From: a virus
Taxonomy: Duplodnaviria; Heunggongvirae; Uroviricota; Caudoviricetes
Length of the DNA stretch: 11,761 nucleotides
Virus record (IMG/VR): IMGVR_UViG_2617271050_000004
Reading direction: 5' to 3' (one strand)
Both the position numbers and the translations under genes were made by a program. This document shows, piece by piece, positions 1 through 11,761 of this stretch. Each line of letters opens with the position of its first letter. The first letter of the stretch is position 1. The notes below the pieces were generated by a model. The model did not search any database, had not been told where the DNA came from, and was given only the letters and a program-made list of their open reading frames with translations.

Positions 1-258
1 ATGCAAACCGTTATTTTTGGTCGTTCGGGTTGCCCTTACTGTGTGCGTGCAAAAGATCTGGCTGAGAAATTGAGCAATGAACGCGATGATTTTCAGTATC
101 AGTATGTAGATATTCGTGCGGAAGGGATCACTAAAGAAGATCTACAACAAAAGGCAGGTAAACCCGTAGAAACCGTGCCGCAGATTTTTGTCGATCAGCA
201 ACATATCGGCGGCTATACCGATTTTGCTGCATGGGTGAAAGAAAATCTGGACGCCTGA
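1..258 (+). CDS. grxA: glutaredoxin 1 (85 aa)
   Basis: Complete ORF from ATG at 1 to TGA at 256-258. The translation carries the CPYC redox motif (GRSGCPYCVRAK) and reads as E. coli glutaredoxin 1 from memory. A hairpin follows immediately downstream. Confidence 0.93.
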   Translation: MQTVIFGRSGCPYCVRAKDLAEKLSNERDDFQYQYVDIRAEGITKEDLQQKAGKPVETVPQIFVDQQHIGGYTDFAAWVKENLDA

Positions 259-267
259 TCGTCTGAC

Positions 268-300
268 AAGCCCTCGCGTTGAGGGCTTTACTGATTTTTT
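268..300. terminator. Candidate bidirectional intrinsic terminator between convergent grxA and ybjM
   Basis: Inverted repeat AAGCCCTC (268-275), loop GCGTT, GAGGGCTT (281-288), followed by a T-rich tract ending TTTTTT (295-300). It sits between the grxA stop (258) and the ybjM stop (288-290). Confidence 0.4.
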
Positions 301-665
301 CTGTGCTGTGGTTTAAACAAACTACTGATAAATAAGAAACACAGTGCCCCCAGCGCACACCAGAACACCGCGCTTAGTAACCATGCCAGCTCTTGCCAGA
401 ATGAGCGCGTCGGTGAAAAAAACAGCCGCATAATGAGCATCGAACAGGGTGCCGCCAGCATTGCGCCAAACAGAGGTTTCAGGACTTCTCTACGCTGTGA
501 AAAGAAGCTGGCGACTGCTCCAGGAAGAATGAAAAATAGCAAGCCGATTTCAGGATGCCCGGCAGCCCGAAAAGCGCCTTTCATGTGCGTCGCCAGAAAA
601 AGGCACACCACAATGAAGAGGACAAAACAGCAGATTGCCCCCGCCCAACGTTGTTTATGTTTCAC
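288..665 (-). CDS. ybjM: small inner-membrane protein YbjM (125 aa)
   Basis: 125-aa minus-strand ORF, strongly hydrophobic with several predicted transmembrane stretches. It is convergent with grxA and divergent from ybjL, as in the E. coli K-12 arrangement recalled from memory. Confidence 0.8.
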   Translation of the reverse strand: MKHKQRWAGAICCFVLFIVVCLFLATHMKGAFRAAGHPEIGLLFFILPGAVASFFSQRREVLKPLFGAMLAAPCSMLIMRLFFSPTRSFWQELAWLLSAVFWCALGALCFLFISSLFKPQHRKNQ

Positions 666-934
666 TCGTTCCTCCTGACACTGCGTCTATCGAACACATT
701 TTTCGCCAGTGTGGCGTTCAGTAAGATAAAGCCGCTTCGCATTCCATGCTAATATAGGCCAACGCAATTCATATAGCCGTTGATACCTAATGTGATTACA
801 CTAGTAAAATATATTGTTACTTTACTATCGTTTAGGTGCGCTGAATGAATCTGCGCCCTGAATTCTGGTAAAAAACATTATCGTAAATTACCATTTCTTT
901 CAACAGCTTACTAGTAAACAAGAAGTTAGCCTCC

Positions 935-2620
935 GTGAATATAAACGTCGCCGAATTGTTAAATGGGAATTACATTCTGTTATTATTTGTGGTCCTCGCG
1001 CTTGGGCTATGTCTCGGAAAGTTACGACTTGGTTCGATCCAACTGGGTAATTCCATTGGCGTTTTAGTCGTATCGCTGTTATTAGGCCAACAACATTTCA
1101 GCATTAACACCGATGCGCTTAATCTTGGCTTTATGCTGTTTATTTTCTGCGTCGGGGTCGAAGCCGGACCGAACTTTTTTTCCATTTTTTTTCGCGATGG
1201 GAAAAATTACCTAATGTTAGCACTGGTGATGGTAGGCAGTGCGCTGGTCATCGCCTTAGGGTTAGGTAAGCTGTTTGGCTGGGATATTGGCCTGACGGCC
1301 GGTATGTTAGCAGGCTCTATGACGTCGACACCGGTTCTGGTCGGTGCTGGCGATACACTGCGTCATTCCGGCATGGAAAGCAGGCAGCTCTCACTGGCAC
1401 TGGATAATCTGAGCCTCGGGTATGCCTTAACCTATTTAATCGGTCTGGTGAGTTTGATTGTTGGTGCGCGTTACTTGCCGAAATTGCAGCATCAGGACTT
1501 ACAGACCAGCGCCCAGCAAATCGCCCGCGAACGTGGCCTGGACACTGATGCCAACCGTAAGGTTTATTTACCGGTGATCCGCGCCTATCGCGTCGGCCCG
1601 GAACTGGTGGCCTGGACCGACGGCAAAAATCTGCGTGAACTGGGTATTTATCGACAAACCGGCTGCTACATTGAACGTATTCGACGTAACGGGATTCTGG
1701 CAAATCCAGACGGTGATGCCGTGCTACAAATGGGCGATGAAATAGCGTTGGTAGGCTATCCCGACGCCCATGCCCGACTCGATCCCAGCTTCCGTAACGG
1801 TAAAGAAGTTTTCGATCGTGACCTTCTCGACATGCGTATCGTCACTGAAGAAGTGGTCGTTAAAAACCATAACGCTGTAGGTAAACGTCTCGCACAACTG
1901 AAGTTGACCGATCACGGTTGCTTCCTTAACCGCGTCATTCGTAGCCAGATTGAGATGCCGATAGATGACAACGTCGTGCTTAACAAAGGTGACGTTTTAC
2001 AAGTCAGCGGCGATGCCCGCCGCGTAAAAACCATCGCCGATCGCATCGGCTTTATCTCGATTCACAGCCAGGTCACTGACCTGCTGGCATTCTGCGCCTT
2101 CTTTGTTATTGGGCTGATGATCGGGATGATCACCTTCCAGTTCAGCACATTCAGTTTCGGCATGGGGAACGCTGCCGGGTTGTTATTCGCCGGAATTATG
2201 CTGGGCTTTATGCGTGCTAACCACCCGACCTTCGGTTACATTCCGCAGGGTGCATTAAGCATGGTGAAAGAGTTCGGCTTGATGGTGTTTATGGCAGGCG
2301 TTGGTCTGAGCGCCGGTAGCGGTATTAATAACGGCCTGGGCGCGATTGGCGGTCAGATGTTGATTGCCGGATTGATTGTCAGTCTGGTGCCCGTGGTTAT
2401 CTGTTTCTTGTTCGGTGCTTATGTATTGCGAATGAACCGCGCGCTGTTGTTCGGCGCAATGATGGGCGCACGTACCTGCGCGCCGGCAATGGAGATCATC
2501 AGTGATACAGCTCGCAGTAACATCCCGGCGCTGGGCTATGCGGGCACCTATGCAATCGCCAACGTCCTGCTGACGCTGGCAGGGACAATCATCGTCATGG
2601 TATGGCCAGGATTAGGATAA
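935..2620 (+). CDS. ybjL: putative AAE-family transporter YbjL (561 aa)
   Basis: 561-aa ORF with a GTG start at 935 (MNINVAELL...). It has hydrophobic N- and C-terminal membrane domains around a central soluble region, the architecture of YbjL/YidE-type aspartate:alanine-exchanger family proteins. Length and sequence match E. coli YbjL from memory. Confidence 0.88.
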
Positions 2621-2731
2621 AACTGAAGTTGCCCTGAAAATGAAATTTTTTTGCACAACCGCAGAACTTTTCCGCAGGGCATCAGTCTTAATTAGTGCCA
2701 CTGCTTTTCTTTGATGTCCCCATTTTGTGGA

Positions 2732-2775
2732 GCCCATCAACCCCGCCATTTCGGTTCAAGGTTGATGGGTTTTTT
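2732..2775 (+). terminator. Candidate rho-independent terminator downstream of ybjL
   Basis: Perfect 10-bp inverted repeat CCCATCAACC (2733-2742) and GGTTGATGGG (2760-2769) with a 17-nt loop that can form a further CCG/CGG sub-stem, followed directly by TTTTTT (2770-2775). Confidence 0.5.
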
Positions 2776-2855
2776 GTTGCCTGAAATTTAAGCTATTTAA
2801 AATCATGATGTTAGAAGCACTATTTTTTAACGATGGCGACAAAATGGCGGCAGCG

Positions 2856-3074
2856 TCAAAGAGAGAGCGCCACCTGTCCTGATTTCATTGGATGCGGCTG
2901 AACCGGATTTGACTCTTTTGGCGTTGCAATCGAACGAACAAAAGTTTCATGGGTAACAAAAGTATGGCTGCAGTTAATGTTCTGGCACTGGTTGTAACGC
3001 TCTTTGGTCAATGAAGATACCTGAAAACTGCTGCGAGTATGGGCGGCACTTCCACACAGTGGGCAAATCATCAT
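2856..3074 (-). CDS. ogr: Ogr/Delta-family zinc-finger late-gene transcription activator (about 72 aa)
   Basis: Translation MICPLCGSAAHTRSS...ERYNQCQNINCSHTF has the C-x2-C...C-x4-C zinc-finger pattern of P2 Ogr. I place the start at ATG 3072-3074 rather than the upstream GTG at 3107, because GGGGAGA lies about 9 nt upstream of that ATG and the resulting length matches Ogr. It is the last gene of the tail block, as in P2. Confidence 0.85.
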   Translation of the reverse strand: MMICPLCGSAAHTRSSFQVSSLTKERYNQCQNINCSHTFVTHETFVRSIATPKESNPVQPHPMKSGQVALSL

Positions 3075-3164
3075 TTTTCGAGTTCTCCCCATTTTTGCTA
3101 AATTCACAATAATGATACCGCATTATTCCATTTTGCAAACTTAAAAGTTCTCCATTGCGAAGAA

Positions 3165-4265
3165 TCATTCCATTTCGAAATCATCAATCCTCACTTCAAG
3201 CTCCAGACTGGTTGTAAAACCGTTATCGGGGCTGACGGTATGCGTCAGAGTCGTAATGGTCCATTCCGCATCATCTATCGGCTGTTTAAAGCCACTGACT
3301 TTCACTGGCATTTCCGTGTAGAGATCTGCCCGACCTTCTGCCAGTAGTAGCGAGAATGACGCAACGCCGCGTTGCAGGCGTTCCCACTGCATTTTCGCCG
3401 CCCGTTCGGCGTTGCTCCGGTTGGCATAAGTGCGATTAAGTACCAGCACGTTTTCATCCGTACCCACCAGGTAATCGCCCTGCTTCGCTTCCGGCTCTTT
3501 CTTCTGCTTCTTAGTCCTGCGCTTACGCTTCACCGTGGTGCTTTCTTTCTTCGCGGGTTCGCGGGTATGCAACCAGCTGGCAATTACGCCCGTGTAGGCT
3601 CCGCGATCTGCCAGGGTAAAGCGGTGACTGTCGCCGTCCTTACGTGTGATAGTGATAACCGGTAGTGGTTTACCGCTGGCGCTTTTACCCTGTCCCTGCC
3701 GGATGAATAACAGATTGCCATTTTTCACCGACGCAATAGCACCGTACTGGCGCGCCAGCCGCATCAGAAAACTGCCGTCACTCTCATTGGTCTGGTCTAT
3801 ATGCTCCACGGGTTTATCCGACAGGTCTTCACCCAATGCCATCTTCAGTTTGTGCCGCGCAGATATTTCCTTCACCACTTCCCCAACGGTGGTCTTGTGC
3901 CACGATTTTTCACGGCGGGTATTCAGCGTTTCACGAAAATCAGCACTTCGCGCCCGGATAGTCAGGCGGTCCGGTGCGCCAGTGTGTTCAATCTCGTCCA
4001 CCGTGAATGCCCCTTTCGGGAAAAGCGGCTGCCCCTTCCACCCCAGCGCCAGCGTAATGACCGCACCACGGCGCGGCAGCACGATTTTTCCGTCGGCGTC
4101 GTCCAGCTCCAGATCAAGCTGGTCCGCTTCAAATCCCCGATTGTCCGTCAGCGTCAGACTCATCAGGCGGTTATCCAGCACAGTAGTGATATCCCTGCCC
4201 TCAATACTGATGCTGAATGCGGGAGTTTTGTTGCCTTTGTTAAGCAGTTCAGAGCTGAAATTCAC
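3165..4265 (-). CDS. D: tail protein D (late control gene D family, 366 aa)
   Basis: Translation recognised as P2 gpD family. Position between U and ogr matches P2 order. The start overlaps the U stop by 4 nt. Confidence 0.88.
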   Translation of the reverse strand: MNFSSELLNKGNKTPAFSISIEGRDITTVLDNRLMSLTLTDNRGFEADQLDLELDDADGKIVLPRRGAVITLALGWKGQPLFPKGAFTVDEIEHTGAPDRLTIRARSADFRETLNTRREKSWHKTTVGEVVKEISARHKLKMALGEDLSDKPVEHIDQTNESDGSFLMRLARQYGAIASVKNGNLLFIRQGQGKSASGKPLPVITITRKDGDSHRFTLADRGAYTGVIASWLHTREPAKKESTTVKRKRRTKKQKKEPEAKQGDYLVGTDENVLVLNRTYANRSNAERAAKMQWERLQRGVASFSLLLAEGRADLYTEMPVKVSGFKQPIDDAEWTITTLTHTVSPDNGFTTSLELEVRIDDFEME

Positions 4266-4747
4266 GACAGCAGCCCTCCCACCGTTTTACTGATATCGCT
4301 TAATGCAGACGTTGCCGTGTCCTGCAGATTATTCAGTTGAGTACTGAGATCACCGAACATATCGGACAGGGATTCATCCACCCGTTTTAGCGAAAGGGTG
4401 AACTCAATCCTGCGCGGCATACCGTCGCGGAAAAACTCCGTTTTAGTCTGATTCAGTCCCTCAATCACATACATGCCGTAAATCGTGCCGCTGCCTTCAA
4501 TCAGGGGCCATGCTTTCCCCTGTTCTGCCATCTGCTCCAGTGCCAGCAACGACAGCCTGCCGCCTGTTATTTCCGGCATAAGAACACCGGAAAGCGTCAG
4601 CATGTCGTTTTCCGGTCCCAGAAACTGCGTGGACGGACGTCGGTTTACCCGACTGTTTGCCGCATGTCGCCAGCTGCGTTGATACTGCAGTTCCTGATAC
4701 GGAACGGTGCGCAGCATAAACACGTACAATCCCAGCACCATCATCAT
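4262..4747 (-). CDS. U: tail protein U (161 aa)
   Basis: Size and position between T and D match P2 gpU. Four-nt overlaps with both neighbours indicate translational coupling. Confidence 0.82.
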   Translation of the reverse strand: MMMVLGLYVFMLRTVPYQELQYQRSWRHAANSRVNRRPSTQFLGPENDMLTLSGVLMPEITGGRLSLLALEQMAEQGKAWPLIEGSGTIYGMYVIEGLNQTKTEFFRDGMPRRIEFTLSLKRVDESLSDMFGDLSTQLNNLQDTATSALSDISKTVGGLLS

Positions 4748-7700
4748 GCGTCGTATCCCCCCTGATCGCTGTAGTTACTCCTGGCTTTTGCCTTCAGCCT
4801 GCGTTCACGTTCATCAAGCTGGCGTGCCACCTCCCGCGCAATATCCTGCGCACTTTGTCCTGGCTGCGTCTGAATGATGATCTGCGTCGGTGCCTCAATC
4901 CGTTGAACGAGCGGCACAGTGGCTGCGCGACTCACAATTGCTTCTCCACCTTTCGCGGGAAGTGCCAAAGGGTGCAATGGTGGAAGCTCTGCTGGCGCGG
5001 CAGCAACGCCCATCATTCCGGCAACAACGGCAGCCAGTGCAGCTGTATTTCTCCGGCTGGTCACATTTGCCGGGCCGTTAACAATTTCCGGCCCGTTTTC
5101 ACCGACGATGCCAAACTGCCCGCGCGGGATATACCCGCCGCTGTCATACATCCCCGCAAAGCCATATCCCCATGATGGAAAACCACCCGATGGCATCATC
5201 ACTTTACCGTCTGCATTCACCGTCGCAGGTTGCTGACGCGTCACGCTTTCCGGCAGTTTTGCCTTTGCGGCCTCTTTACTGACAATGCCGAGCTTCTCCA
5301 GCAACCAGGAAACGCCGGATTTCAGGGAGTCCAGCGGATGCATGACCATATTCAGCCCTTCCGCCAGTGCCTCCCCGAATCGCCGCCCCATTGCCGCTGC
5401 GCTCTGCAGTTCGGCAGAGGTCGACTTAACGGGCGTCAGCAGATCAGTAAACCAGCCCCACAGCGCCTGCACTTTGTCGCCAATCCACTGGAACACGGGC
5501 TTAAGCGGTTCGAACGCTGCACTGATGGGACCTGCCGCCGCTTTGAATCCTTCCACCACGCCACCGAGAAATGCGGTGATGGGTTGCCAGTATTTCCAGA
5601 CAACCAGCGCCACGCCCGCCAGTGCAGTAACCACAAGACCTATCGGACTGAGCAGAGCACCTAACAGACCAGATATGGCATACAGGGCAACGCGCAGCAT
5701 CGCCAGTGGACCAGATGCCAGTACTCGCAGCACCGTGCCTGCGGCGGCCAGTCCACCGCGCAGTACCGCCAGAGGATTCATAAACATCACAGCAACAGCA
5801 CGTAAACCGGATAATCCAGACCGCAAAAGTGCAACCGGCGCACCTGCTACAGTTTTCAGGACATTTCCCGTCAGTGATGCCGTGCGGCGCAAAGACGACA
5901 ACGGCGCAGTAAGTAAACCTGCGGCGTTGCCCGATGAAGCAAGCCCGCGTCGCAGCAGTGCCAGTGGCGCGCCAGCCAGCCAGGACAACGCGCTGCTGGT
6001 TCGAGTTACTGCTGCCGTAACGGAAGATAACGTTTTGATACCCAACACAGAGAATCCCAGACGGATCACTGCTAGCGGCCCCAGCACTGCAGCCAGCGCC
6101 ACCGCTAAGGTGCCGAGGCCGACGGTAACCGCAGCCACAACAGCCGATGCTTTCATCAGTGTGCCTGTCAGTTCCGGGTTAGCTTCCACCCAGCGACGCA
6201 ACGCCCCCGTGACGCTTTTCACCGTGTACAGAATATCCATCAGCGGCTGGCGCAGCGTTTCGCCCAGGCTGCTGAAGGTGTTCTGCGCTCCGGTTTTGAC
6301 CAGCAACCACTGCGCAGAAAGTGAATCCTTGTTAATGTCGGATTCTTTCTGCATGGAGCCGAGCGCATCATTGCCCGCTGTCAGTTTTAACTGACGCTGC
6401 AGTTCCGGCAGGTTGTTTGCCAGTTTCGCCGCGTCATCGCCAAACTCTTTACCAAACAACATAGTCATGGCAGACAGGCGCTTGTCCTGCGGCAGCGCGT
6501 TTACCTTCTCCAGCACGCGCTGGATGGTTCCCATCGCATCCTTCGTCATCTGCTTTTCAATCACTTCAGGATTGAGTTTCAGCAGATTCATCCCTTCAAA
6601 GAAACTCTTGCTTTGCATGGTGGCAATGGACAATTCACGCACCATCGCGTTTGCTGCACTGGCTGCAACCTCTGGCGCAGCGCCCAGTGTCAGGAAGGTG
6701 GAACCCAGCGCCGCCGCTTTACGATAATCCAGACGGTCAGCCACACCGCCCAGACGTTGCATCACATCAATGATGTCTGCCCCTTTCGACATGGCGTTAT
6801 CATCCAGATAGTTCAGCGCATCACCGAGCTGTTCAATATTGCGGGTGGGGATTTTGTAGAGCTGGGCGATTTTCCCCAGACTTTCTGACAGTTCATCCGC
6901 TGGCAGCTCAAAGGCTGTTGCCGCCTTTGCTGCCGTACTGGCGAAGGCCAGCAGGTCACGTTTCTGATCTTCCCAGCTGTCGTCAGGGTTTGCGACGTTC
7001 ATGCGCGCACCACCTTCAACCAGTGCAGCGAAGTCCACCGCACCGTTTTCCATCGGCAACTGTTCGCTGGCAGCCTTGATGGCATCCTGCATTTCATAAA
7101 AACGTGCAGTGCGGTTGCCATTATCGTCACGCAGACCATTGACCTGCTTTGCCACACCTTTCATGGCATCTTCCATGCTGGTATAGCTTTTTACTGCCGC
7201 CATCACTGGCGCACCCATTGCCAGCCCTGCAGCCGTGGTGGTGGCTCCGGCACCTGCAATACGATCACGCACCTCCAGCGAACGGGCATAACTGGCACGC
7301 GCCGCATTCATCCTGCGCTGAGCTTCACCCAGTCGCTTCAGCCGCGCCTCCTGTTTCGAAAGCTCCTGGTTATAACGTGATGTTTCACGGGCTAAACGGG
7401 CAGTTGCTCCTGCATCGTCTTTCGCAGAAATTCCCGCCCGGTACAGTTCAGCACGCACAAGCGCCGTCTGCTGCTGCAGCTTTTTCTGGCGTTCTTCCAG
7501 GCGCTGAACAGCCAGCCGTTGACGGCCCAGAGCAACAACCTGACGTTGCGAAGGCGGCCCCATCGCTCCCAGTTCCTGACTGAGCAAATTTGCACGCTGG
7601 CGGGCATAGTTCAGCCTGTCGCCTAATTTCTGATTTTCTGCCTGCAGCTTTCGGAAGCTGTCCAGACTGCTCCCGGCCTGATCAAGCTGCTTTATTGCAT

Positions 7701-7821
7701 CGCGGGATTTTTTGACAGCAGCAGCCAGTTCTCTTGAACTGGCCTGTGCAGATCGAAATGGGCGGGTGAGCTTGTCAACCGCATTAAGAATGACCTGCAG
7801 ACGCAGGTTGTTATCACTCAT
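4744..7821 (-). CDS. T: tail tape measure protein T (1025 aa)
   Basis: Long ORF with a charged, coiled-coil-like N-terminal third, a hydrophobic Ala/Leu/Gly-rich middle with degenerate short repeats (APLALLRRGL, APVALLRSGL, NPLAVLRGGL, GPLAMLRVAL) and a Gly-rich C-terminus. This is typical tape measure architecture, and the gene lies immediately after E/E' as in P2. Confidence 0.9.
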   Translation of the reverse strand: MSDNNLRLQVILNAVDKLTRPFRSAQASSRELAAAVKKSRDAIKQLDQAGSSLDSFRKLQAENQKLGDRLNYARQRANLLSQELGAMGPPSQRQVVALGRQRLAVQRLEERQKKLQQQTALVRAELYRAGISAKDDAGATARLARETSRYNQELSKQEARLKRLGEAQRRMNAARASYARSLEVRDRIAGAGATTTAAGLAMGAPVMAAVKSYTSMEDAMKGVAKQVNGLRDDNGNRTARFYEMQDAIKAASEQLPMENGAVDFAALVEGGARMNVANPDDSWEDQKRDLLAFASTAAKAATAFELPADELSESLGKIAQLYKIPTRNIEQLGDALNYLDDNAMSKGADIIDVMQRLGGVADRLDYRKAAALGSTFLTLGAAPEVAASAANAMVRELSIATMQSKSFFEGMNLLKLNPEVIEKQMTKDAMGTIQRVLEKVNALPQDKRLSAMTMLFGKEFGDDAAKLANNLPELQRQLKLTAGNDALGSMQKESDINKDSLSAQWLLVKTGAQNTFSSLGETLRQPLMDILYTVKSVTGALRRWVEANPELTGTLMKASAVVAAVTVGLGTLAVALAAVLGPLAVIRLGFSVLGIKTLSSVTAAVTRTSSALSWLAGAPLALLRRGLASSGNAAGLLTAPLSSLRRTASLTGNVLKTVAGAPVALLRSGLSGLRAVAVMFMNPLAVLRGGLAAAGTVLRVLASGPLAMLRVALYAISGLLGALLSPIGLVVTALAGVALVVWKYWQPITAFLGGVVEGFKAAAGPISAAFEPLKPVFQWIGDKVQALWGWFTDLLTPVKSTSAELQSAAAMGRRFGEALAEGLNMVMHPLDSLKSGVSWLLEKLGIVSKEAAKAKLPESVTRQQPATVNADGKVMMPSGGFPSWGYGFAGMYDSGGYIPRGQFGIVGENGPEIVNGPANVTSRRNTAALAAVVAGMMGVAAAPAELPPLHPLALPAKGGEAIVSRAATVPLVQRIEAPTQIIIQTQPGQSAQDIAREVARQLDERERRLKAKARSNYSDQGGYDA

Positions 7822-8250
7822 CGTTGGCCCCGCTTCTCTGAATCGCTTTATACCGCCATTCCAGCACTTCGGTCAGCGGCATAACGTCAGTAACGGATGG
7901 CGGCCAGTGAAAAATGGTGGCGATATCTGCCACCAGATCGTCAACCGTCAGGCTGTCGGCAAACCGGCAAGCACCGACTTCTTCAACAAAAAAGTGACAA
8001 CCTCAACCGACATGGCAGTGAGATCTGCCGGGTCCATCTCTGCAATTTCCTGTGCAGTCAGTGCCGGACTGGAGATGCGGGGGATCACGGTCATCATCGC
8101 GTTTACATCCATATCCATAATGGCCTGCAGGCGTGTACCGCGCAGCGCACCGGACTGCGGTTTACGCAGCACAATTTCGGTGATTTCTGTTTTACCGCGC
8201 TTGATGGGGGTATCCAGTTGAATGGTCTTTTCAGTCTGCTTATCGCTCAT
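7814..8250 (-). CDS. E+E': tail assembly chaperone E+E' (about 145 aa), made by programmed -1 ribosomal frameshift at 7987-7993
   Basis: On the minus strand the zero-frame codons ACT TTT TTG form the heptamer T_TTT_TTG. After a -1 slip the reading frame stays open for 57 codons (VEEVGACRFADSLTVDDLVADIATIFHWPPSVTDVMPLTEVLEWRYKAIQRSGANDE) and ends at TGA 7814-7816, overlapping the T start codon (7819-7821). I translated this by hand from the sequence. Confidence 0.75.
7948..8250 (-). CDS. E: tail assembly chaperone E (100 aa, zero-frame product)
   Basis: Small ORF between FII and T, the position of P2 gene E. It contains the slippery heptamer near its 3' end. Confidence 0.82.
   Translation of the reverse strand: MSDKQTEKTIQLDTPIKRGKTEITEIVLRKPQSGALRGTRLQAIMDMDVNAMMTVIPRISSPALTAQEIAEMDPADLTAMSVEVVTFLLKKSVLAGLPTA
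7987..7993 (-). other. Programmed -1 frameshift slippery heptamer TTTTTTG (plus strand CAAAAAA)
   Basis: Exact X_XXY_YYZ heptamer in the E zero frame. It sits where the E/E' (lambda G/GT-like) frameshift is expected, about 87 codons into E. Confidence 0.75.
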
Positions 8251-8304
8251 TTTGCTGTCCTGTCAATTGGGTTCTGGCGCGGTATCCCGCGCCGTTCAGA
8301 TATA

Positions 8305-8820
8305 TCAGAGGCCGAGGGCGTTGCGGTGCGCTTCCATCAGGTCCACACCGTCCACAATTTCCACCATGTTGATAAGGTCCACTTCATAGAGCACCTCACC
8401 ATTGATGGTCAGCTTCGCGTAGCTGTTGGTACTGGTCACTTTGGTGGTGTTGCTTTCGCCCGTCTTCCACTCGCCGGAATCCACTTCTTTGTGACGTCCA
8501 CGCACGACAAGCTCCACGGCCTGCACTTCCCCGGTATCGTCACGCTGAATAGAGCCGGTAAAGCGCAGCTGGATGCCATCCACCGTGGCTTTACCCATCT
8601 GTTTAAACAGCAGCAATTCAGTACCACCAATGGAAAATTCTGTGTCCAGCGCACTGTCATCAAGCCCCAGGTCCACATCCACCGCACCCGGCATTCCGCC
8701 GCCGCGATACTTCTCATATTTGCGGGTAAATTTCGGCAGCGTCAGCGACTCAACGATCCCCTGCCAGTTGTTCCCGTCGTTAAACAGGTTCAGGTGTTTT
8801 AATTTGCGTGGTAAAGCCAT
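8305..8820 (-). CDS. FII: tail tube protein FII (171 aa)
   Basis: Translation MALPRKLKHLNLFNDG... recognised as P2 FII family. It lies immediately downstream of FI with a 9-nt spacer. Confidence 0.9.
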   Translation of the reverse strand: MALPRKLKHLNLFNDGNNWQGIVESLTLPKFTRKYEKYRGGGMPGAVDVDLGLDDSALDTEFSIGGTELLLFKQMGKATVDGIQLRFTGSIQRDDTGEVQAVELVVRGRHKEVDSGEWKTGESNTTKVTSTNSYAKLTINGEVLYEVDLINMVEIVDGVDLMEAHRNALGL

Positions 8821-8829
8821 GTTGTCCCC

Positions 8830-10002
8830 TTACGCGCTGACCTGGCTGGCGAAATTCACCAGGTACTGATCGGTGATGCGCTGACGCAGCATCAGGTTTT
8901 CAAGTGGCGGCACTGGCGTGTAGTCGTAGTCGATGGTGAGTTTTCCGGCTTTCAGCGTGTCTTTGTCGTTCACCGACTCATCCAGCCAGCAATCACCACC
9001 AATGAGATAGCCCTGACTGACCAGGCTGCGCATTTTGGCGCGGATACCTTCGATAATGTCGCGGGCCAGCGACGGGTTAAGCGGTTTATCCACCGCCCAC
9101 AGGTGTGCTTCTGCCATCGTGTCCATCAGCACCTGCGCCGTGCGGGTGTAGTTTTCGAAGGCAAAGAGCGGGTCATCACTCAGGCAGCGGGAACCCCAGA
9201 AGCGGAAACCGTCTTTACGCACAAGCGTGGTGACGTCGTTCTGGTTCAGCAGACCTGCATCGGTTGCCGGGTCCTGCAGATCCCAGAACACATCTGCAGA
9301 AATTCCGGTGACACCGTTCACGCCCACGTTGGACAGGCTTTTGTGCCATCCGGTCTGCTCGTCAATTTTGGCGCGCAGACCAAGCGCACGGGCGGTGGCA
9401 TATGCCGTTGCTTCGGCATTCAGCACCGTGTCCCAGCCAGTAAAGTCAGGCCAGATCAGCATCCCTTCGCGCTGGCTGAAGTTTTCGCGGTAAGTGATCG
9501 CCTCCTGCACTGTCTTGCAGCCATACGCTGACAGGTAAGCAAATCCACGCAGGCTTTGCGCCACGCTTAGCAACTCAGTAGCTACCGCCTTGGTGTCGTG
9601 GCCTGGCACGCCGAGAATGCGCGGTTTAACGCCGAGCTGTGACTGGGCAGATAACAGGGCTTTCATACCTGTTTTTTTACCTTCAGCAGTCACTGCGCCG
9701 ATGATATTGGTCGTGGTTTCGTCTTCCGTTTCACCCTGCGGCACACGCACAACAATGGTCACGGGTTTTGCCTGGTCAGCGATGGCATCCAGCGAACGGG
9801 CCAGAGTACCTGACTCACCCGCTTTACCGCTGGCAGTCAGCACATCAGTGATCAGCACGGGTTTATTAAGAGGAAACATTTTTGCATCGGCATCATCGCC
9901 CGTGCAGACCATACCCACGATGGCGGTGCTCACCGTGGTAATGGATCGGGTGCCTTCGTTGACTTCAACAACGCGCACCCCGTGGTGGTAATCCTGAGCC
10001 AT
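8830..10002 (-). CDS. FI: contractile tail sheath protein FI (390 aa)
   Basis: Translation [34 protein letters not shown]... is closely similar to P2 FI from memory. A strong RBS (AGGAGG) lies about 9 nt upstream of ATG 10000-10002. Confidence 0.92.
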
Positions 10003-10078
10003 AGTGGCGAACCTCCTGATTGGATTAGGCTTCGCCCTATGTTGAAGTGATTGTGCCTGACAAACAGCTAAGCGCAGT

Positions 10079-10096
10079 TGTACCGTTATTCACACA
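10079..10096 (-). promoter_or_regulatory. Candidate Ogr-dependent P2-type late promoter activator site (TGT-N12-ACA) for the FI operon
   Basis: Palindromic TGT-N12-ACA element centred at 10087/10088, about 85 nt upstream of the FI start codon. This fits an activator site centred near -55 with a roughly 30-nt leader. No good -35 is present, as expected for an activator-dependent promoter. Confidence 0.4.
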
Positions 10097-10144
10097 AAAT
10101 GACGGTATTTGTCTGCTTTCAGGGATAATCAAAATAAAGCTGAT

Positions 10145-10711
10145 TCAGGGAGATTTATTGCTCTTATTTGCCGGAAATTTTCGATAAATGGTAGAAACGC
10201 CTACATCAAAAATCAGTGCAATACGCTGTCTTGATTCTCCGGCCTCGAGTAAACGCCCAATCTGTGCCCACTGTTCGCTGGTCAACTTAGGACGGCGTCC
10301 ACCTACTCTGCCCTTAGCACGAGCTGCAGCCAGCCCCGCCCTGGTACGTTCAACTATCAGTTCGCGTTCCATTTCAGCCAGGGCACCCATGACATGAAAA
10401 AAGAAACGGCCCATTGGGGTGCTGGTATCAATACTGTCAGTCAGGCTTCGGAAATTCACGCCACGCTGGCGCAGCTCTTCTATCAGCGTAACAAGATGCC
10501 GCATACTGCGCCCCAGTCTGTCCAGCTTCCAGACAACCAGCGTGTCTCCTGCCGATAGTGTCCTGAGCAGCTTTTTCAGCCCCGGTCTGTCTGACTTGGT
10601 GCCACTGATTTTATCCTCAAAAATCCGCTCACATCCCGCACAGTTCAGTGCATTGCGTTGCAAATCGGTGTTCTGGTCATTTGTTGACACGCGTACATAG
10701 CCAATAAGCAT
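10145..10711 (-). CDS. serine-recombinase DNA invertase (Gin/Hin/Pin/Cin family, about 188 aa)
   Basis: N-terminus MLIGYVRVSTNDQNTDLQRNAL... with the catalytic serine context VRVSTxxQ, and a C-terminal helix-turn-helix (VGVSTIYRKF). It is near-identical in pattern to the e14 Pin and Mu Gin invertases. I place the start at the second ATG (10709-10711) because GGGGGA lies about 5 nt upstream; the ORF track starts 6 nt earlier. Confidence 0.9.
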   Translation of the reverse strand: MLIGYVRVSTNDQNTDLQRNALNCAGCERIFEDKISGTKSDRPGLKKLLRTLSAGDTLVVWKLDRLGRSMRHLVTLIEELRQRGVNFRSLTDSIDTSTPMGRFFFHVMGALAEMERELIVERTRAGLAAARAKGRVGGRRPKLTSEQWAQIGRLLEAGESRQRIALIFDVGVSTIYRKFPANKSNKSP

Positions 10712-10738
10712 GATCATCCCCCTGAATAAAAACCGGAA

Positions 10739-11290
10739 ATGATGCCAGTTAGCCGTTATCTCTGCATTTTCATAAACGTTGGTTTAGGAGAAGGCTCAGC
10801 ATTGCCTGTTGGCGTACCTGTTCCGTGGCCCTCAGCCACTCCGCCAACAGGCTGGCTAAAATGCAACGGAGCAGCTTTTTCTGCTGAAGAATACCCAGAA
10901 CTGGCAAAGGCTTACCCGACAAATAAATTGCCTGATTTACGTGGTGAGTTTATTCGTGGCTGGGATGACGGACGTGGTATGGATACGGGGAGGGCAATAT
11001 TATCAGCTCAGGGCGATGCCATACGTAATATCTATGGTGAGTTCAAGACTGTAAACACCGAAAATTATTCAATATGGGAATCAGTAGGCTCGTTTAAGGG
11101 GGCAGTGGTGCCTTTGAATCCATCAACGAACAATAGTTATTTCTCCTTAATCAGAAGTATGGTGACTGAAAGAACAGATGGCGCTGTTTACCCAAAAGTG
11201 ATTGGCCTTGATGCTTCAAGAATTGTTCCAACTGCAAACGAAAACCGTCCTCGTAACATTGCCTTTAATTATATCGTGAGAGCTGCCTGA
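10739..11290 (+). CDS. tail-fibre C-terminal variable cassette (alternative, currently unfused orientation)
   Basis: The ORF starts in or at the crossover site and reads into the segment. The translation (GVPVPWPSATPPTGWLKCNGAAFSAEEYPELAKAYPTNKLPDLRGEFIRGWDDGRGMD...) resembles the receptor-binding C-terminal part of phage tail fibres (Mu S/S', P1 S, P2 H). There is no convincing RBS and no N-terminal constant part on this strand. Its stop overlaps the start of the downstream assembly gene (TGATG). Confidence 0.7.
   Translation: MMPVSRYLCIFINVGLGEGSALPVGVPVPWPSATPPTGWLKCNGAAFSAEEYPELAKAYPTNKLPDLRGEFIRGWDDGRGMDTGRAILSAQGDAIRNIYGEFKTVNTENYSIWESVGSFKGAVVPLNPSTNNSYFSLIRSMVTERTDGAVYPKVIGLDASRIVPTANENRPRNIAFNYIVRAA
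10767..10792. promoter_or_regulatory. Candidate 26-bp invertase crossover site (gix/hix-like) bounding the invertible tail-fibre segment
   Basis: TTTTCATAAACG-TT-GGTTTAGGAGAA: two imperfect 12-bp inverted half-sites around a 2-bp core, with the AAAC..GGTTT centre typical of gix/hix sites (about 9 of 12 matches per half-site to TTATCAAAAACC as recalled). It lies 56 bp from the invertase start, inside the 5' end of the tail-fibre cassette ORF. Confidence 0.45.
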
Positions 11291-11554
11291 TGAATAAAGC
11301 CGTATTAAATAACGAACTCATTGCCATAAAAGCGGGAGACATTACCATTTATAATTATGATGGTGAAACGCGGGAATATATTTCCACATCAACTGAATAT
11401 CTTGCGGTTGGCGTCGGTATCCCGGCATGTTCTTGTTTAGATGCACCAGTTACACATAAAGCTGGTTATGCAATCTGCCGATCTGCAGATTTTAACTCAT
11501 GGGAATGTGTGCCAGACCATCGCGGTGAAATCGTCTTTAGCACCGAAACAGGAN
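11290..11554 (+). CDS. tail-fibre assembly protein (Tfa/U'-like), N-terminal part, truncated by the assembly gap
   Basis: Translation MNKAVLNNELIAIKAGDITIYNYDGETREYI... has the look of Tfa N-terminal domains and is start/stop-coupled to the preceding tail-fibre cassette. The ORF runs into the N-run at 11555. Confidence 0.65.
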
Positions 11555-11564
11555 NNNNNNNNNG
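11555..11564. other. Assembly gap (10 N)
   Basis: A run of ten n characters. Coding frames on the two sides are incompatible, so the true gap is larger than 10 bp or the join is artificial. Confidence 0.95.
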
Positions 11565-11761
11565 GCGTTAAGTCGGGTTGTTTCTGCCTGCGTCAGTTTA
11601 CGTGCGGCCTGCAATTTCAGCTGAATCAGACTGATGGAAGCCATTGCAGCATCAATCAGTGACTGACGCTGTGCTTCTGCCGCGTCTACTGCGGCATTAT
11701 GCTGTGCCTCAGTATCTGTCACCCATTTCTCACCATCCCATTTATCGTATGGCGTTAACGG
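11565..11761 (-). CDS. tail-fibre assembly protein (Tfa/U-like), C-proximal fragment; N-terminus lies beyond the window end, C-terminus is lost in the gap
   Basis: The minus-strand frame is open from the window edge: PLTPYDKWDGEKWVTDTEAQHNAAVDAAEAQRQSLIDAAMASISLIQLKLQAARKLTQAETTRLNA. This matches the conserved C-terminal region of lambda/e14-type Tfa proteins from memory. It is convergent with the plus-strand tfa, as in Mu G or P1 C invertible segments. Confidence 0.65.

Follow-up and report, generated by a model that had tools for sequence, protein, structure and literature searches.

The interval between positions 2621 and 2855 of the analyzed stretch of DNA (11,761 nucleotides, referred to here as the window) is almost certainly the ogr-side attachment junction of a P2-family prophage with a 186-type early region, which was integrated by a tyrosine integrase into the 3' end of the small-RNA gene rybB. 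The prophage belongs to a Fels-2/PhiECO1-like lineage, and the correct label for the interval is rybB together with the int-distal att junction of a rybB-integrating P2/186-like prophage. A sequence-only reading of the window had rightly placed one attachment site in this interval and had left the integration site itself open; the site can now be given. The boundary between host and phage DNA lies at 2778/2779, directly behind a 14-bp core, ATGGGTTTTTTGTT (2765-2778), and the use of rybB as a P2-like insertion site is already known as a common, published hotspot. The finding has little importance beyond the correct annotation of the interval. It offers a clean textbook case of a temperate phage that takes the 3' end of a gene for a small RNA as its attB and preserves the RNA, at a site that is a known hotspot for prophages carrying defence systems in E. 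coli and Klebsiella.

The window begins with three genes of the host backbone. These are grxA (1-258, plus strand; an 85-aa ORF, annotated as grxA at the equivalent position of L001, a K-12-like genome with an empty site), ybjM (288-665, minus strand; a 125-aa ORF, annotated as ybjM in L001 and in a second genome, L002) and the aspartate:alanine antiporter gene ybjL (935-2620, plus strand; a 561-aa ORF). The ybjL label is found under the match in thousands of genomes, including genomes that are more than 99.8% identical in the region. After a gap of 235 bp (2621-2855), the outermost prophage gene on this side is the late-gene activator ogr (2856-3074, minus strand), which matches Pfam Ogr_Delta (78 bits, E = 5e-22) and is annotated as ogr/Delta-like in the matching genomes. 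This layout, grxA-ybjM-ybjL followed after about 235 bp by ogr, had been proposed from the sequence and was borne out by the ORFs, the Pfam matches and the annotations of the matching genomes. A gpD-like tail/late control gene (3165-4265, minus strand; Pfam Phage_GPD) opens a P2-type block of tail genes, which continues until the window ends, with gpU (4262-4747), the tape measure gene (4744-7821), and the tail chaperone E, tube and sheath genes (up to 10002), all P2-type late genes on the minus strand. The DNA of the tail block is 95-98% identical to Peduoviridae phages, and ogr and every tail gene as far as the sheath have an intact reading frame and a Pfam match of full length.

At the far end of the window, a serine DNA invertase gene (Resolvase and HTH_7 domains; 10145-10717, minus strand) adjoins tail-fibre pieces, namely a C-terminal fragment with a Collar domain (10739-11290, plus strand), whose start context is not obvious, and a further ORF (11290-11571, plus strand). 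The segment 10145-11571 looks like an invertible tail-fibre cassette of the Gin/Cin/Pin type. No inverted repeat of 14 bp or longer that could represent the recombination sites of the invertase was found within 9900-11761, and the partner site therefore probably lies beyond the window.

The gap between ybjL and ogr had been described as non-coding DNA, which holds as far as protein genes are concerned, since there are none in 2621-2855, but the interval contains a complete small-RNA gene with its own promoter. An Rfam scan of the whole window returned a single match, RybB (RF00110), at 2700-2778 on the plus strand, with 105.3 bits against a gathering score of 40, E = 2.3e-21, and coverage of model positions 1-79 of 79. 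The rybB gene (2697-2778, plus strand) is complete, unaltered and identical to the sequence of the K-12-like empty site; G2697 is what we take to be the 5' end of the RybB transcript. Upstream of it, a sigma-E-type promoter (2664-2690, plus strand) can be read from the sequence as GAACTT (2664-2669), a 16-nt spacer and TCTTA (2686-2690), followed by 6 nt to G2697. The assignment to sigma-E presumably holds, given the sigma-E dependence of rybB and the sigma-E consensus. According to the annotations of empty-site genomes, rybB is located between ybjL and rcdA (ybjK). As a class, RybB sRNAs are Hfq-bound regulators of omp mRNAs.

The RNA of 2697-2778 is predicted to fold with -25.2 kcal/mol (z = -3.3), and none of 200 shuffled sequences folded as well. 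The fold contains the RybB terminator hairpin (2731-2771, plus strand), which is also paired in the Rfam consensus structure and is followed by the U-tract at 2772-2778. A consensus terminator scan of 2500-3200 gave no match and missed this hairpin because its loop exceeds the limit of the scan (3-8 nt). A terminator hairpin at 2733-2775, close to or within the junction, had previously been assigned to ybjL; its location within the junction is correct, but both Rfam and the fold show that it belongs to rybB. The core ATGGGTTTTTTGTT represents the end of the 3' stem arm of RybB plus the U-tract, that is, the last 14 nt of the gene, and the copy at 2765-2778 is the ogr-side (int-distal) one. In addition, the sequence CCGCCATTT (2743-2751, plus strand), in the loop of the same hairpin on the host side of the core, fits the arm-site motif of 186-type integrases. 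This is probably due to chance, as the window contains 5 matches to the motif where 2.15 are expected.

It could be argued that the actual target of the integrase is the protein gene ybjL, at its 3' end or terminator, and that rybB is there incidentally, considering that the hairpin is the first strong terminator-like structure past ybjL and may also stop read-through from this gene. We regard this as very improbable: the core lies 145 bp beyond the ybjL stop codon and is exactly the final 14 nt of a RybB match that is complete and has a promoter of its own, Klebsiella phages use the same core in the same rybB context, and rybB is named as the target in the literature. Targeting of a tRNA or tmRNA gene was ruled out, as ARAGORN found neither in the window. 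The earlier statement that no tRNA-like sequence is evident is thus correct, though the target is still a structured RNA gene, rybB.

In order to locate the breakpoint, window positions 2200-3200 were compared by megablast with 5426 complete E. coli genomes. The ybjL side was present in 5419 of them, and the whole query was covered in only 1115, which have the window-type junction. In the other genomes the alignment ended at query position 579 or 591, corresponding to window positions 2778 or 2790. A base-by-base comparison of window positions 1-2778 with L001 revealed two mismatches, both of them within ybjL, and host homology is lost from 2779 on. An alignment to a prophage-free genome had been suggested as the way to find the breakpoint, and this one places it at 2778/2779, inside the interval and inside the hairpin/T-run of 2731-2778, not at a distance from it. 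The first 12 bp of the phage P' arm (2779-2790), gcctgaaattta, match the displaced host flank, atctaaaactta, in 8 of 12 positions, which is why some of the megablast alignments reach 2790 rather than 2778.

In the empty genomes, ybjL is directly followed by the convergent gene rcdA. A query made of the empty rybB-rcdA junction was contiguous in 4227 of the 5426 genomes, each of these seamless junctions having a single copy of the core; in the genomes in which the junction is split, the first base of the core (query position 187) is precisely where the piece on the rcdA side starts. About 20% of the complete E. coli genomes are occupied at the rybB site. The genome NZ_CP135595.1 carries a degraded prophage at this site (4657-8004 of locus L010), with a divergent ogr and with truncated tape-measure and sheath pseudogenes, which shows that prophage decay in place has occurred in some strains.

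The window covers only part of the prophage, and for the int-side junction, the integrase and attP the analysis turned to other genomes, in which the ogr-side junction shows 99.6-99.8% identity to that of the window. The junction of strain RM14721 is 99.8% identical, with no indels. The RM14721 prophage spans the region from rcdA to ybjL, and its rcdA end carries int, cI, an apl-like gene, cII and fil, which together constitute a 186-type early region. Its int-side junction reads ...cattaaCCCATTTACATAAATGGGTTTTTTGTT|atctaaaactta...rcdA, and the sequence common to the two junctions and the empty site is the 14-bp core ATGGGTTTTTTGTT. The short direct repeat shared by both junctions, which had been suggested as a check, is therefore this core; the int-side copy, beside rcdA, was read in RM14721 and is also present in the near-identical lysogen E. 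coli HS. The two copies of RM14721 are 32,965 bp apart. The int-side copy is preceded by a phage-borne hairpin, CCCATTTACATAAATGGG (-9.4 kcal/mol), located downstream of int and of an 89-aa ORF, so that a hairpin followed by a T-run is found at both junctions. The phage hairpin, together with the T-run of the core, may act as a terminator of the int operon. We also considered, and rejected, that the phage has a diverged repeat of the rybB 3' half, such as tRNA-targeting phages carry: a permissive Rfam scan of the int-side junction gave one chance-level match and no RybB. The phage thus contributes just 14 bp and an unrelated short hairpin.

The two phage arms were joined to obtain a predicted attP. 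This sequence was found as a contiguous segment of 260 bp, with 96.5% identity, between int and ogr of Klebsiella phage KP12, and the segment spans the P arm, the core and the P' arm. Moreover, the annotated attL and attR in the GenBank record of Klebsiella phage 4LV2017 both contain the core ATGGGTTTTTTGTT. Two other features of the int side can be mentioned. The 89-aa ORF (WP_001032044.1), which has no Pfam match, is situated between int and attP in the prophages of RM14721 and HS (748-1017 of locus L003, minus strand, and the equivalent place in L011), the place occupied by Orf69 in phage 186; KP12 does not have this ORF. Two direct repeats, AACTTATTGTTTT, are located about 20-60 bp to the int side of the core (reverse strand of locus L003, outside the window), between the core and the arm sites, in the position of the Apl (excisionase) sites of phage 186. 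The repeats also have an IHF-like score on the opposite strand.

The integrase of RM14721, which has Int_N and Phage_integrase domains, shows 55% identity to the integrase of phage 186 and 35% to that of P2. The same accession (WP_000290938.1) is found in both RM14721 and E. coli HS, and the window ends before int. Nilsson et al. gave three discriminating positions in the Int N-terminus, in the numbering of their own alignment (PMC3448106). By reading of pairwise alignments, the residues at these positions are W11, E14 and Y16, which are the 186-type states, as opposed to Y/D/R in P2 Int. Two tandem 186-type integrase arm-binding sites in an 11-bp phase are predicted on the minus strand of the window (2832-2853), TGCCGCCATTT (2853-2843) and TGTCGCCATCG (2842-2832), and 2 bp separate this block from the ogr stop codon at 2856. 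The int-side arm carries a matching pair, TGCCGCCACTT and TGTCGCCACTT. The sites fit both the consensus YAYCGCCAYTY of the annotated phage 186 record and the tgccGCCActt consensus of Nilsson et al. (PMC3448106), and the pair is conserved in both KP12 and 4LV2017. A consensus scan matched an IHF-like site, AATCATGATGTTA (2801-2813, plus strand), in the segment from the core to the arm sites, with one mismatch to WATCAANNNNTTR; by analogy with the IHF footprints annotated in the attP of P2 and 186, it may act as an IHF site. No clear inverted core-type Int-binding sites were seen by eye around the core.

The loss of the block by deletion in the "empty" genomes, with ogr and the tail genes being ancestral at this locus and the interval not an integration junction, has practically no likelihood in light of these data. 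Apart from the presence of the block in about one fifth of the complete genomes, nothing specific speaks for it, whereas 4227 genomes show a seamless rybB-rcdA junction with a single core copy, the core is duplicated exactly at both ends in occupied genomes, the joined ends form a contiguous attP in a phage genome, and the element carries an integrase with matching arm sites. Prophage-free genomes carrying the ogr-to-tfa block at this locus, which the sequence-only reading had named as a sign of an ancestral block, were not seen.

Integration into the 3' end of rybB would proceed as follows. The 186-type tyrosine integrase would bridge the arm and core sites of attP, most likely assisted by IHF bending, and the attP core would recombine with the identical last 14 bp of rybB, between ybjL and rcdA; an Apl/Cox-like excisionase would act in the reverse reaction. 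Neither strand exchange can lie farther out than the edges of ATGGGTTTTTTGTT, given that the flanks are purely host or purely phage at each junction. Recombination in the core would leave rybB complete on the ogr side, promoter and terminator included, and would place the second core copy on the int side, next to rcdA and behind the phage hairpin CCCATTTACATAAATGGG. As the crossover falls within a sequence that is also carried by the phage, the lysogen has a rybB that matches that of K-12 in every base. Expression of RybB is probably unaffected by the insertion.

Four papers give rybB as an insertion site of P2-like prophages (PMC3032704, PMC3448106, PMC4048246 and PMC10121019). Archer and co-workers (2011) named the rybB ncRNA as the insertion site of the P2-like Rybb*W, Rybb*B and Rybb*Cr, with retron Ec86 carried by Rybb*B (PMC3032704), and Nilsson and co-workers (2011) reported that the integration site of PhiECO1 is common to prophages of E. 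coli HS, ATCC 8739, CFT073 and S. Typhi CT18 (PMC3448106). The PhiECO1-type or Rybb* group includes PhiECO1 of E. coli HS, PhiECO2/Rybb*Cr of ATCC 8739, PhiECO3 of CFT073, Rybb*W of E. coli W and Rybb*B of E. coli B (PMC3448106, PMC3032704, PMC10121019). Hochhauser and co-workers (2023) listed the site as hotspot #29, with only Felsduovirus prophages within rybB in 109 genomes (PMC10121019); rybB is not named in the main text of Bobay et al. 2013 (PMC3603311), which they cite for it. In Klebsiella, the rybB-integrated Kpn38RybB was described by Hudson and co-workers in 2014 (PMC4048246).

The window junction is identical to the PhiECO1 junction of E. coli HS in 509 of 511 positions, and the published coordinates of PhiECO1 (916812-948276) map to the int-side core and, on the ogr side, to window position 2778. 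As in PhiECO1 and the Rybb* prophages, the insertion lies between rybB and rcdA; there is no substantive difference at the junction, and the cargo and tail-fibre regions vary among the members of the group. These comparisons also bear on whether the junction could be the decayed remnant of an old insertion, a grounded prophage unable to excise, instead of a functional att site. The int end is outside the window, and in NZ_CP135595, at least, the site holds a degraded prophage with truncated tape-measure and sheath genes, but we consider a remnant improbable for the window prophage, since its core and P' arm sites are intact, as are ogr and the tail genes as far as the sheath, its junction is nearly the same (509/511) as that of PhiECO1, which has a full length of 31.5 kb (PMC3448106), and complete prophages with int are present in near-identical lysogens.

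The Klebsiella Peduoviridae Kpn38RybB, 4LV2017 (KY271398) and KP12 (OM835953) share the same core and the same rybB target, and the P' arm with its arm sites is about 96% identical to that of the window in the Klebsiella rybB phages. The identity between attB and attP extends to 19 bp in Klebsiella, ATGGGTTTTTTGTTGCCTG (4LV2017: 101-119 of locus L004 and 8-27 of locus L005), as compared to 14 bp plus 8 of the next 12 positions for the E. coli attB. Klebsiella and E. coli have nearly identical rybB regions. It is worth mentioning that the KP12 record, OM835953.1, is labelled Vequintavirinae yet carries a P2-type int-attP-ogr-D segment; this record may represent co-assembled or induced prophage sequence under the name of a lytic phage.

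On the minus strand between the ogr stop codon and the att core (2779-2855), a terminator scan with a loop limit of 3-8 nt recognized no hairpin-plus-T-run terminator, whereas P2 and 186 have a strong annotated terminator directly after ogr and its 186 homologue B, respectively. Owing to the lack of a recognizable terminator after ogr, antisense read-through to rybB would be possible on induction. It is conceivable, though doubtful, that ogr/late-operon transcripts leave the prophage after induction and run antisense across rybB, and that the attP hairpin and the shared T-run end the int operon, in which case integration would swap two terminators. If this were true, the read-through could damp both RybB and the sigma-E response to envelope stress while the phage grows lytically. 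Neither the read-through antisense to rybB nor the terminator swap, both of which are speculative, is described in PMC3032704, PMC3448106, PMC4048246 or PMC10121019.

The absence of the canonical P2 attP core had been taken to suggest a P2 relative with a different integration specificity, and both parts of this proposal agree with the present analysis. The 27-bp P2 core, AAAAAATAAGCCCGTGTAAGGGAGATT, taken from the annotated P2 record NC_001895, had no match at up to 3 mismatches, and the P2-type arm motif TGTGGACA was not found in the P' arm (2779-2855). Likewise, the 36-bp common core of phage 186 (ileY) had no match. The specificity of P2 was therefore ruled out by the absence of both its core and its arm motif and by the 35% identity to P2 Int, and that of 186 by the absence of the ileY core and of any tRNA in the window; the integrase and arm sites are of the 186 type, and the core is neither that of P2 nor that of 186.

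The prophage nevertheless resembles coliphage P2 in the location of attP between ogr and int and in a tyrosine integrase that has arm sites and would use core sites and IHF, while it differs from P2 in the core, in the P' arm and in Int. The resemblance to coliphage 186 is closer: the gene order is late activator, attP, (small ORF), int and cI in both, and the prophage shares with 186 the W/E/Y residues of Int and the CGCCA-type tandem arm sites on both arms. Phage 186, however, recombines in a 36-bp core inside the tRNA-Ile gene ileY, which is absent here. Other attachment sites in RNA genes include cyaR/ryeE (P2-like phages), ryeB/sdsR (Salmonella) and ssrA (Fels-2) (PMC3603311, PMC3032704, PMC3448106). 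As in these cases, the insertion takes place at the 3' end of a structured RNA gene, and the phage regenerates the end of the gene, which is kept intact. In contrast to them, the RNA gene is a different one, and the regenerated segment is very short, consisting of 14 bp that comprise the stem end and the U-tract only.

Follow-up and report, generated by a model that had tools for sequence, protein, structure and literature searches.

A probable E/E+E' programmed -1 frameshift site in the tail operon of a P2-like Escherichia coli prophage

The tail operon and the E/E' junction

The window analysed here, a stretch of 11,761 nt, consisted of Escherichia coli chromosome and the right end of a P2-like prophage of a common Elveevirus/Felsduovirus-like lineage. 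Of 5426 complete E. coli genomes, 766 matched at least 80% of the window. The 651 nt around E/E' (7700-8350) shared 99.7% identity with the deposited Escherichia phage 500465-1, 97% with Cartapus (Elveevirus), and ~85% with Fels-2, SopEPhi, and SEN8 (Felsduovirus). On the minus strand the genes of this contractile-tail operon ran FI-FII-E-E'-T-U-D-ogr, with Pfam matches to sheath, tube, TAC_7, GpE, tape measure, GpU, and GPD. E/E' was flanked by FII, which encodes the tail tube, and by T, which encodes the tape measure. The FI, FII, E, T, U, D, and ogr ORFs were all intact, which together with the 99.7% identity to phage 500465-1 makes a functional tail module plausible. The features of the window, in order of their first coordinate, were:

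1-2620: E. coli chromosomal genes grxA, ybjM, and ybjL, followed by the prophage right end
2856-3107, minus strand: prophage gene ogr
3165-4265, minus strand: prophage gene D, Pfam GPD match
4262-4747, minus strand: prophage gene U, Pfam GpU match
4744-7821, minus strand: gene T, ORF for the tape measure protein (1025 aa), Pfam PF10145
7814-7933, minus strand: stand-alone 39-aa "GpE family phage tail protein" ORF with GTG 7933, from public annotation
7814-7987, minus strand: E' extension in the -1 frame, 57 sense codons and a TGA, with PF06528 and PHROG 1756
7948-8250, minus strand: gene E, ORF and translation of the zero-frame tail assembly chaperone (100 aa), Pfam PF10109 Phage_TAC_7, PHROG 103
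7951-8002, minus strand: dual-open stretch of 52 nt, outside which a -1 shift could not fuse E with E'
7961-7980, minus strand: weak hairpin AAGUCGG/CCGGUUU, 6 nt 3' of the heptamer, -2.6 to -5.3 kcal/mol
7987-7993, minus strand: slippery heptamer T_TTT_TTG, E codons 86-88 (ACT TTT TTG)
7996-8004, minus strand: Shine-Dalgarno (SD)-like GAGGTTGTC, 2 bases upstream of the heptamer, a candidate 5' stimulator (GAGGTGGTC in relatives)
8305-8820, minus strand: gene FII, tail tube protein, adjoining E upstream, Pfam PF04985 (E 8.8e-60)
8830-10002, minus strand: prophage gene FI, Pfam sheath match
10145-10717: serine invertase
From 10739: tail-fibre ORFs in the opposite orientation

Gene E, listed as "phage tail assembly protein" in the record of a near-identical E. 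coli genome, started at ATG 8250 and stopped at TGA 7950-7948. An initial annotation had proposed an intact -1 frameshift over 7814-8250, coordinates that run exactly from the E start to the E' stop. The heptamer it had placed in the E zero frame was present at 7993-7987, in the T_TTT_TTG phase that a -1 slip requires. Retranslation also reproduced the claimed 57-codon open -1 frame, with GTT 7987-7985 as the first codon after the slip, GAG 7819-7817 as the last sense codon, and TGA 7816-7814 as the stop. The predicted fusion combined E residues 1-88 with the 57 codons of the -1 frame into 145 aa, with the junction peptide ...VVTFL/VEEVG... (...SVEVVTFLVEEVGACR...). Since the -1 frame is closed upstream by TGA 8005-8003 and E ends at its own stop, a -1 shift is possible only between 8002 and 7951. 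T_TTT_TTG, within this 52-nt stretch, was the sole in-phase X_XXY_YYZ in E, and the -1 frame opened 9 nt (three codons) before it.

One detail of the initial annotation needed correction. It had placed the E' stop over the start codon of T, but T starts at ATG 7821-7819 and the E' stop falls in T codons 2-3, giving an 8-nt overlap between the E' ORF and T (ATGAGTGA). The TGA that overlaps the ATG (7820-7818) belongs to the third frame. From the E stop to the T start there was a gap of 126 nt in a tightly packed operon.

Close to where T ends, a second in-phase heptamer, G_GGG_GGA (4762-4756), leads into the U frame, but it was better read as the Shine-Dalgarno sequence of U (-10.2 kcal/mol). 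T and U do not overlap in P2.

The heptamer and the open frame were unremarkable as raw counts. TTTTTTG was not enriched, with four occurrences in the window and 3.5 expected. The probability of a -1 frame staying open for at least 57 codons was ~0.04 in a geometric estimate from stop density, and such frames occurred at 0.11 of positions empirically across six tail genes. These are weak statistics alone; homology and conservation give the site its significance.

Homology and conservation of E and E'

Each part of the predicted fusion matched a different Pfam family. Gene E matched PF10109 Phage_TAC_7 at 1e-18 (67.5 bits; cut-off 25), a match that covered fusion residues 9-88 at E 2e-18, and residues 107-143 matched PF06528 Phage_P2_GpE at E 2.8e-18 (65.5 bits; cut-off 23). 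The Pfam scan of the fusion returned no other family. PHROG 1756 spanned the junction, covering fusion residues 85-145. By tblastn, E was 44% identical to P2 gpE and E' was 56% identical to P2 E' across all 57 residues, which with the PF06528 match bears out the likeness to P2 E' claimed initially for the -1 extension. The fusion matched 425 phage records by tblastn, with 388 covering at least 80% of it, and among the matches listed every full-length one (at least 80%) was in two pieces corresponding to two frames. The fusion had no match in NCBIfam, and a PDB sequence search found none. An AlphaFold2 model of a near-identical natural fusion (P0001; 26-sequence alignment) had a mean pLDDT of 47.7 and was unusable.

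Diversity was sampled from phage records and bacterial genome contigs. We compared 16 diverse P2-like genomes, spanning Peduovirus, Felsduovirus, Eganvirus, Entnonagintavirus, Kayeltresvirus, and phages of Ralstonia, Vibrio, Mannheimia, Acidovorax, Zymomonas, and others. All 16 had E' in the -1 frame and an in-phase slippery heptamer within the dual-open stretch. This heptamer was T_TTT_TTG in 11 phages, with T_TTT_TTC, T_TTT_TTT, G_GGA_AAG, C_CCT_TTC, and A_AAT_TTT found in one each. A species-level set of 78 loci at 38-89% identity, from bacterial genomes taken one per species, likewise had E' in the -1 frame at every locus (78/78), with T_TTT_TTG in 73 and T_TTT_TTA in five. The P2 E/E+E' signature named in the initial annotation holds in the wider group: P2 has the identical heptamer and phase, and a -1-frame E' with an in-phase slippery heptamer is kept in 16/16 phages and 78/78 loci.

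Variation among close relatives followed the codon phase of whichever frame was being read. A scan of viral contigs with E gave 80 loci with an identical E protein, which served for close-variant statistics only. The E and E' ORFs were intact in all 44 distinct close DNA variants, and the heptamer was TTTTTTG in 43 and TTTTTTA in one. Upstream of the heptamer, 41/53 variable sites were at the third position of the E frame, while past the E stop 14/25 were at the third position of the E' frame (chi-square p 0.03). Only two variable sites fell within the 46 nt that separate the start of the heptamer from the stop of E, compared with 78/388 elsewhere (44 variants, Fisher p 0.008), a low level of variation that is expected of dual coding. 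Codon differences from SEN8 past the E stop split 10:6 (synonymous:non-synonymous) when read in the E' frame and 4:13 in the E frame. Codon-phase variation and the 44/44 intact ORFs indicate purifying selection on E'.

Sequence context of the slippery heptamer

The initial annotation had suggested a stem-loop or pseudoknot 3' of the heptamer, and this was unsupported. Folding z-scores downstream were -1.17 (104 nt) and -0.82 (54 nt), and RNAalifold found no consensus pairs in 10 relatives or in 62. The weak hairpin at 7980-7961 could pair in 87% of cells vs 85% in shuffles, with few double changes. We rejected a downstream stimulator, including two hand-drawn hairpins, for lack of a significantly stable fold or a consensus; conservation of the columns accounts for the pairing. 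P2 and its Burkholderia relatives likewise have no downstream structure (PMC3091744). In this respect the site differs from 3'-stimulator sites of the IS3, dnaX, and coronavirus type, which carry a stable conserved structure 5-9 nt downstream.

Upstream of the heptamer, at positions 4 to 6 counted back from the shift-site end, the 78 phylogenetically related loci carried a run of Glu-Val-Val codons with nearly fixed synonymous sites. The Glu codon was GAG in 71 and GAA in one, in contrast to the other Glu columns of the gene (GAG 19, GAA 54). The first Val codon was GTG in 62/69 and the second GTC in 53. In relatives this gives the motif GAGGUGGUC, a 9-bp match (one G.U) to the 16S 3' end, with a median anti-SD energy of -10.4 kcal/mol; at 87% of loci it ranked in the best 10% of the locus. 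The window's version, GAGGUUGUC (8004-7996), had a mismatch and paired less strongly, at -6.8 kcal/mol, which ranks it among the best 9% of its locus. The element ended 2 nt before the heptamer and its core 5-7 nt before, shorter than the 9-14 nt spacing reported to stimulate -1 shifts.

This motif is a possible 5' stimulator, and we treat it as a lead, not a finding. A stronger version, that P2-type E/E' frameshifting depends on an internal SD-like GAGGUGGUC before U_UUU_UUG and not on downstream structure, is a tentative idea drawn from these alignments that we think rather less probable than its opposite. If true, it would extend the rules for 5' stimulators to spacing closer than 9-14 nt, and the element could account for a mediocre heptamer reaching a frequency in P2 that is reportedly about 10%. 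On this view the GAGGUUGUC form in the window would be expected to shift less often than the forms in relatives from Salmonella, Citrobacter, and Xenorhabdus. U_UUU_UUG is outside the most efficient heptamers in reporter assays made in E. coli (PMC4066793). The rank of the heptamer, the lack of a supported downstream structure, and an SD-like element that is weaker than in relatives and closely spaced bear on the efficiency of the site and not on its identity.

The frameshift reading, its alternatives, and known systems

We interpret the site as the E/E+E' programmed -1 ribosomal frameshift of a P2-like (Elveevirus/Felsduovirus-type) E. coli prophage, with a probability of about 90%. In the mechanism we infer, most ribosomes would read E to its stop at 7948 and produce the 100-aa chaperone. 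In a minority, tRNA-Phe on UUU in the P site and tRNA-Leu on UUG in the A site would slip together on U_UUU_UUG to UUU UUU, and these ribosomes would then read 57 codons in the -1 frame to make the 145-aa E+E', ending 8 nt inside T. By analogy with P2 and lambda G/GT, the E part shared by both products may bind and coat the tape measure T, the E' part may recruit the tail tube protein FII, and neither E nor E+E' would be in the virion. The T product is the presumed client of both. The slip would set a fixed ratio of E to E+E' needed by tail assembly.

Other routes to the same arrangement fit the data poorly. RNA polymerase could join E and E' by dropping one U, or adding two, in the T6 run. 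The heptamer site is a homopolymer run, and in-frame fusions are encoded by some assemblies that have a T7 run, which shows that the length of the run varies at some level, biologically or through sequencing. Efficient polymerase slippage in bacteria usually needs runs longer than six T, though, and the non-homopolymeric G_GGA_AAG, C_CCT_TTC, and A_AAT_TTT of relatives, at the same place and phase, fit tandem tRNA slippage and do not fit stuttering by the polymerase. The strict X_XXY_YYZ zero-frame phase is also a requirement of ribosomes and not of polymerase, and we consider transcriptional slippage quite unlikely. It is scarcely credible that the heptamer and the open -1 frame yield no product and are there by chance, or as a decaying remnant in a defective prophage. 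Heptamer frequency does equal chance, and -1 frames open for at least 57 codons exist at 4-11% of positions, but both parts have homologs (E about 1e-18), conservation is universal, variation tracks the E' codon phase, and the neighbouring tail genes are all intact. Coincidence would also leave unexplained the 126 nt that separate E from T.

The remaining alternative is that E' is a separate small gene of 39 aa translated from GTG 7933, with no need for a frameshift. Exactly this 39-aa GpE ORF, beside E and without the fusion, is what PGAP draws in a near-identical E. coli genome and what several phage records list, and some relatives have a start codon at the aligned position (GTG here, ATG in P2). 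The initial annotation had stated that gene callers miss E'; this was right for the fusion, but a fragment of E', the GTG 7933 ORF, is in fact recorded. No ribosome-binding site precedes GTG 7933, where anti-SD pairing was -3.0 kcal/mol, near background, and the other start-like codons in the E' frame were weaker (ATG 7882 -0.2 kcal/mol, GTG 7867 +0.1 kcal/mol), compared with -7 to -11.5 kcal/mol for FI, FII, T, U, and D and -4.0 kcal/mol for E. The start codon was not conserved, with Ala, Trp, or Ile as the aligned residue in distant relatives, while protein conservation and PHROG 1756 reached upstream to the heptamer and included the conserved D105 and a VDDL (V-D/E-D) motif ahead of GTG 7933. 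Also against a separate gene, the -1 frame opens just 9 nt ahead of the heptamer, and a heptamer is kept in 94/94 loci. For P2, a frameshift origin of the extension was demonstrated, according to the accounts of Christie et al. 2002 in PMC3091744 and PMC5009743. The Fels-2 record, at about 86% nucleotide identity over E/E', carries the remark "forms functional gpE+E' if translational slippage occurs". We find an independent E' gene very improbable and judge the 39-aa ORF to be an annotation artefact that probably represents the 3' part of E+E'.

The closest characterized system to the E/E+E' frameshift is gpE/gpE+E' of the P2 FETUD tail operon (AF063097, Christie et al. 2002), whose record joins E+E' in one CDS and labels a misc_feature "site of -1 translational frameshift". 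P2 has its site in the same position between FII and T, with the same T_TTT_TTG in the same phase (GGT TTT TTG), the same 57-codon -1 extension, and the same 8-nt overlap of the E' stop and T start (ATGAGTxA; ATGAGTAA in P2), and the fusions are 49% identical overall. The two differ in the lengths of E (91 aa in P2 vs 100 here), the fusion (142 vs 145), and T (815 aa vs 1025). P2 E also runs seven codons past the shift codons vs 12 here, its dual-open stretch is 34 vs 52 nt, and its SD-like motif upstream of the heptamer is AAGGUGGUC vs GAGGUUGUC. Fels-2, SopEPhi, and SEN8 (Felsduovirus), along with Cartapus and 4LV2017 (Elveevirus), are closer still, at 85-99.7% nucleotide identity across the 651-nt E/E' region with the same lengths and junctions, and the window is essentially another copy of this Fels-2/Cartapus-type prophage lineage.

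Lambda gpG/gpGT (Levin 1993; Xu, Hendrix and Duda 2004) exemplifies the tail assembly chaperone frameshift general to long-tailed phages and shares the layout here, in which two ORFs that overlap, placed after the major tail gene and before the one for the tape measure, are joined by a low-frequency -1 slip on an X_XXY_YYZ heptamer. Products of this tail assembly chaperone class are absent from virions (PMC5009743). The lambda heptamer is G_GGA_AAG, with a shift frequency of about 4%, and P2-type phages reportedly shift two- to three-fold more frequently (PMC5009743). Neither the Pfam scan, which gave PF10109 and PF06528 only, nor the PDB sequence search found homology to lambda gpG/gpT, so the relation to G/GT appears to be one of position and mechanism only. 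E. coli dnaX (A_AAA_AAG) likewise has an internal SD-like sequence upstream of a -1 heptamer, comparable to GAGGUGGUC in the relatives here, but its SD spacing is 10 nt vs 5-7 nt, it has a downstream hairpin where no strong one occurs here, and its frameshift product is the shorter one while here it is the longer.

The feature is already known and belongs to a common prophage lineage, and frameshift biology gains nothing new from it; the conserved upstream SD-like motif is the sole lead. For annotation, a near-identical E. coli genome and related phage records split the site into two genes, and the true second product would be the fusion of 145 aa made by frameshifting. A prophage still able to build tails must have this site intact, so its state bears on inducibility, tailocin-like activity, and phage typing.

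Slippery heptamer of gene E and its 5' flank

The heptamer T_TTT_TTG, at which a -1 slip in E would yield the E+E' fusion, is preceded by this element:

7996-8004, minus strand, Shine-Dalgarno-like motif directly upstream of the slippery heptamer, with counterparts just 5' of the heptamers of the species-level loci L107-L186

The motif of the relatives is GAGGTGGTC, and across the 78 species-level loci its synonymous sites are almost invariant, with the Glu codon being GAG in 71 and GAA in 1, and the Val codon GTG in 62/69. The window carries a weaker form, GAGGTTGTC. The motif may be a 5' stimulator of the frameshift, though its core lies 5-7 nt from the heptamer, closer than the range known for -1 shifts (9-14 nt). 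The heptamer itself was T_TTT_TTA in 5/78 species-level loci (L112, L117, L124, L186, and one more) and in one of 44 close variants. Since T_TTT_TTA is also a valid slippery heptamer (Leu UUA), G as the last base is not strictly needed.

Ten contigs from different samples (Logan assemblies L101-L106, e.g., L101:855-870) had a run of seven Ts rather than six, and there a 145-aa ORF joins E and E' in frame (protein P0001). The protein database held other rare 'fusions' of 143-145 aa that switch frame at different points. The seven-T contigs and these rare proteins may be real variants, or else homopolymer or indel errors.

The T/U junction

4756-4762, minus strand, second in-phase heptamer, G_GGG_GGA, five codons upstream of the T stop

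The -1 frame at this heptamer is gene U, and T and U overlap by ATGA, an overlap missing from P2. Fels-2 has G_GGG_GGG at the same position. Most simply, the G run is the ribosome-binding site of U, because it pairs well with the anti-Shine-Dalgarno bases (-10.2 kcal/mol) and lies 8 nt upstream of the U ATG.

Host junction and tail-fibre end

2620-2856, host/prophage junction, between ybjL (stop at 2620) and ogr
10145-11761, region of recombinase and tail-fibre genes
minus strand, serine recombinase of 190 aa with Resolvase and HTH_7 domains
10739-11290, plus strand, tail-fibre C-terminal piece with a Collar domain
from 11290, plus strand, tail-fibre assembly gene

Within the junction, ~2727-2776 resembles a terminator, having a hairpin and a T run. 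Of 5426 complete E. coli genomes, 766 matched at least 80% of the window. The plus-strand tail-fibre ORFs adjoin the minus-strand serine recombinase, and this arrangement suggests that an invertible segment for host range, as in Mu G/P1 C, has one of its ends in 10145-11761 and the other beyond the window; no inverted repeat was found within the window.

Tail tube and tape measure

Several RefSeq phage records (L002, L087, L091, and L096) name the homologue of the FII tail tube protein (Pfam Phage_tube) 'head closure', which looks like a propagated annotation error. The tape measure protein T (4744-7821, minus strand) has 1025 aa, compared with 815 aa in P2. If tail length is set by tape measure length, the tail of this lineage would be about a quarter longer than that of P2.

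Follow-up and report, generated by a model that had tools for sequence, protein, structure and literature searches.

In phage P2 the Ogr protein recruits RNA polymerase through the alpha subunit of the enzyme, and the dyad of a P2-type late promoter has its centre about 55 nt ahead of the transcript start (the "-55" rule). Four late promoters of P2 share the consensus TGT-N12-ACA and depend on the zinc-finger protein Ogr (CX2CX22CX4C) (PMC3931495). For one of these, PF, the P2 record (NC_001895) labels 17555-17583 as 'activator binding site; activation of pF promoter', has the F-operon transcript begin at 17626-17628 and places the FI ATG at 17652. In the record of phage 186 (NC_001317) the B-protein site spans 14091-14110, pJ initiates at 14159 and the sheath gene is placed at 14183. 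The locus described here compares as follows with these and two further phages (plus positions are counted from the dyad start):

P2: dyad start at -91 from the FI ATG; GAAAAT at +53 to +58; annotated start at +65 to +67
186: dyad start at -90 from the FI ATG; GACAAT at +52 to +57; annotated start at +66
PSP3: dyad start at -91 from the FI ATG; GAAAAT at +54 to +59; start without annotation
Fels-2: dyad start at -90 from the FI ATG; GAACAT at +52 to +57; start without annotation
Window: dyad start at -94 from the FI ATG; CAACAT at +52 to +57; start predicted only

The window is the whole stretch of DNA that was analysed, 11,761 nt of IMG/VR record IMGVR_UViG_2617271050_000004. Within it, the interval 10003-10144 (142 nt) is the exact gap between the stop codon of a DNA-invertase gene and the FI ATG. 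We consider it very probable that this interval is the orthologue of P2 PF and 186 pJ, a late promoter dependent on an Ogr-family protein. The original prediction had called it a candidate Ogr-activated late promoter, a reading supported by the dyad, its placement, its conservation, the regulon pattern and the presence of the activator gene. The features are these:

10717-10145, minus strand: DNA-invertase gene, Din-type (Pfam Resolvase and HTH_7), directly upstream of FI
10106-10127, minus strand: non-promoter filler upstream of the dyad, left over from a gpG-type tail-fibre-assembly gene (3' end)
10078-10097, minus strand: predicted Ogr-family binding dyad TTGT-N12-ACAA (core TGT-N12-ACA at 10079-10096, centre 10087.5)
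10039-10044, minus strand: -10-like hexamer CAACAT (xAAxAT), 52-57 nt after the dyad start
10029-10033, minus strand: predicted transcript start (annotated P2 and 186 starts transferred; about 10032 by the -55 rule)
10013-10018, minus strand: FI Shine-Dalgarno sequence AGGAGG, 10 nt before the ATG
10002-8830, minus strand: FI, tail sheath (Pfam)
8820-8305, minus strand: FII
8250-7814, minus strand: E/E'
7821-4744, minus strand: T
4747-4262, minus strand: U
4265-3165, minus strand: D
3165-10002, minus strand: late tail operon FI-FII-E/E'-T-U-D (RefSeq annotation of the RM14721 sibling prophage)
2856-3074, minus strand: ogr homologue, 72 aa, presumed activator (intact C4 motif CX2C-X22-CX4C)

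The operon assignment uses a sibling prophage of E. coli RM14721, in which the coordinate of the locus equals the window coordinate plus 20000. The site thus stands at the head of the late morphogenetic operon FI FII E E' T U D. RefSeq annotation gives no promoter for the FI upstream region in this prophage lineage. Within the E gene there is a TTTTTTG heptamer (7987-7993, minus strand), which we take to be a slippery site of the P2 type, serving the -1 frameshift between E and E'.

Bases 1-2778 of the window are E. coli chromosome (grxA, ybjM, ybjL and rybB). The RybB sRNA gene lies at 2700-2778 on the plus strand (Rfam RF00110, 105 bits) and was the sole match in an Rfam scan of the whole window, which gave none in the interval. 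Identity to E. coli K-12 stops exactly at the rybB 3' end (2778), and hence a P2-like prophage is integrated there with ogr as its last gene. An invertible tail-fibre cassette lies beyond the invertase gene at the other end of the window. A run of 10 N (an assembly gap or mask) falls at 11555-11564 inside this invertible segment, and minus-strand sequence past the run codes for the C-terminal portion of a tail-fibre-assembly (gpG/Tfa-like) protein. The region 9700-10500 is 96-98% identical to E. coli CP019275, to Escherichia phages 500465-1 and Cartapus and to several Klebsiella P2-like phages, and the interval was found in 829 of 5426 complete E. coli genomes (about 15%).

The dyad, promoter core and activator

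The dyad, TGTGTGAATAACGGTACA, runs from 10096 to 10079 on the minus strand (the FI coding strand) and starts at -94 from the FI ATG. It matches the P2-type late promoter consensus TGT-N12-ACA perfectly, as had been claimed for positions 10079-10096, and is also part of the longer form TTGT-N12-ACAA. The bare six-base motif is found at chance frequency in the window and is no evidence alone: there are five matches against 3.06 expected, and at least five were obtained in 35 of 200 shuffles. The other four matches (302, 957, 6774 and 8769) were set aside as chance occurrences, all being intragenic and lacking the TTGT/ACAA extension. The extended form, expected 0.19 times in the window, has one match there. 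Of 200,000 dinucleotide-shuffled versions of the 142-nt gap, 4.6% had TGT-N12-ACA at any position and 0.37% had it within the 10-nt slot matching P2 and 186; the corresponding values for TTGT-N12-ACAA were 0.5% and 0.05%.

The -10-like hexamer CAACAT (10044-10039) agrees with the consensus at three of six positions and is the sole -10 candidate at the right place. A sigma-70 promoter scan of both strands of 9900-10800 detected no promoter. The sequence TTGTCA at 10063-10058 is a five of six match to the -35 consensus, but we discarded it as a usable -35, since CAACAT is just 13 nt away and the other sequence groups lack it. The weak -10 and absence of a visible -35 described in the original prediction therefore stand, as does the strong AGGAGG ribosome binding site of FI (10018-10013, 10 nt 5' of the ATG).

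Transfer of the GenBank starts of P2 PF and 186 pJ places the predicted start at 10029-10031, whereas the -55 rule gives about 10032, and the two estimates agree within 1-3 nt. The dyad centre would then lie 56.5-58.5 nt upstream of the start, versus the 55 nt given previously, and the predicted leader would be about 28 nt long (28-30 nt over the start range 10029-10033).

The presumed activator is encoded in the window at 3074..2856 on the minus strand, as had been noted, at the end of the tail operon that it presumably activates. Its C4 motif is intact and it belongs to Pfam Ogr_Delta (E = 5e-22). The protein is 51% identical to P2 Ogr (E = 2e-28) and 54% identical to both 186 B and PSP3 Pag. 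Between the window Ogr (2856-3074) and that of phage 500465-1 (L002 16405-16623) identity is 62.5%, although the FI promoter regions of the two are 97.5% identical; this disparity points to mosaic replacement of the activator gene within one lineage. As the window Ogr is only about 51-62% identical to characterised and neighbouring Ogr proteins, its exact half-site preference is assumed.

A second activator was considered for the same bases. Read from 10094 to 10079 on the minus strand, the sequence TGTGA-N6-GTACA has a perfect left half-site (TGTGA) for CRP (cAMP receptor protein), which would put the tail operon under catabolite control, and the right half agrees with TCACA at three of five positions in the window and at four of five (ACACA) in 500465-1 and RM14721. 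However, this register is due solely to a TGTGTG run found in two sequence groups, and no CRP-like site is present in P2, 186, PSP3, Fels-2 or the GCCAT-type group, all of which keep the N12 spacing. CRP sites are usually centred at -41.5, -61.5 or -71.5. The centre here would be about 56.5 nt from the predicted start, off those positions, and the conserved TGTGA-N6-TCACA centred at -61.5 or -71.5 of a class I CRP promoter was not found. We regard regulation by CRP as extremely unlikely and retain the Ogr-family dyad.

By analogy with P2, induction would lead to synthesis of the Ogr-family zinc-finger protein from 3074..2856, and this Ogr homologue would bind the TTGT-N12-ACAA dyad at 10097-10078. 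The bound protein, about 56-58 nt upstream of the start, would recruit sigma-70 RNA polymerase to a promoter having a weak -10 and no -35. Transcription would begin near 10029-10033 on the minus strand and run through FI, FII, E/E', T, U and D, the leader of about 28-30 nt carrying AGGAGG. We infer activator binding, RNA polymerase alpha contact, the exact start and late timing; start position and Ogr dependence are those predicted by homology to P2 and 186.

Conservation among relatives and the other late operons

A scan of IMG/VR gave 80 loci having an FI 97-100% identical to the window FI, in 78 of which the FI start could be located. All 78 have a perfect TGT-N12-ACA at -92, -93 or -94. 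Their upstream regions comprise 57 distinct sequences that fall into several unrelated groups, and the upstream neighbour varies among an invertase gene, a tail-fibre assembly gene, an acyltransferase gene and a terminator hairpin. It is this conservation across unrelated upstream sequences that puts the dyad beyond chance. When nine representatives less than 80% identical, P2 and 186 included, were aligned without gaps on the dyad, the conserved elements were TTGTG, CA at +16/17 and the -10-like hexamer, with almost everything else unalignable. Across sequence groups less than 80% identical together with P2, 186, PSP3 and Fels-2, TTGT(G/A) and (A/C)CA are found 90-94 nt before the ATG, and an xAAxAT hexamer lies 52-59 nt after the dyad start in all of these FI upstream regions. 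The hexamer reads GAACAT or CAACAT in Fels-2 and the other sequence groups. The TGT and ACA arms are invariant in the close variants of the region (23 distinct sequences), in which the spacer bases beside ACA are the most polymorphic positions.

The homology of one relative (L074) with the window starts just 5 nt ahead of TTGT, which makes the dyad the left edge of a conserved FI cassette. Directly upstream of the FI promoter the same locus carries a gene for a 394-aa membrane acyltransferase-like protein (L074 85-1269) in place of the invertase gene.

The window lacks the other late operons, and hence the RM14721 prophage, which has the same insertion site and ogr region and is 99.8-100% identical to the window over the first 3 kb, was used for a regulon test. 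In 20.4 kb of this prophage there are exactly three TTGT-N12-ACAA sites (one each ahead of FI and V, the third in the O/P intergenic region), and 22.8 kb of RM14721 host flank contains none. Phage 500465-1 has three TTGT-N12-ACAA sites at matching places (FI, V and O/P), each followed at +52 to +58 by a CAAC-type hexamer, and at its V site the predicted start falls on the V ATG, as in the P2 record. The three sites occupy the positions of P2 PF, PV and the shared PP/PO.

These data bear on the view that the dyad is vestigial or fortuitous and that FI owes most of its transcription to read-through out of the invertase gene or the V-H-G operon. The chance frequency of the bare motif in the window is in its favor, and so is the upstream sequence: we found no terminator-like hairpin between 10145 and the dyad (10097-10145, minus strand), and the predicted RNA fold of 10060-10175 was no better than that of shuffled sequences (z = -0.77). 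In P2, in 186 and in relatives without the invertase gene, that place, immediately upstream of the dyad, is occupied by a GC hairpin followed by a T run. A co-directional invertase gene lacking a terminator before FI means that some FI transcription could be read-through. Such read-through may add to FI output, but it leaves the conservation of the dyad unexplained: its position is precisely kept across unrelated upstream contexts, its arms are invariant while the spacer is polymorphic, and in the sibling prophage the extended form is restricted to three late-operon heads. We therefore rate a vestigial or chance dyad as very unlikely and favor an Ogr-dependent promoter.

The DNA between the invertase gene and the dyad

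The sequence immediately upstream of the dyad has its own history. In one relative (L072) the sequence matching 10106-10127 encodes ...WPVFPASR followed by a stop codon, the 3' end of a gpG-type tail-fibre-assembly gene. As the window retains this end as a vestige, the invertase module was apparently inserted into or beside the end of an older G gene. The gap between G and FI is a hot spot at which cargo genes (invertase, acyltransferase and Z/fun) are exchanged.

Given the invertase gene next door, the interval might instead belong to the inversion system as a gix/cix-type crossover half-site or accessory site. Variants of 10119-10135 read TTCCTGTAAGC, which in our view is similar to the left half-site of Mu gix, and mosaic breakpoints fall there. 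The stretch is, however, the coding 3' end of the tail-fibre-assembly gene in L072, which explains its conservation, and crossover sites are found elsewhere (10766-10791 in the window and a 27-nt inverted repeat in 500465-1). Moreover, the dyad is also present in the invertase-less phages P2, 186 and PSP3. The half-site at 10119-10135 is contradicted by the L072 coding end and by the location of the crossover sites, and we give a role in the inversion system next to no probability. We keep the promoter reading for the interval, the 10106-10127 segment being filler.

The likely Din-type crossover site in the window, TTTTCATAAACGTTGGTTTAGGAGAA at 10766-10791 on the plus strand, lies inside a silent tail-fibre ORF. 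In 500465-1 the crossover sites are the 27-nt inverted repeat (L002 6878-6904 and 8708-8734), the copies being 1.8 kb apart. The invertase ORF is also bracketed exactly by a 12-nt inverted repeat, ATTCAGGGAGAT / ATCCCCCTGAAT (10143-10154 and 10716-10727, 92% complementary), which could be fortuitous or could mark the edges of a module.

Two other candidates in this neighbourhood were rejected. A MAFFT alignment with P2 PF that matched GACAAATA in both sequences implied an alternative dyad, TGA-N12-GCA at 10131-10114; this was discarded because its spacing to GACAAATA is different, its arms have two mismatches and it falls on the vestigial gpG 3' end. The second was a hairpin formed by CCGTCATT and AATAACGG around the left half-site, which folds no better than shuffled sequences and has arms that vary without consistent compensation.

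On the plus strand CAAAAT (CAACAT in some variants) occurs at 10130-10135, which is +51 to +56 relative to the dyad and thus has the geometry of a divergent Ogr-type promoter. No clear equivalent of this hexamer was seen in Fels-2. Bidirectional activity by way of CAAAAT 10130-10135 is speculative. A broader conjecture, which we consider very unlikely, is that a PF copy placed beside the terminator-less invertase gene gained bidirectional Ogr-dependent firing together with low-level invertase read-through in lysogens. If that were so, divergent firing would be antisense through the invertase gene toward the silent tail-fibre cassette and would freeze inversion late in infection.

Comparison with characterised late promoters

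The FI promoter is an unannotated but conventional orthologue of an ordinary, well-known type, and it opens no new question. Its mildly unusual features are only the missing upstream terminator and the possible divergent -10. The present analysis adds a late-promoter annotation, with a predicted start at about 10030, to a common E. coli prophage lineage, and offers little beyond annotation. The annotation should help those who engineer P2-like or P4-based particles, and should help to predict by which satellite or helper activators the tail genes can be switched on.

The P2 late-promoter geometry attributed to the site in the original prediction has indirect support from the records: the distances from the dyad to the hexamer and from the dyad to the FI ATG match those of P2 PF and 186 pJ, and the proposed comparison with the P2, 186 and PSP3 promoters finds the dyad and weak hexamer kept at matching positions. 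The likeness to P2 PF extends to the operon FI FII E E' T U D with ogr after it, a TGT-N12-xCA dyad that precedes the FI ATG by about 91-94 nt, an xAAxAT hexamer at a like distance, the lack of a -35 and a cognate C4 zinc-finger activator. P2 and 186 have TGT-N12-CCA, so that the ACA of the window is closer to the consensus than either. In contrast, sequence outside the motif is unalignable with P2, the leader is about 28 nt (predicted) in the window versus about 25 nt in P2, and the upstream neighbour in the window is a co-directional invertase gene without a terminator whereas P2 has the divergent Z/fun gene and a hairpin at this place. The FI proteins of the window and P2 are 68% identical, as against 51% for Ogr.

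With 186 pJ the window shares an identical dyad-hexamer spacing (+52 to +57) and the gene order. The 186 promoter differs in having terminator t45 immediately upstream of the site, in an activator, B, that is 54% identical to the window Ogr, and in sequence outside the motif, which again is unalignable with the window.

The P2 PP/PO pair, which shares one activator site, has the same type of dyad as FI, and the O/P site of the sibling prophage reads TTGTGTGGTTGTCGGTACAA, close to the FI site. PP/PO is bidirectional, whereas the FI site has only a weak hint of a divergent -10 (CAAAAT 10130-10135, plus strand).

The promoter is annotated in none of the Fels-2, 500465-1 or Cartapus-type records. 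The invertase-PF-FI arrangement of the window is shared with Fels-2 and with the Klebsiella and E. coli Wadgaonvirus-type P2-like phages (500465-1 and Cartapus). Phage 500465-1 is 97.5% identical across the interval and its dyad differs at two spacer bases, and Fels-2 has an FI 90% identical to that of the window and a perfect dyad at -90.

Follow-up and report, generated by a model that had tools for sequence, protein, structure and literature searches.

The right end of the 11,761-nucleotide stretch of DNA analysed here (the window) very probably represents the invertase-proximal half of an invertible tail-fibre segment of the Pin/Gin type, carried by a P2-like (Peduoviridae) prophage next to ybjL in E. 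coli, in which a 198-bp piece of tfa sequence behind an assembly gap has most likely been placed in the wrong orientation. The right edge of the window falls within the invertible segment, so that gene H, the partner crossover site and the expressed cassette lie outside it. The features that were located are compiled in Table 1.

Table 1. Features at the right end of the window, with the evidence for each
Feature	Position	Strand	Evidence
P2 FI-type tail sheath gene	8830..10002	-	Pfam Phage_sheath_1, Phage_sheath_1C, Gp18_domIII_N; relatives annotate phage tail sheath protein
DNA invertase, Pin/Gin/Hin/Cin group, 188 aa	10145..10711	-	Resolvase + HTH_7 (Pfam), PinE/Gin identity, PDB Gin
Candidate recombinational (Fis) enhancer, 5' end of invertase gene	10627..10690	-	Weak motif matches, one of them at a position shared with pin and gin
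26-bp crossover site, pix equivalent, TTTTCATAAACG-TT-GGTTTAGGAGAA	10767..10792	+	e14 site likeness; breakpoints of the sister-strain inversions
Silent StfE-like cassette with Collar domain, alternative C-terminus of tail-fibre gene H	10793..11290	+	Pfam, StfE identity, in-frame junction in relatives
TfaE-type tail-fibre assembly chaperone of the silent cassette, codons 1-88	11290..11553	+	TfaE identity; gene severed by assembly gap
Run of 10 N, scaffold join	11554..11563	.	Sequence
198-bp piece encoding TfaE-type residues 108-172	11564..11761	-	Caudo_TAP 9e-12; 95% identity to TfaE

The switch lies in a P2-like tail module

Pfam analysis of the minus strand revealed, in this order, Ogr_Delta, Phage_GPD, GpU, a tape-measure domain, TAC_7, Phage_tube and sheath domains, which is the P2-type gene order ogr, D, U, T, E/E', FII, FI, followed by the fibre genes. 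The FI sheath gene sets the switch between H/G and FI of this module. Up to the gap, complete E. coli relatives match the window at 99.4-99.9% identity, among them LD26-1 with 99.87% over 7551 bp. In LD26-1 the order is invertase (-), crossover site, cassette (+), tfa of 200 aa (+), tfa of 139 aa (-), H of 469 aa (-) and then I, J, W and V. Complete relatives thus have gene H where the initial annotation, from the P2 order, had placed its constant part, on the minus strand to the right.

The invertase, its crossover site and a candidate enhancer

The mechanically called invertase ORF extends from 10145 to 10717 on the minus strand, and the start annotated in relatives, 10711 (MLIGYVRVS..., 188 aa), is likely the true one. 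The product was correctly recognized at the outset as a Pin/Gin-like serine invertase, and its protein features are those of the enhancer-dependent invertases: the N-terminal catalytic domain (Resolvase, 2.4e-53) of this small serine recombinase carries the catalytic Ser9 within MLIGYVRVSTNDQ, a helix-turn-helix (HTH_7, 5.8e-16) forms the C-terminal part, and characterised members are close in sequence. It is 86.7% identical to PinE of e14 and 74.6% identical to Mu Gin. The closest solved structures are those of Mu Gin (3UJ3/4M6F), which align over residues 1-184 without indels (E=6e-93), whereas the match to the gamma-delta resolvase structure is weaker (2e-34).

The gix/hix-like 26-bp site reported in the initial annotation, TTTTCATAAACGTTGGTTTAGGAGAA, is imperfectly palindromic, adjoins the invertase gene at a distance of 56 bp from its start and has a single match in the window; in 200 shuffles, matches with up to three mismatches numbered 0. 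It differs by 1 base from the e14 site adjoining pinE and shows the half-site pattern of Mu gix. Its outer half points toward the invertase and its inner half opens the cassette.

In relatives, an inverted partner site, TTCTCCCAAACC-AA-GGTATGTGAGAA, was found within minus-strand H, in a codon phase equal to that of the site in the window and with its central dinucleotide in the opposite orientation, ~1.87 kb to the right (in the nearest relative, the site centres are ~1868 bp apart). This agrees with the earlier proposal that an inverted copy should lie within a few kb to the right and that the second site and the expressed cassette are outside the window. Since 5 of the 26 positions are not shared between the sites, the partner escaped an inverted-repeat search in a relative and came to light on inspection of the sequence and in a scan with a degenerate pattern. 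Each of the 12 related loci retrieved with the cassette possesses the TT/AA pair, with the sites ~1.6-2.7 kb apart (site-pair scan of L001, L004, L006 and L008-L015, with L002 left out). For the genome analysed here, the partner would be expected ~1.87 kb from 10767, that is ~0.9 kb past the window end, and should resemble TTCTCCCAAACCAAGGTATGTGAGAA.

The 5' part of the invertase gene contains a putative recombinational enhancer, with G-N13-C 15-mers at gene nucleotides 22-36 and 71-85. The two are ~49 bp apart, and their distances from the crossover-site centre are ~97 and 146 bp. The 15-mer at 71-85 fits GNNYRNNWNNYRNNC and occupies an equal gene position in the window, in e14 pin and in Mu gin; the one at 22-36 does not fit the stricter Fis consensus, and the motif matches are altogether weak and suggestive only. 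The first 60 nucleotides of the gene are 92% identical to pin and 82% identical to gin. In the Hin system the enhancer is situated ~100 bp from hix, and in the Gin system it is inside gin (PMC3798978), and an enhancer role for this region is presumed from such similarities.

Both orientations occur in sister strains

Near-identical sister strains carry the two orientations of the segment with exact exchange of half-sites. LD26-1 has the orientation of the window and LD22-1 the flipped one; between these two strains, as between DG341-1 and DG342-2, exactly the segment between the sites is inverted, and the flanks of the DG pair are 100% identical. The breakpoints fall inside the crossover site, with the half-sites swapped at the central TT, and the hybrid sites in the sister strains are reciprocal half-site swaps. 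Counting records with at least 80% query coverage, the junction in the window's orientation was present in 122 records and the predicted flipped junction in 210 records from 208 genomes.

These observations concern relatives, and the fibre region is hypervariable among prophages sharing an identical tape-measure protein, the invertase being absent or split into two ORFs in some of them; an intact partner is therefore not to be assumed. The switch in this genome could accordingly be a locked remnant whose partner site or constant H has been lost or rearranged, with inversion no longer taking place. Decayed or replaced fibre regions are indeed found in prophages with an identical tape-measure protein, namely a split invertase in L021, none in L026, an acyltransferase together with an IS in L027 and a shortened segment in L030, and hybrid or rearranged junctions are found in L007 and L011. 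However, the crossover site in the window is intact and so is the invertase ORF, which retains Ser9 and aligns to Gin over its full length, and the nearest relatives have kept the complete system in both orientations. We thus regard a locked remnant as distinctly unlikely, and infer from the relatives that this genome, too, should carry an intact partner site.

The rightward cassette is the silent one

The mechanically called cassette ORF runs from 10739 to 11290 on the plus strand and begins with an 18-codon leader that spans the crossover site. The initial annotation had described a rightward tail-fibre cassette followed by tfa and had taken the cassette to be silent, and both points were borne out. 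The cassette contains a Collar domain (Pfam, 8e-16) and is 57-58% identical to e14 StfE, and the tfa gene starting at 11290 is 85% identical to TfaE over residues 1-88. The cassette lacks a promoter (the scan gave 2 sites in the region against 2.3 expected), and the whole promoter and terminator scan of 9950-11553 gave hits at chance level only. In the flipped state of the relatives the constant part of H is fused in frame to this cassette, giving a protein of 519 aa that is annotated in LD22-1 as an intact fibre. This supports the assignment of the plus-strand StfE-like cassette and the TfaE-type chaperone as the silent set in the orientation of the window.

As the ORF of 183 codons at 10739-11290 starts with an ATG of its own and its leader resembles the one of e14 stfE (MMPVSRYLCIFINVGLGEG vs MPFACYFFIFINVGLGEG), it might instead be expressed alone in lysogens and act in receptor blocking or against phages in the manner of the e14 Stf chimeras; products of the e14 P segment after inversion are reported to block T2 adsorption (PMC12529663, 2025). 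We consider this highly unlikely, since the upstream region contains no promoter-like site above the expected number, the divergent invertase start is just 27 nt away from the ORF, stfE of K-12 carries a pseudogene annotation, PADLOC matched none of the three proteins tried (invertase, cassette ORF and YbjL), and the e14 result was obtained with a cryptic prophage and a different chimera. There is a very slim chance that the leader-plus-cassette ORF and its inversion partner would yield small Stf-type proteins in lysogens which block the receptors of other phages. If this were true, an intact P2-like prophage would have a fibre switch that also serves in host defence, as was recently claimed for the cryptic e14. 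Our preferred reading is still that of a silent cassette, used only after inversion.

Probably a single tfa gene, severed by the assembly gap

The initial annotation had proposed a second tfa gene reading leftward from beyond the window end. This was not upheld: the sequence after the 10-N gap encodes residues 108-172 of the same TfaE-type gene whose first 88 codons precede the gap, so that only one tfa gene is supported within the window and two convergent ones are not. In relatives, the TfaE-type gene is intact and encodes 200 aa, and the 198-bp piece corresponds to the portion of the plus-strand tfa missing after the gap, less 19 codons. In 22 of 22 related loci that have the gene, the 198-bp sequence is found 57 bp beyond the position of the gap and on the strand of the N-terminal part, and reversal of the piece, together with a 57-bp bridge taken from a relative, restores an open gene of 200 codons. 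Because the relatives with the gene all place this stretch 57 bp downstream on the same strand, the minus-strand piece is most likely a misoriented scaffold fragment of the plus-strand tfa and not a second gene. The true converging chaperone in relatives is TfaP-like, is 131-147 aa long and lies outside the window.

The tfa allele of the window departs from that of LD26-1 from 11481 on, with 7 mismatches in the last 73 nt before the gap and 7 in the 198 nt after it; the sequence further to the right may therefore also differ from LD26-1. No genome with this exact allele was found, E. coli sequences matching the last 114 nt and the 198-bp piece being at best 98% identical, and an exact 30-mer from the contig end had no match in the genome contigs. 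The misorientation is for this reason not provable by an identical contiguous copy.

The scaffold orientation as given could conversely be taken at face value, with the 198-bp piece belonging to a genuine second TfaE-type gene that converges on the first, the inverted repeat formed by the C-terminal halves having broken the assembly. Convergent chaperone genes do occur in invertible segments, collapsed repeats are plausible as TfaE-type C-terminal DNA is present in up to 7 copies per E. coli genome, and the identity of the piece to complete genomes reaches only 96.5-98%, so that its origin cannot be fixed by identity. We nevertheless judge such a second gene to be unlikely. In all 22 loci the piece maps only to the gene of the N-terminal part and never to the converging gene, which in the invertase-bearing relatives is TfaP-like or a short ORF without any DNA match. 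Furthermore, the two pieces are complementary and non-overlapping parts of one protein, and the divergence from LD26-1 that rises before the gap and continues after it fits a single mosaic allele. A third crossover site nested in tfa was also considered as the cause of the flipped piece and was ruled out, as no site with up to five mismatches to the consensus was found inside tfa in any relative scanned. A misoriented fragment of one tfa gene thus remains the preferred explanation.

Comparison with known inversion systems

Judged by sequence, the closest relative of the switch is the P segment (Pin) of e14. The initial annotation had likened the locus to the Mu G segment and the P1 C segment; the layout does match that of Mu, but neither Mu nor P1 is the nearest system. 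In the e14 P segment of E. coli K-12 (stfP-tfaP / tfaE-stfE / pinE) the order and orientations of the genes equal those found here, the invertase is 87% identical, the site is 1 base off, StfE is 57% identical to the silent cassette and TfaE is 85-95% identical to its chaperone. The segments are also of comparable size, 1797 bp in e14 (PMC12529663) against the ~1868 bp between site centres in the nearest relative of the window. In contrast, e14 is lambdoid and defective and its fibre gene is truncated, while the switch described here lies between H and FI in an apparently complete P2-like tail module, and the expressed cassette of the relatives is only ~30-33% identical to e14 StfP.

Inversion has been shown experimentally in e14 and in P2-like prophages of EPEC (PMC4272514; PMC12529663), in the latter by sequencing (PMC4272514). 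The P2-like loci of EPEC E2348/69, for which phase variation was demonstrated, and phage Cartapus share the P2-type tail order and have the invertase between the fibre genes and FI, as here, although one EPEC locus contains three repeats and four variants whereas the relatives analysed here have two sites. Cartapus, an isolated phage of the Peduoviridae, is 96.6% identical to the window from the end of FI to the site; the homology stops exactly at the site, and the cassettes differ.

The Mu G segment has the same topology, with a constant S, Sv-U facing U'-S'v and gin pointing outward from the segment, an invertase gene starting ~55-70 bp from the boundary, a 26-bp site with a similar half-site pattern and a 75% identical Gin. 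It differs in its size of ~3 kb, in the GA/TC core of gix compared with AA/TT here, and in belonging to another phage family. The suggested comparison with the Mu S and S' cassettes gave no similarity; BLASTP returned nothing at E<0.01 when the cassettes and chaperones were compared with Mu S, S'v, U and U'. Salmonella Hin/hix shares the invertase group and the type of 26-bp site, but Hin flips a promoter and thereby changes the flagellin that is expressed, whereas the present switch would exchange the 3' end of a structural gene. One related locus, L011, carries a hybrid site composed of a prophage half and a hix-like half beside a flagellin gene and a second invertase gene of the resolvase family; prophage and hix-like sites can therefore recombine together.

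Implications for annotation and proposed mode of action

Tail-fibre inversion of the Pin/Gin type has been known since the 1980s, and a switch of the present kind is already known and ordinary. The locus is of little discovery value, given that inversion in P2-like prophages was already shown and that hundreds of E. coli genomes carry annotated copies that are nearly identical. Its practical bearing is on annotation and assembly: the cassette ORF should not be named as a separate 'phage tail protein', and two tfa genes should not be called here. Short-read assemblies are routinely broken or scrambled by invertible segments and by the repeated 3' halves of tfa, and gene order across N gaps at such loci is therefore not to be taken as biology.

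In the mechanism that we propose, dimers of the invertase would bind the crossover site and its inverted partner within H, presumably assisted by Fis on an enhancer early in the invertase gene, cut both sites at the central 2 bp, rotate and religate them, and so invert the segment. Two cassette-plus-chaperone sets would face each other, and the late tail operon would express only the set fused in frame to the constant N-terminal part of H. Inversion may then give rise to particles with another receptor-binding tip and, in consequence, another host range.

Organization of the window

P2-type late and tail genes (ogr, D, U, tape measure T, E, FII and FI) occupy the minus strand, and the switch region lies directly upstream of FI in the direction of the phage genes. 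At its other end the prophage adjoins chromosomal genes (window 1-3107); with ogr as the outermost phage gene there, the attachment junction is expected in 2621-2855.

Features of the window with their coordinates
Feature	Position	Strand	Remarks
Glutaredoxin gene	1-258		E. coli chromosomal gene, left end of window
ybjM	288-665	minus	E. coli chromosomal gene
YbjL-type transporter gene	935-2620		E. coli chromosomal gene
ogr	2856-3107	minus	Last phage gene at prophage end
Sheath gene FI	8830-10002	minus	P2-type tail module
Serine recombinase ORF	10145-10717	minus	Resolvase 2.4e-53, HTH_7 5.8e-16
26-bp crossover site TTTTCATAAACGTTGGTTTAGGAGAA	10767-10792		Exactly 56 bp from 10711
Ten N	11554-11563		Scaffold join inside tfa gene

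Invertase, crossover site and silent cassette

The Pin/Gin-like serine invertase and the gix/hix-like site next to its start, both proposed in the initial annotation, were borne out. In relatives the invertase start is annotated at 10711, giving a product of 188 aa that is 86.7% identical to PinE of the E. coli K-12 element e14 and 74.6% identical to Mu Gin. Gin crystal-structure sequences matched residues 1-184 without gaps (E=6e-93), the match to gamma-delta resolvase being much weaker (2e-34), and the catalytic serine is held in the stretch MLIGYVRVSTNDQ. The 26-bp site is single-copy in the window, found no match in 200 shuffles even with up to three mismatches, and differs by one base from the site flanking the e14 P segment beside pinE. 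As judged from their sequences, the invertase is intact and the site a bona fide crossover site.

The rightward tail-fibre cassette and tfa (tail-fibre assembly chaperone gene) were likewise recovered: the open frame from the site to 11290 carries a phage tail Collar domain (8e-16) and shares 57% identity with e14 StfE, and the tfa starting at 11290 shares 85% identity with TfaE residues 1-88. The cassette is an alternative 3' end for the fibre gene H, in frame with it, lacking a promoter and with its own chaperone gene attached. In RefSeq relatives the silent cassette has its own annotation, as a 183-aa 'phage tail protein' whose ATG precedes the crossover site by 28 nt; the leader of this ORF (18 codons; window 10739-10792) is similar to that of e14 stfE, a pseudogene in the K-12 annotation.

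Partner site in related prophages

Gene H had been placed on the minus strand beyond the window from the P2 order, and this is where it was found in E. coli LD26-1 (99.87% identity over 7.5 kb) and in AST262, also close. Both read invertase (-), site, Collar cassette (+), tfa of 200 aa (+), tfa of 139 aa (-), H of 469 aa (-), I, J, W and V, as in P2 except for the invertible segment inserted between H and FI. The inverted second site sought in a minus-strand fibre gene to the right was present within H of relatives, as TTCTCCCAAACC-AA-GGTATGTGAGAA in one of them (L001, 8633-8658). Read on one and the same strand, the central dinucleotide is AA in this site and TT in the invertase-proximal one, and hence their orientations are opposite. 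The two sites share a codon phase, site position 1 being the second codon base, and encode ...LTYLGLGE and ...FINVGLGE. The TT/AA pair was present in all 12 related loci fetched by cassette, at a spacing of 1.6-2.7 kb. Since the LD26-1 segment measures 1868 bp from centre to centre, the partner site of the window would be expected ∼0.9 kb past its end.

A tape-measure protein identical to that of the window is indexed in 2798 blocks of the collection. Loci sharing it (L021-L030) have the same prophage backbone, in most at the ybjL-side position, and a very variable fibre region: L021 has the invertase divided between two ORFs, L026 lacks it, L027 carries an acyltransferase gene and an IS in its place, and L030 has another integration neighbourhood, on the smpB side.

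A probable flipped scaffold piece in tfa

A second tfa reading leftward from the window end, as initially proposed, did not hold. The 198 bases after the N gap encode a minus-strand Caudo_TAP fragment whose product corresponds to TfaE residues 108-172 (95% identity), that is, the continuation of the plus-strand tfa less 19 codons. When aligned with LD26-1, the window up to 11553 covers locus positions 1-7551 and the 198-bp piece falls at 7806-7609, in the same gene, 57 bp further on and reversed. This placement recurred in every related locus carrying the TfaE-type gene (L001-L015, L018, L019, L021, L024, L025, L026 and L028), and in none of these did the piece match the converging gene. Reversing the piece and bridging it with 57 bp from a relative restored an open 200-codon TfaE-type gene. 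Furthermore, the window and LD26-1 differ at 10 positions over 7551 bp, seven of them within the 73 bp that precede the gap (11481-11553), and the piece itself differs from LD26-1 at 7 of 198 positions; such a distribution is as expected from a single mosaic allele that spans the gap. Based on the placement in relatives, the restored gene and the mismatch pattern, the 'second tfa' is very probably a misoriented scaffold piece, even though genome searches found no genome with an identical copy of the window's exact tfa allele to prove it. The mosaic boundary in tfa coincides with the contig break. Two scaffold-level loci of the same prophage, L022 (1688-3517) and L029 (1474-3528), have N runs over essentially the whole invertible segment, indicating that the invertible locus systematically breaks short-read assemblies.

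Inversion in near-identical prophages

A predicted flipped junction was composed of 700 nt of constant H up to the site centre, the window cassette and the tfa start. It is open in frame, yielding a 519-aa fibre, and 210 records from 208 genomes matched 80% or more of it, the window-orientation junction being found in 122 records. The best flipped match (99.2%) was strain LD22-1, which shares its source with LD26-1 and has the 519-aa fibre annotated as one gene. The flanks of LD26-1 and LD22-1 are 99.97-99.98% identical, and the sole inverted stretch (6765-8646) has alignment boundaries that overlap inside both 26-bp sites. DG341-1 and DG342-2, with equal record lengths and 100% identical flanks, show the same inversion difference. 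The hybrid sites, for instance TTCTCACATACC-TT-GGTTTAGGAGAA and TTCTCCCAAACC-AA-CGTTTATGAAAA in LD22-1, have exchanged their halves reciprocally and exactly at the central dinucleotide, as a serine invertase would leave them after cutting mid-site with a 2-bp stagger. Genome comparison thus showed that the segment inverts in near-identical prophages.

Two further loci were unusual. In a draft contig (L007, CXZX01000009.1, 2332-5922), the segment is bordered by two copies of the invertase and three crossover sites. The Collar cassette is present there both fused to H and as a silent copy, representing either a duplication or misassembly of a mixed-orientation culture. In a 4.76 Mb chromosome (L011, CP044257.1), the right-hand site (5914-5939) is a hybrid, TTCTCCCAAACC-AA-GGTTTTTGATAA, whose outer half presumably resembles the Salmonella hixL half-site, and it adjoins a second resolvase-family (hin-like) invertase gene, a flagellin gene and an fljA-type repressor gene. 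This suggests that the prophage fibre site recombined with a flagellar hix site, probably as a large chromosomal inversion.

Relationship to known systems and proposed mechanism

The closest relative is the e14 P segment (stfP, tfaP, tfaE, stfE, pinE), with the same order and orientations; the site, invertase, StfE-type cassette and TfaE-type chaperone of the window are all e14-related. The topology is also that of the Mu G segment, but the suggested comparison of the window cassettes with those of the Mu G segment detected no similarity. The same module occurs in the isolated phage Cartapus (Peduoviridae), which is homologous to the window precisely as far as the crossover site and has another cassette after it. 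In EPEC, fibre loci of P2-like prophages have been shown to phase-vary (PMC4272514). The initial interpretation is right and the switch system already known; the N gap with the flipped tfa piece is the only substantive correction.

By analogy with Hin/Gin (PMC3798978), invertase dimers on the two sites would synapse at a Fis-bound enhancer, and subunit rotation would swap the half-sites. As in gin, the invertase gene probably contains the enhancer near its 5' end. One 15-mer of this gene, at nt 71-85, fits the Fis consensus and has its counterpart at the same position in pin and gin; another, of the form G-N13-C, occupies nt 22-36. With centres ∼146 and ∼97 bp, respectively, from that of the site, the two are suggestive as a candidate Fis enhancer. 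As in Mu, P1 and related systems, and as stated for prophage fibre switches (PMC4272514), inversion would alter host range.

Follow-up and report, generated by a model that had tools for sequence, protein, structure and literature searches.

The locus considered here is an ordinary Gin/Pin-type invertible tail-fibre segment, carried by a very common E. coli P2-like prophage beside ybjL. The feature that had drawn attention to it, a run of N's within a tail-fibre assembly (tfa) gene, is a property of the assembly record, and the underlying biology is already well known. Judging from comparison with related sequences, the piece of DNA to the right of the run is most likely part of the same chaperone gene that begins to the left of it, inverted in the scaffold, and not a second gene. 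In all relatives, the piece once flipped falls within the same gene, while the layout given by the scaffold is rare and the sequence near the gap is a patchwork of alleles. About 57 bp would be hidden if the piece is to be flipped; should a rare inverted copy be real, the figure would be about 0.2-0.4 kb. The features of the window (i.e., the whole stretch of 11,761 nucleotides that was analyzed) are as follows.

1-2620: grxA, ybjM, and ybjL, host genes
after 2620, minus strand: right end of the P2-like prophage, with ogr, D, U, tape measure, E, tail assembly protein, tube, and sheath
10145-10717, minus strand: serine DNA invertase of the Gin/Pin/Hin type (Pfam Resolvase, PF00239, 2.4e-53, and HTH_7, PF02796, 5.8e-16)
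10739-11290, plus strand: silent alternative tail-fibre C-terminal cassette (Sv'-like), an ORF of 183 aa (Pfam Collar, 8.1e-16)
10767-10792: left, invertase-proximal 26-bp crossover site, TTTTCATAAACGTTGGTTTAGGAGAA, the sole such site in the window
11290-11553, plus strand: codons 1-88 of a TfaE-type tail-fibre assembly gene (200 codons), with nt 1-191 identical to L001
11481-11553, plus strand: last 73 nt of the left contig
11554-11563: run of exactly 10 N, the only N-run of the window, a placeholder for a scaffold join and no measured gap
11564-11761, minus strand: terminal piece, codons 108-173 of a TfaE-type Tfa (Caudo_TAP, PF02413, 4.7e-12, positions 39-105 of 131)
11290-11571, plus strand: artefactual ORF through the N-run, with XXXX residues
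11441-11662, plus strand: artefactual ORF through the N-run, with XXXX residues
11537-11722, minus strand: artefactual ORF through the N-run, with XXXX residues

The window aligns collinearly to the chromosome of E. coli LD26-1 (NZ_CP047665.1). Within window 4100-11480 (7381 nt) there are only 3 mismatches relative to L001/E. coli LD26-1, and there are none relative to E. coli LD26-1 within the prophage portion of window 1-5413. The same prophage is present at the same ybjL-adjacent site in thousands of assemblies. The segment occupies the stretch of a P2-type tail module that runs from the sheath gene to gene H. The first base of the window coincides with the start of the grxA ATG, and its last base (11761) lies in the middle of a gene, at a codon that is not a start, so windows are apparently cut at gene boundaries, and 11761 would be the end of the scaffold. 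The right piece, then, would be a contig of about 198 nt.

The invertase is 190 aa long as a mechanical ORF, while relatives annotate a protein of 188 aa (equivalent to window 10145-10711), which in L001 and L002 is called 'recombinase family protein'. In a scan of the window for the crossover motif, where 0.01 chance matches are expected, only the site adjacent to the invertase was found. Its inverted partner would lie beyond the end of the window; it is present in L001, L032-L036, L039, and L040. In L001, the closest complete relative, the left site is at 6668-6693, and the partner, at 8536-8561, lies within the tail-fibre gene. A search for inverted repeats within window 10000-11761 found none; the crossover sites of L001 are likewise missed by a repeat search with seeds of 9 and are found only by means of the degenerate motif.

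The window contains one cassette, consisting of the Collar-domain Sv' region (10739-11290) plus tfa. Its partner is seen in relatives alone, where it consists of a gp53-like C-terminus and a Tfa of 131-147 aa. In the opposite orientation, the Sv' cassette would be fused at the crossover site to the constant part of gene H. A Collar cassette is indeed fused to H in L031, L032, and L035, and Sv' is silent in L001 and L036, so that both orientations of the segment occur among relatives and complete genomes. The identical Sv' protein occurs at 10 other places, followed in each by a Tfa of 192-202 aa.

Invertible cassettes of tail-fibre genes are known from the G segment of phage Mu (Gin), the C segment of P1 (Cin), and the P segment of e14 (PinE). 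The locus can be placed in the Gin/Pin/Hin/Cin class by the domains of its invertase, by the crossover consensus, by cassettes that face each other in relatives, and by the fact that genomes with either orientation exist. As in the known systems, the gene encoding a serine invertase adjoins the segment, the crossover sites (the right one known from relatives) have 26 bp and conform to TTNTCNNAAACNNNGGTTTNNGANAA, a fibre C-terminus and a tfa gene make up each of two alternative cassettes, which face each other (the second known from relatives), and the silent cassette reads away from the invertase. Unlike them, the segment is set within a P2-like tail module, only its invertase-proximal half is in the window, and a scaffold gap interrupts its tfa. 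The closest named phages, Escherichia phage 500465-1, Cartapus, and Klebsiella phage KP12, carry sheath and invertase regions that are 96-98% identical to those of the window up to the crossover site. Their similarity ends at window 10793, i.e., at the crossover site, as expected if cassettes have been exchanged, and the cassettes beyond differ. The invertible layout is also treated in PMC4272514, which describes a P2-like prophage locus of EPEC with three inverted repeats, more complex than the close relatives considered here. A multi-site, shufflon-like segment such as that one was entertained for the present locus and rejected: the window has one crossover motif and relatives have two.

The gap itself is much as the initial annotation described it. 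Counting gives exactly the 10 N reported, at 11554-11563, preceded by exactly the 88 codons of plus-strand tfa that had been estimated, and the ORF at 11441-11662, together with the two other ORFs containing XXXX residues, was rightly dismissed, as all three read through the N-run. (The number 10 is not divisible by three, and any ORF spanning the run therefore joins unrelated frames.) It also holds that 10 bp is too little to complete what flanks the run on either side; the join must be a placeholder, and some sequence is absent. The location of the gap in the centre of the invertible segment stands as an approximation, provided that the segment resembles that of L001: there the segment is 1894 bp long, with its centre at 7614.5, and the gap maps to 7455, about 160 bp to the left. 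Some assemblers, SPAdes and Velvet among them, may insert 10 N as a minimal or artificial gap. In one MAG assembled with a SPAdes-based method, a run of 10 N resisted closure (PMC8535929), and elsewhere 10 N were used to concatenate scaffolds (PMC9894930). A literal gap of 10 bp, marking a real deletion-inversion junction, was considered as well and found no support; the plus frame stops directly after the N-run.

The part of tfa to the left of the gap gives no Pfam match by itself at E<=0.01 over its 88 aa. It is, however, 97% identical at the DNA level to the tfa gene of L001, whose full-length product carries PF28596 and PF02413. The resemblance is uneven. Up to nt 191, the two genes are the same, while the last 73 nt before the gap differ from L001 at 7 positions (about 10%) and from another tfa allele type (L003, L015, L016, L018, L019) at only 1. 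A substitution at 11507 (Tyr73Cys) is unique, found in none of the relatives. All of the alleles that share tfa nt 1-191 with the window differ from it at nt 192.

The piece to the right of the gap, 11564-11761, when translated on the minus strand in frame from its last base, gives PLTPYDKWDGEKW...TRLNA (PLTPYDKW...TRLNA). It aligns to codons 108-173 of the 200-codon genes of relatives and stops 27 codons short of their end. The initial annotation had read it as a minus-strand tfa about 30 codons short of its C-terminus. The minus-strand reading and the shortfall are borne out (27 codons are missing), but not the view that it represents a separate convergent gene. In L001 and L002, the two closest genomes, the only match of the piece is to tfa nt 322-519, in reverse-complement orientation, within the same plus-strand gene to which the left part belongs. 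The left part ends at tfa nt 264, leaving 57 nt (19 codons) between it and the flipped piece, with the frame preserved in both L001 and L002. The same relation (same gene, same strand, 57 nt downstream) holds wherever the identical Sv' protein is encoded (10 loci), as it does in 14 viral contigs, these last found through exact matches to parts of the right piece. When the piece is flipped and joined to the left part through 57 nt taken from a relative, the result is an intact 200-codon ORF of the TfaE type, without a stop codon.

Two synthetic queries, one consisting of the left part plus the piece as scaffolded and the other with the piece flipped, were compared against 5426 complete E. coli genomes, with coverage of at least 80% required. 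The flipped query found matches in 982 of them, and 15 of the 15 matches listed span 519 bp (264+57+198). The query as scaffolded found matches in 2 of the 5426 (with identities of 93% and 84.5%), in both of which tfa is pseudogenised. When the query was a convergent pair (the piece followed by its own reverse complement), only 1 of the 2319 genomes carrying the piece was found to have it. In short, the notion of two different convergent tfa genes, on which the initial annotation was built, runs up against the flipped, same-gene layout, which was seen in 982 genomes, at 12 close loci, and in 14 viral contigs. A convergent partner does exist for the 200-codon gene: in 20 places sharing the Sv' protein or the tape measure, it is a Tfa of 131-147 aa. 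That partner shows about 37% protein similarity to the piece over its last 65 residues and no nucleotide similarity. In comparison with lambda Tfa and E. coli TfaE (Caudo_TAP, PF02413), the reconstructed gene is colinear with TfaE proteins of 200 aa; unlike them, the tfa of the record is split, its middle part is inverted, and 19 codons are absent.

These results are probably best explained by an error of assembly, in which a piece belonging to the same tfa was placed in the wrong orientation. According to this explanation, a short-read assembly would have broken inside the 200-codon gene, whose conserved part encoding Caudo_TAP is present in several prophages per genome. The scaffolder would then have appended, after a placeholder of 10 N and in the wrong orientation, a repeat-derived contig of 198 nt, representing codons 108-173 of the same gene or a consensus collapsed with its paralogues. 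About 57 bp (codons 89-107) would be missing between the two pieces, and the scaffold would stop after the second. The remainder of tfa (its final 27 codons), the short tfa convergent with it, the Sv cassette that is expressed, and the crossover site on the right would presumably be found on other contigs. The exact behavior of the assembler is surmised. The explanation fits every comparative result, and runs of 10 N have been reported as unclosable or as arbitrary spacers (PMC8535929, PMC9894930).

The nature of the piece is also in keeping with a misjoin. It is a repeat, with 3409 occurrences spread over 2319 genomes and as many as 7 in one genome, and it is a patchwork of the sort that a collapsed-repeat consensus would be. 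Among about 3400-3600 E. coli copies, the best match to any natural allele is no greater than 98.0% for the piece and 97.4% for tfa nt 169-519, and among alleles that accompany the same Sv' cassette, the best match to the piece is 96.5%. Greedy decomposition of the piece yields exact stretches of 95, 79, and 24 nt, each matching different alleles or loci. Once the piece is flipped, its far end (tfa nt 322-404), taken together with the last 73 nt of the left contig, corresponds to the allele type of L015, L016, L018, and L019, with 1 mismatch in total, and tfa nt 192-404 has 1 mismatch to L019. The part of the piece proximal to the gap fits yet other alleles. Unlike the TfaE copies in the E. 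coli genomes, the sequence from nt 192 onward is a patchwork that occurs in none of about 3500 of them. Exact-pattern scans with the 53-68 nt before the gap found no match in viral, genome, or metagenome contigs, nor did a scan with the gap-proximal 58 nt of the right piece. Both the source and an identical allele are absent from those collections.

The patchwork flanking the gap is compatible with tfa paralogues having been collapsed or mixed into one consensus at a tangled contig end. It could be, on the other hand, that the mosaic is a genuine new recombinant allele of tfa and no mixed consensus, which counts against the idea of a misjoin. The positions at which the allele switches (tfa nt 169-192) and the contig ends (nt 264) would fit a k of 77, and the exact stretches within the piece measure 95 and 79 nt. 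Such a k-mer signature, drawn from the contig ends, is no more than suggestive, as a simple graph model predicts neither the 57-nt hole nor the boundaries of the piece.

Other considerations weigh against a misjoin. It requires an uncommon error, since paired-end scaffolders seldom misorient contigs, and in an intact 200-codon gene, local read pairs would have backed the plus orientation. A simple de Bruijn-graph model accounts neither for the hole of 57 nt nor for the boundaries at nt 322 and 519. Furthermore, six relatives that are short-read drafts were assembled straight through the region. There must therefore have been something unusual in the source genome, for which a mosaic allele or an extra paralogue would suffice. 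Finally, a real inverted second copy would yield the observed scaffold naturally.

That last alternative deserves attention, though it is unlikely. The orientation of the piece would be real, and the segment would carry on its right side a second, inverted copy of the TfaE-type C-terminal region, either as a convergent tfa of 200 aa or as a rearranged pseudogene resembling a hairpin. Short reads would fail to resolve so long an inverted repeat, about 0.2-0.4 kb would be hidden, and the structure would be essentially that proposed by the initial annotation. Such layouts do exist. An e14-like element with pinE in APEC O78 (L003) has two nearly identical, convergent copies of the 200-codon tfa, the plus copy being a pseudogene, and the distance from the end of the left part to the inverted piece is 384 nt. 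In a P2-like prophage of SWYHX138.33gt (L004), a frameshifted tfa abuts an inverted copy, and the corresponding distance is 208 nt. An inverted repeat would account for both the break and the minus orientation without any error by the scaffolder. In addition, the allele switch at tfa nt 169-192 could be the result of gene conversion from the inverted partner, and the last 73 nt of the left contig match both copies of L003 with 1 mismatch. Perhaps, then, the source strain did carry an inverted second TfaE-type copy within the segment, homogenised by gene conversion from about tfa nt 190, a possibility to which we would give a clear minority of the weight.

The difficulty lies in the rarity of the arrangement. 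With 2 of 5426 complete genomes having the left part plus an inverted piece and 1 of 2319 having the convergent pair, the prior for a real inverted copy is at most 0.2%, and the 20 places with the identical Sv' protein or tape measure all lack the arrangement. Moreover, a plain inverted repeat predicts that the contig would run into a repeat edge in the plus orientation, not that a hole of 57 nt would be followed by a copy in the minus orientation. A real inverted second copy would be an architecture shared with no more than 1-2 of the 5426 complete E. coli genomes.

The same considerations bear on the amount of sequence concealed by the N's. The initial annotation held that at least about 0.4 kb is hidden. 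Two idealised genes of 603 nt that overlap by 29 nt would leave 394 nt concealed, which is the source of the figure, but the calculation is valid only given the rare inverted second copy; with the piece flipped, the figure is 57 bp. The value of 0.4 kb is the right answer to a model whose base rate is about 0.04-0.2%.

The break had also been ascribed to heterogeneity in the orientation of the segment within the sequenced culture, which was held to account for its occurrence exactly at this point. A weaker form of the idea is that heterogeneity caused only the wrong orientation of the piece. We find either form very improbable. Both orientations are represented among complete genomes (L001 and L036 versus L031, L032, and L035), and invertible loci of P2-like prophages are phase-variable in cultures of E. 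coli (EPEC), as has been documented (PMC4272514). However, the interior of the segment inverts as a block, creating alternative joins at the crossover sites only. Whichever state the segment is in, Sv', tfa nt 1-264, and tfa nt 322-519 keep their relative order and orientation. A scan of the window found no motif resembling a crossover site near the gap (11554), and the sequence of the window passes unbroken through the site at 10767-10792.

Two draft genomes with the same prophage and segment serve as positive controls for what heterogeneity does to an assembly. In L033 (GCA_000408685.1) and L040 (GCA_000693895.1), the whole segment is replaced by 1830 and 2055 N, respectively. These N-runs go from crossover site to crossover site, starting 1-12 nt past the site on the side of gene H and ending 1-12 nt before the site on the side of the invertase, and their flanks are mutual reverse complements. 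Here, by contrast, 10 N lie inside tfa. There is one way in which the weaker form might operate. The right piece straddles the centre of the segment (it corresponds to L001 7512-7709, and its mirror image after inversion is 7520-7717, a shift of 8 nt), so that long-insert links to the fixed flank in cells with a flipped segment could favor the minus orientation, a thought that carries little weight. To reach the piece from the fixed flank, inserts would have to exceed 0.84 kb, and local pairs would outvote such links.

Perhaps the join of 10 N is an arbitrary or reference-guided concatenation of contigs made by a downstream pipeline, and the piece comes from the tfa of a different prophage in the same genome. 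Scaffolds have been joined in this way with 10 N (PMC9894930), the piece is multi-copy in many E. coli genomes, and it matches no allele beside the same Sv' cassette at better than 96.5%. Still, it is unlikely that a fragment of tfa would come by chance to lie beside a broken tfa, unless the order was guided by a reference, and the far end of the piece shares a single allele type with the last 73 nt of the left contig (over nt 192-404, 1 mismatch to L019). We regard this account as improbable.

Some care is needed, therefore, in making use of the record. It would be a mistake to annotate its last 198 nt as a convergent tfa gene in its own right, the ORFs crossing the N-run are spurious, and the hidden length cannot be derived by adding up what remains of two genes. 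As a practical rule, heterogeneity of an invertible segment breaks assemblies at crossover sites, and breaks inside tfa point to paralogous Caudo_TAP repeats.

Two draft assemblies carrying the same prophage, both at scaffold level, are interrupted at its invertible segment. In one of them (L033, GCA_000408685.1, 5188-7017) the whole invertible segment is replaced by 1830 N, and in the other (L040, GCA_000693895.1, 4974-7028) 2055 N stand in place of the entire segment. The edges of both N-runs lie 1-12 nt from both crossover sites, the invertase sites that bound the segment, and the flanks are mutually reverse-complementary. Such a gap pattern cleanly marks an invertible segment whose state was ambiguous to the assembly.

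In the window, the run of 10 N (11554-11563) falls within the plus-strand tail-fibre assembly gene (tfa), and divergence rises just to its left: the final 73 nt before the gap (11481-11553) contain 7 mismatches to the closest genome, E. coli LD26-1 (NZ_CP047665.1), vs 3 in the preceding 7381 nt. One of the substitutions, at 11507, changes Tyr73 to Cys, a replacement absent from all of the approximately 1100 E. coli copies compared. Either an error at the contig end or the mixing of paralogues accounts for it.

In relatives, the 3' ends of the two convergent tfa genes, which encode 200 and 139 amino acids, overlap by 29 nt (L001, 7765-7793). Both C-termini carry a conserved LDYIDA...TSxAPD..WP motif, despite which the two genes have no nucleotide similarity. 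A clear convergent pair of two genes of the 200-aa type occurs in just one of 2319 genomes, E. coli APEC O78 (L003, 3993-5162), where an e14-like element with pinE contains near-identical copies facing each other. On the plus strand, the copy is a pseudogene of hybrid make-up, with a 3' end derived from a gene of the 139-aa type, and the pair could itself be an old misassembly.

Similarity of 96-98% to phages 500465-1, Cartapus, and KP12 stops exactly at the crossover site, at 10793 (query position 1964). The cassettes are thus exchanged there as modules.

The left part of the window (1-3107) holds the host flank and the end of the prophage:

from the first nucleotide, which is precisely the A of its ATG: grxA, host gene
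288-665, minus strand: ybjM
935-2620, plus strand: ybjL
2856-3074, minus strand: ogr, at the prophage end, after ybjL

Over positions 1-5413, 18 mismatches separate the window from LD26-1. As all 18 are within host genes (441-2551) and none is in the prophage, the prophage is far more conserved than its host flank.

Some other loci are arranged unusually. In GCA_008728495.1 (L010, 7569-11048), the short-tfa cassette with its gp53-like C-terminus does not lead into tail-fibre gene H; the genes that come next are a second one with Resolvase/HTH_7, one for flagellin, and one with Flag1_repress. These three look like a flagellar phase-variation locus, and the arrangement suggests invertase-mediated recombination between the prophage segment and the flagellin switch. 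In two further loci (L006, 3296-8544; L043, 1780-5264), either two invertase genes or two sheath fragments flank the invertible segment, layouts consistent with inversion between segments of two P2-like prophages; in L006, the first 264 nt of tfa are present twice.
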